Below are positions 1-64,000 of a stretch of DNA of 64,000 nucleotides, piece after piece. The translations under genes and the position numbers were made by a program. Origin of the DNA: Candidatus Levyibacteriota bacterium (GTDB taxonomy: Bacteria > Patescibacteriota > Microgenomatia > Levybacterales > GWA1-39-11); NCBI GenBank assembly GCA_039738415.1, contig JBCLLY010000003.1, positions 17,084-81,083 on the forward strand, given 5' to 3'. The notes under the pieces are model-generated. The model saw only the letters and a list, made by a program, of their open reading frames with translations. It had not been told where the DNA came from and ran no database searches. How positions within the stretch are numbered: position 1 is the first letter of the stretch; each line of letters opens with the position of its first letter.

Positions 1-1
1 T

Positions 2-2374
2 GCAAAAGCTGCAAAAAGATTTATTGAGAAAAGAACTCCGGAAATATTCGATATCTTGGAAGAGATAACTAAAAACCATCCAGTTCTATTAAACCGTGCT
101 CCTACGTTGCATAAATTAGGATTTCAAGCCTTTTATCCAGTGCTTGTGGAGGGTTCTGCTATTAAGATTCATCCTTGCGTCTGTGCAGGATATAATGCGG
201 ATTTTGATGGAGACCAAATGGCAATTCACGTTCCTCTTTCATTACGTGCTCAAAAAGAAGCAATTGAGCTAATGATGCCTGAATCAAACCTATTAAAGCC
301 TGCTGATGGAAATCCTATTACTCTTCCAAATAAAGAAATGGCACTGGGCTCTTTTTATCTTACAAGTATTGACGCAACTAAAAAACGTGAGATTCTTCCA
401 GCATTCAGTTCAAAAGACGAAGCGTATTTGGCTTATACGCTAAAAAAGATTAATCTCAGAGAACTATTGAGGGTAAGAATTGAAGGACAGATTATAGAGA
501 CAACTATCGGAAGAATAATGTTTAATGAAGGTTTGTCTTCAGTATCTATTCCATTCATGAACAGTGCGATAAAGGCTGCAACAATCCGCGAGATTATAAC
601 AAAAGCTATGGCAGACCATAGTAAATCAGAGGTAGCAACGCTTATCGATGAAATTAAAGAGATAGGATTTTTTGCGGCAACTATTTCCGGTATTTCTGTT
701 TCAACTTTTGATCTTAAGATGCTTCCTGAAAAGGCAAAGCTTATTGAGGGAGCTGAGGTAAAGATTCATGAAATTGATGATGAGTATCAACAGGGACTTA
801 TTACCGTAGCAGAGAAAAAAAGACTTATGAATAATGTTTGGCTTGCTTTAACAGAGAGAATGGCTGACTTAACATGGGATCTTTTCCATGACAATGATAT
901 GGTAAAAGTTATTGCCGAATCAGGAGGAGCTCGTGCAGGAAAAGACCAGATTAAACAAATGGCAGCAATGAGAGGTCTTATTTACGATCCATTGGGACGG
1001 ATTGTTGAACTTCCTATCAAGTCTAATTTCCGTGAAGGACTTTCAATTTTTGAATACGTTAATTCGGCCCGCGGATCTAGAAAAGGTTTGACAGACTCAG
1101 CTTTAAAAACAGCAGATGCAGGATACCTAACCCGCCGTTTGGTTGACGTTGCACATGATGTAATAATCCGTGAAGACGACTGCAACGTTGACAAAGGATA
1201 TGAAATAAACATTGATGAAAATCGTGAGAACATTAATTATCTAACAAATATGCTCTTGGGAAGAGTTACCTTAAAAGATATTGTTTCAAAGAAAACTAAG
1301 AAAGTTTATGTTAAAAAGAATGATGATATTGATCACGATAAATTACATGCAATTTTAAATGATGAAAATGTATCAGTTGCACACATAAGAACACCTCTTC
1401 GTTGTAGTCTTAAATATGGAGTTTGTGCAGCTTGTTATGGCTGGGATTTGTCTACCTATAGAAGAGCAGATATGGGAACTCCGGTTGGAGTGATTGGCGC
1501 ACAGAGTATCGGAGAGCCTGGAACTCAGCTTACTATGCGTGTTAAGCATTTTGGAGGAGTTGTTATGTCTGACGTTACTCAAGGTCTTCCCCGAGTAGAA
1601 GAATTGTTTGAGGTAAGAAAGCCCAAAAATATGGCCTCGGTGTCTGAGATTAGTGGAAAAACTGAGATAGAAAAAGTTGAAGATGGATACATCGTTAAGG
1701 TTAAAAATTCTAGAGTAAAGCCTGTTGAAGAGCGTGAATATTTTGTGCCTCTTGCTTCATCTTTAATGGTTGAGGACGGAGAGTCAATTTCAGCCGGAAC
1801 ACAACTTTGTGAAGGTCATCTTGATCCGAAAGAAGTTCTAAAGGTTCGCGGTCTTGATGCGGCTCAACAGTATCTAATTGGTGAAATACAACATGTTTAT
1901 GAGTCACAGGGGATTGCTATTCACTATAAGCATTTTGAAACTATTGTAAGAAAAATGTCAGATAAAGTTCTAATCGAAACTGCAGGAGACACGCCCCTTC
2001 TTCCAGGAGATCTAATAAGCACTATTCGTTTTGAAGAGGAAAATGCGGAAGTTATGTCTAAGGGTGGGGAACCTGCAACGGCCCGCGAGACGCTTTTAGG
2101 TATAACTAAAGCAGCCCTTGTTACCGATTCATGGCTATCTGCGGCTTCGTTCCAGGAAACAACTCAGGTTCTAACTGATGCTGCGCTTCAAGGTAAAGTT
2201 GATCACCTAATTGGGCTTAAAGAGAATGTTATAGTCGGACGGTTAATTCCAGTTCGTGAAAGTTTTATGGATGATGAAGTTTTAGAAGCAGAGATTGCGA
2301 CAGCAGAAATTTTAGAACAAAGAACAGAAAAAAATAAAGAAGAAGCTGGACTAGAGACTGAACTTTCTGTATAA
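2..2374 (+). CDS. rpoC: DNA-directed RNA polymerase subunit beta' (C-terminal ~790 aa; 5' end lies upstream of the window)
   Basis: Frame is open from base 2, so the track start at 56 is an internal TTG. Motifs [15 protein letters not shown] and catalytic [10 protein letters not shown]. Followed by rpsL-rpsG. Confidence 0.95.
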
Positions 2375-2390
2375 TAGTGAGTTCAAAGTT

Positions 2391-2443
2391 AAAAGTGCAA
2401 AGTGAAAAATTAATTTTGAACTTTTAACTTTTAATTTTTAATT
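2391..2443 (+). repeat. AT-rich hairpin module, copy 1 (behind rpoC stop)
   Basis: 51/53 nt identical to 2887-2939. AAAGTTAAAAGT (2385-2396) is the exact reverse complement of ACTTTTAACTTT (2420-2431). T-rich tail follows. Confidence 0.8.
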
Positions 2444-2449
2444 TAAATC

Positions 2450-2872
2450 ATGCCTACACTTAATCAGTTAGTAAAAAAAGGGAGATCAAAGAAAGTTAAG
2501 AAGGTTAAAGCAACCGGACTTAGAACTACTTTTAATGCAAAAAACCGAGTATATAGCGTAAATCCTTCACCGCAAAAACGCGGAGTTGTTATATTGGTTA
2601 AGACAATGACTCCAAAAAAGCCAAATTCCGCCTTGCGTAAAGTTGCCCGTGTTAGGCTTTCAAACCGTGAGGAAGTAACAGCTTATATTCAAGGAGTTGG
2701 GCATAATCTCGCAGAGCACGGAATAGTTCTGGTTCGCGGAGGCCGTGTAAAAGATTTACCGGGAGTTAAATATCATTTGGTGAGAGGAAAATTTGATTTA
2801 GGCGGAGTCGAAAATAGAAAAAGTTCAAGAAGCAAATACGGAGCAAAAAGAGGAGGAACAGCTACTGCGTAG
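2450..2872 (+). CDS. rpsL: 30S ribosomal protein S12
   Basis: MPTLNQL start and [16 protein letters not shown] motif; position after rpoC. Confidence 0.97.
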
Positions 2873-2886
2873 CAGAGTTAAAAGTT

Positions 2887-2939
2887 TAAAGTGCAAAGTG
2901 AAAAATTAATTTTGAACTTTTAAATTTTAATTTTTAATT
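2887..2939 (+). repeat. AT-rich hairpin module, copy 2 (behind rpsL stop)
   Basis: 51/53 nt identical to 2391-2443. Confidence 0.8.
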
Positions 2940-2947
2940 AACTAATT

Positions 2948-3427
2948 ATGTCAAGAGGAAATAAAGTAATAAAAAAAAGAGATATAGCACCAGATCCTAT
3001 TTATGGAAAGGTTCTAGTCGCCCGTTTTATAAATAGAGCGATGAAAGACGGTAAAAAAACAACCGCACAGCGGATGGTATATGGTGCTTTTGATATTATC
3101 AAAGAACAAGGGAAAGATCCTATTGAGGTATTTGAAAAGGCAATTGAAGCAGTTGCGCCAAAACAGGAAGTAAGAGCGAAAAGAGTCGGAGGAGCTGCTT
3201 ATCAAGTTCCTATGGAAGTACGTGGTCCCCGAAAAGTATCACTTGCCATCCGTTGGATATTAGAAGCTGCCAAAAAAAGACCTACTTCAGAATATAAAAC
3301 ATTTGATCAAAAACTCGCTGCTGAATTTATGGCCGTACTAAATAACGAAGGAGAAGCTATAAAGAAAAGAGATATGGCTCACAAAATGGCCGATGCCAAC
3401 AAGGCCTTCTCCCACTTCAGATTTTAG
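2948..3427 (+). CDS. rpsG: 30S ribosomal protein S7
   Basis: S7-like sequence (PDPIYG..., AIRWILEAA); follows rpsL. Confidence 0.96.
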
Positions 3428-3484
3428 ATTCATCCATTCTTTGTTGATTTAATCTCTAATTAAAGCTAAAATGAGTGTCATCTT

Positions 3485-4591
3485 ATGGCAGTTAACACTT
3501 TAATTTGTCCCAATTGTAAAAAAAATATCGAGCTTTCAGAGGCTTTGCTCCACAAATTTCAAGAAGAGTTTGAAGTTAAGCATAAAAAAGACATGCAGGA
3601 GGCGGTGCGTCTTGCACAGGAAAAGGTTCGGAAGGACTTTGAGGAAAAAAATTCTGAGGAGATTGAAAAACTTAAGAAAGAAAATGAAAGAAAAGAAGAG
3701 GAATTTGGCAAACGTGAGGTGGAAGCAAGTGAAGAAAAGAAAAAGCTCGAAGAGGAAAGAAAAGAATTTGAAGCAAATAAAGTAAAAGAGGAAGAAAAAA
3801 TAAGGGAGGTTGTTGCAAAAGAAGAATCAGAAAAACATAGATTAGAAAAGCTTGAATGGGAAAAGCAAAAAGCTGATATGCAAAAAACCGTGGAGGAGTT
3901 ACAGAGGAAAGGTAAACAAGGGTCCCAACAGCTCCAGGGTGAGGTTCTCGAGCTCGATATGGAAGAACAGCTCAAAGCCCAATTTCCATTTGATGAATTT
4001 CTTCCCGTACCAAAAGGCATTAAGGGGGGAGATATTTGGCAAAAGATATGTAATAAAAGTGGAAGTGTAATCGGCTCGGTTCTTTGGGAAACTAAAAGAA
4101 CTAAAGAATGGCACAATAATTGGTTACCTAAGCTTAGGGAAGATTCAAGAACCATAAATGCCTCTGAATCAATACTTGTAACCCAGGTTTTACCCAATGG
4201 GGTAAAAAGTTTTGATAGAAAGGATAATGTTTGGGTTACAAATTATGAATACGCACTCCAAACGGCAAGATATGTAAGATTTTTGATTATGAATATTGCT
4301 GTTGCAAAATCATCATCTTCACACAAAGATGAAGAGTTAAGGGCAATTTATGAATACATAACAAGTGAAACTTTTAAGCATAAATTTCAGGCACATCAAG
4401 AAGCAGTTAAGACACTTAGAGACGATTTAGTTACCGAAAGAAGATTAACTGAAATTAGATGGAAAAAAAGAGAAATCCAAATAGAAAGGTTAGACAAAAA
4501 CTCTTCGCATATGTACTCAGAACTTCAAGGAATAGTACCAGAGCTTGCCGATATTGAAATAATAGAGTTAGATAGCGGGGAAGAGGATTAA
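3485..4591 (+). CDS. DUF2130-like protein (N-terminal CxxC ribbon, long E/K coiled coil, C-terminal D...ExK region)
   Basis: CPNCKKNIELSEAL start, about 140 aa of E/K-rich heptad-like sequence, C-terminal GGDIWQKI...VLWETKRTKEW. Family call is from memory of the DUF2130 architecture. Confidence 0.7.
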   Translation: MAVNTLICPNCKKNIELSEALLHKFQEEFEVKHKKDMQEAVRLAQEKVRKDFEEKNSEEIEKLKKENERKEEEFGKREVEASEEKKKLEEERKEFEANKVKEEEKIREVVAKEESEKHRLEKLEWEKQKADMQKTVEELQRKGKQGSQQLQGEVLELDMEEQLKAQFPFDEFLPVPKGIKGGDIWQKICNKSGSVIGSVLWETKRTKEWHNNWLPKLREDSRTINASESILVTQVLPNGVKSFDRKDNVWVTNYEYALQTARYVRFLIMNIAVAKSSSSHKDEELRAIYEYITSETFKHKFQAHQEAVKTLRDDLVTERRLTEIRWKKREIQIERLDKNSSHMYSELQGIVPELADIEIIELDSGEED

Positions 4592-4592
4592 A

Positions 4593-5198
4593 TTATTCCA
4601 CAGCTATAGAAATAATTTTATCTCCAATCGTAAGACTATCAACGACCTCCATTCCTGAAGTAACTTGTCCGAAATTTGTGTAAAGACTATCTAGGTGCGA
4701 AGCGTCAGTTTTAGTAATAAAAAACTGAGAGTCATTGGAGATATTTATATCATCTCGTCTTGCAACTCCTACAGAACCTCTTATAAATGGATTATTGTTT
4801 AACTCAGTTGGCATTTCTCCTCCTCCTGTACCATTACCCAGCGGGTCTCCGCCCTGGGCAACCCAATCTTCAATACGATGAAAAATTAATCCATTGTAGA
4901 AATTACTGGATGCCTTACTTGCAAAATTTGCGACAGTATTTGGCGCTGCATCCGGAAAGAGTTCTATTATAATTGTGCCTTTACCGGTTGTAATAGTTGC
5001 TGTTGAAAAAGGAGGAATTTCTTGCGTCTGCTCGCCCAGTATCTCACTAGATGTAGTTGCAGTAGGCGTAGACTGAGCAGGACTGCTAGTAGTTTGTTGT
5101 GCAATATCTAATTTTGGTTCATTACTATTTGACATAAATATGCTTATAATTGCACCTACTAATAGTATTCCGATAATTATATATGGAAGTTTTTTCAT
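4593..5198 (-). CDS. Cyclophilin-type peptidyl-prolyl cis-trans isomerase with N-terminal membrane anchor
   Basis: Hydrophobic N-terminus, then FHRIEDWVAQGGDP and GGGEMPTE cyclophilin-like motifs. Confidence 0.85.
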   Translation of the reverse strand: MKKLPYIIIGILLVGAIISIFMSNSNEPKLDIAQQTTSSPAQSTPTATTSSEILGEQTQEIPPFSTATITTGKGTIIIELFPDAAPNTVANFASKASSNFYNGLIFHRIEDWVAQGGDPLGNGTGGGEMPTELNNNPFIRGSVGVARRDDINISNDSQFFITKTDASHLDSLYTNFGQVTSGMEVVDSLTIGDKIISIAVE

Positions 5199-5220
5199 GC
5201 AGTTTGGTCATTATAAAGAG

Positions 5221-6321
5221 TTATTTTATAATGGTCAATTGCTTTGAAGACTTTGTTAGAATTTCATAACCGGAGTTTGTCAAAAGCACGTCATCTTCAA
5301 TTCTCACGCCGCCTAATTCCGGTAAATAAATTCCGGGTTCAATTGTTATTACCATATTTTCTCTCAATGGATTACCCTGCGTATATTTTGAAATAGAAGG
5401 TGGCTCGTGAACTTGCAAGCCCAGTCCATGTCCAAGCGAGTGTGGAATCCGGGAAAAGCCAGTTTTTTCTATATGGTTTTGGGCTATTGAGTGAAGGCGC
5501 GAGGCTTCAAAGTCTTTATTTTTCCATTCCTTCAGTTTCCCCAAAGCCATATTTTGTGCATCAAGAACCGTATTGTACATATTAATCTCCTTTTCATTTG
5601 GTGTTCCAAAATATACAGTCCTGCTCATATCGGCGCAGTACCCTTCGTATTTTGCTCCAAAGTCGAGTAATACAAAAGAATTTTTCTCGAGTTTTGTTTC
5701 GTTTGGGATGTGATGAGGAACTGCTGAATTTTTTCCAAAAGCGACTATTGGAGAAAAAGCAAGATCTCCTTCTTGTTCTTTAATATAATTTTCAATTTCC
5801 CACGCCAGTTCCCTCTCGGTTATATTCATTCTAATGTTTTTGAGAATATGAGAATAAGTTTCGTCAGTTATTTTGCATGCAGCCTTAATCTTTTCTATTT
5901 CGCCCTCATCTTTTATCTGTCTTTGCTCTTCTATAAAATCTTCAAGAGGAATAAGTTCCCTATTTTTTAAATTTTTACTTAGCAATTCAAACTCTTTGTA
6001 TAAAAGATTTTCTTTTTCAAAACCAATTGATTTTATTTTCTCTCTTACACAAATTTCAGATAAATTTTTATAAAGATCTTTACTAAAAGTTATTTCGATG
6101 TATTTAAAATTATCGGTTTTTTCTTTTATCGCGAGCATGAACATCCTTGATGCGAGTAGGTATGAATGATTTTTTGTAATAAAAAGATAGTTTTCCCGTT
6201 CTTCAATGTTGGATGGGAAAAGTCCGGATAAATAAGAAATGTTATATGGAGATGTTATAAAAACCGCACCCAATCCGTATGTTGTAAGTTTTTCTTTTAA
6301 AACCTCAATTCTTTTATGCAT
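5221..6321 (-). CDS. M24 family Xaa-Pro aminopeptidase
   Basis: Pita-bread fold motifs DFGAKYEGYCADMSRT, HSLGHGLGLQVHE and TIEPGIY. Confidence 0.88.
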   Translation of the reverse strand: MHKRIEVLKEKLTTYGLGAVFITSPYNISYLSGLFPSNIEERENYLFITKNHSYLLASRMFMLAIKEKTDNFKYIEITFSKDLYKNLSEICVREKIKSIGFEKENLLYKEFELLSKNLKNRELIPLEDFIEEQRQIKDEGEIEKIKAACKITDETYSHILKNIRMNITERELAWEIENYIKEQEGDLAFSPIVAFGKNSAVPHHIPNETKLEKNSFVLLDFGAKYEGYCADMSRTVYFGTPNEKEINMYNTVLDAQNMALGKLKEWKNKDFEASRLHSIAQNHIEKTGFSRIPHSLGHGLGLQVHEPPSISKYTQGNPLRENMVITIEPGIYLPELGGVRIEDDVLLTNSGYEILTKSSKQLTIIK

Positions 6322-6340
6322 AGAGCCTATTATATCAGCC

Positions 6341-6369
6341 TTGACAGTTTTTTTGTTTCTTTATACAAT
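6341..6369 (+). promoter_or_regulatory. Consensus-like promoter for guaB, probably leaderless
   Basis: TTGACA 6341-6346, 17-nt spacer, TACAAT 6364-6369. ATG is at 6375, only 5 nt further, with no SD. Confidence 0.6.
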
Positions 6370-6374
6370 ACGTT

Positions 6375-7523
6375 ATGGAACCCAAATTTAATTTTTCCCA
6401 AGGACTTACTTACGATGACATACTTCTTATTCCCGGATATACAGATTTTTCCCGCTCGCAAATAACTCTTAATACAAAAATTTCTAAAAATATTAAATTA
6501 GAAATTCCATTTATTTCCTCGCCTATGGATACTGTTACAGAATCAAAACTTGCTATAGCGCTTGCTAGACTAGGTGGAATAGGAATTATTCACAGAAATT
6601 TATCTATAGAAAATCAGGTACGAGAAGTAAGTTTGGTAAAAAAAGAAGATTTGTTAGTGGGGGCAGCAGTAGGGAGCAGTAAGGGAGTTGAAGATAGAAT
6701 TAAGGCATTAGCTAAAATAGGAGTTGATGTTATAGTTATAGATTCAGCACACGGATTCACAAAGGATATTATTTCGACAGTCTCATTTATTAAAAAGAAG
6801 TATAAAAATATTGACGTAATAGCTGGAAATATTGCGACTAAAGATGCTGCTGAGGTTTTAATAAAATCTGGTGCTGATGGTTTAAGAGTTGGTATGGGAC
6901 CAGGTGCTATTTGCACAACGCGTATTGTATCCGGAATGGGAGTTCCACAAATTACTGCACTAAGAAATGTTTGTCCGGTAGCTAGAAAAAGTAATATTCC
7001 GGTTATTGCTGATGGGGGAATAAAATATTCGGGAGATATAATAAAAGCACTTGCAATTGGTGCATCAACTGTAATGATGGGAAGTTTTTTTGCTCAAACA
7101 GTTGAATCTCCGGGAAAAATTTTTAACCTCAAAAGAGACGAAATTCCACACCGCTTCCAAAGCATTTTTGATAACAGCACAAATAAGACTTTTAAATTCA
7201 AATCATATAGAGGTATGGGATCAGAAGGCGCTATGAGAAAAGGTGCAAAAATAAAGGCGGAGGATGAATTTCATGGTAAATCATATAGAGATAAGGTTTT
7301 GGTTGCAGAAGGGGTCGAAGGAATGGTACCCGTAAAAGGAACAGTTAAAGAGCTTTTAGATCAAGCAGTTGGAGGGATAAAATCAGGAATGTTTTATATT
7401 GGAGCAAAAAATTTATCAGAGCTTTGGGAAAAGGCAAAATTTATTCAAGTAACTCAGGCATCTTTAACCGAAAGCCATCCACACGGAATAATAATTAGCA
7501 ATACAGGAAAGAGTTATCAATAG
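6375..7523 (+). CDS. guaB: IMP dehydrogenase lacking the CBS (Bateman) subdomain
   Basis: Catalytic loop GMGPGAICTTR and IADGGIKYSGD. At 382 aa, the sequence passes from IHRNLSIENQ...VKK straight to LLVGAAVG with no CBS pair. Confidence 0.88.
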   Translation: MEPKFNFSQGLTYDDILLIPGYTDFSRSQITLNTKISKNIKLEIPFISSPMDTVTESKLAIALARLGGIGIIHRNLSIENQVREVSLVKKEDLLVGAAVGSSKGVEDRIKALAKIGVDVIVIDSAHGFTKDIISTVSFIKKKYKNIDVIAGNIATKDAAEVLIKSGADGLRVGMGPGAICTTRIVSGMGVPQITALRNVCPVARKSNIPVIADGGIKYSGDIIKALAIGASTVMMGSFFAQTVESPGKIFNLKRDEIPHRFQSIFDNSTNKTFKFKSYRGMGSEGAMRKGAKIKAEDEFHGKSYRDKVLVAEGVEGMVPVKGTVKELLDQAVGGIKSGMFYIGAKNLSELWEKAKFIQVTQASLTESHPHGIIISNTGKSYQ

Positions 7524-7590
7524 TAGATAGCAAATGGTTTATAGTAAATGGTAAATAAACTAAAAACTTAATTACATCTCTACCATACGC

Positions 7591-7618
7591 CATTTAACAT
7601 TTAACATTTAACATTTAA
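7591..7618 (+). repeat. Tandem heptamer (CATTTAA) x4 abutting the guaA start codon
   Basis: Four perfect 7-nt units at 7591-7618; ATG at 7620. Confidence 0.9.
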
Positions 7619-7619
7619 C

Positions 7620-9152
7620 ATGATATTAGTTGTTGATTTTGGCTCGCAGACCACGCATCTTATCAGAAGAAGAATTAAAGAATATGGTGCAGCTGCAGAA
7701 ATTGTTACTCCCCACAAAGCGTTAAGAACAATAATGCTTGCCGAACCCAAAGGAATTATTTTATCCGGTGGTCCTACGTCAGTTTATGAAAAAGATGCTC
7801 CTCAGATAGAAAAAGAAATTTTTGATTTGGGAATTCCTATTCTAGGAATATGCTACGGTATGCAGCTTATGAGCAAAATTAATGGAGGGCGTGTAGTATC
7901 GGGAAAAAAAGAGTACGGCCCTGCGAAATTAAATCTGAGATCTAACGTTAAAGAGCTTATTGCGGGAAAGGCTTTACCTGAGAGTTTTACGGTATGGATG
8001 AGTCATGGTGATGAGGTTAAAAAACCTTTTAAAGGCGCAAAGATTTTCGGTTCGACATCAGACGTACCCTACGCATTCGTCGGAGATGTAAAGAGAAAAA
8101 TGTACGGTGTTCAATTCCATCCTGAAGTAGAGCACACAGAAAATGGAGATATTCTTTTAAAAAACTTTTTGTCAATTTGCGGGGAGTCGGTAACGCACGT
8201 CCCGCTGTCTGTTCAGGCTCTTATAAAAGACATAAGAAAAAAAGTAGGTGACGATTATGTTATCGGAGCTCTTTCCGGAGGCGTTGATTCAACTGTCGCA
8301 TCGGTTCTTATGATAGAGGCTATTGGCGACAAATTTATACCGGTTTATGTAGATACGGGGCTTATGAGGTACGACACCGACAAACATATTGAAAAGATTT
8401 TCTTACACCTTAAGGCAAAACCGGTTACTGTAAAAGTTAAAACTGAAATGTTAAAAAGACTGAAGGGTTTAACAGACCCTGAAGATAAAAGAAAAGCTAT
8501 TGGAAAACTTTTTATTGATACGTTTGACAGTGAAGTAAAAAAACTAGCAAAAGAGGGAAAGAATATACGATTTCTTATGCAGGGAACAATTTATAGTGAC
8601 GTAATTGAGAGCCGTGGCACAAAACATTCGTCAAATATAAAAAGTCACCACAATGTAGGAGGACTTCCTAAAAAAATGAATTTAAAACTTATAGAGCCCG
8701 TAAGAAAGTTCTATAAAGATGAAGTTAGAAAACTTGGGAATTTGTTAAATCTACCAGAAGAATTTGTGATGAAGCAGCCTTTTCCCGGACCCGGGTATGG
8801 AGTCCGTATCCGCGGAGAAGTAACCCGTGAGCGTTTAGCTTCCGAAATTAAAGCAGATGAAATAGTGATGGAGGAGTTAAAAAGAGCAAATGTTTTGGAT
8901 AAAGTATTCATTTCCTTTCCGGTTATGACTGGAGCGTATTCAACTGCAGTAAAGGGTGACGGAAGGCATTTCGGTGAGGTTGTAGCACTTAGAATCGTTG
9001 AATCAACGGATGTTATGACTGCGACTTGGGCGCGTCTTCCATATGAAGTGCTGCAAAAAATCTCTTCAAGAATTGTTAACGAAATTCCCGAAATATCTCG
9101 TGTGGTTTATGATATTTCTACCAAACCCCCAGCAACTATGGAATGGGAGTGA
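7620..9152 (+). CDS. guaA: GMP synthase (glutamine-hydrolysing)
   Basis: GATase motif GICYGMQL, PP-loop SGGVDSTV, C-terminal PPATMEWE. Confidence 0.95.
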   Translation: MILVVDFGSQTTHLIRRRIKEYGAAAEIVTPHKALRTIMLAEPKGIILSGGPTSVYEKDAPQIEKEIFDLGIPILGICYGMQLMSKINGGRVVSGKKEYGPAKLNLRSNVKELIAGKALPESFTVWMSHGDEVKKPFKGAKIFGSTSDVPYAFVGDVKRKMYGVQFHPEVEHTENGDILLKNFLSICGESVTHVPLSVQALIKDIRKKVGDDYVIGALSGGVDSTVASVLMIEAIGDKFIPVYVDTGLMRYDTDKHIEKIFLHLKAKPVTVKVKTEMLKRLKGLTDPEDKRKAIGKLFIDTFDSEVKKLAKEGKNIRFLMQGTIYSDVIESRGTKHSSNIKSHHNVGGLPKKMNLKLIEPVRKFYKDEVRKLGNLLNLPEEFVMKQPFPGPGYGVRIRGEVTRERLASEIKADEIVMEELKRANVLDKVFISFPVMTGAYSTAVKGDGRHFGEVVALRIVESTDVMTATWARLPYEVLQKISSRIVNEIPEISRVVYDISTKPPATMEWE

Positions 9153-9663
9153 TTTCTGATCCTTGTATAATACCCATGTCTTGCACAGAAGAAGACAAGT
9201 ATTTCTTGGGAGGAGATGGTTCTTCTGTTGTCTCTTTTGGAATAGACATTTCTACCGGGAGATTTTGTTTAATAACTCCAGTAACAATAATGCTATCCGG
9301 GATTCCAGCCCCCAATAGATGAGCTATTTCATAGCTCCTTCCATCCTGTCCGTCATTTCTAAAGCTTTTAAACGAACCGGTCAGCTTTCCTTCAGTAGAA
9401 CTACCAACAAGAAAGTAGTTATTACTGTTTTTAGTTTTCCACCAAACAACATCGCCGATTTGCGCAGTAGCTAGATCTAAAGTTTGTAATTTATCAATCA
9501 GTTCGGCTGTTTGTTTCGAATCCATCCTCCCTGCATTATCTACTCCAATTGCTTTATCTAGTTGAGCACCTTTGAGCATTTCATTAACATAGTTAAAGAG
9601 TTTTAGGCGTTCTTCTGGAGTTAAAGCTCTTGTTTGTGGCTGATCTTCTCCCGTGTTTTCCAA
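9136..9663 (-). CDS. Hypothetical protein (no recognisable family)
   Basis: 175-codon ORF with a TTG start, so the start is uncertain. Converges on guaA and overlaps its end by 17 nt. Confidence 0.45.
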   Translation of the reverse strand: MENTGEDQPQTRALTPEERLKLFNYVNEMLKGAQLDKAIGVDNAGRMDSKQTAELIDKLQTLDLATAQIGDVVWWKTKNSNNYFLVGSSTEGKLTGSFKSFRNDGQDGRSYEIAHLLGAGIPDSIIVTGVIKQNLPVEMSIPKETTEEPSPPKKYLSSSVQDMGIIQGSEITPIP

Positions 9664-9782
9664 TAGACACTTATTATATCATTTCTAATATATCCATTTA
9701 CTTAGCAGACCTCTTTATTTCTCTCCCTCAATTTGTTATAATAATTTGACCCTAGAAACGGGTTATTTTTTTTAGAAAAACT

Positions 9783-11924
9783 ATGGCTGATGCAGTTGTT
9801 ACAAAAGACAGAAATGTTGCGCTAGATAAAATCCGAAACTTCGGAATTATCGCGCATATTGATGCGGGTAAAACCACAACTTCAGAGAGAATTCTATATT
9901 ACACTGGTAAATCCTACAAAATCGGTGAGGTTCATGAAGGTGCTGCGACTATGGACTGGATGGATCAGGAAAAAGAGCGTGGAATTACTATTGTTAGCGC
10001 TGCAACAACCACTTTTTGGACACGTTTGGTAAACTCAGTTAAAGAAGAATACAGATTTAATTTAATTGATACCCCCGGTCACGTTGATTTTACCGCTGAA
10101 GTTGAGCGTTCCCTTCGCGTACTTGATGGTGCTATCACAGTTTTAGATGCTGAAGAAGGCGTACAGAGCCAGTCGGAGACTGTTTGGAGACAAGCTGATA
10201 AATATAATGTTCCTAGAATTTGTTTTGTAAATAAAATGGATAAGCTCGGTGCTGATTATGAAAAAACTATTCAATCAGTTGTGGATAGACTAGGTGCAAA
10301 TCCAATTACAATAGGTCTTCCAATTGGATCTGAAAACGACTTCAAGGGAATTTATCATGTGTTGGATGAGAAGTCTTATATTTGGTCGGGAGAAGAGCTT
10401 GGAGCAAAATTTGATGTACTAGATGAAATTCCAGCCGGTATGGAAGAGATGGTTAAAAAATACCGCGAGCAAATGATAGAAAAAATTGCAGAAACAGATG
10501 ACGCGCTACTAGACAAATACTTAAATGGTGAAGAGATAGGATACGATGAACTGAAGGCAGCACTTCGTGCTGCAACAATTGCCTATAAAGTAGTTCCTGT
10601 ATTTGCGGGAACTTCTCTACGGAATAAAGGAGTACAGCCGCTTTTGGATGCAGTTGTTGATTTTTTACCTTCTCCTATGGACCTTCAAACCGTTAAGGGT
10701 ACAAATCCAAAGACCGGAGAGGAAGAGTCTAGGAGATTGACACCTGAGGAAAGCTTTACTGCGTTTGCTTTTAAGGTTCAGGTTGATCCTCATGTAGGAA
10801 AAATCACATACATTAGAATTTATTCAGGAAAACTTCCATCCGGAAGTTATGCATATAATTCAACAAAAAATATTAAGGAGCGAGTAGGGCGTTTACTTTT
10901 GATGCATGCAAATCAGCGTGAGGACATAAAAGAAGCTTTTGCCGGAGAGATTGTTGCGGTAGTCGGGTTTAAGGACACTATAACAGGAGATACACTTTGC
11001 GAAGAAACCAAGCCAATTTTACTTCAAAAAATTATTTTTCAAGACCCTGTTATCTCACTTGCAATTGAACCTAAGACGAAATCAGACCAGGAAAGATTGG
11101 GAGCAGCATTAAAAAGACTTATGGAGGAGGATCCGTCTTTTTCCGTTAAAATGGATCACGAAACAGGACAGACGATTATTTCCGGAGTCGGAGAGCTTCA
11201 GCTAGAGATTAAAGTTGAAACGATGAAGCGTGAAATGAACGTAATGGCAAATGTCGGAGCGCCTCAGGTTGCATACAAAGAAACTATTAAAAATCCTGCA
11301 AACGCTGAGGCAAAATATATAAAACAAACCGGAGGTCGTGGTCAGTACGGACACTGTCTTATAAAACTTGAACCACTTCCGCGTGGTGAAGGGTTCGTAT
11401 TTGTAAATGCTATTAAAGGAGGAGCAATCCCTCATGAATTTATTCCATCTATTGAAAAAGGAATTAGAGAAGCAATGGATCGCGGAGTGCTACTAGGATA
11501 CCCTGTTGTTGACTTTAAAGTCATTCTTTATGACGGAAGTTACCACGATGTTGATTCATCTGATATTGCATTTAAAATTGCAGGAAGCCAGGCTTTCCAG
11601 CAAGGAGCAAAAAAAGCAGGACTAACTCTTCTTGAGCCTATTATGAAAGTTGAAGTTACAACTCCTGAGGAATTTATGGGAGAAGTTATCGGAGATCTTT
11701 CATCAAAAAGAGCACAAATTCAGGGAACGCAAGAGCGCGGAAATTCAAGAATTGTCTTGGCGCAAGTTCCGCTTTCAGAGCTTTCAGGATACGCAACAAC
11801 TCTAAGGTCACTTACTCAAGGACGTGCGAATCCATATATGGAACCCAGTCATTATGATGAGGTTCCTAAAAATATTCAGGAACAAATGCTTGCAAAAACA
11901 AACTTCGTCGCAAGGGTAGGATAA
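9783..11924 (+). CDS. fusA: Elongation factor G
   Basis: [25 protein letters not shown] and NKMDK GTPase motifs; 713 aa. Confidence 0.97.
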
Positions 11925-11956
11925 AAGTTTTAAACTTTTAATTATATAATAGCCTT

Positions 11957-12763
11957 ATGGCAAATTCTTCAAAGAATTACAAGCTCTTAGTAGCAGATTT
12001 CGATGGTACGCTGGCGGGTGTTGATCACGTAGTTACTCCCAAAGTTTCGCGTGCTGTTAAGAAATGGATTGATTCAGGCAGACATTTTACGATAGCAACA
12101 GGCAGATCATATTTAATGATAATTGATGAGTGTAAGAAAATGAATCTTTCAGTTCCTGTAATTGTTAGGGGAGGTGCTGAGGTGGTTGATCCAGTAAGCG
12201 ACAAAGTGCTCAATAGTGAGTATATGAGTAAAGTAGATATTAAAAAAATTTTAAGCGTACTGCAGAAAAATAATTTAAATTTTCTTATAGAAAAAGATGA
12301 TGTTTTATATTCCAACTTTCGGATTGAATTAGTCTTCCCAACTATCAAATATAAAAATGTATCTGAATTTAAAATTTCAGATGCCCCAAAAATTCTTGTG
12401 AAAGCAAATGAAAATAATCATAAAGAAGTTCAGATGATTATGGATGAGATTGAGAATAGGTTTAATAAAATAAATATTGCCAGAAACCATGGCGAGTTTG
12501 GATATAGATGGGATGTCACCTCTGTAAGGGCGACAAAGCTCCATGGAATTGTAAAAGTTATGGAATATCTTAATGTAGATCGCGAACAAATAGTAGGTGT
12601 AGGAGATAGTTATAATGATTTTCCGCTTTTGGCGGCAGCTGGACTTAAAGTTGCCATGGGAAATGCAAATGAAGATTTAAAGGCGATAGCAGATATGAAA
12701 GTTCCTTCACATGAGGATGATGGAGTAGCATTTCTGATAGACAAACTGTTGAGTGAGAATTAA
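11957..12763 (+). CDS. Cof-type HAD-IIB phosphatase
   Basis: LVADFDGTL (DxDGT) and GDSYNDFPLL motifs. Confidence 0.85.
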   Translation: MANSSKNYKLLVADFDGTLAGVDHVVTPKVSRAVKKWIDSGRHFTIATGRSYLMIIDECKKMNLSVPVIVRGGAEVVDPVSDKVLNSEYMSKVDIKKILSVLQKNNLNFLIEKDDVLYSNFRIELVFPTIKYKNVSEFKISDAPKILVKANENNHKEVQMIMDEIENRFNKINIARNHGEFGYRWDVTSVRATKLHGIVKVMEYLNVDREQIVGVGDSYNDFPLLAAAGLKVAMGNANEDLKAIADMKVPSHEDDGVAFLIDKLLSEN

Positions 12764-12808
12764 GAATTACGAGTTAAGAATTAAGTAGTTTTGGTATAAT
12801 AAAAAAAT

Positions 12809-13993
12809 ATGGCAAGAATTAAGATTTCCGAGTTTAGAGCAAAGAGTATTCTTTATAAATTTTTAAATAAAGATTATTCAGGAATTTCTGTTGATGTGAA
12901 TAATGATTTGGATACACAAATCTCCAATTTGAATTCGGAAAAAAAATATGTTTTGAAAGTTGATCAGGGAGTAAAGCAGAGAAAGAAAAAAGGCTTGGTA
13001 TTTTTTGATGTAACTAAAATTAGCGCAAGAGAGAAAATAAAAGAATTATCTAACAAAGGATTTTCTCATTTTATAATTGAGGAATTTTTAGAGCACGAAG
13101 GATTTAGTGAAAAATATTTTGCAGTAGAGCGCGTTCGCGAGGGGAAAAAGATTTATTATTCTACTTCCGGTGGCGTAGATATCGAGAAGAATAAAGATAG
13201 CATAAAGAGTTTGACGATTAGAAATTATGAGCAAATTAGAGAAATTGCTGAAGAATTAAACTTGGACATAAAAGTTTTTAACAGCATTTTAAATGCATTT
13301 GATGAGTATTACTTTTCGTTTTTAGAAATTAATCCCTTGGTAGTTCATAGCAATGAGTTTTATTTTCTAGATACTGCAGTTGAAGTCGATAGTGCAGCAG
13401 AGTTTTTTGTTGATAAGGCTTGGAGCAAAGAGGATTTTCGTGAAAGTGGTAAGCGGGAAAAAACTCGGGAGGAAATAGAGATAGAAAAACTTAAAGAGAG
13501 AAGTCCTGCATCGTTTAGCTATGAAATATTAAATCCAAATGGTTCAATATTTTTGCTTTTATCAGGAGGCGGTGCATCGTTGGTTATAGCGGATGAAATT
13601 TATCAGCAAGGAAAAGGAGGGGAGCTCTCAAATTACGGAGAGTATAGCGGAAATCCTAATCAAGAAGAGACATATATCTACACAAAAAATTTAATTACTA
13701 CCCTACTCCACTCCAAATCGAGTCGAAAAGCAATAATAATTTCCGGAGGAGTTGCCAATTTTACAGATATAAGAGCAACATTTAAGGGAATTATAAAAGC
13801 AATGTCTGAAGTTTCTAGCGAGTTACGGGAAAATAACACAAAAGTTTTTGTACGCCGTGGCGGTCCTTATCAGGAAGAGGGACTCAAAATGATGAGAGAA
13901 TTTTTGGAAAAAGAAGACTTGCTCGGTGTTGTTTCCGGACCCGAGATGGTTTTAACAGACATAGTAAAACCGGCGATTGAATGGATTAGTTAA
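12809..13993 (+). CDS. aclB: ATP-citrate lyase small subunit (ATP-grasp, SucC-like)
   Basis: Strong by-eye match to the ACLY N-terminal region: LEINPLVV, LNPNGSIFLLLSGGGASLVIAD, LSNYGEYSGNPNQEETY, GGVANFTDIRATFKGI, VFVRRGGPYQEEGL. Confidence 0.85.
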   Translation: MARIKISEFRAKSILYKFLNKDYSGISVDVNNDLDTQISNLNSEKKYVLKVDQGVKQRKKKGLVFFDVTKISAREKIKELSNKGFSHFIIEEFLEHEGFSEKYFAVERVREGKKIYYSTSGGVDIEKNKDSIKSLTIRNYEQIREIAEELNLDIKVFNSILNAFDEYYFSFLEINPLVVHSNEFYFLDTAVEVDSAAEFFVDKAWSKEDFRESGKREKTREEIEIEKLKERSPASFSYEILNPNGSIFLLLSGGGASLVIADEIYQQGKGGELSNYGEYSGNPNQEETYIYTKNLITTLLHSKSSRKAIIISGGVANFTDIRATFKGIIKAMSEVSSELRENNTKVFVRRGGPYQEEGLKMMREFLEKEDLLGVVSGPEMVLTDIVKPAIEWIS

Positions 13994-14376
13994 TGTCATT
14001 CTGGGGACTCAGAGCGAAGCGTGGAGGACGCCAGAATCAAAAATGAGCAAGCAAATGTATGTTTACATTATGGGAAACAATAGACCCACTCTTTATACGG
14101 GAGTAACGAACAATTTGGTTAGGAGAGTTTACGAACACAAAAATGATCTAATAGAAGGTTTTACCAAACGATATAAATTACATAGATTATTGTATTATGA
14201 GAATTTAGAAGGACAACTTGAATCAATAGTTTGGGAAAAACAAATAAAAGATATGAATAGAGCAACAAAATTAGAAATGATTAAAAGTAAAAATCCGAAC
14301 ATGAGGGATTTGTATGATGAGATAATATGATTCTGGTCAAGCTCGCCTCGCTGAGTCGAAGCGGGCCAGAATGACA
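13994..14376 (+). mobile_element. GIY-YIG cassette with terminal inverted repeats and hairpin arms
   Basis: TIRs TGTCATTCTGG (13994-14004) and CCAGAATGACA (14366-14376). Each arm self-pairs: ATTCTGG 13998-14004 with CCAGAAT 14031-14037, and 14330-14336 with 14366-14372. Inserted between the aclB stop and the aclA start. Confidence 0.75.
14043..14330 (+). CDS. GIY-YIG nuclease family protein (95 aa, UPF0213/YhbQ-like)
   Basis: YVYIM...LYTGVTNNLVRRVYEH...GFTKRY motifs. Start moved to ATG 14043, because the track N-terminus reads through the hairpin arm and overlaps aclB. Confidence 0.88.
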   Translation: MSKQMYVYIMGNNRPTLYTGVTNNLVRRVYEHKNDLIEGFTKRYKLHRLLYYENLEGQLESIVWEKQIKDMNRATKLEMIKSKNPNMRDLYDEII

Positions 14377-14383
14377 ATTTAAT

Positions 14384-16195
14384 ATGAATATACAGGAATT
14401 AAGGGAAATAGAGCCGCGAATTATAATAATAGGAAATCACCCTGCGATAATCCAATCAGTTCTTGATTTTGACTTTATGTCAGGACAAGCAAAGCCTAGC
14501 GTTTTGGCAATTCTTTCATCAGGAAGAAATTATCAGAGGTTTTTTTATGGAAGGCGAGAAATACTTATTCCGGTATTTGAGTTGTTTCAAGCATTGCCGG
14601 AGAATATAAAACAACAAGCTACAATGTTTGTAAATGTTAGCTCCGGAAGAAGAGTTCTAACATCGTCTATCGAAGCAATTGACAGTTTGCCAAATTTAGT
14701 TATAGGAACTATATTTGCGGAAAATGTACCCGAAAAGCACGCGATAGAGATGGGTGAATATGCGAAATTAAAAAACATCAATTTAATAGGACCGGCTAGT
14801 GTTGGGATGGTTATTCCAACAGTGTTTAAGCTAGGTGCAATTGGCGGAGTAAATGTAAATCAGATTAAAAGCTCCGGAATTTTATATAAAGGAGGAGTTG
14901 CTGTTCTCTCTGCATCTGGAGGAATGGTAAATGAGATTATAAATATTGTAGGAAGGAGCAGTAATAGCTTGTCCTTTGCTTTGTCTTTTGGGGGTGATAG
15001 ATTTCCACTACTTGAGCCTATTGATGCCTTAAGAGCTGCTGAAAATGATGAAGATACAAAAGCAGTTATATACTATGGAGAGCTAGGCGGAGAGGATGAG
15101 TATAAAATTGCCACACTACTTTCTAAAGGAGAGTTTAATAAAAAAGTTATTTGTTATGTAGCAGGAACAGTTTCTGATTTATTTGAGTCACCTCCGCAAT
15201 TTGGTCACGCAAAGGCAATGGCGGAAAAACAGGAGGAGGGCGCAAATGCAAAAAGAAAAGTATTAAAAGAAGCTGGTGCGATAGTTCCCGAGAGTTTTTC
15301 GGAGTTTGTAGATGCTATAAATTCATTAGAGGATTTTCCCGTTCGACTCGCAACGCTCGCTCAGGGTGAAGAAAATTTGAAATCTGATACAATAGAGAAT
15401 ATGGATGATAGACGACACGCATTAATTTCTTCAAGTATCTCAAAAGACGAGGATGGAGAAGTAAAAATTCTTGGTGAGGATTTGGTAGTCTTTGCAAAAG
15501 ATAATTCTTTTGCAAAAATTGCCATCTCATTGTTTTTAGGTAAAAAAATAAATTCAAAAGACACAGAGGATTTGGTAGATTTTATATTGAAGGTCTCAGT
15601 TGACCACGGACCGTATGTGTCGGGTGCTCTAAATACAATAGTAGCGGCCCGTGCCGGTAAGGATTTAGTTAGTTCACTTGCATCAGGGTTACTCACGATT
15701 GGTCCCCGCTTTGGTGGAGCTATAAATCAAGCAGCAAGTAATTGGTTTGAGTGCGTTGGTAGTGGTAAGAGTGCACATCAATTTGTAGAAGATTTTGCAT
15801 CAAGAAAAGAATATATCCAAGGAATTGGACATAAAAAATATAGAGTTGATATGCCTGACCCAAGGGTTACCGAGTTAAAAGAGTTTATAAATAAACTTGA
15901 AAATAAAAGGTTTACGAATTTTGCGCTTGAGGTAGAGAAAATTACAACTGAGAAAAAAGGAAATTTGATATTAAATGTAGACGGAATGATCGCTGCAGTT
16001 TTACTCGACTTTCTATCAGAAAAAGAAGGATATTCTGATGAGCAGCTTAAAAAACTAATAGAAGCAGAATTTTTTAATGCGTTGTTTGTATTATCAAGAA
16101 GCGTAGGATTTATTGCACATTTTCTAGATCAAAAGCGCCTCGATGAAGGACTTCTAAGGCTCGAAGAAAGTGATGTAGCTGACGTTTCTATTTAA
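14384..16195 (+). CDS. aclA: ATP-citrate lyase large subunit (SucD-like plus citrate-synthase-like domain)
   Basis: Phospho-His region PPQFGHAKAMAE...KVLKEAGAIVPESF. C-terminal ARAGKDLVSSLASGLLTIGPRFGG, GIGHKKYRVDMPDPRV, LILNVDG and FIAHFLDQKRL match ACLY. Confidence 0.88.
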   Translation: MNIQELREIEPRIIIIGNHPAIIQSVLDFDFMSGQAKPSVLAILSSGRNYQRFFYGRREILIPVFELFQALPENIKQQATMFVNVSSGRRVLTSSIEAIDSLPNLVIGTIFAENVPEKHAIEMGEYAKLKNINLIGPASVGMVIPTVFKLGAIGGVNVNQIKSSGILYKGGVAVLSASGGMVNEIINIVGRSSNSLSFALSFGGDRFPLLEPIDALRAAENDEDTKAVIYYGELGGEDEYKIATLLSKGEFNKKVICYVAGTVSDLFESPPQFGHAKAMAEKQEEGANAKRKVLKEAGAIVPESFSEFVDAINSLEDFPVRLATLAQGEENLKSDTIENMDDRRHALISSSISKDEDGEVKILGEDLVVFAKDNSFAKIAISLFLGKKINSKDTEDLVDFILKVSVDHGPYVSGALNTIVAARAGKDLVSSLASGLLTIGPRFGGAINQAASNWFECVGSGKSAHQFVEDFASRKEYIQGIGHKKYRVDMPDPRVTELKEFINKLENKRFTNFALEVEKITTEKKGNLILNVDGMIAAVLLDFLSEKEGYSDEQLKKLIEAEFFNALFVLSRSVGFIAHFLDQKRLDEGLLRLEESDVADVSI

Positions 16196-16227
16196 TGATT
16201 AAACACTATTTCAAAATCTCTCACCTA

Positions 16228-16314
16228 TGTCATTCTGAACTTGTTTCAGAATCTATTTAATAAGTACTAGATTCCGGGTCCCTTCAGAGGCAGGCAGGCA
16301 AGCCCGGAATGACA
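16228..16314. repeat. Gene-less double-hairpin element (MITE-like) of the TGTCAT family
   Basis: Ends TGTCATTC (16228-16235) and GAATGACA (16307-16314). Hairpins ATTCTGAA 16232-16239 with TTCAGAAT 16245-16252, and ATTCCGGG 16271-16278 with CCCGGAAT 16303-16310. Confidence 0.7.
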
Positions 16315-16335
16315 TCAAATTAGACATTAGTAATT

Positions 16336-17301
16336 ATGCAAGTTTATAATAATGTTCCTCTGTCCACAATTGTTTGGTACCAAATTGGCGGAATCGCTAA
16401 TTTGGTAATAGATATTGGTTCAAGAAGGGATTTATTCGAGGCCTTGGAATATGTCGAAAACAAGAATGTAAAAGACATTTTTGTTTTGGGACTTGGGTCT
16501 AATATTCTTTTTTCCGATGAAGGATTTAAGGGAGTAATTTTCAGATTTTTAATTCAAGAGGATGGAGAAGGAGTTAGAAAAATCTCAGATACAGTAGTTG
16601 AAAGTTTTGCCGGAGAAACACTGGATAGTGTAATTCAATTTAGTTTTGATAATGGCTTGGTAGGACTTGAATGGGCAGGTGGACTTCCCGGGACAATAGG
16701 CGCTGCCGTAAGAGGAAATGTTGGAGCATTTGGTAGAGAGATAAAGGACAGCTTTGTAAAAGCACACTGCATTCGTTTGAATCCGGACAACAGTTACGAA
16801 GAACTGACATTAAATCGTGATGAAATGGAGTTCTCCTATCGTTCAAGCCGAGTTAAACAAGAAAAATTAATTGTTGTTTCTGCTCAGTTTCAACTAAAAC
16901 AAGGTACACAGGAAGAGTTACTTTATGCGCACGAAATGTATTATGCACATATCACCTACCGTCAACAAAAGCATCCCCTTGAGTACCCGAATTGTGGAAG
17001 TGTATTTAAAAATATTTCCAAAAAAGATGAGGTAGAAAAAGTCCTACAAATGTGGCCTGATATTCAAAGTTTGATTGATGAAAAATGGCACGGGAAAATC
17101 AGTATGGGGTATATTATAGACAGACTTGGGTTTAAAGGAAGGCAAATAGGTAATGCCCAGATTAGTGAGAAACACCAGAATTTTATAGTAAATCTGGGAG
17201 GAGCAAAAGCAAATGATGTAAAGGAAATAATAACAACAGTGGAGAAAAAAGTTCAAGAAGAATTTGGTTTTACACCTGAAATAGAGATAGAAATAGTCTG
17301 A
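16336..17301 (+). CDS. murB: UDP-N-acetylenolpyruvoylglucosamine reductase
   Basis: FAD-binding N-terminus (VLGLGSNILF), GLEWAGGLPGTIGAAVRGNVGAFG, and a C-terminal MurB domain. Confidence 0.9.
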   Translation: MQVYNNVPLSTIVWYQIGGIANLVIDIGSRRDLFEALEYVENKNVKDIFVLGLGSNILFSDEGFKGVIFRFLIQEDGEGVRKISDTVVESFAGETLDSVIQFSFDNGLVGLEWAGGLPGTIGAAVRGNVGAFGREIKDSFVKAHCIRLNPDNSYEELTLNRDEMEFSYRSSRVKQEKLIVVSAQFQLKQGTQEELLYAHEMYYAHITYRQQKHPLEYPNCGSVFKNISKKDEVEKVLQMWPDIQSLIDEKWHGKISMGYIIDRLGFKGRQIGNAQISEKHQNFIVNLGGAKANDVKEIITTVEKKVQEEFGFTPEIEIEIV

Positions 17302-17342
17302 AGTAAGGTCTAGTTTCTAGCGTTAAGTTATAAATAAATATT

Positions 17343-17879
17343 ATGGAAGGAAAGGTAGTGTTTGAAAACAACGAAATTATTATTCGATATCCCCAGAAAG
17401 ATGATTTAGGAGAGATGATTGGTTACATCAACACGTTGTCTTTAGAGAGAACTTTTATAAGATTTCAAGGTGAACAAGTCACTATATCTGAAGAGAAACA
17501 ATATCTTGATAATGTCCTAAGCAAAATATCAGATAAAAAAGAAGTAATGCTTTTAGTCTTTGCTCGCGATAAATTAGTTGGAAATTCCTCAATTGAGATG
17601 TTTGATAAAACTGAAAGGCATAGAGGGCTTTTGGGAATATCAGTTGCAAAAGAATATCGTGGAAAAGGTATTGGGAAGCTACTCATCAATAAAGTATTTG
17701 AAGAAGCAAAAAAGGAATTAGCAAATTTGAAAATAGTTACATTAAGCGTTTCTCCAATAAATTTCTTAGCACAAAATCTTTACAAAAAATTCGGATTTAT
17801 CGAATATGGAAAATTACCAAACGGTATTTTTAGAAACAATAAATACGAAGATGAAATTTTGATGCATAAAGAGATCTAG
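17343..17879 (+). CDS. GNAT family N-acetyltransferase
   Basis: Acetyl-CoA motif YRGKGIGKLL; typical size. Confidence 0.85.
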   Translation: MEGKVVFENNEIIIRYPQKDDLGEMIGYINTLSLERTFIRFQGEQVTISEEKQYLDNVLSKISDKKEVMLLVFARDKLVGNSSIEMFDKTERHRGLLGISVAKEYRGKGIGKLLINKVFEEAKKELANLKIVTLSVSPINFLAQNLYKKFGFIEYGKLPNGIFRNNKYEDEILMHKEI

Positions 17880-17882
17880 GAA

Positions 17883-18488
17883 TTATTTCGGTTCGTTGTC
17901 TAGACTTTTCCATAATATCATGCAAGCATAAGTTTTATATGGACTCCATTTGTTTGAAATTTTTATTAACCTTTCCTTGCTTGGATTTTTAAGTCCATAC
18001 AGTTTTTTCATTGCATTTTGAAGACCCCTATCTCCTGCAGAAAAAATATCAGGACGCTCAAGCGCAAACATCAAAAACATTTCAGCAGACCAAGGGCCAA
18101 TGCCTTTTACAATCATTAGATTTTTAATTACTGTTTCATCATCTTCTTTATGTATTGTTTCAAGAACTAGTTTTTTATCGATAACTATTTGCGATAAATC
18201 TTTTATATAACCAATTTTAGAATATGATATACCACAAGATCTCAGTTTTTCTTTATCAAGTTTTATAATTTTTTCTGGAGTAATTTGTAGTTTTGGAAAT
18301 AATTTCTCAAATCTTGAATAAATTGTATGAGCGGCTTTAACGGATAATTGCTGTCCCACAATTGCTCTAACGAGTCTTTTAAAGTGGTCTTGAGTTTCTA
18401 GATTAATTGCGAGTGAATTAATGCTCTTTCCCAATTCAAATAGAATAGGATCCGTCTTTTTAAAATGATCAAGTGCTTTTTCAAACAA
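17883..18488 (-). CDS. DNA-3-methyladenine glycosylase II (HhH-GPD, AlkA-like)
   Basis: GIGPWSAEMFLMFAL...PDIFSAGD helix-hairpin-helix/GPD region. Start is TTG, so the start is uncertain. Confidence 0.82.
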   Translation of the reverse strand: MFEKALDHFKKTDPILFELGKSINSLAINLETQDHFKRLVRAIVGQQLSVKAAHTIYSRFEKLFPKLQITPEKIIKLDKEKLRSCGISYSKIGYIKDLSQIVIDKKLVLETIHKEDDETVIKNLMIVKGIGPWSAEMFLMFALERPDIFSAGDRGLQNAMKKLYGLKNPSKERLIKISNKWSPYKTYACMILWKSLDNEPK

Positions 18489-18533
18489 TCTAAAATATTA
18501 TAACTCAAATTTTGCTATAATTACGTAACTAAA

Positions 18534-19319
18534 ATGGCAAAAGCGAAATTATCATTTTCTGTTGCAGATATTCCTTTAGGAATTGCCTTGGAGGAATATT
18601 TTTTACTCGCATCTCATCTCAAAGTTGACGGAATAGAACTTGTTATAGGGTGGAAGACGCGCTGGGCGATGAAGAAACTAAAAAGGCTTTCTAACCGCTA
18701 CAATGTTCCGATTCTATCTATTCATCAGCCCCCATGGTCTATTGCGGGTTTTATACAGGATGAAGGAGCATTTAGATTTGCTCAAGAATTTAATTCCATA
18801 TTTGTAGCACATCCTATCGTAGTTCAGCCTATGGATTCACCTAGGTCTAAAGAGTATTTTAAATGGTTGTCGGATATGAAAAAGAAATATAATTTGGAAA
18901 TTATGATTGAGAATATGACAAATATTTACCAGTTGATGCCGCTTTTACACTATGTATCCAAAAAACATCACGATAGTGCGACTAGCCTTTTGTCATTTGA
19001 AAAGGTATGTAAAAAATATGATTTAGGATTTACTTTGGACATAAGTCATCTTATGGAGGAAAAACCGCACGAAGCATTGGGATTTACTGAAATTTTGCCG
19101 TATCTCAAAAATATTCACTTGAGTGATTATACAGTTAAAAAAGAGCACATGGGGCTAGGGGATGGAAATTTAGATTATGTTTCGTTTCTAACTTACCTTA
19201 AAAAAATAAACTATTCTGGTCTTGTTAATCTGGAACTTTGTCCTAGAATTTTAAATGCGAGGGAAAAATATTATAAAGATATAATCGAGTCTGTAAAAAT
19301 CGTAAAAAAATATTTATAA
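18534..19319 (+). CDS. Sugar phosphate isomerase/epimerase (xylose isomerase-like TIM barrel)
   Basis: Overall pattern of the AP-endonuclease-2/TIM-barrel family (IENM..., HLSDY..., NLEL). By-eye call only. Confidence 0.55.
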   Translation: MAKAKLSFSVADIPLGIALEEYFLLASHLKVDGIELVIGWKTRWAMKKLKRLSNRYNVPILSIHQPPWSIAGFIQDEGAFRFAQEFNSIFVAHPIVVQPMDSPRSKEYFKWLSDMKKKYNLEIMIENMTNIYQLMPLLHYVSKKHHDSATSLLSFEKVCKKYDLGFTLDISHLMEEKPHEALGFTEILPYLKNIHLSDYTVKKEHMGLGDGNLDYVSFLTYLKKINYSGLVNLELCPRILNAREKYYKDIIESVKIVKKYL

Positions 19320-19419
19320 TAGAATCCCCTTGACAGCATTTCTTGACACTTCTTAACTTATTATGGACGGAACAGTTATGAAAAAAGAAGAGATGAAAAA
19401 ATTCAGGGAGAGGACTAAA

Positions 19420-19965
19420 TTAATTATTTGAAAAATCTTTTTTTAGGTCATTTCTGTAGTCTTTTAGTAATTTTTTTATCTTCGGATCTATAACTACTGT
19501 GCAATAAGAATAATCTTTATTTTTTTCATAAAAATTCTGGTGATAGTTCTCAGCCTTATAAAAATATGAAAAAGGCTCAATCATTGTAACGGCGTCTTTT
19601 TGGTAAGGACTATTTTTATTGTATTCCTTTTTTATTTTCTCAGCGGTTTCTTTTTGTTTTGAGTTATGATAAAAAATTGCTGATCTGTATTGTGTTCCGA
19701 TATCTGGGCCCTGTTGATTTAGCGTTGTAGGGTTATGTGTGTAGAAAAATATTTGTACAAGTTTTTCATAAGAAATTATATTTGGGTCAAATATAATCTG
19801 AATTGTTTCAGCGTGATTTGTATTTCCCATAGAGATTTGATCATATGATGGATTAACGATATTGCCTCCAGTATAACCAGATTTTACATCAATAATTCCT
19901 TTAAGCCTTTTAAAAATTGCTTCAGTACACCAGAAACATCCGCCTGCCAATGTAGCCTTTTCCAT
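19420..19965 (-). CDS. msrA: Peptide methionine sulfoxide reductase A
   Basis: N-terminal ATLAGGCFWCTEAIF catalytic motif. Confidence 0.95.
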   Translation of the reverse strand: MEKATLAGGCFWCTEAIFKRLKGIIDVKSGYTGGNIVNPSYDQISMGNTNHAETIQIIFDPNIISYEKLVQIFFYTHNPTTLNQQGPDIGTQYRSAIFYHNSKQKETAEKIKKEYNKNSPYQKDAVTMIEPFSYFYKAENYHQNFYEKNKDYSYCTVVIDPKIKKLLKDYRNDLKKDFSNN

Positions 19966-20032
19966 TAGCTTAATTATATCAGTTCAGGATAGTGAAATTT
20001 GTAATTTATGTGATTACTTATATAATATCTTT

Positions 20033-21082
20033 ATGAAAAAGAGGATTATAATTTCGGCTGCTGTTCCAATATTTATATTTATTAGTTTAGTTGTCTATAT
20101 GTTATTAAGTCCTGATAAAAATGGAATTATCAACCCGTTAGTAAGGCAGGTCGAGGAAAGAGTTTTTCCACTAAATAAATATTCATTTGATAATTTATCC
20201 AAAGTGAAATTTGTGGGGAACAGTATTGAAATTGGAGAGAAAATTGAAGATGAAAGTTATGATTTTGATTTATATAAATTTTATTTTTATGCACAAGACC
20301 CCCAAGACAGTAAAAATCTAAAGAAAGTAAGCGGGTTATTAACAATTCCTGAAAAAGAGGGGGAGTATCCGGTAATTGTTCAATTCCGTGGCTACGTAGA
20401 CCAGTCAATTTATTCTACTGGAGTTGGAACGATAAGAAGTGCGCAGGAATATGCGACAGCAGGTTTTATCTCCCTCTCTCCGGATTTTTTAGGATATGGA
20501 GAATCTGATAATCCTTCAGAGTTGTCTATAGAGGAACGTTTTCAAACTTACACGACAGCATTGTCTCTTCTTGCGTCATTAAAAAATTTAAATGAAGCGT
20601 TTGTTTCTTCGAAAATTAATACCAGCGCAGATATAGAAAAACTTGGTCTTTGGGGACACAGTAATGGAGGACATATAGCATTATCCGTTTTATCCATAAC
20701 ACAGAAAAATATTCCCACGGTTATTTGGGCACCGGTCACTAAGCCATTTCCATATTCTATTTTATATTTTACGGATGAATTTGAAGATGAAGGAAAAGCA
20801 TTGAGAAAAGTAGTTGCTGATTTTGAAAGAGATTATGATGTCTTTAATTTTTCTCCCAATAGATACTACGGCAGGATAGTTGCACCAATTCAAATTCATC
20901 AGGGAACAGCGGATGATGCAGTTCCGGTTGAATGGTCAAATGAATTTGTAGAGAAATTGGATGAGTTAGAAATTGAGAATGAATACTTTGTTTATCCCGG
21001 TGCAGACCACAACTTGTTAGGAGGTTGGGACACAGCAGTTACAAGAAGTATAGAGTTTTATGGAGAAAAGCTTGAATTATAA
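20033..21082 (+). CDS. Alpha/beta hydrolase (S9/dienelactone-hydrolase-like) with N-terminal anchor
   Basis: Nucleophile elbow GHSNGG; C-terminal D and H (GTADDAV, ADHNL). Confidence 0.75.
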   Translation: MKKRIIISAAVPIFIFISLVVYMLLSPDKNGIINPLVRQVEERVFPLNKYSFDNLSKVKFVGNSIEIGEKIEDESYDFDLYKFYFYAQDPQDSKNLKKVSGLLTIPEKEGEYPVIVQFRGYVDQSIYSTGVGTIRSAQEYATAGFISLSPDFLGYGESDNPSELSIEERFQTYTTALSLLASLKNLNEAFVSSKINTSADIEKLGLWGHSNGGHIALSVLSITQKNIPTVIWAPVTKPFPYSILYFTDEFEDEGKALRKVVADFERDYDVFNFSPNRYYGRIVAPIQIHQGTADDAVPVEWSNEFVEKLDELEIENEYFVYPGADHNLLGGWDTAVTRSIEFYGEKLEL

Positions 21083-21123
21083 ACCTCATTCATGTTATTA
21101 TCAAAACCAAATTTTATATATTA

Positions 21124-21864
21124 ATGACTGAACGTTTCTCTTCTTATACTCCTCCTATTTCCCCAGACTTAAGGAGAAAATATGAAATGGCATTGGATGG
21201 TGAGTTAAGATGGCAAGGCGGATGGCAGTCTTCTGATAAAGAAGAAAGTGATCTTGATCATGTGAAAGCTATTTTTGACATTCACGATGAGATATCTTTT
21301 AGATACCCAGCACTTTTCTCCGAGGTAGATAGTGAGGAAGCACCGCACATGATTTATTTGCACGATGGAGGAGAAATTGGTGGTTTGGATTTATCGCATT
21401 CTGTTCTTAATTATGATGAGATACGTAAAAAAACAAAAAAACGAGAGAGGGCAACTTTTAGACTTTTAACACGAATGTACATAGATGATATTGAATTAAG
21501 GGAATATGCCCGTCAAATTTATAAGAGGTTTGAGAAAAAAAGTCCTGATGATAAAACTGCTAATTATGTACAACTCATAGATAAAGTTCAGGCAACAAGA
21601 TTTGGAGCTGTTTTTGTGTTTCCGGGAAGAAAATTACGAACACATGATGCCCGTAATCAACAAATAAATCATGCCTTTGGACTTTTTGTTGGTCCAGCAA
21701 AGAGGCTTTTACCTTTGTTGGGTCGGGAGGCGCAGGGTGAGTTGATGGAATTTATGGATCAGGAACTTTCAAGATTCAGAAGCAGTGGATACAGAGCTCC
21801 GGAGGTAGATTTTTATCGCAAATTAATGGGAGATGTGCTTCAGCTTGAAACAACGAGTGCATAA
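21124..21864 (+). CDS. Putative HD-domain hydrolase (YfbR-like 5'-deoxynucleotidase fold)
   Basis: RW...ESDLDHV followed by YLHDGGE, resembling the H...HD signature. Weak by-eye call. Confidence 0.4.
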   Translation: MTERFSSYTPPISPDLRRKYEMALDGELRWQGGWQSSDKEESDLDHVKAIFDIHDEISFRYPALFSEVDSEEAPHMIYLHDGGEIGGLDLSHSVLNYDEIRKKTKKRERATFRLLTRMYIDDIELREYARQIYKRFEKKSPDDKTANYVQLIDKVQATRFGAVFVFPGRKLRTHDARNQQINHAFGLFVGPAKRLLPLLGREAQGELMEFMDQELSRFRSSGYRAPEVDFYRKLMGDVLQLETTSA

Positions 21865-22394
21865 TCTTTTTCGCATAGAGATTCATAAAGTTCCGCTCCT
21901 CCTATTACTATTCTTGCATTTTTTCTTTCTTTTCTATTTGTAATAGTTGCATTATTTTTACCGCATATAGCGCATATTGCTGTAAGTTTATAAACTTTAT
22001 CGGAGATAGGGAGTACTTTTTCTGTAGTTTTCCATATCTTATTTCTATAATCTACATTAAGTCCAGCAGCAAATATTTCTATACCATTATTTTTTAACAG
22101 TCTGAGCAATTTGTCTATAGTTGGTTTGAAAAATTGAAGTTCGTCAATTCCTACAGTCTTAACATTAAGGTTATTTTTTACTAATGAAAGAATTTCCTTA
22201 CCTGTTTTTACAGGATAAGCTTTCATTTTTTTATTATCATGCGTTGCGATACTATCAGTTGCGTATCGTGTATCCATAAAGTACCGGAAAACCAGTGTTT
22301 CTTTTTTATTTCGTTTCGATAGCGTATTTATAAGCCAAGTAGTTTTTCCTGAAAACATCGGACCTGTTGCAAAAGATAGTTCTCCTTTTTTCAT
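21840..22394 (-). CDS. tdk: Thymidine kinase
   Basis: GPMFSGKTT P-loop, IDELQFF, C-terminal zinc motif CAICG. Confidence 0.93.
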   Translation of the reverse strand: MKKGELSFATGPMFSGKTTWLINTLSKRNKKETLVFRYFMDTRYATDSIATHDNKKMKAYPVKTGKEILSLVKNNLNVKTVGIDELQFFKPTIDKLLRLLKNNGIEIFAAGLNVDYRNKIWKTTEKVLPISDKVYKLTAICAICGKNNATITNRKERKNARIVIGGAELYESLCEKDYALVVSS

Positions 22395-24163
22395 TAATAT
22401 ATATCAAACTTCTCTAGGAGTTTTTTGTTTCCTTCGATTTGATAATTTAAAAGCTCTGAATAAATGCCCTTCTTTTTAGAAAGTTCGTGTGGTGTTCCAT
22501 AATCTACAACTTTCCCATTATCAATTACTATTATTTTATCTACATTTTGAATTGTTGAAAATCTGTGTGCAATGATAATAACAAGTCTTCCTTTCATTAA
22601 ACTTTCAAGTGCGACTTGTACCTCATTTTCGCTTTTTGCGTCAAGAGATGACGTTGCTTCGTCAAGAATTAGTATTGGTGCATTTTTCAGAACTGCTCGG
22701 GCAATTTGAATTCTTTGTTTCTGTCCGCCAGACAGCCTAGCTCCCCGTTCTCCAATTTCTGAGTCAATACCTTTAGGAAGCTTATTTACAAAATCATATG
22801 CATTCGCCATTTTAAGCGCATCAATAATTTCCTTTTCGCTTGCATTTGCTCTTCCATACTGTACATTCTCTTTAATTGTTGATGAGAACAGTTCGTTCTC
22901 TTGGAAAACTAATGCAATATTATTTCTAATTTCATTGTGATTAAGCGCTGAATATTTTTTATCATTAATAAATATCTCACCAGATGTTGGCGTATAAAGC
23001 TTTAAGATAAGATTTACGATCGTCGACTTACCAGCACCGCTATGACCGACAAGAGCAACCCTTTCTCCCTTATTTGCTTTGAAAGTTACATCTTCGAGGA
23101 CATTATCAGACTCTTCATATTTAAAGGAAACATTTTTAAATTCGATATCCGGGTTTATAATTTTTCTTGTAACTTTAATATCATTAAAATTCTCAGATGA
23201 TTTTAGCTCCATTATTTCAAAATATTCCTTGCTTCCTGCTTCTGCATTTTGTACTTGGGTTAAAATATAAGACATTGCAAATAGGGGAATTCTTGCCTGA
23301 TTAAATAATTGTAGAATAAGAACCATTTCTCCGATTGTTAGATTTCCTACAAATGTGTTATAGAAAACTAAAATATTTATAAGAAACAAGATTACTATAA
23401 GAGATAAGCTCCTTGCAAAATCAAATTTATGAAATGTGGAGCTTTGTTTTGCATAAATATTATTTATTCTTGTTAGGCTTTCTGCTACTGTATTAAATTC
23501 TAATCTTTCACTCGTAAATCCCTTAACGAGCCGTATATTATTTATAACTTCATTAATTCTCCCGCGGGTTGCGTCCTCTATTTTATTTTTCTTAATCTCT
23601 TCCTTGCCCCATTTAACCGTTGAGTAGTATGATAGGGTTAAATAAATCGGAAACAAAATAAAGGTAATAAATGCTATGGGAATATCATAATAGGCAAGAA
23701 TTATAATAGTAAAAATGCTCTGTAGGAAAGTGGGAAGAATAAAATTAGATACGCCATTCAAAAATTGATAAGTTGTAGAAATCCCACGGTTTAACTGATT
23801 AACAATTTTTCCCGATATTTGAGAATCAAAATAACTTTGAGGTAGTGTGAGAACCTTTGCGTAGAATCTTTCAGTTAAAAACTTTCTAAGTCTTCCAGCA
23901 AAATGGTCGCCAAGCCTATTTGATATGGAAGTTATAGCAACTCCAATAAAATTTAAAATAAAAGCAAGGATTAGCAAAAATATTAGCCTCTGCATACTCC
24001 CGTCTTCCCCTTGAACTCTTGCAACTATATCATCAACTATAAACTTTGAAATAATCGGACCTGCAAGCTGAAGTGCTGAGGAAATAAGTATTAAAATTGA
24101 AATAATACTTACAAGTCCATATAGCGGTTTTGAAATTTTAATTATTTTTAAGATATTTTTCAT
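22394..24163 (-). CDS. ABC transporter, fused permease/ATP-binding protein (MsbA-like exporter)
   Basis: Six-TM N-terminal half, Walker A GHSGAGKST, signature LSGGQKQR, Walker B ILILDEATS. Confidence 0.92.
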   Translation of the reverse strand: MKNILKIIKISKPLYGLVSIISILILISSALQLAGPIISKFIVDDIVARVQGEDGSMQRLIFLLILAFILNFIGVAITSISNRLGDHFAGRLRKFLTERFYAKVLTLPQSYFDSQISGKIVNQLNRGISTTYQFLNGVSNFILPTFLQSIFTIIILAYYDIPIAFITFILFPIYLTLSYYSTVKWGKEEIKKNKIEDATRGRINEVINNIRLVKGFTSERLEFNTVAESLTRINNIYAKQSSTFHKFDFARSLSLIVILFLINILVFYNTFVGNLTIGEMVLILQLFNQARIPLFAMSYILTQVQNAEAGSKEYFEIMELKSSENFNDIKVTRKIINPDIEFKNVSFKYEESDNVLEDVTFKANKGERVALVGHSGAGKSTIVNLILKLYTPTSGEIFINDKKYSALNHNEIRNNIALVFQENELFSSTIKENVQYGRANASEKEIIDALKMANAYDFVNKLPKGIDSEIGERGARLSGGQKQRIQIARAVLKNAPILILDEATSSLDAKSENEVQVALESLMKGRLVIIIAHRFSTIQNVDKIIVIDNGKVVDYGTPHELSKKKGIYSELLNYQIEGNKKLLEKFDIY

Positions 24164-24213
24164 AAGAAAAGCATATCAAAAAGAAGGAAATAATACTTAA
24201 AAAGGTGTGTATC

Positions 24214-24762
24214 TTACTCTGCGCCGATTATAATTACAGCACTAGCACTCCCCTCATAATCAGTTGAGGTTTCTCCTATAGTATAGTCATCTTTCAGGTC
24301 ATTTTTTAGTAAATTTAATAAAGTTTTATTGCCGGATGTTACACGAATTACGGTTTCTACGTAATCAAAATTGTCGGCATTTTCAGTGTCGAATATTGTG
24401 TATCCCAAATCTCCAAGTATGTCGGTAAGTCTTCCCGCAGCCCCGGCAGTTCCGCTTCCATTCTGTACCAATATTGAATATTCCGATTTATCTACATCAG
24501 AAGAAGAGTTGCTTGTATCCTCGGGTGGAGTTGTTGGAGTAGGAGACTGCGTGCTGGTGGGTTGGCTTTCTGCAGGAGTTGCAAAGATATCTTCATCCTC
24601 AGGCTCACTATTATTTGAAAAAATAGTTATTCCAACAATAAGTATCAATATAACTATTACAATTCCGCCGATTATTGCAAATAATTTTTTTCTGCTCTTA
24701 CCACCTTTAGAATCATATATATATGATCTTCGTGAGCGTATTTGTTGTTGATTTTCTTCCAT
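24214..24762 (-). CDS. LytR_C domain membrane protein
   Basis: TM anchor, S/T/P-rich linker, then ILVQNGSGTAGAAGRLTDILGDLGY, typical of LytR C-terminal domains. Confidence 0.65.
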   Translation of the reverse strand: MEENQQQIRSRRSYIYDSKGGKSRKKLFAIIGGIVIVILILIVGITIFSNNSEPEDEDIFATPAESQPTSTQSPTPTTPPEDTSNSSSDVDKSEYSILVQNGSGTAGAAGRLTDILGDLGYTIFDTENADNFDYVETVIRVTSGNKTLLNLLKNDLKDDYTIGETSTDYEGSASAVIIIGAE

Positions 24763-24868
24763 AGTGATATGTTATATTTGTAGGAATATAATACCACTTT
24801 TTACAATAAATTCAAGTTAATCTTGATATTTCCCTGTTTGATCTTTATTCAGATAGTATAATAACGGA

Positions 24869-25921
24869 ATGAAAAAACTAATATTCTTATTAATATCTAT
24901 TGGCTTATTTAGCGTTTGGTTTTTTATAAATTCATCAGATAAAGATGAAAAGGTAAAGTACGTCGAAAGAATTGGTAATAGTTTTGTTAGTCAGGATGAG
25001 GAAAATATAATAGTTGTTCCGTATTGGACATTTACAAGTAGTTTAAATATACAAAATTATGACAGTATTATTTATTTTGGTATCACAATTTCGGAAGATG
25101 GAGTTGATACATTGGAGGATGGATATAATAAATTGTCACAATTTTCAGAATTAGTCCCAGATGATAAAAAAACCTATCTTACGCTAAGAATATTGGGAGA
25201 AAATGCTACTGGCGATATACTGGAAAATGCATCTTTTCAAAAAGAAATTGGAACTCAAACTGCAAGCATTGCCAATAGCTATGGCTTTGATGGAATAGTG
25301 GTGGATTTTGAAACGTCTGCATTTGGTTTTAAATCCACTGAGGAAAAAATTACTAATTTGTACAAAAATTTGAATGGCGAAATTAAAAAAGAAAATTTGG
25401 AATTTTTAGTAACGGTATTTGGTGATACTTATTATCGCGCCCGCCCATATAACGTCAGAGAAATCAGCCTTCTTTCAGATAGAGTGATAATTATGGCTTA
25501 CGACTTTCATAAAGCGCGCCTTAATCCGGGTCCAAATTTTCCATTTTCAAATAAAGAAAAATATGGATATGATTTTGTAACTATGATTGATGATTTTAAA
25601 AAGGACGTTGCTCATGAAAAAATAGTAGTTGCGCTGGGATATTTTGGCTATAACTGGAAAATGGATAAGGGAGTAAGTGTAGGGTTGGCGGAACCGTTAA
25701 GTCTGAATCAAGTCGAAGCAAGATTTGTGGATAATTGTGAATACAATAATTGTAAAAAAGAGACCAATAAGGACGGTGAAAGTGTAATTTACTATGAAGA
25801 CAATGAAGGATTTGACCATGAGGTTTGGTTTGAAGACGAAGTTTCATCTATAAAGAAAATTGAATTTTTAAATAGCAAAGGAATTAATCAAATAGCCTCT
25901 TGGGCATACTCGTTTTTCTAG
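24869..25921 (+). CDS. Glycoside hydrolase family 18 (chitinase-like) with signal anchor
   Basis: GH18 catalytic motif FDGIVVDFE (DGxxxDxE). Confidence 0.75.
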   Translation: MKKLIFLLISIGLFSVWFFINSSDKDEKVKYVERIGNSFVSQDEENIIVVPYWTFTSSLNIQNYDSIIYFGITISEDGVDTLEDGYNKLSQFSELVPDDKKTYLTLRILGENATGDILENASFQKEIGTQTASIANSYGFDGIVVDFETSAFGFKSTEEKITNLYKNLNGEIKKENLEFLVTVFGDTYYRARPYNVREISLLSDRVIIMAYDFHKARLNPGPNFPFSNKEKYGYDFVTMIDDFKKDVAHEKIVVALGYFGYNWKMDKGVSVGLAEPLSLNQVEARFVDNCEYNNCKKETNKDGESVIYYEDNEGFDHEVWFEDEVSSIKKIEFLNSKGINQIASWAYSFF

Positions 25922-25922
25922 T

Positions 25923-27134
25923 CTAAAAATTTCCTATTTTAGGAATTACGAAATTATTTTTTTTATTTAATTTCTGTTTATCAAACAAACTTGTTCCAAA
26001 AGTTATTTTTCTGTTGTCAAAAAGTGGGTAGATTTGTTCCGCCTTTTCTTCAAGTTTGGGATTATCAAATAATGATGTTTGTCTTTTGCTGTTACTGGAA
26101 AAGTCATAAATTGTTGCGCCTGTTGTGCGGTATAAGGTGTTATCTTTGTAAATCTTTTCAAAACCTTCATGAAGCTCGTCCCTAATGAGTATTGGAAAAG
26201 AAGTTCTTTCAGATAGTTTTATCTCGACTCCGTGATAAGAAAACTTTTGAGTTTTTAGGAAAATAAATATTCGTCCTACGAAATAATTGTATTTGCGGGC
26301 TTTTAAGAAAACATCTTCAACGTGGCCTAGAACTCTCGCCCACAGTATATTCTTATCATTTGTCGCGGGAACAACTGTATGCGATTTGGTTATAGATTTA
26401 TACTCATCTTTGGGGTTTGGATCTACCTTAAATAAAGATATGCCGTTTAGTTCCTGCCAAATTTCAAAAAAGGGTTTTGAGAAAGATTTTTTTATAAAAT
26501 TTTCAGGGCGAGCGGTAAAATCATAAGCTGTTTTGATATTAAGTGCTCTTAACCGCTTTGTGTTTTGATGTCCAATTCCCCAGACCTTTGAGATATCAAT
26601 TTGTTTTAAAAGAAATTCTGTTTTTTCTTTTGGAATAATAGTTAATCCTGATGGTTTATTTAGATTTGCAGCAATTTTTGCAAGAGATTTGGTTATCGAA
26701 ATTCCGATAGAAACCGTAATTCCTAAAGAGTTCTCAATTTCATCTTTCATATTTTTCCCGATTTGTTCATAAGACATATTTAGAGGTTTTTGTAGTCCTT
26801 TTAGATCCGCAAATCCCTCATCTACGGAATGAATCTCAACGCATGGAGAGTACTCTTTCATTATTGAAAACATTCTGTTTGAAAAAAGGTGATAGAGTTT
26901 GTAGTCAGAGTTTGCGATTATTACACTTGGAAATTGCTTCTTTATTTCCCAGCAGGGCATTCCGCGAATTACCCCCAGCGCTCTTGCCTCATATGATACT
27001 GCTGTAGCAATTCCTCTTTCAAGACCACTTACGACTGGTTTGCCTTTGAGATTAGGATTTACTGCCTGAGTAACTGATGCAAAAAAAGCGTCAGCGTCCA
27101 AGTGTAAAATCGTCTCAGGCCAGGAAGTGGACAT
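25923..27134 (-). CDS. dinB: Y-family DNA polymerase IV
   Basis: ILHLDADAFFASV and SVDEGFADL catalytic motifs. Lies downstream of the lexA-like gene on the same strand. Confidence 0.92.
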   Translation of the reverse strand: MSTSWPETILHLDADAFFASVTQAVNPNLKGKPVVSGLERGIATAVSYEARALGVIRGMPCWEIKKQFPSVIIANSDYKLYHLFSNRMFSIMKEYSPCVEIHSVDEGFADLKGLQKPLNMSYEQIGKNMKDEIENSLGITVSIGISITKSLAKIAANLNKPSGLTIIPKEKTEFLLKQIDISKVWGIGHQNTKRLRALNIKTAYDFTARPENFIKKSFSKPFFEIWQELNGISLFKVDPNPKDEYKSITKSHTVVPATNDKNILWARVLGHVEDVFLKARKYNYFVGRIFIFLKTQKFSYHGVEIKLSERTSFPILIRDELHEGFEKIYKDNTLYRTTGATIYDFSSNSKRQTSLFDNPKLEEKAEQIYPLFDNRKITFGTSLFDKQKLNKKNNFVIPKIGNF

Positions 27135-27210
27135 AATACATTTTTAAAACCTTATGGGCGAGGATGAAGATAGTTATTTTAGTAAGCTTTAATTTGAACA
27201 TATAGGTTAA

Positions 27211-27675
27211 ATTTCTAATTGATCTAATTTCTAATTATTCTAATCAAAAACCAATAAACCAAATACTAACTAATTATTTAACTTTTTTATAAATAGTGTT
27301 GAAAATTAGATTTAACTCTTTTGCTTCTTGCCATAAAATCATTGCTTTATCTTTTAATTCAGGAACTGCGACGATTATCATCCGTAGAAAATGCTTACAT
27401 TCGCGTGATTCTTTTTTGCATATTCCCACTTTATGTCTGAAATCTTGTTTGCTCTCAGCGTCATCCGCTTCACAGTAATTAGCTCCTACACTCGTTCCGC
27501 ATTTAACTAGCTGGTTTATTAAGGGATTGGTTACTATGTCTTTAGGAACTTCTCTGCAAAACTTAATAATATCTTCGCCAAACTTTGCGGTTCTTTCTTC
27601 TAGATCGTATTTGGGATTTTTTTCATTAGTCATTTTTTAGGTCAATTAGATTAATTAGAATAATTAGGTTAATTT
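27211..27675. mobile_element. Four-helix-bundle gene cassette flanked by CTAATT-word arms
   Basis: Left arm 27211-27247 matches 57164-57200 at 34/37 nt. Right arm TTAGGTCAATTAG...GTTAATTTT (27637-27675) matches 57249-57270. The arms are imperfect inverted repeats (CTAATTGAYCTAA). Confidence 0.6.
27274..27633 (-). CDS. Four-helix-bundle protein (23S rRNA intervening-sequence protein family)
   Basis: 119 aa; LEERTAKFGEDIIKFC..., LINQLVKCGTSVGANYCEA..., SKQDFRHKVGICKKESRECKHFLRMI, typical of the family. Confidence 0.88.
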   Translation of the reverse strand: MTNEKNPKYDLEERTAKFGEDIIKFCREVPKDIVTNPLINQLVKCGTSVGANYCEADDAESKQDFRHKVGICKKESRECKHFLRMIIVAVPELKDKAMILWQEAKELNLIFNTIYKKVK

Positions 27676-28236
27676 TTAATATTTTCTCATTACGCTCTTT
27701 ACCAATCCAAATATTTTCAACTCTTGCGTAGGAATAAAGTCAGGGTAGTTAGGGTTTGCGGCACGCAAAATACTTATTCCATTTTTTATATCCAAAAATT
27801 TTAGTGTCCATTCATTGTCAATTAGCGCAAGTACTATATCTCCAGACCGTGCTTGCGTAGTTCTCTCTATAACGACCAAATCTTCCGAGAAGATGCCTGC
27901 TCCTTCCATAGAGTCACCTGATACTTTTAGCAAAAATGAGCTATTTGGCTTGTCTATAAGATATTCATCAAGTGAGAGAAAATTCAACTCTTCCTCAGCC
28001 CCCGTAGGAAATCCCGCTTTTATATTTCCTAAGATAGGAACTTGAAAGAAAAAGTTAGTCGGGGAAAGTTTGTTGTTTAATTTCTGCAAATAATTTTGCT
28101 CAACAAGCTTGCCTATAATCTTGTGAATGGCATTTTTTGAGGAAAGTCCGAAAATCAGAAGCATTTCAGAGTATGAAGGAATGCGTTTGTTCTTTCTGTA
28201 AAACGAACGAAGAGAATCTAGGTATTCGGATTTCAT
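27676..28236 (-). CDS. lexA: LexA-like repressor (wHTH plus S24 peptidase)
   Basis: N-terminal HTH region, Ala-Gly site in GNIKAGFPT, nucleophile GDSMEGAGI, Lys in EWTLKFL. An SOS box sits in its own promoter. Confidence 0.88.
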   Translation of the reverse strand: MKSEYLDSLRSFYRKNKRIPSYSEMLLIFGLSSKNAIHKIIGKLVEQNYLQKLNNKLSPTNFFFQVPILGNIKAGFPTGAEEELNFLSLDEYLIDKPNSSFLLKVSGDSMEGAGIFSEDLVVIERTTQARSGDIVLALIDNEWTLKFLDIKNGISILRAANPNYPDFIPTQELKIFGLVKSVMRKY

Positions 28237-28248
28237 AATGCCATACTT

Positions 28249-28278
28249 ATATTAGGTGAACAATCGTTCACCTGTCAA
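28249..28278 (-). promoter_or_regulatory. lexA promoter with embedded SOS (Cheo-type) box
   Basis: Minus strand reads TTGACA (28273-28278), an 18-nt spacer GGTGAACGATTGTTCACC, then TAATAT (28249-28254). The spacer is a perfect palindrome containing GAAC-N4-GTTC. Confidence 0.8.
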
Positions 28279-28362
28279 CTATGTATTTCTGTATCACCAA
28301 GGACCCTGAGAGAACGAAGTGAGTCGATGGGTCAATATGACAAAATATATCAAGTTTTCAGT

Positions 28363-28391
28363 TTGACAAAAGTATATACATTGTATATACT
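28363..28391 (+). promoter_or_regulatory. relBE promoter with overlapping palindromic operator
   Basis: TTGACA 28363-28368, 17-nt spacer, TATACT 28386-28391. AGTATATAC-ATT-GTATATACT perfect 9-bp inverted repeat at 28371-28391. Confidence 0.7.
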
Positions 28392-28400
28392 TTATTTACT

Positions 28401-28712
28401 ATGAATAGTGCAGTAATAAATGTAAGAATAAAACCAGAAGTTAAGAAAGCAGCCCAGAAAAGAGCTGAGGAGCTTGGATTGAGCTTGAGTGCTGTGATAA
28501 ATGGATTCTTAACTCATATGATAAAAACAAAGACAGTTACCTTTTCAGATTCAGAAGAACCCTCTGAGTTTCTGATAAAAATACTTGAAGAAGCAAGGAG
28601 AGACAGGAAGGAAGGTTGGGTGTCTCCCACTTTCGATAATGTAGAGGATTCTTTGAAGTGGTTGAATGATCCAAAAGCAAAATATGTACGTCAACTACGG
28701 AAGAAGGTTTAA
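28401..28712 (+). CDS. RelB/DinJ family antitoxin
   Basis: INVRIKPEVKKAAQKRAEELGLSLSAVINGFL ribbon-helix-helix N-terminus; overlaps the downstream toxin gene. Confidence 0.85.
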   Translation: MNSAVINVRIKPEVKKAAQKRAEELGLSLSAVINGFLTHMIKTKTVTFSDSEEPSEFLIKILEEARRDRKEGWVSPTFDNVEDSLKWLNDPKAKYVRQLRKKV

Positions 28713-28953
28713 GAAACAATATTCTAAAGTTAACGCAAAAACGCAAAAAGCATTCGAGGAAAGACTTTTATTATTCAAGCAAAACCCTTTTCATCCAAGA
28801 TTAAATAATCATTCACTGACTGGAAAATTCAATGATTATAGAAGTATCAATATCACTGGAGATATTAGGGCAATTTTTAGGGAAAGTAAAAAGAATGACG
28901 AATTAATTATAGACTTTGAATTCCTCGGGACTCATAGCCAGCTTTATAAATAA
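28684..28953 (+). CDS. RelE/YafQ family mRNA interferase toxin
   Basis: FKKQY...HPRLNNHSLTGKFNDYRSINITGDIRAIF. Start set at ATG 28684 (track start 28666), which overlaps the antitoxin by 29 nt. Confidence 0.82.
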   Translation: MYVNYGRRFKKQYSKVNAKTQKAFEERLLLFKQNPFHPRLNNHSLTGKFNDYRSINITGDIRAIFRESKKNDELIIDFEFLGTHSQLYK

Positions 28954-29934
28954 TTAGTTGTTAAAATATTCCCACACTTTCTCCGAGATATTTGCCTCTA
29001 TTTCTGCTGCGGTTGTTTGGTTATTCGTTTCGGATAAAAGTATTATTATATAGTCGCCGTTTTTACTAAATACTATTCCTGCATCGTGTTTTACAGCTCC
29101 CAACTCTCCTGTTTTATGCGCTATCATTGTCCCTTCCGGTAAATATTTAGGAAGCCGGTCGTTAAAAGTTTGAAGCTTTAAAATCTCAAGCATTTCGGCA
29201 GACACAGACTTGCTTATGATTTCACCCTTATATAATTTTTCAAAATAGCCAAGAATATCACTTGCAGTTGTTGTCAAGGAATTAATAGAGGAATTGTTGA
29301 GTTCATATTTTTTTAGAAAATCTCCAACCTTCCCCCAGCCTATTGTTAGATAAAGGATATGCGCGGAATAATTGTCTGAAATTGTAATCATACGATTTAT
29401 TGCGCCTATTACAGTATTTCCCACAAAACCTTCAGTAAATTCTGCCGATTCTGAGGCTATATCAAGCCTCTCATTTATTGTCCCTGCATCAAAGCCTATG
29501 TTTTGTTCTTTTGAGAGATTTCCTTTTTCTATTTCGTCATATACTGCCCCCATAACCCATAGCTTATAAAGGCTTGCGGTAGGAAATTTTCTATTTTCAT
29601 TATAATAATAGTATTCATTTGTCTTTAGATTTTTTACAGCAACAGCATATGCTCCATTTGTATTTTCAAGTTCTTTTTCAATAATGTTTTCAAGTAGAGC
29701 AGATTTTTGTTGGGGCTGTGTGGAATTTTTTACAAAGTTTTCTATGGGTTTGATAATATTTTTATCCTCATTTTCTGTTTTACCACTTAGAATTGCCCAT
29801 GCGGGGATAGCTAAAAACAAAAGAAGAGGGAGTATTTTAATAAAAGTTTTTTGATTCGAGACGATTAGTCTTTGATATGCAAGTACTGCAATAAATACTA
29901 TTATAATAAGAAAAAATAAATATATATATTCCAC
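28954..29934 (-). CDS. Class A beta-lactamase-like serine hydrolase with membrane anchor
   Basis: SxxK (ASLYK), SDN (ISDNYS) and KTG (HKTGEL) motifs in the canonical order. Confidence 0.8.
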   Translation of the reverse strand: MEYIYLFFLIIIVFIAVLAYQRLIVSNQKTFIKILPLLLFLAIPAWAILSGKTENEDKNIIKPIENFVKNSTQPQQKSALLENIIEKELENTNGAYAVAVKNLKTNEYYYYNENRKFPTASLYKLWVMGAVYDEIEKGNLSKEQNIGFDAGTINERLDIASESAEFTEGFVGNTVIGAINRMITISDNYSAHILYLTIGWGKVGDFLKKYELNNSSINSLTTTASDILGYFEKLYKGEIISKSVSAEMLEILKLQTFNDRLPKYLPEGTMIAHKTGELGAVKHDAGIVFSKNGDYIIILLSETNNQTTAAEIEANISEKVWEYFNN

Positions 29935-30006
29935 GCCTAGATTATACCAAAGTCCTTTTATGGCCTATTTTAAGCTCAAATTTCAATATACGTAATAGTT
30001 TAAAAT

Positions 30007-30118
30007 TTTACTCCGCACCCAAGTAGACCCGCTTCGCTAAAGCGCCAGCGAGGCGAGCCCGCTTCGCGCAAGGGCAAGGATGGCAAGTTGTGAGATCGTG
30101 GGCGGTGCGGGGTTTACC
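30007..30118. repeat. GC-rich hairpin island (TTTACYCCGCACCCAA ... GGGGTTT family), long copy
   Basis: 5' TTTACTCCGCACCC pairs with 3' GGGCGGTGCGGGG. Shares both termini with 33036-33086. Visibly GC-rich against the AT-rich background. Confidence 0.65.
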
Positions 30119-30183
30119 TCATTTACCCCTTGACCCTTCGGCAGGTTCAGGATCTTCGTAGTAATTCAAGCTAAAATTACTAC

Positions 30184-30212
30184 TTGACGTACAAATCAAG
30201 ATATTGTATTAT
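30184..30212 (+). promoter_or_regulatory. tuf promoter
   Basis: TTGACG 30184-30189, 17-nt spacer, TATTAT 30207-30212. Confidence 0.65.
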
Positions 30213-30255
30213 TCATTCACACCTTTTTTAACGGGTGTTTTATTTTTTAAAAAAT

Positions 30256-31443
30256 ATGGCAACAGCAAAATTTGACAGAACAAAGCCGCACGTAAATATT
30301 GGAACCATTGGTCACGTTGATCACGGTAAAACAACTTTAACAGCAGCTATCGCAACCGTTTTATCCAAACAGGGTGGCGGTAAGGCAATGAAATATGAAG
30401 ATATTGATAATGCTCCTGAAGAAAAAGCAAGAGGAGTTACTATTAATATTTCTCACATCGAATACGAAACGGCAAATAGGCATTATGCACATATTGACGC
30501 TCCGGGACATGCAGATTATATAAAAAACATGATTACCGGTGCCGCTCAAATGGACGGTGCAATTCTTGTAGTATCAGCTCCTGACGGTCCTATGCCTCAA
30601 ACCCGGGAACATATTCTACTTGCACGCCAAGTTGGAGTACCCAAGATTATAGTTTTTCTTAATAAAATTGACATGGTTGACGATGCGGAGCTTATTGAGC
30701 TTGTGGAGATGGAAATCCGTGAGCTTTTAACAAAATATCAATATCCCGGAGCAGAAACACCCATCATAAGAGGCTCAGCTCTTAAAGCACTTGAGGGTGA
30801 TCCTGAGGCTGAAAAAGCAATCCATGAGTTAATGAATAAAATTGATGAATATATCCCAACACCAGAAAGGTCAATTGATAAGCCTCTTCTTATGCCTGTT
30901 GAAGACGTTTTCTCTATTAAAGGAAGAGGAACTGTAGTAACCGGAAGAATTGAGCGCGGAATGGTTAAGGTTAATGAGGAAGTTGAAATTGTAGGAATCC
31001 ATGAAAAGTCTACAAAAACAATTGTTACCGGAATTGAGATGTTTCGAAAAAGCCTAGATGAGGGGCAAGCAGGAGACAATGCAGGACTGCTCCTAAGAGG
31101 CGTTGAGAAAGATGATGTAGAGCGCGGACAGGTTATCGCAAAACCAGGAAGCATTACTCCACACACTGATTTTGAAGCTGAAGTTTATATTCTTACAAAA
31201 GAAGAGGGTGGACGTCATACTCCTTTTTTCTCAGGATACCGACCACAATTTTATATTAGAACTACAGATGTAACAGGAGAAATCAAGCTTCAAACAGGCG
31301 TTGAGATGGTTATGCCTGGAGACAATGCAAAAATGAATGTTTCATTAATTGTTCCAGTAGCTATGGAAGACGGAATGAGATTTGCTATCAGGGAGGGTGG
31401 AAGAACCGTCGGAGCAGGAGTAGTTGTTAAGATTACGAAGTAG
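30256..31443 (+). CDS. tuf: Elongation factor Tu
   Basis: [40 protein letters not shown]. Start set at ATG 30256 (track start 30235). Confidence 0.97.
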
Positions 31444-31451
31444 GTTTACTT

Positions 31452-31480
31452 TGTCATCGTCATCCCGATTAAATCGGGAT
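31452..31480. repeat. Single-arm relic of the TGTCAT hairpin family
   Basis: TGTCATCGTCATCCCGAT-TAA-ATCGGGAT; palindrome 31462-31469 with 31473-31480. Confidence 0.5.
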
Positions 31481-31520
31481 CTCGCACATTTTAAAATTAA
31501 GTTTTAGACAAAAGTATTGA

Positions 31521-31547
31521 GCCTGCTTAAGATAAGCAGGTTTTTTT
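31521..31547 (+). terminator. Rho-independent terminator-like hairpin between tuf and rpsJ
   Basis: CCTGCTTA (31522-31529) pairs with TAAGCAGG (31533-31540), followed by T7. Confidence 0.7.
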
Positions 31548-31564
31548 GTTAAAATAAGGTAAAT

Positions 31565-31873
31565 ATGCCAAAAGGAAGAATTAGAGTAAAGTTAAAAAGC
31601 TATGATTCTAGGATTATAGATAGTACGTGTCAGCAGATTATAGACACGGCGCTTCGTACTGGCGCAAAAGTTATAGGTCCGATTCCGCTTCCAAGTATCC
31701 GCGTTTCATTTGTAGTAAATAAATCTCCATTTATCGACAAAGACGCTAGAGATCATTTTGAACTCAAAACACATAAGCGGTTGATTGACATAGAGTCTCC
31801 TACAGAGTCGACCATCGAAAATCTCATTCACCTCGACCTCCCCACAGGGGTCAATGTTGAGATAAAGATGTAA
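31565..31873 (+). CDS. rpsJ: 30S ribosomal protein S10
   Basis: IRVKLKSYD...GPIPLP...THKRLIDI. Follows tuf. Confidence 0.96.
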   Translation: MPKGRIRVKLKSYDSRIIDSTCQQIIDTALRTGAKVIGPIPLPSIRVSFVVNKSPFIDKDARDHFELKTHKRLIDIESPTESTIENLIHLDLPTGVNVEIKM

Positions 31874-31876
31874 AGC
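31857..31876 (+). repeat. Direct repeat copy A (the authentic rpsJ 3' end)
   Basis: TTGAGATAAAGATGTAAAGC is 19/20 identical to 33110-33129. Each copy is followed by a TTCG-loop hairpin. Confidence 0.8.
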
Positions 31877-31977
31877 CACTTCGTGGAAATTCTAAATTCT
31901 AATTCCGAAATCCGAAACAACTTTCAACTTCCAAATTTTAAAACACTTATTTTGCCGCATTTAAATTAAGAAGCTAT

Positions 31978-32019
31978 ATTTTGCAATATAATGAAGCATC
32001 TTGCAGTATATTGCAAAAT
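31978..32019 (+). promoter_or_regulatory. Perfect 12-bp inverted repeat upstream of the Fic gene (candidate operator)
   Basis: ATTTTGCAATAT (31978-31989) and ATATTGCAAAAT (32008-32019), 18 nt apart, ending 11 nt before ATG 32031. Confidence 0.55.
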
Positions 32020-32030
32020 TTTGAAAGATA

Positions 32031-33017
32031 ATGTACAGTATTTTTGTGATAGAGGATTACTTTTATAAAACCAATTCGCATATTCAAGAGTACGCATATC
32101 GTATAAAAACATATAAGTCTCTTTTTGAAAAATTGCCTAGATTACCCCAAATTCAGGAAAATTTACTTAGAAAATCTGCATTAAAAAGTTCGTTATTTTC
32201 AGCAAGAATTGAGGGCAATAGTCTTGAATTAAGCGAAATTGAATTAGGGTTTTCCACTACCAGCGAAAAAAAGGAGGTAGAACAAATATTTTCGACCTTA
32301 AAATATGTGCGAAGTTTGAATACTGCTTTATCCAAGGAAATTGTTTGGGAAATTCATAGTCGAATAATGGATGGTTTGACAAGTGATTTAGGTAAGTTTA
32401 GATCCGAACAAACTGCAATATTTAATACAGCAGGTGTTGCAGTTTATCTACCTCCCCCACCTCAAAAAATAGCCGGATTGCTTCAGAATTTTCTGGAATA
32501 TACAAATGACTCGACCGATGATCTTACAAAAATTGCAATTGCGCACCTTGCTTTCGAAAAAATCCATCCATTTTTTGATGGAAACGGAAGAGTTGGAAGG
32601 ATTCTTATGAATTGGCATTTATCGCACTTAGGATATGGATTTGCGGGACTTATGTCTTTTGAGGAATATTTGGAAAACAATCGAGAGCAATATTACAACG
32701 GATTATCACTGAAAGGGAAAGATATTACACAGTTTGTCGAGTTTATTTTAGAAGCTATAGCTATAAGTAGTGAAAAAGTAATTCTTGAATTGCAAGAAAA
32801 AAAGGAAGAGAAAATTGAAGACTTTCTTCTTCCAAGAAGAACAGAGATCTTGTTAATAGTTAGAGAACATACCATGATGAGTTTTGACCAGATAAAAAGG
32901 AGGTTTATGGGTGTTAATACGCGTACATTACATTATGATTTGGAATATCTTATGAAAAAGAACCTAATTAAAAAATTGGGAAGCACAAATAGAGCTCTCT
33001 ACTCGCCTGTTGAGTAA
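32031..33017 (+). CDS. Fic family protein (AMPylase-type) with N-terminal inhibitory motif and C-terminal wHTH
   Basis: Fic core HPFFDGNGRVGR. SARIEGN matches the (S/T)xxxE(G/N) inhibitory helix. Confidence 0.9.
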   Translation: MYSIFVIEDYFYKTNSHIQEYAYRIKTYKSLFEKLPRLPQIQENLLRKSALKSSLFSARIEGNSLELSEIELGFSTTSEKKEVEQIFSTLKYVRSLNTALSKEIVWEIHSRIMDGLTSDLGKFRSEQTAIFNTAGVAVYLPPPPQKIAGLLQNFLEYTNDSTDDLTKIAIAHLAFEKIHPFFDGNGRVGRILMNWHLSHLGYGFAGLMSFEEYLENNREQYYNGLSLKGKDITQFVEFILEAIAISSEKVILELQEKKEEKIEDFLLPRRTEILLIVREHTMMSFDQIKRRFMGVNTRTLHYDLEYLMKKNLIKKLGSTNRALYSPVE

Positions 33018-33035
33018 TTTAGTTTTAAGTTGAAA

Positions 33036-33086
33036 TTTACCCCGCACCCAATGCTACGTTTGTTAGGTCGTGGGTGAGGGGTTTCC
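33036..33086. repeat. GC-rich hairpin island (TTTACYCCGCACCCAA ... GGGGTTT family), short copy
   Basis: ACCCCGCACCCA pairs with TGGGTGAGGGGT (one mismatch). Same termini as 30007-30118. Confidence 0.65.
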
Positions 33087-33109
33087 TGTTTTGCATTTGA
33101 AACAAAATT

Positions 33110-33129
33110 TTGAGATTAAGATGTAAAGC
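33110..33129 (+). pseudogene. Relic of an rpsJ 3' end (direct repeat copy B)
   Basis: TTGAGATTAAGATGTAAAGC reads (F)EIKM-stop versus the authentic (V)EIKM-stop. The only difference within the 20 nt is a synonymous Ile codon (ATA/ATT). Confidence 0.65.
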
Positions 33130-33306
33130 TTGCTTCGCAAGAAGTTTCAAGAACCAAATTCCAAGTTCCAAGAACTTATTTTCACCTTGAATTTGAATTA
33201 GCTTCATTTTTTTGTATCCATGGACTAGTCAATGGTGCTAAGTAAACGAATTAACCACTTCGTTGATTTAAATCATCGAAGCAAAGACACGCTGGTTGTT
33301 TTCTTA

Positions 33307-33849
33307 TTATGAGTTTGAACCTTCTGGTAGTTCAGGATTGGGAGCCTCAAGGATAGAGTAGGGTTTTTCTCTCACATAAATTTCCCACCAATGATTCATA
33401 ATTTGATACGGATTTTCTTCTTTGACAAACTCGGATCCGGACGAAATACCTCCTTGAATCACAAATAGTTCAATACCTTCAGGCAGTCTAGCACTTATTT
33501 TTGCCATATCTTGCTCAGTTAGAGGGGCCTGCATATTTTGAGAGCCAAACCCTTCTGGTTGGGTTGAATAAAAGTACGCCCATTCATCTGGATTTAGTCC
33601 TAGTTGCTCTAAGCGCTTTTTTCTTAGGTTATTAACAATGACTGCTTTCTCTCTTTCCTCAGTGTTTTTATTGGGATTTTTAAAGTCTTGGATATCCCTT
33701 ATACGTCTCATGGTTTCCCCTGGCTGTGTTTGAGGGTTAATTTCTTGATATTGCCTAGCCATTTCCATCCATCGCTTTTTTGATGGTAATTTTTCTTTTC
33801 TTTCTTTTGTCGTGGGATGAAAATTTTCCATCGAATTTTCTTCTGTCAT
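33307..33849 (-). CDS. Hypothetical protein (no recognisable family)
   Basis: 180-codon ORF with an ATG start, charged N-terminal half. Lies between the rpsJ relic and the rplC promoter. Confidence 0.5.
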   Translation of the reverse strand: MTEENSMENFHPTTKERKEKLPSKKRWMEMARQYQEINPQTQPGETMRRIRDIQDFKNPNKNTEEREKAVIVNNLRKKRLEQLGLNPDEWAYFYSTQPEGFGSQNMQAPLTEQDMAKISARLPEGIELFVIQGGISSGSEFVKEENPYQIMNHWWEIYVREKPYSILEAPNPELPEGSNS

Positions 33850-33886
33850 CTTATGATTATACCAAAACGCTTGTAGGCTTTTTCTC

Positions 33887-33915
33887 TTGCATTTGAAGCT
33901 CGGGCGCGATATAAT
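33887..33915 (+). promoter_or_regulatory. Promoter for the rplC-led ribosomal operon
   Basis: TTGCAT 33887-33892, 17-nt spacer, TATAAT 33910-33915. Confidence 0.65.
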
Positions 33916-34001
33916 AATCGTTGGTGATTATGACCTATACTTTGGAGGTGAATTTTGCTACATAAGTATTGAGTTAAGCTTATTTTAAGCTTGAACTAAA
34001 A

Positions 34002-34026
34002 CGACTGTGCAGCAGCCGTTTTTTTT
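34002..34026 (+). terminator. Leader hairpin plus U-tract upstream of rplC (attenuator-like)
   Basis: CGACTG-TGCAG-CAGCCG (5 of 6 pairs) followed by T8. Sits between the promoter and SD AGAGGG/ATG 34044. Confidence 0.45.
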
Positions 34027-34043
34027 GTTTAAAGAGGGTTTTT

Positions 34044-35000
34044 ATGAATATATCAGCAGTTTTTGGAAAAAAAATAGAACAGACACAAGCGTTTTTAGAA
34101 GACGGAACTAGAGTTCCGTTAACTCGTGTGTTTGTGGGAGAAAATTATATAAGCCAAATTAAAAGCACAGAAAAAGAAGGATATATGGCAGTCCAAGTAG
34201 CATTTGGTAAAAGAAATAAAATTTCAAAACCATTAACCGGTCACCTAAAAAAAGCGGGGTTAAAAAATACACCTCGCTTTTTACGCGAAATAAGGGTAGA
34301 TGCGTTAGATGGGCTTGAGGCTGGTTTGACCATTACTCCGGAGGAAGTACTAAAAGCAGGAGACAAGATAGACGTAGTTGGAGTAAGTAAAGGAAAAGGA
34401 TTTGCAGGAGTTGTTAAGCGATGGGGATTTCACGGAGGACCTAAAACTCATGGTCAGTCCGACCGCCACCGAGCTCCAGGATCTATCGGTCAGGGTACAA
34501 CACCAGGACGCGTATATAGAGGTAAAAAGATGGCAGGACGCATGGGAAGTGATAGGGTGACAATTAAAAATCTAGAAATAGCTGATGTAAGAGATGGAGA
34601 AGTTCTGATAAAAGGTCTTATTCCTGGTCCAAAGGGTGGAGTTATTATGATCACAAAAATAGGCGAGAAGAAAAAATTTATACCTTTATTTTCGGTTTCT
34701 GCTGAGGAAAAAATTGTTGCAGAAGCAGTTCAAGCGGAAGAACCTAAAGTAGAAGAAGTAATTGAAATGAAAAGCACAGAAACAGTTGCCCAGGTAAAGG
34801 TTGACACTGCAGCGCAAGACGTAAAAGCTGATACAAATGAGGAAAAAGTTGAGGATTTAGCAGATGAAGAGAATGGATCTGAGGACGTTAATGTTTTAGA
34901 TGCAAAGATTCAAGACGAGGAATTAGTAGAAGAAAAAACAGAAGTTGATAGTAGCCTTGAAACAAAAAAAGAAGATAAAAAAGAGGAGGAGGAAAAATAA
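34044..35000 (+). CDS. rplC: 50S ribosomal protein L3 with ~105-aa acidic C-terminal extension
   Basis: GFAGVVKRWGFHGGPKTHGQSDRHRAPGSIG core; E/D/K-rich tail from about residue 210. Confidence 0.95.
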   Translation: MNISAVFGKKIEQTQAFLEDGTRVPLTRVFVGENYISQIKSTEKEGYMAVQVAFGKRNKISKPLTGHLKKAGLKNTPRFLREIRVDALDGLEAGLTITPEEVLKAGDKIDVVGVSKGKGFAGVVKRWGFHGGPKTHGQSDRHRAPGSIGQGTTPGRVYRGKKMAGRMGSDRVTIKNLEIADVRDGEVLIKGLIPGPKGGVIMITKIGEKKKFIPLFSVSAEEKIVAEAVQAEEPKVEEVIEMKSTETVAQVKVDTAAQDVKADTNEEKVEDLADEENGSEDVNVLDAKIQDEELVEEKTEVDSSLETKKEDKKEEEEK

Positions 35001-35065
35001 TTTATAATTTTCAATTTGCAATTTTTAATCAAATTAAAATACTTAAATCTTAAAACTCTAAAAAT

Positions 35066-35842
35066 ATGCCAACTATAAAAGCAAAAAAACCAACAATTAA
35101 AAAAGAAACAACAGTTAAAAAGACTGTTGTAAAAAAGATTGAGGTTAAAGAAGATGTTAAAAAGGCTCAGGGCAAAGTTGTTAAAAATACTGCAGATTCA
35201 AAAGTTACAGCGCCAAGCTTTGATCTAACCGGAAAAAGGAAAGGAAGCGTTAGTTTACCTCAAGAACTTTTTGGAGGAAAAATAAATGAACAGCTTATGA
35301 CACAAGCCGTTCGCGTATATCTTGCAAATCAAAGACAGGGAACAGCAAGTACAAAAACAAGAAGTGAAGTAACCGGATCTAGAAGAAAGGTCTGGAGACA
35401 AAAAGGAACAGGACGCGCAAGACATGGATCCATAACAGGCCCTATTTTTGTGGGTGGAGGTATCGTTCATGGTCCTAAGCCAAGAGATTTTGGGCTAAAA
35501 ATGCCAAAGAAAATGAAACTACAGGCTTTAGTTAGTGCGTTAACTGAGAAGAGCAGTGAAAATATGGTTTATATACTTGACGGAAAATTGAGCGGTAAAT
35601 CTAAAGAATTTGCAACTATTGTAAAAACAGTAGTTGCTTCTGATAAAAAGAAAAAACCATCGATATTATTTGTAAGAAATAATGAAGACAAACAGGCTCT
35701 GCTTGCTTCAAGAAACGTAGAAAAAATAGTTACTGTAACAGGCTCCGATATCAACACTTATGGAGTTATGAGAAGTAGTGCTATTTTGATTTCAAAAGAT
35801 GCAATTGAGGAAATGAAAAAAACTTTTATAAAAACATTATGA
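35066..35842 (+). CDS. rplD: 50S ribosomal protein L4 with Lys-rich N-terminal extension
   Basis: KGTGRARHGS motif; synteny. Confidence 0.94.
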   Translation: MPTIKAKKPTIKKETTVKKTVVKKIEVKEDVKKAQGKVVKNTADSKVTAPSFDLTGKRKGSVSLPQELFGGKINEQLMTQAVRVYLANQRQGTASTKTRSEVTGSRRKVWRQKGTGRARHGSITGPIFVGGGIVHGPKPRDFGLKMPKKMKLQALVSALTEKSSENMVYILDGKLSGKSKEFATIVKTVVASDKKKKPSILFVRNNEDKQALLASRNVEKIVTVTGSDINTYGVMRSSAILISKDAIEEMKKTFIKTL

Positions 35843-36144
35843 AACAAGCATACGAAATAGTTATTAGACCGATTATAAGCGAGCAATCCTTAAGAGAGGC
35901 TGAAGGTGGTCGTTATAGTTTTATTGTAGATAAATCAAGCTCAAAAGTGGAAATAAGAAAAGCAATTGAAAGCATGTTTAACGTTTCAGTTACAAAAGTG
36001 ATGACAAATATCGTAAAGGGTAATAAAACAAAACTTACAAAAAAAAGAAAAATAGTATCAGATGCAGCTTATAAAAAAGCAAGAGTAAACCTTAAAAAAG
36101 GCGAGAAGATTGATATTTTTGACGAACATATCGAAGGAAAATAA
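35839..36144 (+). CDS. rplW: 50S ribosomal protein L23
   Basis: Synteny; YSFIVDKSSSKVEIRKAIE. Confidence 0.93.
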   Translation: MKQAYEIVIRPIISEQSLREAEGGRYSFIVDKSSSKVEIRKAIESMFNVSVTKVMTNIVKGNKTKLTKKRKIVSDAAYKKARVNLKKGEKIDIFDEHIEGK

Positions 36145-36147
36145 ATT

Positions 36148-36885
36148 ATGAGACAATTAAAAACAATATTAAAAAAGAACTCAGGAAGAGATAATACTGG
36201 AAAAGTAGCGGTAAGACACCAAGGCGGACGTCATAAGAGATTTTATAGAGAGATCGATTTCAAAAGGGATAAGCTTGGTGTTGAGGGTAAAGTAGTTGGT
36301 ATTGAATACGACCCAAACCGTTCTGCGGAAATTCTTTTAGTACAATATGCAGATGGAGACAAGAGATATATTCTTCGTCCTTTAGGACTTAATATCGGGG
36401 ATAAGGTTGTGGCCGGAGAAAGCTCTGATATAAAGACGGGAAACGCATTGCCAATAATGCTTATACCTGTAGGTTCTTCAGTTCATAATATCGAATTAAC
36501 AAAAGGAAAAGGTGGTCAGATAGCACGTTCTGCCGGAAATCAAGCATTTATCGTAGCACGGGAGGAAAGATATGTACACGTAAAGATGCCATCAGGAGAG
36601 GTAAGGCGCGTTTTTGGGGAAAATTATGCTACAATTGGCAGACTTTCCCTCATAGAGTGGAAAGATAGGGTTTTGGGAAAAGCGGGTGCATCAAGACATA
36701 TTGGACGCAGACCCACCGTTCGTGGAGTTGCAATGGATCCCGGATCTCATCCTCATGGAGGAGGAGAGGGAAGAACAGGGATTGGACTTAAGTACCCCAA
36801 GACTTATACAGGAAGAAGAGCAGTTGGTAAAACAAGAGTTAAAAAGAAATATTCAGATAAATATATTATAAATAGGAGAAAATAA
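36148..36885 (+). CDS. rplB: 50S ribosomal protein L2 (short N-terminus)
   Basis: GVAMDPGSHPHGGGEGR motif; 245 aa. Confidence 0.95.
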   Translation: MRQLKTILKKNSGRDNTGKVAVRHQGGRHKRFYREIDFKRDKLGVEGKVVGIEYDPNRSAEILLVQYADGDKRYILRPLGLNIGDKVVAGESSDIKTGNALPIMLIPVGSSVHNIELTKGKGGQIARSAGNQAFIVAREERYVHVKMPSGEVRRVFGENYATIGRLSLIEWKDRVLGKAGASRHIGRRPTVRGVAMDPGSHPHGGGEGRTGIGLKYPKTYTGRRAVGKTRVKKKYSDKYIINRRK

Positions 36886-36888
36886 AAT

Positions 36889-37173
36889 ATGAGCAGAAGT
36901 TCTAGAAAAGGACCATATATAGACCAAAGACTTATGAAAAAAGTCATGGTGCAAAAAGAAAGCGAAGACAGAGAGCAAATAAAAACATGGTCTAGGCCAT
37001 GCCAAATTCCGCCGGAATTTGTAGGTCACATATTTGGCGTACATAACGGAAAGAATTTTATTACCGTAAGGGTTAATGAATCCATGGTAGGACATCGTCT
37101 TGGAGAGTTTTCTCCAACAAGACACTTTAAAGGACATGGAAGAATTGTTTCAAGAGAAGTAAGCAAAACCTAG
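36889..37173 (+). CDS. rpsS: 30S ribosomal protein S19
   Basis: [29 protein letters not shown]. Confidence 0.96.
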
Positions 37174-37302
37174 TTTAAAATTCAAAATGAAAAATTCAAA
37201 ATTATCTTTCGACCCTGAGCTCAAGAACGAAGGACAATTTAAAATTAAAAATTCAATAAAGTTTAACTTTAAACTTTTAACTTTAAACTTTTAACTAATT
37301 TT

Positions 37303-37671
37303 ATGGAATATAAAGCTGTTGCAAGATTTATAAAAATAAGTCCCCGAAAGGTTAGGCTTGTCGCGGATGCTATAAGAGCTTTACCTATTGAAGACGCTAA
37401 AATTTCTTTAGGAGGATTAAATAACCGTGCGGCAACGCCTCTTTTAAAGGTACTAAATAGCGCAGTTGCAAATGCTGTTAATAATGGAAGTGCAAACAAG
37501 GGAGATTTAAAGATTAAAACAATTAGTATAAATGAAGGGGTCCGTTATAAAAGATTCCACTATGCCGGACGCGGAAGAATAAGACCTTATGTTAAGAGAA
37601 CAAGTCATATAAATGTTATTCTGACGGATAACAATATGAAAGGAGGCGTTACCGATGGGACAAAAAGTTAA
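37303..37671 (+). CDS. rplV: 50S ribosomal protein L22
   Basis: ARFIKISPRKVRLVADAIR; synteny. Confidence 0.95.
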   Translation: MEYKAVARFIKISPRKVRLVADAIRALPIEDAKISLGGLNNRAATPLLKVLNSAVANAVNNGSANKGDLKIKTISINEGVRYKRFHYAGRGRIRPYVKRTSHINVILTDNNMKGGVTDGTKS

Positions 37672-38296
37672 TCCAATAGCATTAAGACTGGGAATACATC
37701 AAGAATTTAAAAGCGTAGGATTTTATCCTAAAAAGTCCTATGCAAAAAACGTCCTAAAGGATATTCGGATTCGTGATGCTCTTATGAACAAATTAAGACA
37801 TGCCGGAATAGGAGATATTATTATCGAAAGATCTCAAAATCACATAAAGCTTACGATTTATGTAACAAAGCCTGGAGTCGTTATTGGACGCGGAGGATCC
37901 GGACTTGAGATTTTGAAAAAAGACATAGTAAGTCTTTCGAAAGATGGTGGAAATGAGGCTTCAGGAGAACAAAAAATCGAGTTAAAGGTAGAGCCAATTA
38001 AAGAGCCAAACTTGAATGCAAGAATTGTTGCTTCAAATATAGCTGAACAGCTTATCCGTCGTATGCCTCATAGAAGAGTTATGAAGCAAACAATTGAAAA
38101 AGTTATGGGAAGTGGGGCAAAGGGTGTTAGAATAGTTCTTTCTGGAAGAATTGCAGGAGCAGAAATTTCCAGAGTTGAAAGAAATCAGGCAGGGAAGCTA
38201 TCACTTTCAACGATAAGAGAAGATATAGATTTTGCGTCATATCCGGCTCTAACAAAAAGCGGATATATCGGAGTAAAAGTCTGGATAAATAGATAA
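37655..38296 (+). CDS. rpsC: 30S ribosomal protein S3
   Basis: MGQKVNPIALRLG; KH domain. Confidence 0.96.
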   Translation: MGQKVNPIALRLGIHQEFKSVGFYPKKSYAKNVLKDIRIRDALMNKLRHAGIGDIIIERSQNHIKLTIYVTKPGVVIGRGGSGLEILKKDIVSLSKDGGNEASGEQKIELKVEPIKEPNLNARIVASNIAEQLIRRMPHRRVMKQTIEKVMGSGAKGVRIVLSGRIAGAEISRVERNQAGKLSLSTIREDIDFASYPALTKSGYIGVKVWINR

Positions 38297-38310
38297 AAAA
38301 TTAAAATTAT

Positions 38311-38718
38311 ATGTTACAACCTAAGAAACAAAAATACAGAAAACAATTTAAGCCTAGAAAGCTTCCACATATGTCCCATCGGGGTAATGAGGTATCGTTT
38401 GGAGACTTTGGTCTTCAGGTGGTTGAGTCGGGTCTTATTTCAAGCCGGCAAATTGAAGCTGCAAGAAGAGCTATTGTGCATTACATAAAAAGAGGAGGCA
38501 GAGTTTGGATTAGAATATTTCCGGATCTTCCTTTAACAAAAAAACCGCCGGAGACGAGAATGGGTGGAGGAAAAGGAGATATTGACCAATACGTTTCCGT
38601 TACAAAGTCCGGGCAAGTTGTTTTTGAAATGAGTGGAGTTGCAGAAGATATAGCAAAGGAAGCATTAAGGCGCGCAGGACATAAATTACCAGTTAGAAAC
38701 GTATTTATAAAAAGATAA
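38311..38718 (+). CDS. rplP: 50S ribosomal protein L16
   Basis: [19 protein letters not shown]. Confidence 0.96.
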
Positions 38719-38722
38719 AAAT

Positions 38723-38935
38723 ATGAAAAAACAAATTAAAGAAGAGTTAAAAACAAAAACAAAAGAAGAGTTAGTTAAAAACCTTTTAGATTTGAGAAAA
38801 GATATTTCTAAATTATCTTTGGCAATCTCACTTCAGAAAGAAAAAAATACAGCACTTTTGAAAACAAAAAAGAAAGAAGTAACCAGGATATTAACTTTTT
38901 TAAGCATAAAAAGGGTGGAGGAGACTAAGAAATAA
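38723..38935 (+). CDS. rpmC: 50S ribosomal protein L29
   Basis: Size, helical K/E-rich sequence, and position between rplP and rpsQ. Confidence 0.88.
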   Translation: MKKQIKEELKTKTKEELVKNLLDLRKDISKLSLAISLQKEKNTALLKTKKKEVTRILTFLSIKRVEETKK

Positions 38936-38937
38936 AT

Positions 38938-39174
38938 ATGGCAAAAATATTACTTGGCACAGTTGTGTCTAACAAAATGAAAAACACTGCAGTGGTCGCA
39001 GTAGATAGAGTTGTAACTCATCCTTTGTATGGAAAGAAGCTGAGAAGAACAACTAGATTTAGTGCGGATACAAATAATATAAGTGTAGCAATTGGAGATA
39101 CTGTAAGAATTGAAGAGACAAGAAAGCTTAGCAAAACAAAACATTTTAAAGTAATTGGAAAGGAGGGGAAGTAA
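38938..39174 (+). CDS. rpsQ: 30S ribosomal protein S17
   Basis: GTVVSNKMKNTAVV...HPLYGK; synteny. Confidence 0.94.
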   Translation: MAKILLGTVVSNKMKNTAVVAVDRVVTHPLYGKKLRRTTRFSADTNNISVAIGDTVRIEETRKLSKTKHFKVIGKEGK

Positions 39175-39270
39175 TACTACCAATACATACCAATTACAAA
39201 TAAATACCAATAATTCAATATTGGAATATTTGGAATTTGTAGTATTTAAAATTACGACCTAAGGAAGTTT

Positions 39271-39645
39271 ATGGTACAACACAGAACAATGTTAACAAGC
39301 GCTGACAATAGCGGAGCAAAAATTCTTCAAGTGATCCAAGTGTATGGGGGAACAGGAAGAAGATATGGATTTATTGGTGATATATTAGGTTGTGTTGTTA
39401 AGAAAGCTCTCCCTCATACGCAGTTCAAAAAGGGAGATAAGGTAAAAGTTGTTCTAGTAAGAAGTAAGAAAGAATACAAGAGAAACGATGGAACATATAT
39501 CCGCTTTTCTGAAAATGCCGGAGTAATAATTGAAAACGAGAAAACAAAAATTCCTATGGGAACCAGAATTTTTGGTCCTGTAGCACGCGAAGTTAAAGAT
39601 GCGGGGTTTGGCAAAATCGCATCTCTTGCAAAAAACGTGGTATAA
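39271..39645 (+). CDS. rplN: 50S ribosomal protein L14
   Basis: MVQHRTMLTSADNSGAK. Confidence 0.96.
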   Translation: MVQHRTMLTSADNSGAKILQVIQVYGGTGRRYGFIGDILGCVVKKALPHTQFKKGDKVKVVLVRSKKEYKRNDGTYIRFSENAGVIIENEKTKIPMGTRIFGPVAREVKDAGFGKIASLAKNVV

Positions 39646-39651
39646 AAAAAT

Positions 39652-39957
39652 ATGAAAATAAGAAAGGGCGATACAGTACAGGTAATGATGGGTAAAGATA
39701 AAGGAAAAACCGGAAAGGTTTTAAGAGCAATTCCTGCAAAAAATATGGTTTTGGTTGAAGGTGTAAATCAATTTAAACGCCATATCAAAGGTCAAGTGAA
39801 GGGTCAAAAATCAGAAATTGTGACTATTACAAAGCCTATGAATGTATCAAAAGTATCTCTGATTGACCCTAAAAAGAAGAAACCAACAAGAGTTGGATAT
39901 AAAATAGAAAATGGTAAAAAAATAAGAATTTCTAGAAAGTCACAAACAGCTATATAA
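39652..39957 (+). CDS. rplX: 50S ribosomal protein L24
   Basis: MKIRKGDTVQVMMGKDKGKTGKV (KOW motif). Confidence 0.95.
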   Translation: MKIRKGDTVQVMMGKDKGKTGKVLRAIPAKNMVLVEGVNQFKRHIKGQVKGQKSEIVTITKPMNVSKVSLIDPKKKKPTRVGYKIENGKKIRISRKSQTAI

Positions 39958-39960
39958 ATT

Positions 39961-40074
39961 ATGAAAGTAAAAGCGTCAGTAAAAAAGAGATGTTTGAAAT
40001 GCAAGATTATCCGCCGAAAAGGTAGAGTTCTTGTTATATGTGAGAATCCCCGTCACAAGCAAAGGCAGGGATAG
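39961..40074 (+). CDS. rpmJ: 50S ribosomal protein L36 (zinc type), missing from the ORF track
   Basis: Manual translation: [37 protein letters not shown]-stop. C-x2-C-x12-C-x4-H pattern. Confidence 0.9.
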
Positions 40075-40129
40075 GAATAGTTAAAAGTGCAAAATGCAAA
40101 ATAGAAATTTAAAATTTTAAATTAAAAGT

Positions 40130-40699
40130 ATGAGTAACTATAAGAAAGAATTTGAAACAAAAATAAGAGAAGACCTAAAAAAGAAATTAGGAGTAAGGTC
40201 AGTTATGGCTGTGCCTAGAGTAGAGAAAATAATGGTGAATACAAGCATGAAGTCTTTTCTTCAGGACAAAAAGAATTTAGAAAGAGCTGCTGAAGAACTA
40301 ACCATAATTACAGGTCAAAAACCTAAGGTATCAGCAGCCAAGACTTCGATTGCGACATTTAAGTTGCGCGAGGGAGATAAAATCGGACTATCGGTAACTC
40401 TAAGAGGTAAAAGAATGTATGATTTTTTGGAAAAACTTGTTGCTGTCGTATTTCCTAGAGTTAAAGACTTTTCAGGGATAGACTTGAAAGCTTTTGATGG
40501 AAGAGGTAATATAAGCGTCGGGTTCTCAGAGCAGATTGTTTTTCCAGAGATAGATCCGGGTCGGACAGAGGCGGTAAGGTCTTTGCAGGTTACAATAGTT
40601 ACAAGCGCAAGGAATAATGAAGAAGGAAAAGCATTGCTCGAAGCATTTGGAATGCCTTTTAAAAAAATTGAGAAAGATAAAACAGTTATAAAAAATTAA
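40130..40699 (+). CDS. rplE: 50S ribosomal protein L5
   Basis: [12 protein letters not shown]...; synteny. Confidence 0.95.
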
Positions 40700-40700
40700 T

Positions 40701-40886
40701 ATGGCAAAAAAATCGACAATAACAAAATTAAGTAAAAAGCAGAAATTTAATACCCGCAACGTTAATCTATGCGCTCTTTGCGGAAGGACGAGGGCTTATA
40801 TGAGGCTTTTTGGAATGTGTAGAATTTGTTTTAGAGAGCGCGCTTTGAAAGGAGAACTTCCAGGAATAAAGAAATCAAGCTGGTAA
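40701..40886 (+). CDS. rpsN: 30S ribosomal protein S14 type Z
   Basis: 61 aa; [23 protein letters not shown] zinc ribbon. Confidence 0.95.
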
Positions 40887-41044
40887 GCCAATTTTGAAAA
40901 ATTGGAAATTTGAAGCACTAAGTACGAAATACGAAATAAATATGAGAAATAAAAATAACAAAATACAAAATAGGTTTGAAATTTTGAATTTAAATAATTT
41001 GAATTTGTTTAGGATTTAGAATTTAGAAATTAGAATTTAATAAT

Positions 41045-41434
41045 ATGAATTATCCAATAGCATCATTTTTAACACAAATAAAAAACGCATACATGGCCCG
41101 AAAAAAGGTCATTGTATTTCCTCACTCAAAAATAGTTGAGGCGATAGGAAATATTTTAGTCAAAGAGGGTTTTGTTAAAAGCACAAAAACAGTTGAAAAT
41201 AATGGTAAGAAAAATATAGAAGTAATTCTTTTATATCACAGCCACGCACCATCACTTAACGAGGTAAAGATTATTTCAAAACCTTCAATTCACAGATATT
41301 CTAAAAAAGAAGAAGTTAAAAAAAGCGTAAATAGATTTAAGACAAATATTTTGTCTACAAATCAAGGAATTATGACAGCAAAAGATGCAGCGAAGAAAAA
41401 TATAGGAGGAGAGTTAATCTGTACAGTAAGCTAG
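41045..41434 (+). CDS. rpsH: 30S ribosomal protein S8
   Basis: IASFLTQIKNAYMARK; synteny. Confidence 0.94.
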   Translation: MNYPIASFLTQIKNAYMARKKVIVFPHSKIVEAIGNILVKEGFVKSTKTVENNGKKNIEVILLYHSHAPSLNEVKIISKPSIHRYSKKEEVKKSVNRFKTNILSTNQGIMTAKDAAKKNIGGELICTVS

Positions 41435-41435
41435 T

Positions 41436-41978
41436 ATGTCACATATAGGAAAACAACCAATAAATATAGAATCTGGAGTCGATTTAACAATTGACGAGAG
41501 AGAAATTAGCGTAAAGGGTCCTAAAGGAAGTCTTTCTTGGACTTTGCCAAAAGGAATTGGTCTTGAATTAAAGGATGGTGTTGCAACAGTTGTTATGAAA
41601 AAGGAAGACAAGAACCTTTTGAAATTTTATGGACTAGCACGCTCATTAGTTGCAAATATGGTAACAGGTGTGACAAAAGGATTTGATAAAAAACTCGAAA
41701 TGGTGGGTGTTGGATATAGGGCAAGAGTTGATGGTAGAAGCCTCGTTTTAAATGTTGGATACTCTCATCCTGTAAAAATTGATCCGCCGGAAGGAATAAC
41801 GATACAGGTAGAAGAGGGAATAATAACCGTAAGCGGAATTAACAAACAGTTCGTTGGGGATATTGCGAGCAAAATAAGAGCGGTAAGAAAACCTGAACCA
41901 TATAAGGGTAAAGGAATAAAATATGTAGGTGAAAAGATAAGACGTAAAGCTGGAAAGGCAGCAAAGTCAGCCCAATAA
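41436..41978 (+). CDS. rplF: 50S ribosomal protein L6
   Basis: MSHIGKQPINI...; synteny. Confidence 0.95.
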   Translation: MSHIGKQPINIESGVDLTIDEREISVKGPKGSLSWTLPKGIGLELKDGVATVVMKKEDKNLLKFYGLARSLVANMVTGVTKGFDKKLEMVGVGYRARVDGRSLVLNVGYSHPVKIDPPEGITIQVEEGIITVSGINKQFVGDIASKIRAVRKPEPYKGKGIKYVGEKIRRKAGKAAKSAQ

Positions 41979-41981
41979 GTT

Positions 41982-42317
41982 ATGAAAAATTTAGTAGAAC
42001 TTAGAAAAAGAAGAGCAATTAGAACCAGAAGCAATATCTCGGCAAGTCTTAGACCGAGGTTAAGCGTATTTCGTTCAAATAAATATTTATATGCGCAGAT
42101 TATTGATAAAAATGGTAAAGTATTGGTCTCATCTAATTCTAAGCAATACGATGGAGTAAAAAAAGGTGAAGCAGCAGAAAAACTTGGAGCCGATTTTGCA
42201 AAAGAAGTTTTGAAGAAAAAAATTAAGGATGTAGTTTTTGATAAGGGAGCATACCGTTTTCATGGTAGAATAAAAGCCTTTGCAGATGCCGCGCGAAAGG
42301 AGGGATTGAATTTTTAA
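41982..42317 (+). CDS. rplR: 50S ribosomal protein L18
   Basis: RLSVFRSNKYLYAQIID. Confidence 0.95.
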   Translation: MKNLVELRKRRAIRTRSNISASLRPRLSVFRSNKYLYAQIIDKNGKVLVSSNSKQYDGVKKGEAAEKLGADFAKEVLKKKIKDVVFDKGAYRFHGRIKAFADAARKEGLNF

Positions 42318-42318
42318 T

Positions 42319-42771
42319 ATGTACGAATATAACCAAGATAGGGAAAAATTTGAAGAAAAGATTGTTCAGATAAATAGAGTATCAAAAAAAACTAAAGGGG
42401 GAAATACGATGAGATTTTCAGTTCTTGTTGTGGTTGGAGATAAGAAAGGTAAAGTTGGTGTAGGACTTGGAAAGTCAGCTGATATTGCCTCCGCTATACA
42501 AAAAGCTGTTTCTTACGCAAAAAAACACCTTATAGAAGTGCCTATCATAAATGGTACTATCCCGCATGAAATCCGCTTGAAATTAGGTGCAGCGAGAATA
42601 ATGTTAAAACCGGCTCCAAAGGGAAGCGGTCTTATCGCAGGAGGCGCGATTAGAAGTGTAGTTGAGGCAGCGGGGATAAGAAACATTTCATCAAAAATAC
42701 TAGGAACGAACAATAAAGCAAGTAACGTACATGCGACACTTGCGGCGCTTGAAAAATTAAATAAGAACTAA
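42319..42771 (+). CDS. rpsE: 30S ribosomal protein S5
   Basis: VQINRVSKKTKGGNTMRFSVLVVVGD. Confidence 0.95.
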   Translation: MYEYNQDREKFEEKIVQINRVSKKTKGGNTMRFSVLVVVGDKKGKVGVGLGKSADIASAIQKAVSYAKKHLIEVPIINGTIPHEIRLKLGAARIMLKPAPKGSGLIAGGAIRSVVEAAGIRNISSKILGTNNKASNVHATLAALEKLNKN

Positions 42772-42772
42772 T

Positions 42773-43216
42773 ATGGCAAAACTAGATAATCTACAAAAAA
42801 TAACAAAAAAACCTTATAGAAGACTTGGTCAGGGTTATGGATCCGGTAGAGCAAAAACTTCCGGGCGCGGTACAAAGGGTCAAAAAGCAAGAACTAAAAT
42901 TCCGCTTTCATTTGAAGGAGGAGCACTGCCTCTTATTAAAAGGCTTCCAGTGCTCCGTGGAAAAGGAAGAAATCATTCTATTAAAAAAGATTTATATGGG
43001 GTAAATGTCAATTTACTAAATGAACTTCCCGCAAAAACCGTAGTTGATGTAGATACTTTAGTAAAGTACAATATTATTTCCAAAGATAATATAAAAAGAA
43101 GTGGTGGGATTAAAATATTGGGTAATGGGGATTTATCAAAGTCATTGACGGTCAAACTGCCTGTTTCTAAGGGAGCGAAGGAAAAAATCACCGCTGCGGG
43201 CGGAAGCGTTGTATAA
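42773..43216 (+). CDS. rplO: 50S ribosomal protein L15
   Basis: GSGRAKTSGRGTKGQKAR. Starts 1 nt after the rpsE stop, so there is no room for an L30 gene. Confidence 0.95.
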   Translation: MAKLDNLQKITKKPYRRLGQGYGSGRAKTSGRGTKGQKARTKIPLSFEGGALPLIKRLPVLRGKGRNHSIKKDLYGVNVNLLNELPAKTVVDVDTLVKYNIISKDNIKRSGGIKILGNGDLSKSLTVKLPVSKGAKEKITAAGGSVV

Positions 43217-43223
43217 ATTTATC

Positions 43224-44510
43224 ATGGGGAAAGCACTTGGCGTTATAAAAAAAGTCTTTAAAGATCCCGAACTCAGAAAAAAAATTCTTATAGTTTTAGC
43301 TCTCTTCTTAGTTTTCCGTTTTTTAGCGCATATTCCGGTTGCAGGAGTTAACATCAATCAGCTTAGGTCTCTTTTTGATCAAAACCAATTCTTGGGTTTG
43401 TTAGATATTTTCTCAGGAGGTACTCTTTCCAATTTTTCAATTCTTGCAGTTGGTATCGGTCCTTATATCTACGCTTCTATCGTAATGCAGCTCTCTACAA
43501 AAATTTATCCTAAGCTGGAAGCTCTTCAAAAAGAAGGAGAATACGGTAAAAAGAAGATAACTCAATATACACGATACGCGACAATTCCACTTTCTGTACT
43601 TCAGTCCATAGGTATGTACACATTGCTTCGAAGTCAAGGTCTTATAGGTAGTCTTTCAGTTGTCGACTTGATAGCTTTTATCGCGACAATGGTTGCAGGA
43701 ACGATGATTATTATGTGGATTGGTGAAATAATTTCAGAGCAAAATGTTGGAAACGGAATATCATTAATTATATTTGCAGGAATTGTCGGTCAGCTGCCGG
43801 TTGCAGTATTTCAAGCGTTTACGACAATTAACGCTGAGCAGGCGATAAATATGGTGATGTTAGTAGTTTTGGGAGTATTGGTTATATCAGCGGTTGTCTT
43901 TGTAAATGAGTCGATCAGAAAAGTTCCCATTATCTATGCAAAAAGAATTCGTGGTGCAAACTCTGCCGCTTCTCAGTCTACGCATTTACCTCTTAGGCTT
44001 AATTCTGCAGGAGTAATTCCGATTATTTTTGCAATATCTTTAGTCTTGTTACCATCACTTTTGGCAAATTATTTGGTAGCGTCAGGTAATGTTCAGGTAG
44101 CAGGAATAGGAGCTTGGATTATCGCAAATTTTAGCGTTGAAAGTATTTTGTATAATGTAGTTTACTTTGCGCTTATTTTAGGATTTACTTATTTTTATAC
44201 TGCGCTTATTTTCAACCCCAAAGACATTGCAGAAAATATTCAGCAAAGCGGAGGATTTATTCCTGGAATTCGTCCGGGAAAGCAGACTGAAAAATATTTA
44301 AATTTTATAATCACAAGAATTACTCTCTTTGGAGCTGTATTTTTAGGTATGGTAGCAATCTTGCCTAATGTTTTACAAGCATACACCGGAATTCAGTCGC
44401 TTGTTATAGGCGGAGCAAGTATTCTAATCGTAGTAACAGTTGTTATAGAAACCGTAAAAGTATTGCAAGTGCAGCTAGTTAACCGCAGTTACGATAAATT
44501 TCTTCACTAA
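43224..44510 (+). CDS. secY: Preprotein translocase subunit SecY
   Basis: 10-TM profile, PELRKKIL...IPVAGVN N-terminus. ATG 43224 preferred over the track TTG at 43209. Confidence 0.93.
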   Translation: MGKALGVIKKVFKDPELRKKILIVLALFLVFRFLAHIPVAGVNINQLRSLFDQNQFLGLLDIFSGGTLSNFSILAVGIGPYIYASIVMQLSTKIYPKLEALQKEGEYGKKKITQYTRYATIPLSVLQSIGMYTLLRSQGLIGSLSVVDLIAFIATMVAGTMIIMWIGEIISEQNVGNGISLIIFAGIVGQLPVAVFQAFTTINAEQAINMVMLVVLGVLVISAVVFVNESIRKVPIIYAKRIRGANSAASQSTHLPLRLNSAGVIPIIFAISLVLLPSLLANYLVASGNVQVAGIGAWIIANFSVESILYNVVYFALILGFTYFYTALIFNPKDIAENIQQSGGFIPGIRPGKQTEKYLNFIITRITLFGAVFLGMVAILPNVLQAYTGIQSLVIGGASILIVVTVVIETVKVLQVQLVNRSYDKFLH

Positions 44511-44513
44511 ATT

Positions 44514-45053
44514 ATGAAAATCATCCTAATAGGTATTCAGGGTTCAGGTAAATCCACTCAGGGAAATCTACTATCTGAAAAGTTGAATATTCCGTATCTT
44601 TCAACGGGACATATTTTCCGGGAAATTGCAAAAGAAAAAACTCCATTTGGAAGATATATAAAAGAGACATTAAATGCAGGATTTTTAATACCCGACGATA
44701 AGACTCTTGAGATTGTGAGTGAGTATTTGAAAAGGGATGAGTATAAAAATGGGTATATTTTAGATGGTTTTCCAAGAACAGTTAAGCAGGCGCAGGAGTT
44801 TGAAAATGGTATTAAATACGTAATTTACCTTAATGTATCTGACAAGGAGGCCCTCTGGAGACTTTCTTATAGGGAGGATGAAAGGGAGGATGAAACTCTT
44901 CTTGCTTTGCGAAAAAGAATTGAGCTCTTTCATGAAGTCACAGAACCGGTACTCGATTACTATAGACAAAAAGGGGTGCTTTTTGAGTTGAATGGAGAAA
45001 AAACTATTGAGGAATTAAATAAGGAAATAATGGACAAACTCCACGCGAAATAA
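44514..45053 (+). CDS. adk: Adenylate kinase (short-lid form)
   Basis: IGIQGSGKSTQG P-loop, ILDGFPRT. Confidence 0.92.
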   Translation: MKIILIGIQGSGKSTQGNLLSEKLNIPYLSTGHIFREIAKEKTPFGRYIKETLNAGFLIPDDKTLEIVSEYLKRDEYKNGYILDGFPRTVKQAQEFENGIKYVIYLNVSDKEALWRLSYREDEREDETLLALRKRIELFHEVTEPVLDYYRQKGVLFELNGEKTIEELNKEIMDKLHAK

Positions 45054-45613
45054 TGAACCAAAAAACGATCCTTGCATTTGTAGGTATGCCTGGTGCAGGC
45101 AAAAGCGAAGCTGCTTCTTATCTTGAAAAAAAAGGAGTACTCTTTGTTAGGTTTGGTAAATTTACAGACGAAGAAATTAGTAAACAGGGTCTACCCTTGA
45201 TATCGGAAAATGAGCGAATAGTTAGAGAAAAGTTCCGGGAGGATTTAGGAATGGCAGCTTATGCCATTATGGCTTTACCTAAAATACGTGAGCTGTTAAA
45301 AGAGTCAGACGTTATTGCATTAGACGGTTTGTACTCATGGGAAGAGTACATTTTACTAAAAGAAGAATTCCCCTACCTGATATTAGTACATATATATGCG
45401 GAGCCCAGCATGCGGTATAACAGACTTGAAGGCAGGTCGGTTCGTCCGGTTCCTCAAGGTAAATCACGGGAAAGGGATATCGCAGAACTTGAAAAATTAA
45501 ATAAAGGCGGTCCGATAGCAATTGCTGATTTTTGCGTCCAAAACAGTGGTGAAATGGAAATAATGTATTCTGAAATTGATAAAATCCTTCGAAGATTAAC
45601 AATTAATATATGA
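45053..45613 (+). CDS. P-loop nucleotide kinase, UPF0200/dephospho-CoA-kinase-like
   Basis: FVGMPGAGKSEAA Walker A, ALDGLYSWEEY, RERDIAEL...IAIAD. Resemblance to archaeal UPF0200 kinases is judged from memory. Confidence 0.6.
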   Translation: MNQKTILAFVGMPGAGKSEAASYLEKKGVLFVRFGKFTDEEISKQGLPLISENERIVREKFREDLGMAAYAIMALPKIRELLKESDVIALDGLYSWEEYILLKEEFPYLILVHIYAEPSMRYNRLEGRSVRPVPQGKSRERDIAELEKLNKGGPIAIADFCVQNSGEMEIMYSEIDKILRRLTINI

Positions 45614-46389
45614 TGGATGACAAGACAAAGAAAAAAATTGAGATTATGCAGCGGGCGGGGGTTATTTTAGGTCAAGTTATGGATGAAATCGTAGCATATG
45701 TAAAAGAAGGAGTAACTGAGATTGATGTTGATAGACTAGCTGAAAGACGTATCCTGGAATTAGGTGCAGAGCCCGGGTTTAAGAAGGTTGATGGTTATCA
45801 GCATACGATCTGTGCTTCTACAAATGATGTGGTTGTCCATGGTATTCCAAAAGATAGAAAACTTGTTAACGGCGATATTTTTGGTTTTGACTGTGGGGTT
45901 TATTTAGATGGTTTCCATACCGATATGGCGGAGACTGTAATCGTGGGAGATACTTTTGACGATGATAAAAAAAAGTTTTTAGAGGTAGGTAAAAAAACCC
46001 TATTTAAAGCAATTTCTGAGGCAAAGAATGGTAATCACGTGGGAAATATTTCAAAGATTATGCAGGAGGGAATTGAATCAAATGGTTACAATATTGTAAG
46101 AAGTCTTGTCGGGCATGGAGTAGGACGTGAGCTCCACGAGGAGCCTGAAATCCCAGGATATTTGGAAGGAAAAATAGATAATACTCCGAAACTTTACGTA
46201 GGCATGACGCTTGCAATTGAGGCAATTTATAACATGGGAAAGTCGGGTGTGGTATTTGAAGGAACCGATGATTGGACAATTGTGTCTGAGGACGGGTCTT
46301 TCGCAGGATTGTTTGAAAGAACAATTTATATTGATGAAAACGGACCAAAGCTAATCACAAAACTAATAAATGACCCATTAAATTTGTAA
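45610..46389 (+). CDS. map: Type I methionine aminopeptidase
   Basis: FDCGVYLDGFHTDMAET, GHGVGRELHEEP, LAIEA. Confidence 0.94.
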   Translation: MMDDKTKKKIEIMQRAGVILGQVMDEIVAYVKEGVTEIDVDRLAERRILELGAEPGFKKVDGYQHTICASTNDVVVHGIPKDRKLVNGDIFGFDCGVYLDGFHTDMAETVIVGDTFDDDKKKFLEVGKKTLFKAISEAKNGNHVGNISKIMQEGIESNGYNIVRSLVGHGVGRELHEEPEIPGYLEGKIDNTPKLYVGMTLAIEAIYNMGKSGVVFEGTDDWTIVSEDGSFAGLFERTIYIDENGPKLITKLINDPLNL

Positions 46390-46460
46390 GTTCAAATGAA
46401 GCTTGCTAAATACGCTCTCATTTGTTAAAATTAACAGATTAAATTGGAGCAAGTTCTTAT

Positions 46461-46676
46461 ATGGCTCATCAAGGATCAGTAGAGATAGACGGGAGTGTAA
46501 AAGAGGTTTTACCTAATACACTTTTTAGGGTTGAAATAGAAGGAGGAAATCTTATTTTATGTCATTTATCGGGGAAAATGAGGATTCATTTTATAAAAAT
46601 ATTACCCGGTGATAGAGTAAAAATAGAAATGACTCCCTACGATACTGAAAAAGGTAGGATAATCTACAGATATTAG
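46461..46676 (+). CDS. infA: Translation initiation factor IF-1
   Basis: [19 protein letters not shown]...GKMR...ILPGDRV. Confidence 0.95.
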
Positions 46677-46711
46677 GACTTTTTTTACTAAAATTCCACT
46701 TAAATATAAAT

Positions 46712-47104
46712 ATGAGAATAGCAGGAGTAAATGTACCGGATGGAAAAAGGGTCGATATATCATTGACCTATATATATGGAATTGGCAGAAGTATTGTCTA
46801 TGATGTTTTAGAGAAAGCAGGAGTAGAACCTTCAAAGAGAACAAATCAGTTAAGCGAGGAAGAGGTTGTTAAAATACAGAAAGCACTAGATGTCCATAAA
46901 ATTGAGGGAGATTTAAGAGCAGATAGAATTTCAAATATAAAAAGACTTAGGGACATTAATGCATATAGAGGAGTAAGACATGCTAGAAATCTTCCGGTAC
47001 ATGGACAAAGAACACGTTCGAATGCAAGAACAAAACGCGGAAAGAGAGTTACAATAGGTGCGATAAAGAAAGAAGTGGCAGAAAGAATAACCGCAAGCAA
47101 ATAG
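46712..47104 (+). CDS. rpsM: 30S ribosomal protein S13
   Basis: MRIAGVNVPDGKRV; synteny. Confidence 0.95.
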   Translation: MRIAGVNVPDGKRVDISLTYIYGIGRSIVYDVLEKAGVEPSKRTNQLSEEEVVKIQKALDVHKIEGDLRADRISNIKRLRDINAYRGVRHARNLPVHGQRTRSNARTKRGKRVTIGAIKKEVAERITASK

Positions 47105-47107
47105 AAT

Positions 47108-47509
47108 ATGATAACAGCAACAGTAAAAAATAAAAAAACAGCTAATAAGCGAACGGTGGTATCAACCGGTAGGGGAAAAATATATGTTGGTACAACTTTT
47201 AACAACACAATAGTAACCATCACTAACGAAAAAGGTGACGTTGTTGCTTGGAGCAGCAGCGGAAAAGCAGGATTTAAAGGAACCCGTAAGTCTACCCCAT
47301 ATGCAGCAACCCTTGCGGTAGAAGCGGCATTAGGTAACGCACGCGACGCTGGAATTAAGACACTTGATGTTTATATTAAGGGTCCAGGAGTAGGACGTGA
47401 TGCATCGCTTCGTGCACTTCGCAATTCAGGTATGGGCATTTCAATGATTGCTGATGTTACACCAATTCCTCATAATGGCCCAAGGGGAAAGAAAAGAAGG
47501 AGAACTTAA
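47108..47509 (+). CDS. rpsK: 30S ribosomal protein S11
   Basis: TFNNTIVTITNEKGDVVAWSSSG. Confidence 0.95.
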   Translation: MITATVKNKKTANKRTVVSTGRGKIYVGTTFNNTIVTITNEKGDVVAWSSSGKAGFKGTRKSTPYAATLAVEAALGNARDAGIKTLDVYIKGPGVGRDASLRALRNSGMGISMIADVTPIPHNGPRGKKRRRT

Positions 47510-47512
47510 TTT

Positions 47513-48121
47513 ATGGCAAGATACACAGGTCCAAAACATAAAATTGCAAGACGCGAAGGAGTAAATATAATTGGAAAAGCTTCTCAATCGCTTGAAAGAA
47601 GATTGAATGTTCTTCCAGGGTCTCTAAATAGACGCGGAAGAAGAGTAAGAACTTCAGAGTATGGACTTCAACTAAGGGAAAAGCAGAAATTAAAGAGAAT
47701 TTATGGTTTATTGGAGAAGCAATTCAGAAAGAATGTAATTGAGGCCCAAAGAATGAGTGAGAATACAGAAGAGGCTTTAATTGGTCTTCTTGAGTCTCGT
47801 CTGGATAACGTAGTGTACAGGTTAGGTTTTGCACCCAGTAGGCCCATGGCACGCCAAATGGTTTCACATGGACATATTTTAGTGAACGGTAAAAAATTAA
47901 ATATACCATCATATAAAGTAAGAGTTGGGGAAAAAGTTGCTGTTGGTAAAAAATTCGTTTTGAACGAATTTAATAAGAAAATGATTGAAGATAATCAAAT
48001 CGAAGTGCTTGCGAATTTGTCTAAAGATAAAATGGTAGGAGAGTTAAAACGTATGCCAACGAGCGAAGAAATAGCAAATCCAGTGCAGTACCAGTTAGTT
48101 ATTGAATTTTATTCTCGTTAG
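47513..48121 (+). CDS. rpsD: 30S ribosomal protein S4
   Basis: MARYTGPKHKIARREG. Confidence 0.95.
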   Translation: MARYTGPKHKIARREGVNIIGKASQSLERRLNVLPGSLNRRGRRVRTSEYGLQLREKQKLKRIYGLLEKQFRKNVIEAQRMSENTEEALIGLLESRLDNVVYRLGFAPSRPMARQMVSHGHILVNGKKLNIPSYKVRVGEKVAVGKKFVLNEFNKKMIEDNQIEVLANLSKDKMVGELKRMPTSEEIANPVQYQLVIEFYSR

Positions 48122-48148
48122 TAGTAGAATAAACACTTGTTGAATAGT

Positions 48149-49078
48149 ATGAATAGACCAACGTTTCAAATAAAAGAGGAAAAAAAGGAAAATGAAGTTA
48201 CTCAATTCGTAATTGAGCCGTTAGAGCCAGGATTTGGACATACTTTGGGTGTGGCTTTAAGACGGGTTCTTTTGACCAACATAGAAGGAGTAGCTGTAAC
48301 TTCTGTAAAAATTGATGGAGTTTCACATATGTTTTCTACTCTTCCTGGACTTAAGGAAGACATTATAGAGCTAATCTTTAATATAAAGACACTTCGCATA
48401 AAACTTCCGGAAGGTGTTTCTTGCGCAAGGTTAATTTTAACTAAAACAGGACCTGGGAACATAACAGGCAATGACATTGAGGGAAAAGATGGAGCAGAAG
48501 TTGTAGATTCAAAGCATTATTTAGGAAATCTTTCTGATAAAAAATCAAAAATATCAATAGATATGACTGTGGAAAGAGGCTTCGGATATTCACTTGCTAC
48601 GGAGCGTGAAGTAACCACAGTTGGAGTAATCCTGGTTGATGCAATATTTACCCCAGTTACAAAAGTTAATTATAGAGTTGAACCAACCCGAGTTGGAGGA
48701 CAGACAAATTATGATAAATTAATTCTTGAAGTATCAACAGATGGAAGCATTGAAGCAAAAGATGCGCTTGATACTGCTAGCTCTATTTTAGTTTCCTACT
48801 TCAAGCAAGTTTATTCACCCGACCAAGGAGTAGAAGATGCGGGTCTTTTAGAAGGTGAAAGCAAGGAAAAGCAGGTCGGTGATGATATTGCTGTCGATGA
48901 GTTAGATTTACCTACGAGAATTTATAATAGTCTTAAAAATGCCGGAATGGAAACAGTTGCTGATATCCTAAGCACTCCCAGAAAAGAGCTAATGGCTTAT
49001 AGAAATTTAGGCGCAAAATCTCTATCTATAATAGAAGAGGCTTTGGATAAAAAAGGAATAGAGTTTAATAGTAAATAA
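48149..49078 (+). CDS. rpoA: DNA-directed RNA polymerase subunit alpha
   Basis: FVIEPLEPGFGHTLG and a C-terminal HhH domain (LDLPTRIYNSLKNAGMETV). ATG 48149 preferred; the track TTG 48137 is possible. Confidence 0.93.
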   Translation: MNRPTFQIKEEKKENEVTQFVIEPLEPGFGHTLGVALRRVLLTNIEGVAVTSVKIDGVSHMFSTLPGLKEDIIELIFNIKTLRIKLPEGVSCARLILTKTGPGNITGNDIEGKDGAEVVDSKHYLGNLSDKKSKISIDMTVERGFGYSLATEREVTTVGVILVDAIFTPVTKVNYRVEPTRVGGQTNYDKLILEVSTDGSIEAKDALDTASSILVSYFKQVYSPDQGVEDAGLLEGESKEKQVGDDIAVDELDLPTRIYNSLKNAGMETVADILSTPRKELMAYRNLGAKSLSIIEEALDKKGIEFNSK

Positions 49079-49103
49079 GCTCAAGGCTTTAACTGATAGT
49101 AAT

Positions 49104-49130
49104 AATGCGTCAAAAAGACGCATTTTTTTT
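49104..49130 (+). terminator. Rho-independent terminator-like hairpin after rpoA
   Basis: AATGCGTC-AAAAA-GACGCATT followed by a T-run (49123-49130). Confidence 0.7.
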
Positions 49131-49141
49131 ACGGATGATAT

Positions 49142-49654
49142 ATGAAAAAGAAAGTTTTTGGAAGAAGATTTAAAAAAGATGTAAATCAAAGGAAAGCATT
49201 ATTTAAAAACTTAATGCGTTCATTGATTTTAAATGAAGAAATTAAAACAACTGAAGCAAAAGCAAAGGCAATAAAAGGCCAGGTAGAAAAGTTGGTAACG
49301 GTCTCAAAAAGGGGTGAGGCCGCCGCTTACCACCTTAAAAAGAATATCAATGAGGATGCTGTTATCAAACTTATTAAGGAAATTGGTCCAAGATTTGCAA
49401 AAAGACCAGGCGGATATACTAGAATAGTAAAGACGGGAAATAGAAAAAAAGACAATGCGGACATGGTGCTTTTGGAATTTGTTGAAAAGGGAGAGAAGGT
49501 AGTAGCTAAAAAAGTTAAAAAATCAGTAAGTAAAAAGAAGGAAGTTAAAAGAACTGTAAGAAAAGAAGTTAATAAGAATATTGAGAATAAAAGTTTTGTA
49601 AAGGTGAGAGCGGTTGTGCCAAAGCAAACAGTAACTAGACAGAAGAAAGGGTAA
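49142..49654 (+). CDS. rplQ: 50S ribosomal protein L17 with Lys-rich C-terminal extension
   Basis: GRRFKKDVNQRKALFKNL...GGYTRI core; about 55-aa K-rich tail. Confidence 0.93.
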   Translation: MKKKVFGRRFKKDVNQRKALFKNLMRSLILNEEIKTTEAKAKAIKGQVEKLVTVSKRGEAAAYHLKKNINEDAVIKLIKEIGPRFAKRPGGYTRIVKTGNRKKDNADMVLLEFVEKGEKVVAKKVKKSVSKKKEVKRTVRKEVNKNIENKSFVKVRAVVPKQTVTRQKKG

Positions 49655-49657
49655 AGT

Positions 49658-50095
49658 ATGAACAAGCAAACAATATCGACTAAGGCAACTGATATAAAAA
49701 GAGAGTGGTATCTAGTTGATGCCAAAGGTAAAATTTTAGGTAGAATTGCAACTGAGATTGCAAAGCAGCTTATTGGAAAGAACAAACCATATTTTGTGCC
49801 CAATATGGATTGCGGAGACCATGTAGTTTTGATAAATGCAGATAGAGTAGAAGTAAGTGGAAAAAAAGAAACTCAGAAGAAATACACTAATTATTCAGGA
49901 TATCCTGGAGGGCTCAGAGTAAGAACATACGCAGAAGTTAAAAAGCAAGGCGCTGAGGAAATTATAGTGCATGCAGTTGCCGGAATGCTTCCGAAAAATA
50001 AATTAAGAGCCGGAATGTTAAAAAGACTTCACGTTTTTAATGGAGAAGAACATAAATATGCAGATAAATTTTCTGTCAAAGGCGCATTGGTCTAA
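49658..50095 (+). CDS. rplM: 50S ribosomal protein L13
   Basis: WYLVDAKGKILGRIAT. Confidence 0.95.
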   Translation: MNKQTISTKATDIKREWYLVDAKGKILGRIATEIAKQLIGKNKPYFVPNMDCGDHVVLINADRVEVSGKKETQKKYTNYSGYPGGLRVRTYAEVKKQGAEEIIVHAVAGMLPKNKLRAGMLKRLHVFNGEEHKYADKFSVKGALV

Positions 50096-50118
50096 GGCTG
50101 ATAGAGACTGAAATATAT

Positions 50119-50574
50119 ATGGTTAAAGTAAAGAAAAATATAACAAAAGAATATATTCAAACGGTAGGACGAAGAAAGGAAGCTGTTGCCAGAGTTAGGC
50201 TTTATCCATCTGTGAGAAAAGTACAAATAGGAGAGCTCGAACTCGCAAAGGGAGAATTTAGCGTTAACAGCATGCCTGGGAAAGATTATTTTAGATTTAA
50301 AGCCTACTATCCTAAGCTTAATAAATTTCTTAAAGAGTTGGGAATAGAGGGTAAATTTATTTTTACAGTTAAAGTTGCCGGAGGCGGAATAAGCAGCCAA
50401 ATGGATGCTATGATCCATGGAGTAGCACGTGCACTAGACAAACAGGACACAGATGCTTTCCATGAGCTTTTACATAAAGGTGGATATCTTACGAGGGACG
50501 CTAGAACACGTGAGCGACGCAAGGTAGGAATGGGTGGAAAAGCAAGGAGAAAAAGACAATCACCAAAAAGATAG
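50119..50574 (+). CDS. rpsI: 30S ribosomal protein S9
   Basis: GGGISSQMDAMIHGVARAL; C-terminal KARRKRQSPKR. Confidence 0.95.
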   Translation: MVKVKKNITKEYIQTVGRRKEAVARVRLYPSVRKVQIGELELAKGEFSVNSMPGKDYFRFKAYYPKLNKFLKELGIEGKFIFTVKVAGGGISSQMDAMIHGVARALDKQDTDAFHELLHKGGYLTRDARTRERRKVGMGGKARRKRQSPKR

Positions 50575-50613
50575 TAAGTTTTCCGACGAAGCCCCGTCAA
50601 TCGCCCCTCGAGC

Positions 50614-50691
50614 CGTGAACGAATAGTTCCCAAAAGGTGAGAGGTAAGATTGTTGGGGGCAAGGAGAAAAAGACAAAGTCCAAAACGGTAG
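50614..50691 (+). pseudogene. Relic of a second, diverged rpsI 3' end
   Basis: 50659-50691 reads ARRKRQSPKR-stop, identical in protein to the authentic end. It uses different synonymous codons (Ser TCA vs AGT, Arg AGA vs CGG). CGTGAACGA 50614-50622 echoes CGTGAGCGA in the gene. An in-frame TGA lies at 50638. Confidence 0.7.
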
Positions 50692-50731
50692 TTTTTTTTG
50701 ACAAAGTGCCAAGATTGCTGCAATATACACC

Positions 50732-51220
50732 CTAAGAGGTAGATTCTATATTTTTCAATACTTCCTTTATAATATCCCAGTTATATCCGCGGGACCTTAA
50801 TCTACTAATTATTCTTTGATTTTTTTTCTCGGGTTCAAGTTTTTCGAATTGATGAATTCTTTTTTCGATATATTTTCCTGCTGTAATAATATCTTCTTGA
50901 GAGGCACTTAGGGTTTGTTCTGCAATATCTTTATTAATCCCTTTATATTTTAACTCAAAAGAAATCATCCTTTTACTTTTTCCCCTAATTTGTCTTGAGT
51001 TTATAAAGTTTTTGGAAAACTCCCTGTCGTCTAAAAATTTATAGTCAATAAGCTTTTCAATTGTTTCAGTTATTTCAGTTTCGGAAAAATTATTTTTAAC
51101 CAGGTAATCATTTATCTCCTTTGTGCTCAGCGCGCGATATGAAAGAAATCTAAGTGCTTTATTGAAAGATGAGCGGGGATTATCCTGTAGATTTTTACTC
51201 TTCGTCCTCATTGCTCTCAA
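50732..51220 (-). CDS. recX: Recombination regulator RecX
   Basis: [19 protein letters not shown] repeat architecture; overlaps the recA 3' end by 26 nt. Confidence 0.82.
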
Positions 51221-52280
51221 CTCCGACGGATATCATAGACGCTCCGGTTTTTGTTTTTTCCATAATTTCCTTTTGCATTTTCGTAGCAATATCTTTATTT
51301 TCCTTTAGATATATTTTTGCTGCTTCTTTTCCTTGTCCGATTATTTCACCGTTATATCTTAAGAAAGCTCCGCTTTTCTCAATAACGTTCATCTCTATGC
51401 CTACGTCTAATATCCCGCCCTCTTTTGAAATTCCGTCTGACATTATGTCAAATTCCGCAATTCTAAATGGTGGGGCAACTTTGTTTTTTACTACCTTAAC
51501 TCTAGATCTGGTTCCAATAACCTTATCTCCCTGTTTTAAAGTTTCAATACGTCTGATATCAAGTCTAATTGAAGCATAAAATTTTAGTGCAAGTCCTCCG
51601 GGAGTAGTCTCTGGGTTTCCGAACATAACTCCGATCTTTTGCCTTAGTTGATTTGTAAATATAAGAACGGTTCTGCTTTTTGAAATAATCCCTGTTAGCT
51701 TGCGAAGTGCCTGAGACATAAGACGTGCCTGCATACCCATGACTGAATCTCCCATTTCTCCCTCTATTTCCGCCCTTGGTACAAGTGCTGCTACTGAATC
51801 AATAACCACAACGTCTACTCCGCCACTTCTTATCAGCTGTTCTGTTATTTCAAGCGCTTGTTCTCCTGTGTCAGGCTGTGAAATCAAAAGGTCATCAAGT
51901 TTTACTCCTATTGTTTGTGCCCAAAGTGGGTCAAGAGCGTGCTCAGCATCAATAAATGCAACAATTCCGCCTTTTTTTTGTGCCTCTGCAATCACAGATA
52001 GACACACTGTGGTTTTTCCTGAAGCTTCCGGTCCAAAAATCTCAACAACTCTGCCTCTGGGTAATCCTCCGACTCCCAATGCTATGTCTAGAGGAAACGC
52101 GCCGGTTGAGATGACATCTATAGTGAGGTTTTGATTCTTGTCGCCGAATTTCATGATGGAGCCTTTTCCATATTGTTTTTCAATTTGCTCCATTGCCATT
52201 CTTACCGCACCTTCGCGTCCAGATTCCGGTGCCTGTCCTTGTGGTATTGGTTTTGCTGTTTTAGCTGATTGTCGCGCCAT
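51195..52280 (-). CDS. recA: Recombinase RecA
   Basis: GPEASGKTT Walker [22 protein letters not shown] 52280 preferred over the track TTG at 52304. Confidence 0.96.
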
Positions 52281-52365
52281 ATTTAACAATTCCCATTGTA
52301 GCAACTTTTATTACAAATTCAATAGGACTTGTCGATTAAGCTAATTATTTGTTAGACTAAAAATT

Positions 52366-53376
52366 GTGAATATATATTACTTGTTGATTTTACTCTCCTC
52401 TTTTGCGGGATTACTTATAGCTTTATACATTGCATATCAGAAAAGAAAGTCGCATCCTGTCGCGTGTCCTATGAGGGGGAAGTGTGACGCAGTCGTTAAG
52501 AGCGAATATTCAAGATTTTTTCATATTCCTGTTGAATACTTGGGTATTGCATACTATTCATTTGTTCTAGTTTCTTACTTTGTATTTTTAACAGTGCCAA
52601 GATTTTATAGCCTGCCTCCGCTATTTACATTTTTTGTTCTAGCACTTTCCCTTGCAGCTTTCTTGTTTTCTATTTATTTAACCTTTATACAGGCCTTTTT
52701 GATTAGAGAATTTTGTACATGGTGCTTGGTTTCTGCCAGTATCTGCACGGTTATTTTTATTGCTGCAGTAAACGGTTCCGCTTTTGAATTTTTACCATTT
52801 TTATCGGAATATAGGTCGTATATAATAGGGTTTCATGTGATGGGGCTCGTTTTTGGTCTTGGAGGAGCGATATTTTCCGACATTTTATTCATGAAATTTC
52901 TTAAGGATTTAAAAATATCAAAGAGTGAGTTATATGTTCTAAAAACACTCTCTCAGATTATATGGTTGGGTCTTGCTTTATCTATAATTTCCGGAATTGG
53001 ACTTTATCTTCCCGGGGCAGGTGCATACAACGAATCCGCAAAATTTATTGCAAAAATGTTGATACTTTTGATAATTATTGTAAATGGTGTAGGTCTTAAT
53101 TTATTTATTACTCCGAAATTAACTTCCCTCAATTTTGGAATAATTATTAAAGAGCATAAGGGAATGAGAGAAATTAGAAAATTGTCTTTTGCCATGGGCG
53201 CAATATCAATTGTTTCGTGGTTTAGCGTTTTTATACTAGGCATGATGAGAACATCTCCTGCGCAGCTACCTACCATATTTGGAGTTTATCTTTTAGTTTT
53301 GGCCTTTGCGATAACAACCAGTCAGGTAGTAGAGTATTTAATTGCAAAAGGAAAGATAAGTCCAGCAAGCCTTTGA
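52366..53376 (+). CDS. VKOR-family thiol oxidoreductase fused to an uncharacterised multi-TM C-terminal module
   Basis: Loop cysteines CPMRGKC and redox CTWC in the first ~135 aa, then ~200 aa of further TM helices. GTG start. Confidence 0.65.
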   Translation: MNIYYLLILLSSFAGLLIALYIAYQKRKSHPVACPMRGKCDAVVKSEYSRFFHIPVEYLGIAYYSFVLVSYFVFLTVPRFYSLPPLFTFFVLALSLAAFLFSIYLTFIQAFLIREFCTWCLVSASICTVIFIAAVNGSAFEFLPFLSEYRSYIIGFHVMGLVFGLGGAIFSDILFMKFLKDLKISKSELYVLKTLSQIIWLGLALSIISGIGLYLPGAGAYNESAKFIAKMLILLIIIVNGVGLNLFITPKLTSLNFGIIIKEHKGMREIRKLSFAMGAISIVSWFSVFILGMMRTSPAQLPTIFGVYLLVLAFAITTSQVVEYLIAKGKISPASL

Positions 53377-53416
53377 ATCTCCAAAATATCTGATAAAATA
53401 GTTCTGCTTAGAATAA

Positions 53417-53487
53417 CGGGGTGTAGTTTAAAGGTAGAATACGCGGCTGGGGGTCGTGTGGCTGGAGTTCGATTCTCCGCACCCCGA
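53417..53487 (+). tRNA. tRNA-Pro (anticodon GGG)
   Basis: Hand-folded cloverleaf. Acceptor CGGGGTG/CACCCCG. D arm GTTT-AAAGGTA-GAAT. Anticodon stem CGCGG/TCGTG with loop CTGGGGG. T arm TGGAG-TTCGATT-CTCCG. Discriminator A. CCA is not encoded. Confidence 0.85.
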
Positions 53488-53526
53488 CTCTTCGACTCGG
53501 TCAATAAATTGACCTCGCTCAGAGTC

Positions 53527-53578
53527 TCCGACGATGAGGAAGGACTTATTGAGAAAGACTTTATTCTTGCAAAAAATA
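53527..53578 (+). pseudogene. Fragment of a diverged pterin-4a-carbinolamine dehydratase 3' end
   Basis: Reads SDDEEGLIEKDFILAK versus THDEGGITEKDFILAK in the intact gene. There is a 21-nt exact match, 53550-53570 = 54034-54054. Confidence 0.65.
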
Positions 53579-53797
53579 CTAGAGCGAGGCCGACCGCGTG
53601 TCGCCATAGCTTTAGCGGTGGCGCAAGGCCGAGCTCTTCGACAGGCTCAGGGTAAACGGATAGAAGGCGATGCGAAGGGGTTGCGTTCGCCTACCTTTGC
53701 GAAAATGACGTTCTAATTTTTCGATATAGCTCGACATTGTTAATTTCCTTAAATCTTTTTTTGAAAAAATAATAACAAGCTGTTATAGTTGTGTTGC

Positions 53798-54076
53798 ATG
53801 ACTAGACTTTCACTTGATGAAGTAAATACAAAACTAAAACAAATTAAAGGGTGGGATTTGATTGAAGAAAAAGAAATTAAGAAAACTTTTACGTTTAAAA
53901 GTTTCTTGCAGTCAATTGAGTTTGTAAATAAAATTGCACCAATTGCAGAAAAATTAAACCACCATCCAAATATATTAATACAATATAATATGGTAACTTT
54001 AACTCTTTCTACTCATGATGAGGGGGGAATTACTGAGAAAGACTTTATTCTTGCCAAAGAAATTGATAGTTTATAA
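53798..54076 (+). CDS. Pterin-4-alpha-carbinolamine dehydratase
   Basis: W...I.K.F.F..F...F.N.IA..AE..NHHP pattern (KLNHHPNILIQYNMVTLTLSTHD). ATG 53798. Confidence 0.85.
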   Translation: MTRLSLDEVNTKLKQIKGWDLIEEKEIKKTFTFKSFLQSIEFVNKIAPIAEKLNHHPNILIQYNMVTLTLSTHDEGGITEKDFILAKEIDSL

Positions 54077-54091
54077 ATAAACCTATTGATT

Positions 54092-54823
54092 ATGGAAACT
54101 TCTTCAGAGACAAAACGAAGTCTTGCAGTATTTGATATTGACGGAACAATATTCCGCTCGAGTCTTTTAATAGAGCTTACAAATGCTTTAGTTAGTGAAA
54201 AAATATTTCCAAATAAAGCTCGGGATGAGATAGAAAATTATTTTAAGCTGTGGTTAAACCGAGATGGAGGATATGAGGACTATATTAATCAAGTCATAAA
54301 AGTTTACAACAAAAATATTAAAGGATGTAAGGAGGTTGATGTCGAGAATATCGCAGAAGAGGTCTTAAATAGAGAAAAGAAAAAAGTATATAGATACACA
54401 CGGTATTTAATAAAAAAACTTAAGAAAGAAAACTATTTTTTGTTTGCAATCTCCGGTTCGCCAGGTCATATCCTAACTAGTTTTGCAAAAGATATAGGAT
54501 TTGATAAATACTTAGGTGGTTATTATGAAGTTGTGAACGGTAAATTCACAGGAGAGCAACCCTATGGAAATCCTGCAGTAGATAAGAAAAAAACACTAGA
54601 GGATTTTTTAGAAAAAAACAAAAATGTTTTTGATTTAAAATCTGCAATTGGTGTTGGAGACACGGAGTCAGATATAGCATTTTTAAAAATGGTAGGAAAT
54701 CCTATTGCATTTAATCCTAATAAGAAACTTGCGGATTACGCGAAGAAAAATAAATGGCAAATAATAGTTGAGCGAAAGGATGTAATTTATGACATTTCTA
54801 AGTTTGATTTTATGAATACGTAA
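54092..54823 (+). CDS. HAD-IB family hydrolase (SerB-like)
   Basis: LAVFDIDGTIF and GVGDTESDIAFL motifs. ATG 54092. Confidence 0.82.
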   Translation: METSSETKRSLAVFDIDGTIFRSSLLIELTNALVSEKIFPNKARDEIENYFKLWLNRDGGYEDYINQVIKVYNKNIKGCKEVDVENIAEEVLNREKKKVYRYTRYLIKKLKKENYFLFAISGSPGHILTSFAKDIGFDKYLGGYYEVVNGKFTGEQPYGNPAVDKKKTLEDFLEKNKNVFDLKSAIGVGDTESDIAFLKMVGNPIAFNPNKKLADYAKKNKWQIIVERKDVIYDISKFDFMNT

Positions 54824-54847
54824 TCGTCCAGGAATAGTCAAAGAAAA

Positions 54848-54915
54848 TGTCATTGCGAGCGTAGCGAAGCAATCTATAGAGATCGCCACGGCTACCTTGC
54901 AGCCTCGCGATGACA
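54848..54915. repeat. Gene-less double-hairpin element of the TGTCAT family
   Basis: Ends TGTCATTGCGAG and CTCGCGATGACA. Hairpins ATTGC 54852-54856 with GCAAT 54869-54873, and ATCGC 54882-54886 with GCGAT 54907-54911. Confidence 0.7.
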
Positions 54916-54989
54916 AAGTGTTGCCAAATCGTGGACGGTTACATGGATACTGCTTGACATATTTTCAGAATAAGGATTTAATATTATTA

Positions 54990-55472
54990 ATGGTAAAAAT
55001 TTATCCCGCTTTATTAAGAATAAGTATTGGTTTTATTTTGCTTTGGGCTTTTTTTGATAAGCTTTTAGGACTTGGTTTTGCAACTGAGGCTTCTAAGGCA
55101 TGGCTAGTTGGTAATTCGCCGACATCTGGTTATCTTCAGTTCGCAACGCAAGGGCCTTTTGCTAACTTCTTTCAGAGTCTTGCTGGAAATCCTATTGTTG
55201 ATTGGCTATTTATGCTGGGTCTTTTAGGTGTAGGAACAGCGTTTGTTTTGGGCATCGCATTAAAATTCGCGTCTTTGGCAGGCGCTACGATGATGGCTCT
55301 TATGTATCTGTCGGCTTTCCCTCTATCAAACAATCCCATTATAGATGAACATGTTATTTATGCTCTGTTGATGTTATTTTTGGCTCAATTGGATGCGGGG
55401 AATATTTTTGGATTTGGAAAGGCTTGGGCAAAAAGCGGAATAGTTAAAAAACTTGCGTTTCTCCAAAATTAA
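54990..55472 (+). CDS. DoxX family membrane protein
   Basis: Four-TM profile, LLRISIGFILLWAFFDKL. Start moved to ATG 54990, because the track N-terminus reads through the hairpin element. Confidence 0.75.
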   Translation: MVKIYPALLRISIGFILLWAFFDKLLGLGFATEASKAWLVGNSPTSGYLQFATQGPFANFFQSLAGNPIVDWLFMLGLLGVGTAFVLGIALKFASLAGATMMALMYLSAFPLSNNPIIDEHVIYALLMLFLAQLDAGNIFGFGKAWAKSGIVKKLAFLQN

Positions 55473-55506
55473 AAAGGTTTGTTAAAAAAATATAAGCAGC
55501 TTTAAA

Positions 55507-57162
55507 TTACCAGCTTGTTCTTATATGATCCATTGCATACTTTAGGGTTCCGTTTACTTTCTTACCGGGATTAAAAATGTTATACGGGTCAAAAATTCTT
55601 TTTGTCTCCTCGAAAAGTTTAATTATTTTTGCGCCATACATCTGCTCAAGATAGGGTGTGCGAATAATACCATCGTTGTGTTCCCCCGTAATTGAGCCTT
55701 TGTATTTTGCAATAATTCTATAGACTTTATCCGATATTTCAGGAATTGCAGTTCTTACTTTGGGATTTTTTATATCAACCAGAGGTATGATATGGAAATT
55801 GCCGTTCCCGACGTGCCCCGCAACCGTATACATGAACTCCGGATGTTTCTTAAGAATGTCAGTTATTTTAGGTAAAACTTCCGCTATATACTCAGGTTTT
55901 ATAACAAAGTCGTCTATAAAAGGTGCTGTGTGTTTGTTGCGAATTTTTTTTCTTAACAAATTAAAACTTTCACGGCGGACTAACCAGTATTTTTTCTCTT
56001 GCCCCTCTTCAGCTATTTGAATTAAAGGATGCATAGGTTTTAGTCTTTCACGTAAAGTTTTTAATTTTTCCTCAATTTCATCACGGTTATTGCCTGCAAA
56101 ATCAACCTGAAGAACAAGTTTTGGAAGTTTTTTTCCTGTAAACATTGAAATAAATGCCGGTAAGAATGCAAGGCCGGCAGAAATCATACCGATTAGTCCG
56201 AGTTGTCTTGCAAATTCAGGAAAATATTTTAAAGCAAGCATCAATGTATTGTCGTCATATGACTCAAAGCTTTCCGGGTCTAAAAAAAGAACTTCATCAA
56301 TAATTTGTTTTAGGTGCGCGGTGCTTTTAAGATAAATAATTAACATACCGTGGTGCGCACGAACGGGAACAAGTTCCAAATCTCCTTCAATCATTAATCC
56401 AAGAGTCCCTTGCGCGCCTGTCCAAAGCTGAGTTAAGTCAAAAATTCCCTTTTCTCTATCATATACATTCCATAATAAATACCCCGCTGAGTTCTTTGAA
56501 ACATCGGGTTTTGCTTTCATTATAACTTCGTAATTATCATTAATTAACTTGTACATTTTTCTATAAACGCTTCCCTCAAAGTTTTTTTGGTCCATTTTTT
56601 TCCTTAACCCCTCTTGCGTAAGGGGTGTAAATTCGTAAATCTTTCCGTCGGAAAGCACTGCCTTAACGCGCTTTACATACTTTTCGGTTTGACCATACTG
56701 TAGAGATTTTTCTCCTCCCGAATTATTATTAAATATTCCCCCCATAGCACATAGTCCTTTTGATGCCGGGTATGACGGAAAAATTAAATTTTTCTCAAGA
56801 GTTTTTTCTTCAAAGTCGCGATAAAAAACACCGGGCTGTGTGGTTGCTATATTTCCGTTTATTCTTGGGATGTGGTTAAAATATTTATTAAAAGAAACGA
56901 TAATGGACTCATTAATTGCGCCACCGCTCATATCTGTTCCAGCGCAGCGCCCGGTAAGAGAAAGTCCTGGGTGTTGCTTTTTATTTTTATTTACAAAATT
57001 AACTAGAGTCCTAATATCATCTTCTCCCTTTGGAAAAACAACAACCTCGGGCTTAACTTCAAAAAGCGAGGCGTCATGACTATATTCGATAAGAGTTTGT
57101 TCGTCCGTTAAAACGTCACCCTCAATGGTTTTTTTTAATTCGTTTAATAAGTTCTGATCCAT
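55507..57162 (-). CDS. FAD-linked oxidase (GlcD/D-lactate dehydrogenase-like)
   Basis: PCMH-type FAD-binding N-terminal domain (LTGRCAGTDMSGGAI), C-terminal GSITGEHNDGIIR. Confidence 0.75.
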   Translation of the reverse strand: MDQNLLNELKKTIEGDVLTDEQTLIEYSHDASLFEVKPEVVVFPKGEDDIRTLVNFVNKNKKQHPGLSLTGRCAGTDMSGGAINESIIVSFNKYFNHIPRINGNIATTQPGVFYRDFEEKTLEKNLIFPSYPASKGLCAMGGIFNNNSGGEKSLQYGQTEKYVKRVKAVLSDGKIYEFTPLTQEGLRKKMDQKNFEGSVYRKMYKLINDNYEVIMKAKPDVSKNSAGYLLWNVYDREKGIFDLTQLWTGAQGTLGLMIEGDLELVPVRAHHGMLIIYLKSTAHLKQIIDEVLFLDPESFESYDDNTLMLALKYFPEFARQLGLIGMISAGLAFLPAFISMFTGKKLPKLVLQVDFAGNNRDEIEEKLKTLRERLKPMHPLIQIAEEGQEKKYWLVRRESFNLLRKKIRNKHTAPFIDDFVIKPEYIAEVLPKITDILKKHPEFMYTVAGHVGNGNFHIIPLVDIKNPKVRTAIPEISDKVYRIIAKYKGSITGEHNDGIIRTPYLEQMYGAKIIKLFEETKRIFDPYNIFNPGKKVNGTLKYAMDHIRTSW

Positions 57163-57163
57163 A

Positions 57164-57270
57164 ATTTCTAATTATTCTAATTTCTAATTAATCTAATCAA
57201 GCACTAATTATCTAATGTCCAATAGTGCCGGAATTCATTATCTAGAAATTAGGTCAATTAGGTTAATTTT
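57164..57270. repeat. Gene-less counterpart of the four-helix-bundle cassette arms
   Basis: Left arm is 34/37 identical to 27211-27247. Right arm TTAGGTCAATTAG+GTTAATTTT is identical to 27637-27675 minus an 18-nt stutter. The 48-nt centre holds a GCACTA/TAGTGC hairpin. Confidence 0.65.
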
Positions 57271-58253
57271 CTACTTATTGCTTTTTTTACGGCACCAATT
57301 ATTGCTTCACTATCCATTTCATATTTTTTGAGTAATTCTTCAGGTTTGCCTGACTCGCCGAATACATCGCGCATTCCTACAAATTCCATAGAGGTAGGTG
57401 AGTGTTGCGCCAGCGTTTCTGCTATCACGCCACCCAGCCCTCCTGCTATTTGGTGGTCTTCAACTGTTACTACCGCACCGATTTGTTTTGCCTGTTCTAT
57501 AATTGTTTGTGTGTCTAGAGGTTTTATTGTATGAACATTTGTAACCAGAGTATTTATCCCCTCCTGCTCAAGTTTTTTTGCTGCAACTAAAGCGTAGTAA
57601 GTCATATATCCTGTCGCAAAAATAACCGCTTGAGGGGTTTCACTTACCCAGAAAGTTTGTGCTTTTCCTACCTCAAAAGGAGTTTCCGGAGTTGTCATAA
57701 TCGGAGATTTATCGCGGGAAAACCGTAAATAACATGGTCCATATTCATTTCCTGAGGCAATCGTTGCCAAATTTGCCTGGATGCTGTCACAAGGAATAAT
57801 TATTTTAATTCCGGGCCAGGAGCGAACACTTGCGATATCTTCAGTTGCCTGATGAGTTGCACCATCAGGTCCTGTCATAACTCCCGCGTGGTGTCCCGCA
57901 ATTTTTACATTTGAATTGTTGTATATGATAGTAGTTCTAATTGTTTCCCAATTTTTTCCCGGAGAAAATGTCGCGTAAGAGGAGATAAATACTGTTTTAC
58001 CGGATACTCCCATGCCGGCTGCGATTGCTGCCATGTTTTGCTCGGCGACACCCACTTGAAAAAAGCGCTCAGGATACGCTTTTGCGAATTTATCAGCCTT
58101 AGTCGATTCTGTTAAATCTGCGGATAATGCTACGACGTTTGGATTAGTCTTGCCAAGCTCAAACAACCCCGTACCGTACCCGCTTCTTGTCGCGTCTTTT
58201 TCAACGTCCTGCCCAAAAATCTTTTCGTTTAATTTTAAATCAGGATTAAGCAT
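57258..58253 (-). CDS. Transketolase, C-terminal (pyrimidine-binding) subunit
   Basis: FQVGVAEQNMAAIAAGM motif. Paired with the upstream N-terminal subunit gene. Confidence 0.9.
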   Translation of the reverse strand: MLNPDLKLNEKIFGQDVEKDATRSGYGTGLFELGKTNPNVVALSADLTESTKADKFAKAYPERFFQVGVAEQNMAAIAAGMGVSGKTVFISSYATFSPGKNWETIRTTIIYNNSNVKIAGHHAGVMTGPDGATHQATEDIASVRSWPGIKIIIPCDSIQANLATIASGNEYGPCYLRFSRDKSPIMTTPETPFEVGKAQTFWVSETPQAVIFATGYMTYYALVAAKKLEQEGINTLVTNVHTIKPLDTQTIIEQAKQIGAVVTVEDHQIAGGLGGVIAETLAQHSPTSMEFVGMRDVFGESGKPEELLKKYEMDSEAIIGAVKKAISRKLT

Positions 58254-58254
58254 A

Positions 58255-59118
58255 TTATTGATGTTCGCTTTTAATTTTCCCTTGCAAAGTTCTTAGTTCC
58301 GAAAGAGCTTCTTTTGCCTGTTTCTCATCAGGAGATTTTCCGTGCCATAAATAATTATTCTCCATAAAATCGACTCCCAGACCGGGGATGGTATGTGCTA
58401 TTATTACGCTCGGTTGCTCGTGAACTGAACGTGCTTGCCTGACAGCGTCAACAAATCCTTCGAGATTATTCCCGTCGGTTTCTATTACATACCAGTTGAA
58501 AGATTCGTATTTAAGGCGGAGAGTTTCAAGCGGCATAACGTTTTCGGTCGTTCCGTCAATTTGAATATTATTTCTATCAATTACCACGGTTAAGTTATCA
58601 AGTTTATATTTTGCCGCAAACATTATTGCTTCCCAAGTATTCCCCTCCTGATGCTCGCCGTCTGAGGTAAGGCAATAGATTTGATGGCGCTTATTATCCA
58701 TTCTTGCAGCAAGCGCCATTCCGATACTTTGGGAAATCCCTTCGCCGAGCGGTCCTGATGTTGTTTCAATTCCGGGAAGAGCGGTTCTGTGAGGATGACC
58801 TTGCAGACGCGAATTTAGTTTTCTTAAAGTCATAAGCTCTTTTATGGGAAAATACCCTGCTTTTGCAAGAGTGACGTATAGGACTGGACAAATATGTCCA
58901 TTCGATAGGACTAATCTGTCACGCCCATCCCAGTCTGGTTTTTTAGGATCATGGTTTAGAATATGAAAGTAAAATGCCGTAAATATATCTGCCATACCCA
59001 GTGGCCCTGCAGAGTGTCCCGAGCCGGCTTCAAGAAGCATTTTTATGATAAGCTCCCGTATCTCAACTGCAATTCCCCGCAACTCGAGTTCTTTTTTGTC
59101 CGTTAAATCGTCAATCAT
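58255..59118 (-). CDS. Transketolase, N-terminal (TPP-binding) subunit
   Basis: GHSAGPLGMADI, SDGEHQEGNTWEA, SNGH. Confidence 0.9.
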   Translation of the reverse strand: MIDDLTDKKELELRGIAVEIRELIIKMLLEAGSGHSAGPLGMADIFTAFYFHILNHDPKKPDWDGRDRLVLSNGHICPVLYVTLAKAGYFPIKELMTLRKLNSRLQGHPHRTALPGIETTSGPLGEGISQSIGMALAARMDNKRHQIYCLTSDGEHQEGNTWEAIMFAAKYKLDNLTVVIDRNNIQIDGTTENVMPLETLRLKYESFNWYVIETDGNNLEGFVDAVRQARSVHEQPSVIIAHTIPGLGVDFMENNYLWHGKSPDEKQAKEALSELRTLQGKIKSEHQ

Positions 59119-60394
59119 TGTTTTTAAATACTAACATGAAATCTGCGACATTGGAAGGAAGCCTCCCTGTTTTTACTTGAGAATTTGTTTTTTCAAAAAA
59201 TGTATATGAGTCGTTATTTCTCAAATACTCATCTATATCTAAATTTTGCGCTAACGCTTTTTCTTTCGTAATTTTATCAGCAATTGCTCCCGCAGCATCA
59301 GTAAAATCCCATCCGTCGCTTGCGATAGAGCAAAAAAGAGTATTGTCATCAATTATTTTAAGAGCTTCAAGTGAAGTCTGCTGATTACGACCGCCTTTTC
59401 CATTTCCTCTTACCTCAACTGTTGTTTCACCTGCAGCAATAAGTAACCCTTTTTCTTTTAAGTTTGAAACTAATTCATTTGCAACTTCACTAGGTAGACC
59501 TTTTATACTATCAGAATATCTTACGCAGTTAATATTCATTGATTTTGCTTTCTGTTCTACTGCATCAAGAAGGGTACTGTTACTTAAAACTATAGTATTT
59601 TTTACATTTGTAAAATATTTATCATCGTGAGTATTATCTATAAATGCTTCGCGCGGTAAATTAATCTGCTCAGACAAATTATATTTATTTATAATGTTTA
59701 CTGCATCATCAATACTTGTAGCGGTTTTTACAGTTGGACCAGATGCTATGTACCGGATATCGTTTCCGATAACGTCAGAATATATTAGCGTTATAATGTG
59801 TGCGGGATACAGAATTTGCGCGAGCCCTCCGCCTTTTACATCAGATAAATGTTGACGGACGATATTTATTTCAGAAATATCAGCACCGGATTTTAAGAGA
59901 ACTTTTCCAACATTAATTTTTTCCTCTAAAGAAATACTATGAGGATGAACTAGCATCGCAGATCCTCCACCACAAACAACGACAAGCACTAAATTTTTTT
60001 CAGACAAATTGCTCATATTTAGCATCATATTCTCAGTAAATTTAAGATTTTGCTCAGATGGAAGAGGATGGGTGCCTAAAGAAAATTTTATTTTAGAAAA
60101 AACTTCCTCTTCAGTGTCAATTACGTATCCTGTCGTTAGCTTTTCTCCTAATAAGTCTTCCAAAAGTTTTGAATTTCTAGCAGCGCCTTTTCCAAAGCCT
60201 ATGATATAAACATTGCTATACTCATCCAAGTTATAAGCTTTGTCGGTAATCGTGAGGATGTTATTTTCAAATTTTATATTTTTACTAAAAACTGTTTCCG
60301 GTTGGATAGAATTTAGACCCTCTTCAATTAATTCCAAAAGTATACTTCTATCTTCTGATTGATTAAGTTCATCATAATTTTTGATTAGACTCAT
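59111..60394 (-). CDS. Glycerate 2-kinase (DUF4147/MOFRL family)
   Basis: AAGETTVEVRGNGKGGRNQ and C-terminal MOFRL-like region (SIASDGWDFTDAAGA). Confidence 0.8.
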   Translation of the reverse strand: MSLIKNYDELNQSEDRSILLELIEEGLNSIQPETVFSKNIKFENNILTITDKAYNLDEYSNVYIIGFGKGAARNSKLLEDLLGEKLTTGYVIDTEEEVFSKIKFSLGTHPLPSEQNLKFTENMMLNMSNLSEKNLVLVVVCGGGSAMLVHPHSISLEEKINVGKVLLKSGADISEINIVRQHLSDVKGGGLAQILYPAHIITLIYSDVIGNDIRYIASGPTVKTATSIDDAVNIINKYNLSEQINLPREAFIDNTHDDKYFTNVKNTIVLSNSTLLDAVEQKAKSMNINCVRYSDSIKGLPSEVANELVSNLKEKGLLIAAGETTVEVRGNGKGGRNQQTSLEALKIIDDNTLFCSIASDGWDFTDAAGAIADKITKEKALAQNLDIDEYLRNNDSYTFFEKTNSQVKTGRLPSNVADFMLVFKNND

Positions 60395-60553
60395 TATTTT
60401 AGTTTAGAGATTTAGTCTGTCTAAGTAAAGCAATTGTGATATAATATTCTAGATAAACGGTAAGGATAACCGAATATGCAAAATTTTAGAAATTTCTGCA
60501 CACATAGATTCTAATTTTTAACTCCGGTATTCCTTTGAAAATTAATTAATTGT

Positions 60554-61720
60554 ATGAGCGATTCAAATAAAAGAGACGAGTATATAAAAAAACTCGAAAG
60601 TATAACGTCACTTTCCCGTGAGGAAGCAAAAAAGCTTTTGTTAGCTGAAGTTGAGGAAGATTCAAAAGCAGATATTGTAAAAATAATCAAAGAGGCAGAA
60701 GAAGAAGCAAAGTTAATAGCCCACAAAAAAGCACAGGAAATAATTGCCGATGCGATAAAGCACGGGGCTCTAGATTTTCTCCCTGAATATACAGTGTCGG
60801 TTATTAAAATTGATGACGACGACATGAAAGGGAGAATTATAGGAAAAGAGGGGCGGAATATCCGCGCATTTGAAGATGCGACAGGAGTGGATGTAGATTT
60901 AGAGGAAAAGGGGCTAATCCGTCTGTCTAGCTTTGACCCGGTAAGACGCCAAATTGCAAAACAATCCCTAGAGCTACTGATAAAAGATACACGGATTCAA
61001 CCTGTCAGGATAGAAGAGATTGTTGATATGAAGAAAAAAGAAATGCAAAAAATTCTTTTTGAAGAGGGAGAAAGACTTGCACACAGCGTTAAAGCTTTTA
61101 ATGTTCATCCTGATCTGCTTTCTGTTTTGGGACGCTTTAAATTTAGAACTTCTTTTGGGCAAAACCTTTTAGTTCACACTCTGGAGGAGACAAAAATTGG
61201 AATGCAGATAGCCTTCGAGCTGGGTGCAGATGCTGAGATTGTAAAGCTTGGTTGTTTATTCCACGATATAGGAAAGGTAGTAACTGACAAAGAGGGAAGT
61301 CATGTAGACTTGGGAGTGGATCTGCTGAACCGTTATAAAATCCCTAAAGAAATAGTAAATTGCGTAGCAGAACACCATGAGGATAAGCCATTTTCATCAA
61401 TTGAATCCGTTGTAGTACACGTTGCGGATGCTATTTCAGGAGCCCGTCCCGGAGCACGACATGAGGATTTGCAGGATTATATGAAAAGAATTAAGGATAT
61501 GGAAGAAATTGCAAAAAGCTTTAATGGAGTTGACGATGCATATGCATTTGAGGCAGGTCGTGAGATAAGAGTAATTGTCAATCCCGGAAAATTAGATGAT
61601 GTGGAGTCAACAATTCTTGCAAAACGTATTAAGGACGAAGTTGACAGAAAAGTTATAGTCCCTGGAGTAGTTAGGGTTACAGTAATACGCGACTTCAGAG
61701 TAACCGAACCTAAAGAATAA
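60554..61720 (+). CDS. rny: Ribonuclease Y lacking the usual N-terminal membrane anchor
   Basis: KH motif GRIIGKEGRNIRAFE, HD motif LFHDIGK...AEHHE. 388 aa. Confidence 0.88.
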   Translation: MSDSNKRDEYIKKLESITSLSREEAKKLLLAEVEEDSKADIVKIIKEAEEEAKLIAHKKAQEIIADAIKHGALDFLPEYTVSVIKIDDDDMKGRIIGKEGRNIRAFEDATGVDVDLEEKGLIRLSSFDPVRRQIAKQSLELLIKDTRIQPVRIEEIVDMKKKEMQKILFEEGERLAHSVKAFNVHPDLLSVLGRFKFRTSFGQNLLVHTLEETKIGMQIAFELGADAEIVKLGCLFHDIGKVVTDKEGSHVDLGVDLLNRYKIPKEIVNCVAEHHEDKPFSSIESVVVHVADAISGARPGARHEDLQDYMKRIKDMEEIAKSFNGVDDAYAFEAGREIRVIVNPGKLDDVESTILAKRIKDEVDRKVIVPGVVRVTVIRDFRVTEPKE

Positions 61721-61751
61721 TCCCACAAAATTGAACAATAAATTATCCTTC

Positions 61752-61780
61752 TTGACAAAGGAATGTATAGTTTGTATTGT
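61752..61780 (+). promoter_or_regulatory. hup promoter
   Basis: TTGACA 61752-61757, 17-nt spacer, TATTGT 61775-61780. Confidence 0.6.
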
Positions 61781-61798
61781 TAAATCAAGTAAAACTAT

Positions 61799-61908
61799 CC
61801 GCCCGATTTTTCTTCAAGCCTTTTCAGTTCAATTTTGAACACGGCTTGAAGAGCAATCTTTGGCGGATGTAAGAAAGTGTAATTGCTCTAAAGTCGCAAA
61901 CACTTTCT
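61799..61908 (+). promoter_or_regulatory. Structured 5' leader (or small RNA) upstream of hup
   Basis: Nested helices: CCGCC 61799-61803 with GGCGG 61862-61866, CTTCAAGCC 61812-61820 with GGCTTGAAG 61843-61851, inner GTTCAA-TT-TTGAAC. Second hairpin AGAAAGTGT 61872-61880 with ACACTTTCT 61900-61908. Confidence 0.5.
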
Positions 61909-61928
61909 AACAAAGGGGGTGAATACAT

Positions 61929-62210
61929 ATGTCTGTTACAAAAAAAGAATTAATAGAACTAGTCGCAAAGAAGGGAAATCTTACGAATAAAGCCTCAAAG
62001 CAGGCTGTCAAAGTTTTTCTAGAAGGAATTCGCGATAGTCTAAAACGTGGCGAAAAAGTGGTAATTACAGGATTTGGAACTTTTAGCGTAAGAATTAGAA
62101 AAGAGAGAAAAGGAAGAAATCCAAAAACCGGTGAGGCGATAAAAATTAGTGCCCGCAAAGCACCCGGGTTTACTGCAGGAAAAAGCCTAAAAAAGGCCGT
62201 GAGGGGTTGA
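61929..62210 (+). CDS. hup: DNA-binding protein HU
   Basis: GFGTFSVRIRKERKGRNPKTGE arm motif. SD AAGGGGGTG lies upstream. Confidence 0.95.
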   Translation: MSVTKKELIELVAKKGNLTNKASKQAVKVFLEGIRDSLKRGEKVVITGFGTFSVRIRKERKGRNPKTGEAIKISARKAPGFTAGKSLKKAVRG

Positions 62211-62243
62211 TTGTTGGGGAAAAAATTGAGAAAATCTGCCCAT

Positions 62244-63233
62244 ATGAAAAAGGTAGTATTTATTGTAGGTCCCACAGCAGTTGGAAAAACTAATCTTGGG
62301 CTAAAAATCGCAAAACACTTCAAAGGCAGCATAATTAGCGCCGACTCGGTTCAAGTTTATAAAGACCTTGATATTGTTTCTGGAAAGGATATACCAAAGG
62401 GTTCTAAATTTTCTCTCCTGCCTCAATTTACTAAAGATGGATTACACTCAGGCTATTATACTTTTGACAATATCCGCATTTTTCTATTGGATGTTGTAGC
62501 CCCTTCATTTTCATTCGCTGTTAGTCACTTTTCCGATTTAGCTTCAAAATATGTCCAGTATACTGGACATATGAATATGATGCCAATTGTAGTGGGTGGG
62601 ACAGGTTTGTATATAAAAGCATTGATTGAGGGAATCAATATTGGGGTTAAACCTGATCTGGAATTGAGAAAAAAGCTTGAGAAATTAAATGTGGAAGCAT
62701 TACAATCTCAGCTTAAAAAAATTAACTTAATTAAGTTTGAAAGTATGAATAATTCGGATATTTCAAATAGTAGAAGACTGGTAAGAGCGATTGAAATTAC
62801 TACTTCAAAATTACATAATAATCACTCGATCTCATTCGTAAATCGTAAATCATTAATCATTAATCATAATTATGATAGTTTGGTGATTGGTTTGTATTGC
62901 GATAGAGAAATATTGAAGAAAAAAATTGATAAACGTGTTGAACACCGTTTGGAAAATGGGGCATTGGGAGAGGTAGAAGGATTGTTTGAGAACTATAAAA
63001 TTCTTGCACCACAAGTGAAGGACGCGAATGGATATAAACAACTATTTGAATACTTACTGGGAAAATTAAGCCTTGAAGAAGCTGTTGAAAGATGGAAAAT
63101 AGCAGAATACAAACATGCAAAAAACCAAATGACGTGGTTTAAAAAAGATAGTAGAATTTTGTGGCTTGAAGCCACTAGAGAAGACCTCTTTGAGGCTGTA
63201 AAGTGGGAGATTGATATATTTTTATCGGCTTGA
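62244..63233 (+). CDS. miaA: tRNA dimethylallyltransferase
   Basis: VFIVGPTAVGKT P-loop, SADSVQVYKDLDI. ATG 62244 preferred over the track TTG at 62211. Confidence 0.9.
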   Translation: MKKVVFIVGPTAVGKTNLGLKIAKHFKGSIISADSVQVYKDLDIVSGKDIPKGSKFSLLPQFTKDGLHSGYYTFDNIRIFLLDVVAPSFSFAVSHFSDLASKYVQYTGHMNMMPIVVGGTGLYIKALIEGINIGVKPDLELRKKLEKLNVEALQSQLKKINLIKFESMNNSDISNSRRLVRAIEITTSKLHNNHSISFVNRKSLIINHNYDSLVIGLYCDREILKKKIDKRVEHRLENGALGEVEGLFENYKILAPQVKDANGYKQLFEYLLGKLSLEEAVERWKIAEYKHAKNQMTWFKKDSRILWLEATREDLFEAVKWEIDIFLSA

Positions 63234-63258
63234 CTCATGCTGTAATTTGTCCTATAAT
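63230..63258 (+). promoter_or_regulatory. Consensus promoter for RNase P RNA
   Basis: TTGACT 63230-63235, 17-nt spacer, TATAAT 63253-63258. The predicted start falls at the first base of helix P1. Confidence 0.75.
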
Positions 63259-63264
63259 AAACAT

Positions 63265-63661
63265 GACCTTAGGAAGTAGGGTCGTCGGTTCGATGTCACA
63301 TCGGACAGGAAAGTCCAGACAGGCGTAATGTCGGGGACGGGGCGTAAGCCCTGACGGGAAATTCAGCGCAAGTTGAAGGAACCGCTGGTATCCAAATTCC
63401 TATCTTTGAGAATATCAAAGAATTACTCACATACGGAATTTGGAGCGAATTCTGAATTAACAGAATTTGAGAGCAACAGAGACGAGTGAGAGTGAAACGG
63501 GCAATCCCACCTGCTGCAACCTCCGAACGATGCGAACGTACATTACCTTCCCGATGCAAATCGGGATAGCATCAAAGATTGAGGGCATCAGATAGATGAC
63601 GATCAGGTCCGCTTTAGTAAAGTGGCCCCAACAGAATCTGGCTTACTAACTTCCTAGGGTC
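63265..63661 (+). ncRNA. rnpB: RNase P RNA (bacterial type A)
   Basis: P1 pairing 63265-63277 with 63649-63661. P4 strands GGAAAGTCCAGAC and ACAGAATCTGGCTTA, with the CCAG/CTGG covariation. GTGAAACGG element. T5 follows. Confidence 0.88.
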
Positions 63662-63685
63662 TTTTTAATGGTAAAATACCCCTAA

Positions 63686-64000
63686 ATGATTTCGAAAGAA
63701 TTTTTACAGCAATACAAAAATTTAAATTCCGCCCAAAAAGAGGCAGTAGATTCTACAGAGGGTGCAGTTATGGTAGTTGCCGGTCCCGGGACAGGAAAAA
63801 CTCAGGTACTCACGCTTCGTATTGCAAATATACTGCTAAAAACTCAAATAAACCCCGAAAATATTCTAGCGTTAACTTTTACAGAAGCAGCTTCTTATGA
63901 AATGAGAAAGCGTCTTTTATCTATAATTGGTCAGGATGCATATAGGGTCGAGATTACCACATTCCACTCATTTAGTAATAATTTTATAAAGAGGCACCAG
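63686..64000 (+). CDS. UvrD/PcrA-type superfamily 1 helicase (N-terminal 105 aa; continues beyond the window)
   Basis: Manual translation: MISKEFLQQYKNLNSAQKEAV...VVAGPGTGKTQVLTLRIA...ILALTFTEAAS. Not in the ORF track because no stop falls in the window. Confidence 0.85.
   Translation, partial: MISKEFLQQYKNLNSAQKEAVDSTEGAVMVVAGPGTGKTQVLTLRIANILLKTQINPENILALTFTEAASYEMRKRLLSIIGQDAYRVEITTFHSFSNNFIKRHQ

Follow-up and report, generated by a model that had tools for sequence, protein, structure and literature searches.

Hairpin repeats around and near a GIY-YIG nuclease gene likely represent Ssn-related motifs within the CGTC/TGTC-tagged REP superfamily

Results

Organisation of the hairpin units

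The locus comprises a gene for a small GIY-YIG nuclease that is bracketed by two hairpins and lies between aclB and aclA. Elsewhere in the window, i.e. the whole 64-kb stretch of DNA that was analysed, two gene-less hairpin pairs and a solo hairpin were identified (Table 1). All seven units follow one grammar, consisting of a YGTC tag, an A·T-closed stem and then a C. Six of them form three tag-outward pairs, at 13994-14376 (enclosing the nuclease gene), 16228-16314 and 54848-54915, and the remaining one, at 31458-31481, stands alone. Every unit reads YGTC-AT...AT-C, with the GTC and the tail C invariant; the tag is TGTC in six units and CGTC in one, and every stem begins with AT. The perfect stems measure 5-8 bp and enclose loops of 3, 5, 11, 20, 24, 26 and 29 nt.

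A preliminary description, made from the letters alone, had proposed a single repeat family with a gene-bearing member, gene-less pairs and a common terminal signature, and this is borne out. The same holds for its depiction of GC-rich islands in AT-rich spacers, as the GC content is 45-58% in the units, 19-28% in the surrounding spacers and 36% in the whole window. However, its reading of the gene-less pairs as derivatives of the gene-bearing element is not supported: the gene-flanking arms carry ATTCTGG, whereas the gene-less arms are of five other types (ATTCTGA, ATTCCGG, ATTGCGA, ATCGCGA and ATCCCGA).

Table 1. Positions of the nuclease gene, the hairpin units and associated repeats in the window. 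R1, covariance model built from copies in other genomes; z, DNA-fold z-score.
Feature	Position	Strand	Description
ssn-like gene	14043-14330	+	95-aa single-domain GIY-YIG nuclease; Pfam PF01541, E 1.1e-10
Cassette, left hairpin unit (SRM)	13994-14038	+	TGTC, 7-bp stem ATTCTGG/CCAGAAT, 26-nt loop with GCGAAGC, tail C; z -2.4
Cassette, right hairpin unit	14329-14376	-	stem ATTCTGG, 29-nt loop; overlaps ssn stop codon; z -1.7
TTAAT direct repeat bracketing the cassette	13990-13994 and 14379-14383		candidate target-site duplication
Pair 16228-16314, left arm	16228-16253	+	TGTC, 8-bp stem ATTCTGAA/TTCAGAAT, 5-nt loop, C; R1 match 16227-16255, E 3.9e-6
Pair 16228-16314, right arm	16270-16314	-	8-bp stem ATTCCGGG/CCCGGAAT, 24-nt loop
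Solo unit after tuf	31458-31481	+	CGTC-ATCCCGAT-TAA-ATCGGGAT-C; z -3.9; R1 match 31457-31483, E 0.014
Pair 54848-54915, left arm	54848-54874	+	TGTC-ATTGC-GAGCGTAGCGA-GCAAT-C; R1 match 54847-54876, E 7.6e-5
Pair 54848-54915, right arm	54881-54915	-	stem ATCGC/GCGAT, nested hairpin inside loop; R1 match 54879-54916, E 0.025
Carrier element, 123 nt	54820-54942		inverted ends GTAATCGTCCA and TGGACGGTTAC, 10/11 match

The nuclease and its cassette

PF01541 spans residues 5-76 of the window nuclease, with no second domain, and a search of NCBIfam returned no matching model; the match to the UPF0213 structure 1ZG2 is weak (E 3e-4). Y8, Y18, G20, R28, H32 and N84 do not vary among 13 homologues, and E65 hardly does. 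In a set of 80 homologues, which come from many phyla, identity to the window protein is 48-67%. One of them, the L004 protein (54% identity, E 4e-30, tblastn), connects it to a gene flanked by four perfect copies of the 28-nt Neisseria NTS consensus, one of which starts 46 nt upstream of the gene. It is the only ssn gene in the 64-kb window, located about 2 kb from the 16228-16314 pair. The sister assemblies L081 and L088 carry an NCBI gene call of 91 aa that equals 14055-14330 of the window, while a TTG-initiated ORF (13977-14330) reads through the left cassette hairpin. The ATTCTGG stem is also present beside the gene in the three closest homologues (L001-L003), and in L088 the loop of the right unit is just 5 nt long, equivalent to a 24-nt indel at 14341-14364 (loop module CTCGCCTCGCTGAGTCGAAGCGGG).

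The cassette with the nuclease gene has been inserted between aclB and aclA. These genes are 1-24 nt apart in four relatives, as compared to 390 nt here, of which the cassette makes up 383 nt, and the relative L087 has the uninterrupted junction TCTTAATATG. The TTAAT repeat may represent the target-site duplication of this insertion.

The layout, in which short hairpins with an orientation occur as inverted pairs and two of them enclose a small nuclease gene, resembles that of REP/REPIN elements of the classical kind, which depend on a RAYT (a tyrosine transposase of the HUH Y1 type), or of IS200/IS605 ends. Such an origin is close to refuted, as the tag is YGTC and not GTAG, and the bracketed gene encodes a GIY-YIG protein and not a Y1 transposase; moreover, no RAYT flanked by CGTC-type repeats was found by Di Nocera et al. 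2013 (PMC3733652).

Gene-less pairs, solo unit and rejected candidates

The pair at 16228-16314 has the ends TGTCATTC and GAATGACA and two 8-bp hairpins (16232-16252 and 16271-16310) with 18 unpaired nt between them, in agreement with the preliminary description, and the fold is stable relative to shuffles (z -3.2). Outer inverted ends combined with a direct repeat, which would delimit a MITE, were not found here. The left arm shares 26/27 positions with a copy in a Portnoybacteria genome (L014), and in the L014 and L043 variants G·C replaces a T·A pair, which is a compensatory substitution. The right arm (16270-16314) is unchanged in the sister strains L081 and L088, and is missing from L083 and L087, two relatives with overlapping aclA and murB genes.

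The two arms of the second pair (54848-54915; ends TGTCATTGCGAG and CTCGCGATGACA, z -2.8) were likewise as first described, and the whole pair can alternatively fold as a single long hairpin (-15.8 kcal/mol, z -2.8). Its left arm is 29/30 identical to a Woesebacteria copy (L037) and 26-27/27-28 identical to copies from genomes of Elusimicrobiota, Fibrobacter and Nostoc (matches in L038, L071 and L023). The ORF 54897-55472 begins within the right arm, while the called gene begins at 54990. Spurious ORF extensions created by hairpins, as previously suggested for a GIY-YIG and a DoxX gene, are thus present at both loci, but the DoxX assignment itself is weak (E 0.086).

The solo unit is identical in L090 and L091, and its ATCCCGA stem type flanks ssn in L007. 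It had been perceived as a half-element at 31452-31480; it is indeed a single unit, but the tag is the CGTC at 31458 and not the TGTCAT at 31452. A separate T-run terminator is situated downstream, at approximately 31519-31548. Two further suggested members, a half-element at 28300-28342 and a degenerate pair at 53597-53711, were rejected, as they fold at shuffle level (z -0.1 and +0.3, respectively), show blastn-short similarity to the family in the range of controls, and have no match to the covariance model R1.

The region 53489-53790 is GC-rich and exhibits indel variation between strains.

Enrichment of the grammar in the window

Six of the 26 exact TGTCAT sites, counted on both strands, lead straight into a perfectly paired stem, 5 bp or longer, with a C immediately after it, as compared to a mean of 0.48 and a maximum of 3 in dinucleotide shuffles. 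Hence, the TGTCAT/ATGACA termini are in excess around hairpins; a lack of such enrichment had been named in the preliminary description as the outcome that would speak against the family. The GTCAT...ATC grammar yields seven matches against 1.63 +/- 1.28 expected, a count reached in 0/300 shuffles, and three tag-outward pairs are present where 0.21 are expected. Looser grammars barely exceed the shuffles, because AT-rich stems arise by chance: GTCA with a 4-bp stem and TC gives 11 against 5.8, and the version permitting one stem mismatch 11 against 7.7. Discrimination requires the AT-closed grammar or conditioning on the tag.

A covariance model scan of the window was conducted using R1, a model of the 29-nt short-loop type built exclusively from copies in other genomes, and four window arms were recovered (Table 1). 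The three long-loop arms (13994, 14376 and 16314) have no R1 match, so that negative results with this model are informative for short-loop copies only.

The published degenerate SRM pattern, HGTCWYN(0-2)YYVSBRHN(0-5)WNVSBRGN(0-2)RNCYNB, has no match in the window, also when loops of up to 30 nt are permitted, and it matches just 13 of 80 homologous loci. This pattern is an NTS-centred search heuristic and not a biochemical definition, and compared to it the window units possess longer loops, AT-richer stems or other tails. For this reason, our own grammar and shuffle controls were employed. As the published pattern misses the long-loop ATTCTGG motif, current SRM censuses presumably undercount the family.

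Conservation of structure and sequence

To place the window units in a broader context, 80 loci from genomes with homologues of the window nuclease were assembled, 76 of which are testable for flanking grammar. Of these 76, 59 have the grammar upstream of the gene, 60 have it downstream, and 51 have it at both positions. In total, the 80 loci contain 387 grammar matches (91 in shuffled sequence) and 62 gene-less tag-outward pairs (1 in shuffled sequence), with gaps of mostly 11-37 nt. In the alignment of foreign copies, G3, T4, C5, A6, T26 and C27 are invariant, and only a handful of stem types recur beside the nuclease gene across phyla.

Stem positions 2-3 are complementary dinucleotides in 64 of 68 distinct copies of one subtype, with six pair types, as compared to 23.6 expected under independence. 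This test does not presuppose pairing, and the evidence for covariation rests on it, because the pair counts of alignment A2 are circular by construction. The compensatory stem substitutions that the preliminary description had proposed to look for are therefore present. Its view that selection acts on structure rather than on sequence is, however, wrong in this contrast: the hairpin structure is under selection, but individual arms are near-identical across phyla, and so the sequence is conserved as well.

We also considered a role at the RNA level, in which the units would act as transcript-end stabilisers, processing sites or attenuators and the link to the nuclease would be incidental. All units lie in spacers of co-directional genes and are therefore likely transcribed, and REP elements of other bacteria stabilise upstream mRNA (background in PMC3733652). 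Nevertheless, such a role is very improbable as the explanation of the family. No Rfam family was found for the units at the gathering threshold, no arm has a T-run behind it, and in the tuf spacer a separate terminator lies beyond the solo unit. In addition, as the pairs are tag-outward, with both orientations represented, a transcript presents the tag from only one arm per pair. Finally, the Neisseria SsnA does not bind the RNA form of its motif (PMC11893778), and the conserved unpaired GTC and C coincide with determinants of DNA binding and cleavage.

Mobility of the cassette and of the gene-less pairs

Five cassettes from Clostridia/Christensenellaceae are 86-94% identical and located in unrelated flanks. 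In comparisons such as those of L015 with L045 and L022, cassette homology stops within about 2 nt of the tags; in some others among these five it extends up to about 36 nt further or falls short on one side. The tag-to-tag gene cassette is a discrete unit in unrelated genomic contexts. Across 52 other cassettes, no general signal of target-site duplication was detected (2.68 vs 2.48 +/- 0.11). L088 has a further pair, upstream of guaA, that the window lacks. Three ssn cassettes of one Melioribacter genome, 99-100% identical to each other, are contained in a larger repeat that has CAATGYTGTCAGGTTAAG as its outer inverted ends.

The 54848-54915 pair resides in a 123-nt carrier element in the last codons of a HAD gene. 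The carrier is flanked by an 8-bp direct repeat (ATGAATAC at 54812-54819 and ATGGATAC at 54943-54950, 7/8 match), and two 97-99% identical strains, L092 and L093, lack it together with the pair, leaving the empty site ...TTTTATGGATACTGCTTGA. Comparison of orthologous spacers, another check proposed initially, thus revealed presence/absence differences at both gene-less pairs. The outer inverted end has no further copy in the window or in 93 fetched loci. The carrier boundaries bear the signature of a conventional transposase-mobilised MITE with the pair as passenger, as the edges of the polymorphism are its own inverted ends and direct repeat, and not the TGTC tags.

This raises the question of whether the units themselves are ordinary MITEs, i.e. 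whether TGTCAT...ATGACA are double-stranded terminal inverted repeats for a DDE-type transposase encoded elsewhere, with the GIY-YIG gene as a passenger. The 11-bp ends, direct repeat and strain polymorphism of the carrier, as well as the larger repeat around the Melioribacter cassettes, would fit such a scenario. However, the outer ends of these two elements are not TGTC tags and are unlike each other, the tags and the hairpin grammar are maintained across phyla beside one specific nuclease family, and every arm self-folds with a covarying stem, which is not required of double-stranded terminal repeats. Arms within a pair are often not reverse complements, as exemplified by 16228 and 16314, cassette homology stops at the tags in several comparisons from other genomes, and target duplication is not general at the cassettes. 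We therefore regard ordinary MITEs as an improbable account of the family.

Discussion

Based on the grammar, its conservation beside one nuclease family and comparisons to published repeats, we propose that the TGTCAT-ended, GC-rich hairpins are, in all likelihood, Ssn-related motifs (SRMs) that form part of the CGTC/TGTC-tagged REP superfamily. The repeat observation that initiated this work is real, yet mostly explained by known systems, as the family has already been described in the form of CGTC-tagged REP HH dimers (Di Nocera 2013) and of SRMs (Chenal 2025).

Assuming that the window units are SRMs, we envisage the following mechanism. Each unit would be an oriented site, composed of an unpaired 5' YGTC tag, a hairpin with an outermost A·T pair, and a C right after the stem. 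The Ssn protein, a single-domain GIY-YIG nuclease of about 95 aa, would bind to the hairpin of the strand with the tag once the DNA has become single-stranded, as may happen at replication forks, in extruded cruciforms or while DNA is taken up or transferred. By analogy to characterised relatives, it would then cut a few nucleotides 5' of the tag. The physiological effect may be cutting or restriction of motif-bearing single-stranded DNA and thereby modulated recombination, as inferred from Chenal et al. 2025. In analogy to REP/RAYT and REPINs, both the cassette and the gene-less pairs may also owe their spread to Ssn or its cuts. In the window, the ssn gene is placed exactly between two inward-facing units, and the gene-less pairs have the tag-outward layout of HH dimers. 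As the arms at the window ssn gene differ in stem from the gene-less ones, and palindrome sequence matters in Neisseria, ssn paralogues elsewhere in the genome may be needed for the other stem types.

An extension of this proposal is that the SRM-ssn-SRM cassette is a mobile element that moves autonomously by a mechanism of a new class, with a 95-aa GIY-YIG ssDNA nuclease in place of the transposase, and that the gene-less pairs are its non-autonomous, REPIN-like counterparts. We consider this possible but rather doubtful. It is partly backed by the insertion between aclB and aclA, by several ends of homology at the tags and by the strain-level presence and absence of pairs; at the same time, we know of no strand-transfer chemistry for any GIY-YIG nuclease. 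If true, an Ssn-type nuclease would supply the mobilising enzyme that the CGTC-tagged REP superfamily as a whole has so far lacked. The acl-operon insertion, the homology ends at tags, the strain polymorphism and the carrier bounded by terminal inverted repeats all bear on the transposase-free spread of CGTC-type REPs, and the three sister assemblies, which include GCA_039731645.1 and GCA_039738455.1, offer a ready system for seeking excision and insertion junctions.

To our knowledge, no site-specific ssDNA endonucleases other than Ssn nucleases have been described. Every variant of a cognate motif is a potential new specificity for ssDNA tools, and the window provides one nuclease with a defined motif of ATTCTGG stem and long loop. 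For annotation, the family accounts for GC-rich spacer islands and spurious ORF extensions in low-GC uncultured bacteria, and for many "hypothetical" peptides that stem from translated hairpins.

Relation to known systems

The closest counterpart is the Ssn/SRM system, in which the SRM is the ssDNA binding site of Ssn GIY-YIG nucleases, the Neisseria motif (NTS) is CGTCATTCCCGCGMAVGCGGGAATCYRG, and 42% of ssn homologues have motifs at both flanks (Chenal et al. 2025, Nat Commun; PMC11893778). In Neisseria, altering the sequence of the palindrome while keeping its structure abolishes activity (PMC11893778). The similarities include a single-domain GIY-YIG protein (about 94 aa there, 95 aa here), a gene bracketed by two inward-facing hairpin repeats (13994-14038 on the plus strand and 14329-14376 on the minus strand), the repeat core YGTC-AT...AT-C, with the invariant window positions corresponding to determinants established by mutagenesis, and more copies scattered through intergenic DNA. 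In contrast, the window stems are shorter and AT-richer, with loops of up to 29 nt, several stem types coexist near the single window ssn gene, and the host is not a proteobacterium but an uncultured low-GC bacterium with ATP-citrate lyase.

The second counterpart, the CGTC-tagged REP superfamily, includes Neisseria dRS3 and Rickettsia RPE-4/-6; its tag is often TGTC, its stems start with A then T, tag-outward HH dimers predominate, no transposase is known for it, and atypical members escaped the search according to Di Nocera et al. 2013 (PMC3733652). Window and superfamily have in common the unpaired CGTC/TGTC tag at one end, the stem beginning and a short unpaired tail, as well as pairs that are mostly tags-outside, frequent heterodimers with unlike stems or loops, spacers of typically about 20-100 bp (a few bp in some families) and no associated transposase gene. 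They differ in that the described families have 8-9-bp stems, 4-5-nt loops and the tail consensus CCA, whereas the window units have stems of 5-8 bp, loops of 3-29 nt and a tail of C followed by variable bases. The superfamily paper made no connection of the repeats to a GIY-YIG gene (PMC3733652).

Neisseria intergenic mosaic elements (NIMEs) consist of repeat units of 50-150 bp that are flanked by dRS3, form long arrays and cluster in the vicinity of genes for surface proteins. They resemble the window pairs in being short segments bounded by inverted hairpins of the dRS3/NTS type in intergenic DNA; the window, however, has isolated pairs with spacers of 6-18 nt beside housekeeping genes.

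The REP/BIME-RAYT systems and REPINs, the latter being REP doublets that form hairpins, lastly share a single small nuclease gene between two oriented hairpins, non-autonomous inverted doublets in spacers and a proposed ssDNA recognition. Their HUH Y1 tyrosine transposase acts through a covalent intermediate and on GTAG-tagged repeats, unlike the hydrolytic GIY-YIG nuclease paired with YGTC. Mobility of REPINs by RAYT has population evidence, while Ssn-driven mobility would, at present, be a proposal by analogy.

Hairpin units in the window

Both strands of the window were scanned for TGTCA with a stem directly after, and six ends obey one strict grammar, i.e. TGTC, a stem with A·T as first pair, a loop, the closing stem and C, forming three pairs with the tags outward. 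A seventh unit is solitary. The units have a GC content of 45-58% and the surrounding spacers 19-28% (window, 36%), in agreement with the preliminary description of GC-rich islands in AT-rich spacers.

Hairpin units located in the window
Feature	Position	Strand	Basis or sequence
Pair enclosing a 95-aa ORF	13994-14038 with 14329-14376	+ / -	grammar scan
Gene-less pair, hairpins 18 unpaired nt apart	16228-16253 with 16270-16314	+ / -	grammar scan
Gene-less pair, 6-nt spacer	54848-54874 with 54881-54915	+ / -	grammar scan
Solo unit after tuf	31458-31481		CGTC-ATCCCGAT-TAA-ATCGGGAT-C

The TGTCAT hexamer alone is not enriched in the window (26 sites versus 27 expected), but a hairpin and C directly follow six of the 26, compared with a mean of 0.48 and a maximum of 3 in 200 shuffles, so that the anticipated enrichment of these termini at hairpins is borne out. 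The AT-closed grammar yields seven matches versus 1.63 +/- 1.28, none of 300 shuffles reaching seven, and outward pairs number three against 0.21 expected. Folded as single-stranded DNA, the units outperform shuffles (z -1.7 to -3.9).

Five loci had been listed as one family. Three (16228, 54848 and the 31452 region) are retained and joined by the gene-bearing member, whereas 28300-28342 and 53597-53711 fail every test, with fold z of -0.1 and +0.3, respectively, family similarity no higher than that of random control segments and no covariance-model match. Within the half-element assigned to 31452-31480, the solo unit is real but the TGTCAT end at 31452 is incidental, the true tag being CGTC at 31458. 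A covariance model built from foreign short-loop copies alone recovers four window arms (E 4e-6 to 0.025) but misses the three long-loop arms, as well as the two rejected loci. Compared with a sister strain, a GC-rich stretch directly 3' of tRNA-Pro (53489-53790) shows indels of 18, 11 and 47 nt, the last a hairpin; it contains fragments like long-loop units (GCTCAGGGTAAAC), none passing the family tests.

The enclosed nuclease gene and its homologues

ORF 14043-14330 encodes a single-domain GIY-YIG protein (PF01541, E 1.1e-10), with no second copy in the 64-kb window. The left unit stops 4 nt short of the start codon (ATG), the right one overlapping the stop codon; a mechanical TTG ORF (13977-14330) runs through the left hairpin, confirming the suspected spurious extension. 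Members of the Ssn family, GIY-YIG proteins of ~94 aa (cd10448), bind a hairpin repeat solely in its single-stranded DNA form; in Neisseria this repeat is the NTS motif CGTCATTCCCGCGMAVGCGGGAATCYRG (Chenal et al. 2025, PMC11893778).

Sampling one genome per species, we collected 80 loci encoding homologues 48-67% identical to the window nuclease, from CPR groups, Chloroflexota, Cyanobacteria, Ignavibacteriota, Clostridia, Proteobacteria and others. Conservation among the proteins is strong, at a mean column identity of 67%; Y8, Y18, G20, R28, H32 and N84 are invariant, and E65 is almost invariant. The loci carry like units in their flanks, in the closest homologue TGTCATTCTGG...CCAGAATC / GATTCTGG...CCAGAATGACA. 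Among the 76 loci with enough flank, an inward-facing unit lies upstream in 59, downstream in 60 and on both sides in 51. Grammar matches total 387 versus 91 in shuffled sequence, and gene-less outward pairs (gap <=120 nt, mostly 11-37 nt) 62 versus 1. One locus (L004) encodes a protein 54% identical by tblastn to that of the window; the locus matches the 28-nt NTS consensus exactly at four places, one beginning 46 nt upstream of the gene. A few stem types occur repeatedly next to the nuclease gene (ATTCTGA 12, ATTGCGA 11, ATTCTGG 5, ATTCCCG 3); the ATTCTGG stem of the window cassette, i.e. the gene with both flanking units, is common to the three closest homologues, and all stem types of the gene-less window arms border ssn in at least one other genome.

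The preliminary description proposed selection on structure rather than sequence. In a covariation test in which the fixed sequence was confined to unpaired or half-site positions, GTCA(NN)CTGAG...GAAG(NN)TC, the dinucleotides are complementary in 64 of 68 distinct copies, with six pair types and 23.6 expected under independence; hence, the stem is selected. However, the sequence is conserved as well: the arm at 16228 matches a Portnoybacteria copy at 26/27 positions, and the arm at 54848 a Woesebacteria copy at 29/30, being almost as close to Elusimicrobiota, Fibrobacter and Nostoc copies. Our data link a family of oriented hairpins to one nuclease family and show its stems to covary.

Gain, loss and relocation

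In four of four distant relatives (aclA 57-79% identical at the amino acid level, aclB-aclA-murB order unchanged), the aclB-aclA gap is 1-24 nt, versus 390 nt in the window, of which 383 are cassette. A direct repeat, TTAAT, lies on either side of the cassette (13990-13994, 14379-14383); in the relative L087, where the site is uninterrupted, it reads TCTTAATATG. In L083 and L087, aclA overlaps murB, and so the 16228 pair, too, falls within added DNA. This junction (window 16196-16335) is an insertion hotspot, occupied by a 120-aa 23S_rRNA_IVP gene (PF05635) with its own flanking inverted repeats in L082 (2616-2978) and L085 (~1485-1840), and by another, unrelated ORF in L086 (4290-4890).

All sister assemblies (97-99% identical; L088/L093 and L081/L089/L090/L092) contain the cassette and the 16228 pair. 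The proposed comparison of orthologous spacers revealed that, besides the aclA/murB overlaps, the 54848 pair is missing from L092 and L093. The extra window DNA, a 123-nt element (54820-54942), has GTAAYCGTCCA as its 11-bp inverted ends and lies between ATGAATAC and ATGGATAC; it interrupts the HAD gene within its final codons, pushing the original gene end downstream. A further pair lies upstream of guaA in L088 without counterpart in the window, which there has a tandem repeat, (CATTTAA)n, at 7580-7619. These differences demonstrate recent gain or loss of pairs.

In the right arm of the cassette, the loop measures 29 nt in the window versus 5 nt in L088. The 24-nt GC-rich module responsible (GCTCGCCTCGCTGAGTCGAAGCGG, 14341-14364; absent at L088 10287) recurs in near-identical form in L028 and inside the loop of a further pair (L088 2714-2767), and may be a nested mini-insertion or a product of gene conversion between units.

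Other differences were observed among the sisters. A 21-nt insertion (GCCCGATTTAATCGGGCTTGA; L092 18015-18035, L093 18071-18091), absent from the window (~54958), comprises a hairpin and a CTTGA duplication and adjoins a pre-existing TGTCAAG, its 15-nt core being the reverse complement of the solo-unit core (31462-31476). In L088, murB carries an in-frame 24-nt insertion (ACAACCCGTTCGGCAAGCTCAGGG, 12780-12803; window 16858; 329 versus 321 aa), of which an 11-nt piece, CGGCAAGCTCA, recurs as an indel in the stretch after the tRNA. Gene-sized differences from L088, L092 and L093 occur at 12746-12806, 17295-17876, 19323-19979 and 54055-54120: L088 has a DUF5615/DUF433 pair, maybe toxin-antitoxin, lacks the acetyltransferase gene and has a different gene replacing msrA, and L092 and L093 have a 228-aa ORF without Pfam match, absent from the window. 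In the window, a Fic/DOC-family gene (32031-33017; PF02661, E 1.5e-22) directly follows rpsJ, breaking the usual S10 ribosomal-protein gene order.

Five cassettes from Clostridia/Christensenellaceae share 86-94% identity, with flanks unrelated in eight of ten pairs and non-syntenic in the remainder. For several pairs (L015/L045, L015/L022), homology ends ~2 nt or less from both tags; in others it runs on or falls short on one side. The tag-to-tag gene cassette is a discrete, relocatable unit. Across 52 cassettes, a general target duplication is absent, and the flanking sequence 5' of each tag is rich in pyrimidines. One Melioribacter genome holds three ssn cassettes (L052, L053, L055) 99-100% identical, in a repeat that reaches past the tags with outer inverted ends CAATGYTGTCAGGTTAAG / CTTAACCTGACAGCATTG, so that the cassette either is nested in a larger repeat or has been extended into one.

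Judging from published biochemistry, Ssn would bind single-stranded DNA on the strand that carries the tag and nick 5' of the tag, so that an outward pair would offer one substrate per strand, with both cuts just outside the pair. By analogy, such cuts together with host repair or recombination could spread cassette and pairs, and the cellular effect might be to restrict or modulate incoming or replicating ssDNA. Two points speak against a spread driven by Ssn: the hallmarks of the cleanest polymorphism are those of a conventional MITE, and we know of no strand-transfer step in GIY-YIG enzymes.

Relation to published families

The hairpin family is already described in the literature; the value of the present analysis lies in annotation correction, motif variants missed by the published pattern and comparative leads on mobility. 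The CGTC-tagged REP superfamily catalogued by Di Nocera et al. 2013 (PMC3733652), of which dRS3 is a member, has a tag that is often TGTC, stems with A then T as first bases and no transposase known to be associated; its units mostly form HH dimers, i.e. pairs with tags outside, often heterodimers. The gene-less "double-hairpin" elements are such HH dimers.

Ssn-related motifs (SRMs) typically bracket ssn genes (PMC11893778). The degenerate SRM pattern of Chenal et al. matches 0/7 window units and only 13/80 homologous loci, and the units are therefore variants outside that heuristic. Ssn binding is confined to one strand, with cleavage a few nucleotides upstream; cleavage depends most on the three bases upstream of the NTS palindrome, and binding most on the C directly after it (PMC11893778). 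These key positions in Neisseria are exactly those invariant in the seven window units.

Follow-up and report, generated by a model that had tools for sequence, protein, structure and literature searches.

A four-helix-bundle gene and its arms of short repeated words form a conserved unit at operon junctions that probably resembles the intervening sequences of 23S rRNA

The 64-kb stretch of DNA analyzed here (the window) holds a small minus-strand gene whose neighbors on either side, likewise on the minus strand, encode a LexA-like protein and a Y-family polymerase. Arms built of short repeated words enclose the small gene, and similar arms occur at a second locus where they enclose no gene. 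An earlier note on this DNA took the gene to be cargo between conserved arms and the second locus to be the same kind of site left empty. We asked whether the gene and the arms are separate in this sense or form a single unit, and what kind of unit that might be.

The arms themselves were as the note had described them. A left arm of 37 nt is found exactly twice in the window, at 27211-27247 (locus 1) and 57164-57200 (locus 2), with three mismatches between the copies; it had no match in 100 dinucleotide-preserving shuffles. The right arms of both loci have TTAGGTCAATTAG and GTTAATTT in common, and the extra 18 nt in the right arm of locus 1 consist of two 9-nt words, ATTAATTAG and AATAATTAG. 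Left and right arms are inverted with respect to each other; locus 1 shows this in 17-nt blocks at 94%, and locus 2 over a 39-nt stretch at 74% and in additional shorter blocks. As a single word, TCTAATT is not enriched overall in the window (33 matches versus 28 expected); its clustering at loci 1 and 2 is the only unusual aspect. The parts of both loci are listed in Table 1.

Table 1. Features of the two loci and of the genes next to locus 1, in window coordinates; the arm sequences of the full cassette are given in transcript orientation.
Feature	Coordinates	Strand	Description
5' arm, full cassette	27634..27675	(-)	AAATTAACCTAATTATTCTAATTAATCTAATTGACCTAAAAA; four CTAA(TT) words, 9 nt apart
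Four-helix-bundle gene, 119 aa	27274..27633	(-)	PF05635 23S_rRNA_IVP / TIGR02436
Inner 3' segment	27248..27273	(-)	TTAGTTAGTATTTGGTTTATTGGTTT, directly after the ORF stop codon
3' arm, full cassette	27209..27247	(-)	TTGATTAGAATAATTAGAAATTAGATCAATTAGAAATTT; AATTAG words 9, 7 and 9 nt apart
S24 LexA-like gene	27676-28236	(-)	Neighbor of the cassette ORF
Y-family polymerase gene	25923-27134	(-)	Neighbor of the cassette ORF
5' arm, miniature	57239..57268	(-)	AATTAACCTAATTGACCTAATTTCTAGATA
Interior, miniature	57201..57238	(-)	ATGAATTCCGGCACTATTGGACATTAGATAATTAGTGC: ATGAAT start remnant, nested GCACUA/UAGUGC hairpin, post-ORF-like segment
3' arm, miniature	57163..57200	(-)	TTGATTAGATTAATTAGAAATTAGAATAATTAGAAATT, adjoins the ATG of the FAD-linked oxidase gene (57160-57162)

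At locus 1, the 5' arm begins directly after the stop codon of the LexA-like gene (27676-27678) and reaches the ATG of the 119-aa ORF, a design that recurs in 80 loci. No Shine-Dalgarno (SD)-like motif lies upstream of this ORF. The inner 3' segment is the counterpart of a ATTGGGATTTGATTAG segment in other cassettes, and the ATTGGGATTT motif is conserved in other loci; the 3' arm carries the conserved terminus AATTAGAAATT. The two arms are paired when the window transcript is folded to minimum energy; the inner 3' segment then pairs with the 5' end of the ORF, and the first ~10 codons are part of the predicted long stem.

The family links named in the note, to the proteins of rRNA intervening sequences (IVSs) and to the Avd proteins of diversity-generating retroelements (DGRs), are correct. 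The 119-aa protein scored 46.8 bits against Pfam PF05635 (gathering score, 33.8; E = 3.9e-12) and 64.3 bits against NCBIfam TIGR02436 (cutoff, 24). Its AF2 model, made as a monomer, has a pLDDT of 92.8 and four helices (residues 11-28, 35-57, 62-89, and 91-117). Foldseek matched the model to 2RLD (TM 0.79-0.87) and 2GSC (about 0.8), two entries of five chains each, and phmmer matched the sequence to 2RLD with an E value of 3.6e-9. Matches to Avd (4DWL and the Avd chains of 8UB7 and 8UBE) were weaker, with TM scores of 0.63-0.69 and an identity of only ~13%. A member of the family from Xanthomonas has been described as a homopentamer (PMC4990558). The link between the S23p and Avd families has been stated before (PMC10053308), and within the DGR ribonucleoprotein an RNA stem-loop serves as the dedicated binding site of the Avd pentamer (10.1101/2023.10.23.563531).

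The note had proposed a comparison of the orthologous lexA-dinB spacer in relatives as a check. The gene is missing from this junction in ~17 relatives, and we therefore regard the cassette at locus 1 as a lineage-specific gain. Among close relatives the junction is empty (57-66 nt), holds a miniature, or holds the full cassette; in more distant relatives the spacer is 25-50 nt long and free of the element. The empty junctions (L099, L100, L102, and L103) contain no arms. The junction between the genes for the transketolase C-subunit (tktC) and the FAD-linked oxidase, where locus 2 lies, is also polymorphic: in relatives (L130-L132) the two genes overlap by a 4-nt ATGA stop/start, again without arms, and a 95-nt miniature takes this place in the window. 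Truly empty junctions thus speak against both a gene carried between pre-existing host arms and a site left empty at locus 2. Judged by these sequence comparisons, the gene and the arms arrive together as one unit.

Locus 2 (57163-57268) is accordingly an ORF-less miniature of the cassette and no empty landing pad. It retains an ATGAAT start remnant and a ATTGGACATTAGA...GTGCTTGATTAG post-ORF segment, as in full cassettes, and the hairpin pointed out in the note folds with a nested GCACUA/UAGUGC stem (-27.8 kcal/mol, z = -4.0). The overlap with the end of the transketolase gene is also real and comprises the last three codons plus the stop; Leu-Thr, the final two codons, and the TAA come from the first word of the arm, and the protein has 331 aa here versus 329 aa in relatives. 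Elsewhere, miniatures sit immediately upstream of start codons, and one ribosomal-protein operon (L097) contains three of them. Each miniature unit is an almost perfect palindrome, with CTAAATAA/TTATTTAG and AAATCCCAAT/ATTGGGATTT included.

We then considered how closely the words are tied to the gene. In 1.1 Mb, CTAAT formed 171-174 clusters, compared with at most 15 for composition-matched words not overlapping CTAAT, and 131 of 174 clusters (75%) flanked a homologue of the four-helix-bundle gene. Across the 80 loci, which come from different species, three or more perfect CTAAT words were present in 60/76 of the 5' flanks and in 60/76 of the 3' flanks. Words follow each other at quantised steps of 7 or 9 nt. 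The modal number is four words per arm, with ~4-5 typical, and strains differ in it (one word fewer in L012 than in L005). The termini follow the pattern AATT(N1-3)CTAATT ... AATTAG(N1-3)AATT, immediately outside of which conservation drops.

Divergent subfamilies of the protein keep this architecture with other words, such as TCAAT, AATCCCA, and GTAATTC, and GACAGAT in the 23S IVS of Coxiella. The words of the paralogues are always inverted between the two sides (TATCAAT/ATTGATA, AATCCCA/TGGGATT, ATCCAAA/TTTGGAT, and GTAATTC/GAATTAC). Subfamily 1 has 499 CTAAT versus 48 TCAAY words, and subfamily 2 has 0 versus 39. At L119, a single genome contains both word types 1.2 kb apart, each accompanying a different protein subfamily. 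The words track the protein lineage, even within one genome.

The gene and its arms were found in at least 562 species-representative genomes, counting confirmed matches to one subfamily; each subfamily comprises thousands of protein clusters. Hosts belong to many classes of Patescibacteria and to Ignavibacteria, Caldithrix, Bacteroidota, and Omnitrophota. Across distant phyla the protein is 70-80% identical and has the same arms in unrelated gene contexts, and the neighboring genes are unrelated in every lineage. Some copies are wedged between cas1 and cas2 or lie inside restriction-modification operons, and copies on cyanobacterial plasmids are flanked by four GTAATTC words and their inverse. 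Cassette GC follows host GC (r = 0.80) and related species have contexts in common, such as Obg (L020 and L023) and RuvC (L070 and L084), so much of the distribution is vertical. Identity by codon position (0.76/0.82/0.46) indicates purifying selection on the ORF, and the words persist though synonymous sites are near saturation.

Placement is regular. The cassette typically fills the gap from the stop of one gene to the start of the next, with a median of 44 nt from the upstream stop to the ATG. Neighbors are co-directional in 76/81 cases upstream and 67/76 downstream. In 24 of 70 cases the upstream gene has its stop codon within the arm or at it, and 58 of 81 5' arms have stops in all three frames. 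An SD-like motif was found in 0/81 cassettes, but only 11/76 host genes in the window have one; its absence is therefore no special feature.

Pairing between the arms is extensive in prediction and has limits as evidence. Minimum-energy folds contain a median of 36 arm-arm base pairs, with 20 or more in 65/77 cassettes, and the arms align over ~35 nt with 87% complementarity. A control with the reversed 3' flank still gave a median of 15 bp, and this control is weak because the AATT-rich words are partly self-symmetric. Since the two arms are often in different 7/9-nt registers, the stems carry bulges, and these register differences also make an ungapped, ATG-anchored conservation profile uninformative. 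RNAduplex energies between window spacers are unfit as a background, as long GC-rich segments elsewhere dominate them. The arms showed no sense-strand wobble signal; G:U-compatible mismatches numbered 68 versus 94 for C:A (p about 0.05), slightly in the opposite direction. Cognate arms were no more complementary (38.7) than arms of different loci (39.3), so pairing could simply follow from the use of one word in both arms.

Collectively, we favor the reading, with a probability of roughly 60%, that the feature is a self-contained cassette, propagated both horizontally and vertically, of the same kind as the ORF-bearing IVSs of 23S rRNA but located in mRNA. On this best reading it is a selfish, IVS-type cassette. 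In Coxiella, two to three GACAGAT heptamers in tandem precede the ATG of the S23p ORF; the IVS has an inverted-repeat stem and a poor SD, and RNase III cuts it at the first repeat (PMC4990558). The distribution of IVSs is sporadic and has been attributed to horizontal transfer (PMC4990558, PMC11270868). Some rRNA insertions of CPR bacteria encode 23S_rRNA_IVP (PMC11270868). The cassette resembles the IVSs of Leptospira, Coxiella burnetii, and Brucella and those with Xanthomonas-type S23p ORFs in its PF05635/S23p protein, in an ORF that lies in the loop of an inverted-repeat stem, in tandem repeats of ~7 nt and variable number directly before the ATG, in a poor or missing SD, and in transcription of the sense strand. 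It differs in location: IVSs occupy rRNA helices 9, 25, or 45, whereas the cassette occupies stop/start junctions of protein-coding operons, and both window loci lie between protein-coding genes and not in a 23S or 16S rRNA helix. Only one of the 80 related loci (L091) had an rRNA signature, 5 kb from the cassette. The cassette ORF is also under strong purifying selection, in contrast to the decaying ORF of Coxiella; miniatures and lineage-specific words are documented for the cassette; and RNase III cleavage, shown for IVSs, is for the cassette a prediction by analogy.

The proposed unit would run from an AATT(N)CTAATT-word arm through the ATG, the PF05635 ORF, and a short inner inverted segment to an AATTAG-word arm ending in AATTAGAAATT. 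Its cycle would begin with insertion at a stop/start junction in the orientation of the operon, the step seen in the junction comparisons. Transcription is most likely by read-through, because the cassette has no promoter or SD of its own. Insertion would be tolerated even at overlapping ATGA junctions because of the all-frame stops at the 5' edge and a 3' edge that abuts the next ATG. The arms, the first ~10 codons, and the post-stop segment are predicted to form a long, imperfect, A/U-rich stem with the ORF in its loop. By analogy with the IVSs of Coxiella, Leptospira, and Salmonella, we infer that host RNase III would cut this stem, which would release the cassette RNA and uncouple the neighboring cistrons. 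The protein, as a homologue of Avd, may then recognize the words of its own lineage. ORF-less miniatures such as 57163-57268 would be derivatives that persist or spread without the gene, in keeping with the pattern of their occurrence. No RNase III signature motif was found in the window, although 64 kb is too short to be informative, and Rfam at gathering thresholds detected one tRNA only in the whole window.

Avd offers a second comparison. Like Avd, the cassette protein has a four-helix-bundle fold. The Avd pentamer binds an RNA stem-loop, and the RNA segments on the two sides of a DGR template pair with each other. Unlike DGRs, the cassettes have no nearby reverse transcriptase or template/variable repeat in annotated contexts, and their protein matches 2RLD and 2GSC, S23p structures from outside DGRs, more closely than Avd. 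The reverse transcriptase that the note had suggested looking for did not turn up: the Pfam-annotated neighborhoods of L002 (the same region as the window, annotated to +/-10 kb), L003, L005-L015, and L119-L126 contain no RVT-family gene.

The alternative that fares best, though we consider it unlikely, is a non-autonomous DNA transposon, in the manner of a miniature inverted-repeat transposable element (MITE) or a mobile insertion cassette (MIC). Here the arms would be terminal inverted repeats (TIRs) with several sites to which a transposase or recombinase from elsewhere in the genome binds, the gene would be a passenger, and RNA pairing would be incidental. Correia elements of Neisseria and IS231-type MICs are short elements with inverted ends that lie in operon spacers and give hairpin transcripts; Correia hairpins are RNase III substrates, and a MIC consists of IS ends around a gene that does not encode a transposase. 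The inverted, conserved termini with their abrupt outer boundary (AATT..CTAATT ... AATTAG..AATT), the ORF-less miniatures, and the presence or absence of the element at orthologous junctions all fit such a transposon. The lack of both a sense-strand G:U bias and locus-specific compensation is likewise what would be expected if the words matter as DNA. However, the ends of the cassette are variable arrays of 7/9-nt words and not a fixed TIR, it has no known cognate transposase, and the gene inside, which belongs to one family throughout, diverges in step with the ends. It would be surprising for a passenger to remain 70-80% identical across phyla while retaining the same arms, or to have its own word in each subfamily. 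The near-absolute sense orientation in operons (76/81) would require selection for expression of the passenger, and the rRNA IVS relatives are known RNA-processing substrates. In addition, no transposase, recombinase, or reverse transcriptase was linked to the cassette in any annotated context, and no consistent target-site duplication was detected at 72 cassettes and the two junctions with known empty states, where a 4-nt AATT duplication is inseparable from the terminal word. For the same reasons, the mobility step of the IVS-type reading comes without a mechanism. We found no sign of a phage vector or a known defense system, as PADLOC gave 0 matches, a scan of IMG/VR with the protein gave 0 matches, and INPHARED phages gave one weak partial match.

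Still more doubtful is a resident regulatory module, in which the tandem words would serve as operators for a protein that regulates by binding RNA or DNA. This protein would control itself via its own arms and other operons via the ORF-less hairpins. Strong purifying selection on the protein, retention of the words in spite of saturated synonymous sites, and an Avd homologue that binds an RNA stem-loop would suit a regulator. So would the quantised array of ~4-5 words per arm, which resembles an array of binding sites, the miniatures immediately upstream of start codons, as in the L097 ribosomal-protein operon, and the amelioration of cassette GC to that of the host. For a host regulator, however, one would expect a stable location and a dedicated promoter, and the element is patchily present at orthologous junctions of close relatives, has unrelated neighbors in every lineage, and is shared by distant phyla at 70-80% protein identity. 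Moreover, the rRNA IVSs to which the cassette is homologous count as selfish elements, and in Coxiella the ORF seems not to be expressed.

The note had also named what would refute its own observation, namely arms that are generic CTAATT-type spacer filler. In this reading the arms are AT-rich filler or slippage products of this genome, and their similarity at the two loci is coincidental. Many other window spacers are indeed built from period-7 words and TCTAATT is not enriched overall, yet we give this practically no credence and reject it, because 131/174 CTAAT clusters flank the gene, clusters outnumber those of composition-matched controls at least 10-fold, hosts that range from 28-55% GC and belong to several phyla have the same words beside the gene, one genome has two word types each with its own subfamily, and empty orthologous junctions lack the words.

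Returning to the IVS-type cassette, we see an extension of it as conceivable, if rather doubtful. A PF05635 pentamer may read its own tandem words, about one per subunit, on folded transcript arms or on single-stranded DNA, much as the TRAP ring reads spaced GAG triplets. This nucleoprotein, and not a conventional transposase, would then copy the cassette and its miniatures into operon stop/start junctions and the tips of rRNA helices. The STRR heptamers of heterocystous cyanobacteria are tandem heptanucleotide repeats in intergenic regions, and the copies of the gene on cyanobacterial plasmids are flanked by such heptamers. To our knowledge, no link has been drawn from STRRs to PF05635 genes, or to inverted pairs that bracket an ORF, and our search found no literature that joins STRR or heptanucleotide repeats with PF05635. 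If the extension is true, rRNA IVSs, the period-7 word hairpins of Patescibacteria, and perhaps the cyanobacterial heptamers would be one unrecognized class of self-propagating element, and the Avd of DGRs would be a domesticated relative.

IVS elements and S23p ORFs have been known since the early 1990s, with their function and spread unexplained. We found no description of the cassette outside rRNA, in a literature search that was thin in subscription journals. The PF05635 ORF in a word-built stem is not peculiar to rRNA and is very widespread at operon junctions. For annotation, this means that cassettes come between translationally coupled genes and give their neighbors altered C-termini and start contexts. 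"23S rRNA IVP" appears as a CRISPR-associated domain in guilt-by-association screens (PMC10910872), which copies wedged between cas1 and cas2 or into restriction-modification operons may explain. Cognate pairs of protein and word (CTAATT versus TCAAT, and others), together with natural empty, miniature, and full alleles, make the spread of IVSs testable.

On the minus strand of the window, a LexA-like gene, a 119-aa ORF of the PF05635 four-helix-bundle family and a Y-family polymerase gene (dinB) lie consecutively (locus 1). The window has a G+C content of about 36% and includes a ribosomal-protein operon, and the closest relatives of its proteins are named Levybacteria or Microgenomates. The 42 nt from the lexA stop to the ATG of the ORF are made of CTAATT words (AAATTAACCTAATTATTCTAATTAATCTAATTGACCTAAAAA; the 5' arm), and an inverse array past the ORF (TTGATTAGAATAATTAGAAATTAGATCAATTAGAAATTT in transcript orientation) constitutes the 3' arm. 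The earlier note had described the arms as conserved inverted repeats that recur at a second locus, and sequence comparison bore this out. The 37-nt left arm has only one further copy in the window, a match obtained in 0 of 100 shuffles, and the right arms of both loci agree as described. The reported 18-nt stutter in the right arm of locus 1 corresponds to two additional 9-nt words. A 28-codon upstream ORF (MFKLKLTKITIFILAHKVLKMYYVHFLA) begins right past the cassette and runs over the dinB start in another reading frame. Since cassette-free relatives (L099-L103) have an equivalent small ORF that starts 2 nt past the lexA stop (…KKIL.L.K.FF.MYYVH), a conserved leader peptide or translational coupling of lexA and dinB is suggested.

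Coordinates of features in the window and, where a locus handle is given, in homologous or orthologous loci of other genomes
Feature	Position	Strand	Remark
S24 LexA-like gene	27676-28236	minus	
119-aa ORF	27274-27633	minus	PF05635 E 3.9e-12; TIGR02436 64 bits vs cutoff 24
3' arm, locus 1	27209-27247		
28-codon upstream ORF	27115-27201	minus	
Y-family polymerase gene	25923-27134	minus	
Further copy of left arm	57164-57200		3 mismatches
Spacers of period-7 words and their inverse	2375-2449, 2873-2947, 7524-7619, 31874-31930, 35001-35065, 37174-37302, 40075-40129, 40887-41044		
rpmJ (L36)	39961-40074		
G+C-rich spacer hairpins	14331-14383, 16196-16335, 31444-31564, 54824-54896		
Long spacers with common motifs	29935-30234, 33018-33306		CCCCGCACCC
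T4SS-like context, L119	2501-4502		
Four-helix-bundle gene, L109	1152-1478	opposite	55% identity
Second ORF past cassette, L042	7985-8372		PF05635 E 2.4e-5
lexA-dinB hairpin, L105 and L106	2813-3001		188 nt
Inserted ORF, L134	3487-3900		128 aa

Many co-directional spacers of the window consist of period-7 words followed by their inverse, and it initially seemed possible that the arms were filler. The protein family is very large and closely conserved, with at least 8000 matches, the top 120 at 74-100% identity. CTAATT-word arms bracket the gene in three further independent genomes with unrelated neighbours (M48 peptidase and Obg; hypothetical genes upstream of ATP synthase; a solute-binding protein and a T4SS pilin). 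A scan of one genome per GTDB species confirmed at least 562 relatives, of which the best 80 (68-83% identity) occur in many Patescibacteria classes, Ignavibacteria, Caldithrix, Bacteroidota, Omnitrophota, Marinimicrobia, Caldisericota and Eisenbacteria. Nearly all of these 80 have a common layout: AATT(A/G)ACCTAATT...CTAATTGACCTAAAnA-ATG, the ORF, often ATTGGGATTTGATTAG, and AATTAG words with the terminus AATTAGAAATT. Under a strict arm criterion of at least three perfect words per flank, arms were found in 60 of 76 5' flanks and 60 of 76 3' flanks. CTAAT clusters numbered 171 per 1.117 Mb, compared with at most 15 for composition-matched words not overlapping CTAAT, and a homologue of the gene adjoins 131 of 174 clusters. 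Generic spacer filler, named beforehand as the refuting outcome, is therefore rejected as extremely improbable, because these comparative data tie the CTAATT arms to the PF05635 gene across genomes.

Word spacing in the cassettes is quantised at 7 nt (TCTAATT) or 9 nt (NNYCTAATT), with 8 nt almost absent, and the modal count is four words per arm; the two arms align over about 35 nt with 87% complementarity. Conservation drops immediately outside the ends, AATT(N1-3)CTAATT and AATTAG(N1-3)AATT. Neighbouring genes are mostly co-directional (76 of 81 upstream, 67 of 76 downstream). Between the upstream stop and the ATG of the cassette the median spacing is 44 nt, so that the spacer consists essentially of the 5' arm. 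In 24 of 70 cases, the upstream gene has its stop codon at or within the arm, and 58 of 81 5' arms contain stops in all three frames. An SD-like motif was found in 0 of 81 cassettes, which is only mildly notable given that it precedes only 11 of 76 host genes of the window. One of the few non-co-directional cases is a four-helix-bundle gene just downstream of dinB in L109. In L042, a second ORF with a weak PF05635 profile match directly follows the main cassette and is itself followed by an ORF-less CTAATT hairpin, which looks like a tandem, partly decayed array. In several other loci (L039, L052, L073, L080, L090, L095 and L005), a 5'-type arm recurs past the gene and a 3'-type arm comes after it, that is, a full cassette with an adjoining ORF-less unit, which suggests nested or tandem insertion into a pre-existing arm.

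For locus 1, a scan of metagenomes with the window DinB gave 21 loci. lexA and dinB are adjacent in about 17 of them, and in none does the gene lie in between. Among close relatives, whose LexA is 83-88% identical, the junction is empty (57-66 nt) in L099, L100, L102 and L103, and in L098 and L101 an ORF-less unit with a CTAATT-type 3' arm (terminus TTAGAAATTT) directly follows the lexA stop. The full cassette is present in the window and in L002 (GCA_039738455.1), a nearly identical sister genome. The native leader with terminus AAAATGTATTATGTCCAC is kept downstream at all three kinds of junction. More distant relatives have 25-50-nt spacers without any element, indicating that the empty state is ancestral. 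In the more distant relative represented by L105 and L106, the junction holds a hairpin of other words (GGTAGA.GATAGAAAGTAGA / TCTACC...), and thus has been occupied independently by another word-hairpin family.

The earlier note had taken locus 2, between the genes for the transketolase C-subunit and an FAD-linked oxidase, for an empty site; it is instead an inserted ORF-less miniature. In L130-L132, orthologous loci of other genomes, the two genes overlap by 4 nt (AGC CGC AAA TGA ATT, ATG inside), and a 95-nt unit lies at exactly that point in the window. A new stop (AGA AAA TTA ACC TAA) comes from its first word, which adds Leu-Thr and gives a C-subunit of 331 aa versus 329 aa in close relatives, and the last word of the unit adjoins the downstream ATG. 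A remnant of the start (ATGAAT) survives in the interior, as does a ATTGGACATTAGA...GTGCTTGATTAG segment that resembles the post-ORF one. Similar miniatures are frequent among the genomes fetched; a ribosomal-protein operon of L097, for instance, contains three. In another relative (L134), the same junction holds an inserted membrane-like ORF, flanked on each side by a copy of about 28 junction nucleotides (CCGCAAATGAATTTATTTGAAGAATTAAA), so that this ORF opens with the first nine codons of the oxidase; this is a different way to wedge a gene into an overlapping junction.

Identity at the three codon positions (0.76, 0.82 and 0.46) shows strong purifying selection on the cassette protein, and the arms themselves are maintained, since the words survive at a divergence that nearly saturates synonymous sites. 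The G+C content of cassettes follows that of their hosts (r = 0.80; hosts 28-55%), a sign of long residence in each lineage. For the protein, a four-helix bundle is predicted with confidence (pLDDT 92.8), residues 1-8 at the N-terminus being disordered. Its closest structural matches are 2RLD (TM 0.79-0.87) and 2GSC (about 0.8), followed by Avd, both as 4DWL (0.63-0.69) and as subunits of the DGR ribonucleoprotein.

In more divergent paralogues the architecture is unchanged and the words differ: TATCAAT/ATTGATA in L037 (51% identity), AATCCCA/TGGGATT in L088, ATCCAAA/TTTGGAT in L072, CTAAR/YTTAG in L049, and CCAGAAATCCGAAC with its inverse in L033. The L037 paralogue as query matched 6610 proteins at E < 1e-20, and the arms of this subfamily 2 are built from TCAAT/TCAAC words in four independent contexts. 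Word counts set the two subfamilies clearly apart: CTAAT-type versus TCAAY-type words numbered 499 versus 48 in subfamily 1, that of the window protein, and 0 versus 39 in subfamily 2. In a single genome (L119), a subfamily-2 cassette with TCAAT arms lies 1.2 kb from a subfamily-1 cassette with CTAATT arms. The pattern recurs in distant copies (35-39% identity) carried by cyanobacterial plasmids; the Dolichospermum copy has GTAATTC four times upstream and a perfect 33-nt inverse directly past the stop codon. These plasmid genes are flanked by a helicase and a DNA methyltransferase (L127, Dolichospermum), cas2 and cas1 (L128, Anabaena), and csx2 and cas1 (L129, Pseudanabaena). Insertions of this kind could be the reason that large association screens list "23S rRNA IVP" among the domains associated with CRISPR adaptation modules (PMC10910872). 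The words belong to the cassette lineage and not to the host, and the arms covary at family level, their sequence turning over completely while their mutual inversion is kept.

Within the CTAATT subfamily, complementarity between cognate arms (38.7) was not above that between arms of different loci (39.3; shuffled sequence, 16.8), and sense-strand G:U-compatible mismatches were not in excess (68 versus 94). Conservation there concerns the word and the inversion between arms rather than a helix specific to each locus. A DNA-level MITE or mobile insertion cassette, served by a transposase acting in trans, would account for this lack of RNA-specific signals as well as for the ends, miniatures and polymorphism. 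However, it leaves unexplained that the "passenger" is always this gene, co-diverging with the ends, and we consider it unlikely. In the annotated contexts, no transposase, recombinase or reverse transcriptase was associated with the cassette, and target-site duplications were not observed. Less probable still is a resident regulator with the words as its operators; selection on both protein and words would follow, but the patchy, context-free distribution would not.

The closest known system is the ORF-bearing intervening sequence (IVS) of 23S rRNA. In Coxiella, the IVS holds the same protein family in the loop of a stem of inverted repeats, with a poor SD and two or three tandem GACAGAT heptamers directly before the ATG, their number varying among strains; RNase III cuts within the stem at the first repeat (PMC4990558). 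PF05635 ORFs are also found in rRNA insertions of CPR bacteria (PMC11270868). The window cassette has all anatomical features in common with the Coxiella-type IVS except the rRNA location. In the minimum-energy fold of its transcript the arms pair across the ORF, and 77 cassettes have a median of 36 arm-arm base pairs.

We favor, with a probability of roughly 0.6, an IVS-type selfish cassette living in mRNA. It inserts at stop/start junctions in operon orientation, and is tolerated because its words place a stop in each of the three frames and its 3' end can lie directly against a start codon. The cassette would be transcribed by read-through, and the transcript would fold into a long A/U-rich stem that RNase III is predicted to process. 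The protein probably recognises its own words, as suggested by their co-divergence, by the quantised spacing, by the match of four to five words per arm with the five chains of entries 2RLD and 2GSC and with the pentameric Avd, and by the binding of Avd to a dedicated RNA stem-loop in the DGR particle. Conjugative elements may ferry cassettes between hosts, as hinted by the location of three of about nine Pfam-annotated contexts (L119, L123 and L015/L021) within T4SS-like clusters (PrgI, TraC-like, TraG, T4SS pilin). The cluster in L119 holds two cassettes of different subfamilies.

Several of the period-7 spacers in the window lie within the ribosomal-protein operon. Among their words are AGTTAAA/TTTAACT, whose two copies at 2375 and 2873 are nearly identical (fold z -4.5 and -2.7), and AAATGGT/CATTTAAC, present four times. 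These spacers may represent ORF-less miniatures from further subfamilies of PF05635 cassettes; no cognate full cassette for them was found in the window. The short rpmJ gene lies within what a simple ORF caller leaves as a 172-nt "spacer", and the true L36-S13 spacer is a 55-nt word hairpin (40075-40129); L097 has a CTAATT-type miniature at this junction. A second, G+C-rich kind of spacer hairpin (GTCATTCTGAAC..GTTTCAGAATC, GTCATTGCGAGCGTAGCGAAGCAATC and GTCATCCCGATTAAATCGGGATC) recurs in the window, and two long spacers have CCCCGCACCC motifs in common. Hairpins of the form GTCATTCCCGC...GCGGGAATGAC, which resemble the G+C-rich ones, are present in L069 and between lexA and dinB in L107. All of these seem to form a repeat family of their own.

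In full-text searches, the protein family appeared only as an rRNA IVS ORF, an Avd relative, an annotation label and a domain statistically associated with CRISPR adaptation modules. The same searches, whose coverage excluded most subscription journals and which are no proof of novelty, returned no description of a word-armed cassette at operon junctions, of subfamily-specific words or of miniatures. The finding is best classed as IVS-type elements outside rRNA, in a very widespread, cleanly defined and apparently undescribed pattern that makes the nature of IVS ORFs, a question of long standing, accessible to concrete experiments.

Follow-up and report, generated by a model that had tools for sequence, protein, structure and literature searches.

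Why should the gene for ribosomal protein S9 (rpsI) of a Candidatus Levyibacteriota bacterium be followed, after a spacer of 84 nt, by a second and slightly different version of its own 3' end? This question is raised by a stretch of 64,000 nucleotides (contig JBCLLY010000003.1), which was analyzed at its full length and is referred to as the window. In a first-pass annotation made from the sequence alone, the second copy had been interpreted as a recombination scar from the replacement or integration of foreign DNA ending in rpsI. This interpretation was supported in part: it had overlooked a conserved hairpin between the copies, the recurrence of the arrangement elsewhere and an older relic further downstream. 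In the following, T1 denotes the working terminal segment of rpsI, T2 its displaced copy, T3 the older relic and H1 the hairpin, while compared loci carry L numbers.

The rpsI end and its displaced copies

Table 1. Positions of the rpsI-associated features and of related sites within the window.
Feature	Position	Strand	Basis or remark
rpsJ end and 3' UTR, left copy of a diverged direct repeat	31853..31953	+	
Displaced copy of rpsJ end and 3' UTR	33106..33210	+	VEIKM-stop; hairpin with compensatory changes
rpsI (ribosomal protein S9), intact, 151 aa	50119..50574	+	ORF; Pfam Ribosomal_S9 on source contig; 80 homologous loci
T1, working terminal segment of rpsI	50542..50574	+	ARRKRQSPKR-stop
Linker TAAGTTTTCCGACGAAG	50575..50591	+	Alignments; 17 nt
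H1, conserved hairpin, helices P1-P5	50592..50658	+	MFE, RNAalifold, covariance model
T2, displaced, still intact copy of rpsI terminal segment	50659..50691	+	Starts directly at 3' foot of H1
T8 run between T2 and T3	50692..50699	+	Sequence
T3, third, decayed rpsI-end relic in ancestral position	50706..50742	+	Aligns with unoccupied relatives
recX, convergent with rpsI	50732..51220	-	Pfam RecX
Second H1 copy, between rny and hup	61798..61875	-	Covariance model 42.6 bits, E = 2e-8, filters off

The last 33 nt of rpsI (T1, GCAAGGAGAAAAAGACAATCACCAAAAAGATAG) and the displaced copy (T2, GCAAGGAGAAAAAGACAAAGTCCAAAACGGTAG) encode the same ten residues, ARRKRQSPKR, followed by a stop codon, as had been recognized in the first-pass annotation. 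Both segments agree at 28 of 33 nt. Their first 18 nt form an exact run, and the five differences, located in the last 15 nt (TCA/AGT and AGA/CGG), are all synonymous, likewise in agreement with the earlier description. When five random substitutions were introduced into the segment, peptide and stop codon were kept in 0.037% of trials (p=3.7e-4). No other 33-mer with at most nine mismatches from T1 was detected on either strand of the 64-kb window, and 40 composition-preserving shuffles yielded no match at five or fewer mismatches and 0.025 matches per window at nine or fewer.

These values bear on the trivial explanation, namely that the resemblance arose by chance in K/R-rich low-complexity sequence or that strain variants were joined during metagenome assembly. 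The segment is indeed A/G-rich, and the contig originates from a metagenome-assembled genome (MAG). However, the chance test named in the first-pass annotation was answered negatively by the shuffles, and the substitution test pointed in the same direction. Regarding an artefact, the independently assembled sister MAG GCA_039738455.1 (L202), being 99.1% identical over 1.76 kb, has an identical T1-spacer-T2 arrangement, and the same structure was found in L209 and L211 from different samples. Since the layout moreover recurs in dozens of genomes, chance and artefact are regarded as refuted, with a negligible residual probability.

Between rpsI and H1, the linker contains the motif CGACGAAG, which alignments revealed to be common to rpsI-associated modules. 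Its UUUUCCG can pair with UGGAAAA (50535-50541) just 5' of T1 to form a weak helix, termed H0. Downstream of T2, T3 aligns with the junction of the rpsI and recX ends in the unoccupied relatives L204, L207, L212 and L002, and its last 11 nt overlap the stop codon (50732-50734) and last codons of recX. According to the gene tables of L204-L213, recX of unoccupied relatives either adjoins rpsI directly or shares up to 11 nt with it. Because T3 is an older relic, integration at rpsI would have been a repeated event. On the source contig, the genes predicted up to 6 kb from rpsI encode housekeeping functions. A constraint on T2 by the overlapping recX frame was rejected, as recX ends 40 nt downstream of T2 and overlaps T3 only. 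A template/variable repeat pair of a diversity-generating retroelement was rejected as well, since the differences in the window (T/A, C/G, A/T, A/C and A/G) are synonymous and not adenine-specific.

Two further sites in the window, which the first-pass annotation had listed as kindred, likewise carry real repeats. The two copies of the rpsJ end flank a 1.2-kb insert carrying a Fic gene (32031-33017), and a relic of the dehydratase 3' end (53994-54058) is located at 53505-53574.

The conserved hairpin H1

The hairpin separating linker and T2 has a length of about 67-75 nt and features tandem GA/GA pairs, the internal loops GU/UGAAAA and GC/UAA, a GAAUA loop, and a foot of the type YCCC/GGGR or CCNCC/GGNGG. 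For the 166 nt at 50540-50705, a minimum free energy of -46.4 kcal/mol was calculated (z = -4.4). RNAalifold assigned compensatory changes to 10 of 19 H1 pairs, and the covariance model R1 scored the H1 of the window at 85 bits. Across 115 copies in 100 loci, 97.5% of the pair cells are paired and 16 of 18 pairs change on both sides; G-U combinations number 47 versus 15 for A-C, representing a strand-specific folding signal. H1 is a real structured element, not junk or decayed rpsI. Accordingly, the indel-bearing similarity to rpsI that the first-pass annotation had extended upstream of T2 (50611-50658) had to be reassigned to the 3' arm of H1. This arm is also present at sites remote from rpsI, and the in-frame TGA (50638) is thus meaningless.

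At least 120 metagenome contigs contain H1, in most cases with no duplication, and for about three quarters of the copies no flanking repeat is detectable. Locus L162 holds four copies. The second copy in the window (Table 1) lacks an rpsI copy; a TAGAAA-type H0 hairpin (about 61876-61916) comes before it. Other copies without repeat were found after tRNA genes and beside promoter-like AT-rich stretches. As a multi-copy extragenic hairpin with conserved sequence, H1 corresponds to hairpin repeats of the REP/BIME or IS200/IS605 type.

Several known categories were considered for H1 and rejected. Screening the whole window against Rfam 15 at the gathering score returned only an unrelated tRNA-Pro, and a search of 50480-50760 at E<=10 returned nothing credible apart from one chance lncRNA match; self-splicing introns, known ribozymes and other curated RNA families were thus dismissed. 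A terminator scan found no intrinsic terminator at H1; the T8 run sits 33 nt past H1, behind T2, and other loci possess a separate canonical terminator downstream. AAC...GTT boxes, as expected for an integron attC site, are absent at the H1 foot. A 16S rRNA 3' end had been suspected upstream of some modules (CACCTCCTTT); Rfam detects no rRNA in those loci, and the motif is the reverse complement of the Shine-Dalgarno site of a divergent gene, while tRNA adjacency was confirmed for the modules concerned. Subfamilies of H1 specific for target genes were not seen, its similarity not following the target gene. In IMG/VR viral contigs, a strict H1 pattern gave no match and a looser one gave four, none of which was confirmed by the covariance model, so that a phage-borne attP was rejected. 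A literature search for hairpin repeats of the candidate phyla radiation (CPR) or for gene-end duplication by small elements returned nothing relevant.

Recurrence, repeat divergence and empty sites

The arrangement is not confined to the window. In 10 of 80 other rpsI loci of Microgenomates species, the stop codon is followed after 80-107 nt by G(A/T)RRK(K/R)QSPKR-stop. Among the at least 120 H1-bearing metagenome contigs, four contain the full module, i.e., rpsI end, H1 and second copy, and two more carry H1 behind rpsI without an intact second copy. The scan for other genes followed by diverged copies of their own ends, as proposed by the first-pass annotation, revealed the same layout (gene end, linker, H1, recoded gene end) with synonymous recoding at rplL (five cases), rpsG (two, and a third in L090), rpsJ (two) and rpmG (four), as well as at one further gene ending in VELDLLQIAKV. 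Targets also include secA, the 5' ends of trxB-like and pth-like genes (L126 and L125), and a tRNA gene (L145, 17-nt exact repeat).

The junctions follow strict rules. In about 28 convincing pairs, the start of T2 lies between -1 and +6 nt relative to the 3' foot of H1, and for each gene the codon at which the repeat begins is always the same across different phylum-level lineages. As read from the sequences, the repeat begins, on its left side, at the base of helix H0, and linkers at other target genes are complementary to the first 8-12 nt of T1 (12 bp in L115, 11 bp in L112, 10 bp in L148, 9 bp in L118 and 8 bp in L134 and L196). The flanking repeats are 12-48 nt long, gene-specific and 15-40% diverged. 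In 15 rpsI modules and 14 modules at other genes, the repeats contain the target terminus and the gene is reconstituted, as at att-flanked insertions. The same layout at rpsI and other conserved genes in many CPR bacteria points to an apparently undescribed, tiny insertion element.

Within the 15 rpsI modules, T1 and T2 differ at 139 of 495 nt, corresponding to 94 synonymous versus 10 non-synonymous codon differences; together with the 14 modules at other genes (72 versus 9), the numbers rise to 166 versus 19. The identity of T1 and T2 within a genome amounts to 0.719, compared with 0.717 for the rpsI ends of two random Microgenomates genomes. From the synonymous bias and a divergence at between-genome level, it follows that coding selection shaped the copies before they were joined. 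On both this point and its denial of simple duplication with subsequent drift, the first-pass annotation was right. The longest identical run of T1 and T2 spans 18 nt in the window and 19 nt in L209, but only 5-8 nt at varying positions in most modules.

In terms of codon usage, T2 of the rpsI modules (GC3 0.32, Ser codon TCT in 9 of 15) resembles 67 unoccupied rpsI ends (GC3 0.31, TCT in 35 of 67), whereas T1 shows a GC3 of 0.52, never uses TCT (0 of 15) and never shares its Ser codon with T2. A general GC3 shift of T1 was rejected; it is specific to rpsI, absent at other targets and not seen in the window's own T1. The T2 relics look native and decay progressively: nine of the ten non-synonymous changes in the rpsI modules lie in T2, the T2 of L040 has acquired a stop codon, and the second relic of L075 and the relic of L135 are degenerate. 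Amino-acid variants such as RRVKQ, RRQKQ and RKKKQ, or E/E versus D/D, are common to T1 and T2 of one genome, as is sometimes the type of stop codon; the shared rare variants fit donors among close relatives and also fit duplication in situ.

Comparison of closely related genomes yielded occupied and empty alleles. In the empty locus L036 and the occupied locus L043, the body of rpsI is 98% identical, with an abrupt switch exactly at the start of the terminal segment, and compared with the single end of L036, T1 and T2 of L043 each carry 10-11 differences in 31-33 nt. A further empty-site comparison is provided by L034 versus L030, and L204-L208, L212 and L002 represent empty rpsI sites in the window's own clade. 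Regarding the scar proposed by the first-pass annotation, these alleles make integration or recombination a fair description, while the recurrent architecture shows that the event was not a one-off.

The empty alleles also bear on an explanation without any incoming DNA, which is considered improbable. Accordingly, a tandem duplication in situ would have un-overlapped the convergent ends of rpsI and recX, a hairpin would have been gained between the copies, and the working copy would later have been recoded, under selection for linker pairing or against repeat-mediated deletion, leaving a young and nearly unchanged relic. The abutting or overlapping gene ends of unoccupied relatives, the overlap of T3 with the recX stop, the variants common to T1 and T2, and native codon usage in T2 beside an atypical T1 agree with this scenario. 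However, the end differences between L036 and L043 are impossible by point mutation in the time concerned, the same architecture exists at genes without an overlapping neighbour and at 5' ends, and the GC3 shift of T1 is missing at other targets and in the window itself.

Moreover, relatives of the window exhibit signs of stepwise accretion. The 3' half of T2 and the flank of L209 match the single end of the unoccupied L212, while T1 and T2 are the same over their first 19 nt; this T2 thus appears to be a chimeric relic, and the window displays the same pattern. L210 differs from L209 only by a replaced 3' half of T2 and by an additional 560-nt insert that bears an ORF, suggesting that relics may serve as landing pads for later inserts, in favour of integration. 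Tandem modules exist in L075 and L152, and in L006 an intact third copy adjoining recX comes after an insert of 1.9 kb. Between L037 and L043, T1 and linker show one difference in 56 nt, while H1 and T2 are only about 67% identical; given this mosaic, integration would require additional recombination between modules.

Proposed integration of a small module and its relation to known systems

Based on these results, it is proposed, with a probability of about 0.5, that a small hairpin module carrying a gene terminus was integrated by recombination inside the terminal segment, whereby the gene was rebuilt and the resident end displaced, and that this occurred repeatedly. The region would then be a footprint left at the last rpsI codons by small DNA modules that integrated there repeatedly. 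The most recent of them would have been about 117 nt long, made up of a terminal-segment copy, the linker (17 nt) and H1 (67 nt). The recombination that brought it in would have taken place inside the 33-nt terminal segment, its most likely position being the surviving 18-nt identity, and may have resembled the single-crossover integration of a circle or that of an integrative element at an att site. As the outcome, a complete gene end would have been joined to rpsI (T1), followed by the module and a silent relic (T2); T3 beside recX would stem from a similar, earlier event. Entry by this route, the arrival of one particular 15-nt tail with the module in the window, and an origin from related lineages by horizontal transfer are probable rather than directly observed steps. 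The module is presumably a member of a multi-copy, two-hairpin (H0 and H1) family of Microgenomates. In a coding terminus, the left hairpin of such a member would be a recoded copy of that terminus, for which reason the target gene would stay intact. A role of H1 as folded 3'-UTR or single-stranded DNA structure, here also separating the convergent rpsI and recX, is conceivable as a guess.

Several observations complicate the integration of such a module. At about 120 bp, the element falls below the size needed for a double-stranded circle. In most modules the identical runs are too short for RecA-type recombination, and different target genes share no common core sequence, so that neither classical route fits cleanly. 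The majority of H1 copies without repeat, the failure of H1 to track the target gene and the IMG/VR result also count against it. The insert of 84-107 nt encodes no ORF, and no recombinase, transposase or relaxase was found in or adjoining any module inspected. Pfam searches of cargo and neighbouring ORFs gave no recombinase, cargo ORFs being Fic or without Pfam match; within 4-10 kb, no integrase was present in any locus inspected, and the neighbouring protein families are housekeeping ones. Host RecA or microhomology joining may be involved, or else a recombinase or HUH enzyme that would act on H1 in trans.

Alternatively, the region may be a passive scar, a reading that we consider rather unlikely. 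The 3' part of rpsI from a related bacterium, with its H1-bearing 3' UTR, would have entered by homology-facilitated illegitimate recombination, one end being anchored by rpsI homology and the other joined by microhomology inside the resident terminal segment, and H1 would be a common 3'-UTR structure only. The identical 18-19 nt in the 5' part of T1 and T2 (window and L209) resemble a crossover or heteroduplex, the L210 and rpsJ/Fic inserts are arbitrary cargo at the same places without H1 between the repeats, a dedicated enzyme was not seen in the loci inspected, and the repeat-less H1 copies next to tRNA genes and AT-rich stretches agree with this reading. What argues against it is the regularity of the junctions: the right one always lies at the 3' foot of H1, the left one at the base of H0, and the codon at which the repeat begins is fixed per gene across phylum-level lineages, where random joins should scatter. 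Furthermore, anchoring homology is poor between distant lineages, T1/T2 runs being mostly 5-8 nt.

A function of T2 itself is judged very improbable. T1, linker and H1 would be removed at the RNA or DNA level, or H1 and T2 would form a scaffold-plus-guide RNA; in the guide version, a nuclease would be sent to unoccupied native alleles, with the recoded T1 immune, as in a natural recoded-rescue homing element. Consistent with a function, peptide and stop are kept in almost all cases, T2 directly abuts the foot of a conserved hairpin, native codons reside in T2 and recoded ones in T1 at rpsI, and H0 closes T1 into a loop in several families according to sequence reading. However, T1 already has a stop codon and gives a complete protein. 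At rpsI, the distance from stop codon to T2 is divisible by three in no more than 5 of 11 loci, with stops in between, which excludes read-through or frameshifting into T2. An independent mini-ORF was rejected since no start codon is consistently conserved. Non-synonymous changes, stops and indels gather in T2, as in a relic. The hairpin-proximal 18-19 nt are identical in T1 and T2 of the window and L209, which means that T1 would not be immune by recoding. Furthermore, a linked nuclease gene and an Rfam match to introns, ribozymes or omega-RNAs were not found, and most H1 copies have no duplicated target. Even less probable is the extended proposal that the H0-H1 module is a natural, selfish recoded-rescue element, in which T1 rescues an essential gene and an RNA or single-stranded DNA of H1 and T2 guides a nuclease or recombinase in trans against unoccupied alleles, the element thereby promoting its own propagation. 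In a weaker form, it may be a mobile element served by an enzyme in trans, its left hairpin being 'programmed' with the terminus of the target gene.

Small genomes are typical of CPR/Patescibacteria, and few classical mobile elements are believed to reside in them. A non-coding module of about 120 nt that repeatedly enters the most conserved gene termini, does so harmlessly and leaves dated relics would represent hidden mobile DNA in these genomes. Should its mobility be confirmed, it would be a new element type, namely an integrative element reduced to a hairpin and a gene terminus, and would explain the synonymous saturation of the last 20-50 nt between otherwise 98%-identical genomes. The relics mark and date horizontal exchange, can mislead gene callers and phylogenies based on ribosomal-protein genes. 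By way of the hairpin, a gene-end-specific recombination enzyme that is still undiscovered may be found.

Among known systems, engineered recoded-rescue gene drives (HomeR/ClvR type) and the guide-RNA-assisted transposon retention by TnpB/IscB offer functional analogies only. Common to them and the module is the succession of an essential gene with recoded terminus, an element and a native terminus, with native sequence directly 3' of a structured, RNA-like scaffold. Unlike these systems, the module has no linked nuclease, and the scaffold-proximal 18 nt in the window are not recoded. Campbell integration and homology-facilitated illegitimate recombination are known from naturally competent bacteria. 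As in these processes, a homology segment is doubled around an insert and relics are chimeric (L209 and window), and any cargo may enter (L210, L006 and rpsJ/Fic in the window); however, module homology extends over 21-48 nt only, mostly lacking runs above 8 nt, and junctions are exact and recurrent.

Structured intergenic and MITE-like repeats comprise REP/BIME with RAYT, Correia, BOX/RUP, Rickettsia palindromic elements and IS200/IS605-derived PATEs. H1 resembles them in being multi-copy and non-coding, with conserved loop and bulge nucleotides, covarying stems and a location mostly at gene boundaries. Unlike a MITE, the module has neither a fixed-length short target-site duplication nor transposase-type terminal inverted repeats. 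Like Rickettsia palindromic elements, the module can leave a gene functional when placed within its coding region, but it saves the gene by a recoded copy of its terminus and not by in-frame translation.

Streptococcal tyrosine-integrase ICEs target the 3' ends of rpsI, rplL, rpmG and tRNA genes and also use the 5' ends of some genes, with direct repeats of 12-54 bp (PMC4701971). The target list of the module is the same, and its repeats measure 12-48 nt. As in prophages, ICEs, IMEs and CIMEs, direct repeats with the exact gene terminus flank the module and leave the gene intact, and the successive relics T1, T2 and T3 are reminiscent of accretion at att sites. In contrast to these elements, the insert is non-coding and about 85-110 nt long, an integrase gene was not found inside it, one and the same hairpin is combined with many targets without common core, and the repeats are 15-40% diverged instead of near-identical. 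Taken together, the module is classified as kin to both att-type gene-end integration and REP/MITE-like repeats.

The duplicated rpsI end and its hairpin

The large ribosomal-protein cluster closes with rpoA, rplQ, rplM and rpsI, which are followed by recX and recA, both convergent with them. Judged by the closest S9 homologues, the source belongs to the Levybacteria/Microgenomates group of the CPR. A second rpsI end downstream of the intact gene, as claimed by the first-pass annotation, was confirmed: the last 33 nt of the working gene (T1) recur as a displaced copy (T2) with 28/33 nt identical, including an exact 18-nt run, and all five differences (TCA/AGT, AGA/CGG) are synonymous, preserving ARRKRQSPKR-stop in both. 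Chance, for which the annotation had proposed a test, was rejected as the source of this similarity, since no other sequence with nine or fewer mismatches to T1 occurs in the 64-kb window, shuffled windows yielded no matches at five or fewer mismatches, and the peptide survives five random substitutions in only 0.037% of trials. An assembly artefact was likewise rejected because a separately assembled, 99.1% identical sister MAG (L202) carries the identical T1-spacer-T2 sequence; the probability that the layout is artefactual is regarded as negligible.

Coordinates of features in the window and of duplicated gene termini in other loci (L-numbers denote loci of other genomes and metagenome contigs)
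Feature	Position	Strand	Remarks
rpsJ end, left copy	31853-31953		last 18 nt plus ~85 nt of 3' UTR
Insert between rpsJ repeats	31954-33105		1.2 kb; Fic/DOC (Fic-domain) gene 32031-33017
rpsJ end with 3' UTR, second copy	33106-33210		~65% identical to left copy
rpsI	50119-50574	+	last gene of large ribosomal-protein cluster
T1	50542-50574	+	last 33 nt of rpsI
T2	50659-50691	+	recurrence of T1
T3	50706-50742		decayed rpsI end at ancestral position; GTGCCAAGATTGCTGCAATATACACCCTAAGAGGTAG; from alignment with unoccupied rpsI/recX junctions
recX	50732-51220	-	convergent with rpsI
tRNA-Pro(GGG)	53417-53488
Dehydratase 3'-end relic	53491-53575		85 nt; directly past tRNA-Pro, upstream of intact gene
Dehydratase (Pterin_4a)	53789-54076		intact; pterin-4a-carbinolamine dehydratase
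Second H1 copy	61798-61875	-	R1, 42.6 bits; between rny and hup
rplL			...A(T/K/S)VELK-stop; 5 cases
rpsG			...AF(A/S)HF(R/K)(W/I)-stop; 3 cases, 2 included in codon-difference count
rpsJ	L134, L196		GVSIEIKM-stop; 2 cases, end duplicated around H1 module
rpmG			4 cases; repeat up to 48 nt
secA			terminus duplicated with H1
Two further protein genes			termini duplicated with H1
tRNA 3' end	L145		17-nt exact copy past H1
trxB-like gene, 5' terminus	L126, ~1540-1700	opposite	MEKLYDVIILGSGPA; relic MYDVIILGSGP
pth-like gene, 5' terminus	L125, ~2300-2460	opposite	MKLLVGLGNPG; relic MKLIVGLG

The 84-nt spacer between T1 and T2 folds as a long hairpin (minimum free energy of 50540-50705, -46.4 kcal/mol; z = -4.4). 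Searching rpsI loci from 80 further species-level genomes for another S9 tail turned one up in ten (L006, L021, L030, L031, L037, L040, L043, L066, L075 and L077, from Levy-, Roizman- and Woesebacteria), always 80-107 nt past the stop. The spacers of these loci are homologous and share a five-helix fold, termed H1, consisting of P1 (YCCC/GGGR), P2 (AUC/GAU), P3, a tandem GA/GA, P4 (GCC/GGC), P5 and a GAAUA loop, with compensatory changes in 10 of 19 pairs. The indel-containing similarity upstream of T2, previously read as rpsI sequence, is instead the 3' arm of H1. A covariance model built for H1 (R1) recovers every rpsI-locus spacer, and a search of Rfam returned no matching family.

Distribution of H1 and its target genes

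Matches to the 31-nt core pattern of H1 were found in at least 120 metagenome contigs, several of which carry two to four copies each, and H1 follows rpsI in 6 of 121 instances among the matches listed. Within 115 R1 matches, pairing is kept in 97.5% of pair cells, with both-sided changes at 16 of 18 pairs, a level approached by none of the shuffle and slid-partner controls. The excess of G-U over A-C pairs (47 vs 15) indicates that one strand is the folding strand. Screening of IMG/VR viral contigs gave no confirmed H1.

Usually, H1 is preceded by a more variable hairpin, H0. H1 also occurs just past promoter-like AT-rich stretches and beside the start of a divergent gene, and H0-H1 forms the spacer between two same-strand tRNA genes in L083 (7693-8064), L142 (1017-1306) and L181 (994-1346). 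Since both flanking tRNA genes lie on the same strand, these modules are probably co-transcribed with them. No rpsI sequence is present near the second H1 copy of the window; a TAGAAA-type H0 hairpin lies ahead of it (61798-61916, minus strand), and its left end adjoins the reverse complement of the hup Shine-Dalgarno site (CACCCCCTTT). This arrangement beside the start of a divergent gene is repeated in several metagenome copies.

Whenever only a few nucleotides separate H1 from the end of a conserved protein gene, the 3' foot of the hairpin is directly followed by a recoded version of the gene terminus. Duplicated 3' ends of this kind occur at rplL, rpsG, rpsJ, rpmG and secA, and a tRNA 3' end is repeated exactly over 17 nt. 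Furthermore, in L126 and L125 the first ~9-12 codons lie on both sides of H1 with synonymous differences between the copies, indicating that the module (gene terminus, linker and H1) is also able to occupy 5' termini on the opposite strand. Codon differences are 94 synonymous vs 10 non-synonymous in 15 rpsI modules (139/495 nt differing) and 72 vs 9 in 14 modules at other genes (101/411 nt). The earlier proposal, that the two rpsI ends evolved under coding selection in separate lineages prior to being brought together, therefore holds. H1 modules constitute a widespread and apparently undescribed hairpin-module family, which marks recurrent insertion into conserved-gene termini in CPR bacteria and probably mediates it.

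In many families, the linker between the T1 stop and H1 can base-pair with the opening 8-12 nt of T1, so that H0 loops in the gene terminus and stop codon; the left border of the repeat is then the base of H0. Stems of H0 measure 11 bp (L112), 12 bp (L115), 10 bp (L148), 9 bp (L118) and 8 bp (L134/L196), and 5-8 bp with covariation at rplL; H0 at rpsI is weak (UGGAAAA/UUUUCCG in the window). Among the rpsI T1 segments of L030, L031, L040, L135 and others, several have a small palindrome at the stop, TCGC-NNAA-GCGA, formed by TCG CCN AAG CGA, and AGG AGG for Arg-Arg appeared frequent by eye.

The first-pass annotation had also seen the same theme at two further sites in the window. Diverged end copies are present at both, and the post-stop hairpin of rpsJ (GCCACTTCGTGG / GCTTGCTTCGCAAG) keeps its pairing by compensatory changes; the dehydratase relic, lying upstream of the intact gene, has a geometry unlike that of rpsI. 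H1 is absent from the rpsJ/Fic insert. A G+C-rich hairpin (ACCCCGCACCCA...TGGGTGAGGGGT, ~33041-33084) stands 20-25 nt ahead of the second rpsJ copy, and ~125 nt past the dehydratase relic (53576-53700) are unusually G+C-rich.

Resident ends, relics and empty alleles

Family-wide, rpsI T2 shows a GC3 of 0.32 and the Ser codon TCT in 9/15 cases, compared with 0.31 and 35/67 in 67 unoccupied genes. T1 has a GC3 of 0.52 (Wilcoxon p=0.007; vs empties p=0.0003) and TCT in 0/15 (Fisher p=9e-5), and the Ser codons of T1 and T2 are never the same. Moreover, nine of the ten non-synonymous changes fall in T2, one of them a stop in L040, and older relics (the second of L075, L135 and T3) are degenerate; a function of T2 itself, in excision or as a guide, is considered quite improbable. 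Because T2 resembles resident ends, T1 is atypical, and non-synonymous changes and decay affect the relics, the data favour for the rpsI family as a whole, the window's pair excepted, a module that would bring T1 and displace the resident end as T2. Both tails of the window are AT-rich and differ in the last 15 nt only, so that the direction is undecidable for this instance. Across the occupied rpsI loci, the sequences of T1 suggest a constraint on RNA or DNA structure.

T3 was found by aligning 50675-50800 to the rpsI/recX junction of unoccupied relatives. Its final 11-13 nt are well preserved, exactly the part overlapped by the recX stop (50732-50734), and the locus order is therefore T1, linker, H1, T2, T8 and T3/recX. 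In the window's clade (S9 71-80% identical), L204-L208, L212, L213 and L002 carry no module; there, rpsI ends flush against recX or shares up to 11 nt with it, and an insertion between the two genes must consequently duplicate shared bases. The same accretion is shown at other loci by tandem modules in L075 and L152 and by a 1.9-kb insert in L006, followed by an intact third rpsI-end copy adjoining recX. Behind the relic T2 lie cargo segments, with a 148-aa ORF in L210 (segment 1964-2620) and two ORFs plus a transposase fragment in L006 (segment 4580-6476); none of the three ORFs tested matched Pfam. The apical region of H1 contains an extra 22-nt stem-loop in L210, and other insertions in L006, L077 and the second L075 module.

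A module is present in L209 and L211, from different samples; over the first 19 nt, their T1 and T2 agree exactly, and the last 12 nt of T2 plus flank match the single rpsI end of unoccupied L212 without difference. As judged from these matches, their T2 is a chimera corresponding to the expectation for a crossover inside the terminal segment (T). L210, of the same strain type, has other sequence in place of the 3' half of T2, together with an added 560-nt segment bearing an ORF; here the relic itself acted as a recombination site. Empty L036 and occupied L043 are 98% identical in the rpsI body, switch abruptly at the first nt of T and show 11 differences in the 31 nt beyond; L030 and L034 behave similarly. 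Among L037, L043 and L036, whose rpsI bodies are 92-98% identical, the last 33 nt exist in four versions that look unrelated. Between L037 and L043, T1 and linker are conserved, H1 and T2 being only ~67% identical, and terminal segment and hairpin appear to be exchanged independently.

Proposed mode of insertion and comparison with integrative elements

Integration through the terminal segment is the best fit, with a probability of about 0.5. The module would enter via this segment in the manner of a Campbell-type insertion or of integration at an att site; relics would then decay, and modules occasionally be lost. This model accounts for the direct repeats, the intact gene, chimeric relics, sharp borders where T begins and ends, accretion, and terminal-segment exchange between otherwise near-identical genomes. 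A passive scar of the HFIR type is regarded as rather unlikely. Rare amino-acid variants common to T1 and T2 of the same genome (RRVKQ, RRQKQ, RKKKQ; E/E vs D/D) imply that the donors were close relatives, or that gene conversion or duplication in situ took place; the last of these, with recoding, is itself judged improbable.

In contrast to a classical integrative element, the insert encodes no integrase or any ORF, the targets share no common core sequence, T1/T2 identity runs are mostly 5-8 nt, and the module is smaller than a double-stranded circle would allow. Furthermore, H1 similarity does not depend on the target gene, and the L037/L043 pair departs from such an element in keeping T1 and linker next to a diverged H1 and T2. 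Streptococcal tyrosine-integrase ICEs target the 3' ends of rpsI, rplL, rpmG and tRNAs and, in a few genes, the 5' end; their direct repeats measure 12-54 bp (PMC4701971). H1 modules hit the same targets, namely the 3' ends of rpsI, rplL, rpmG and a tRNA gene.
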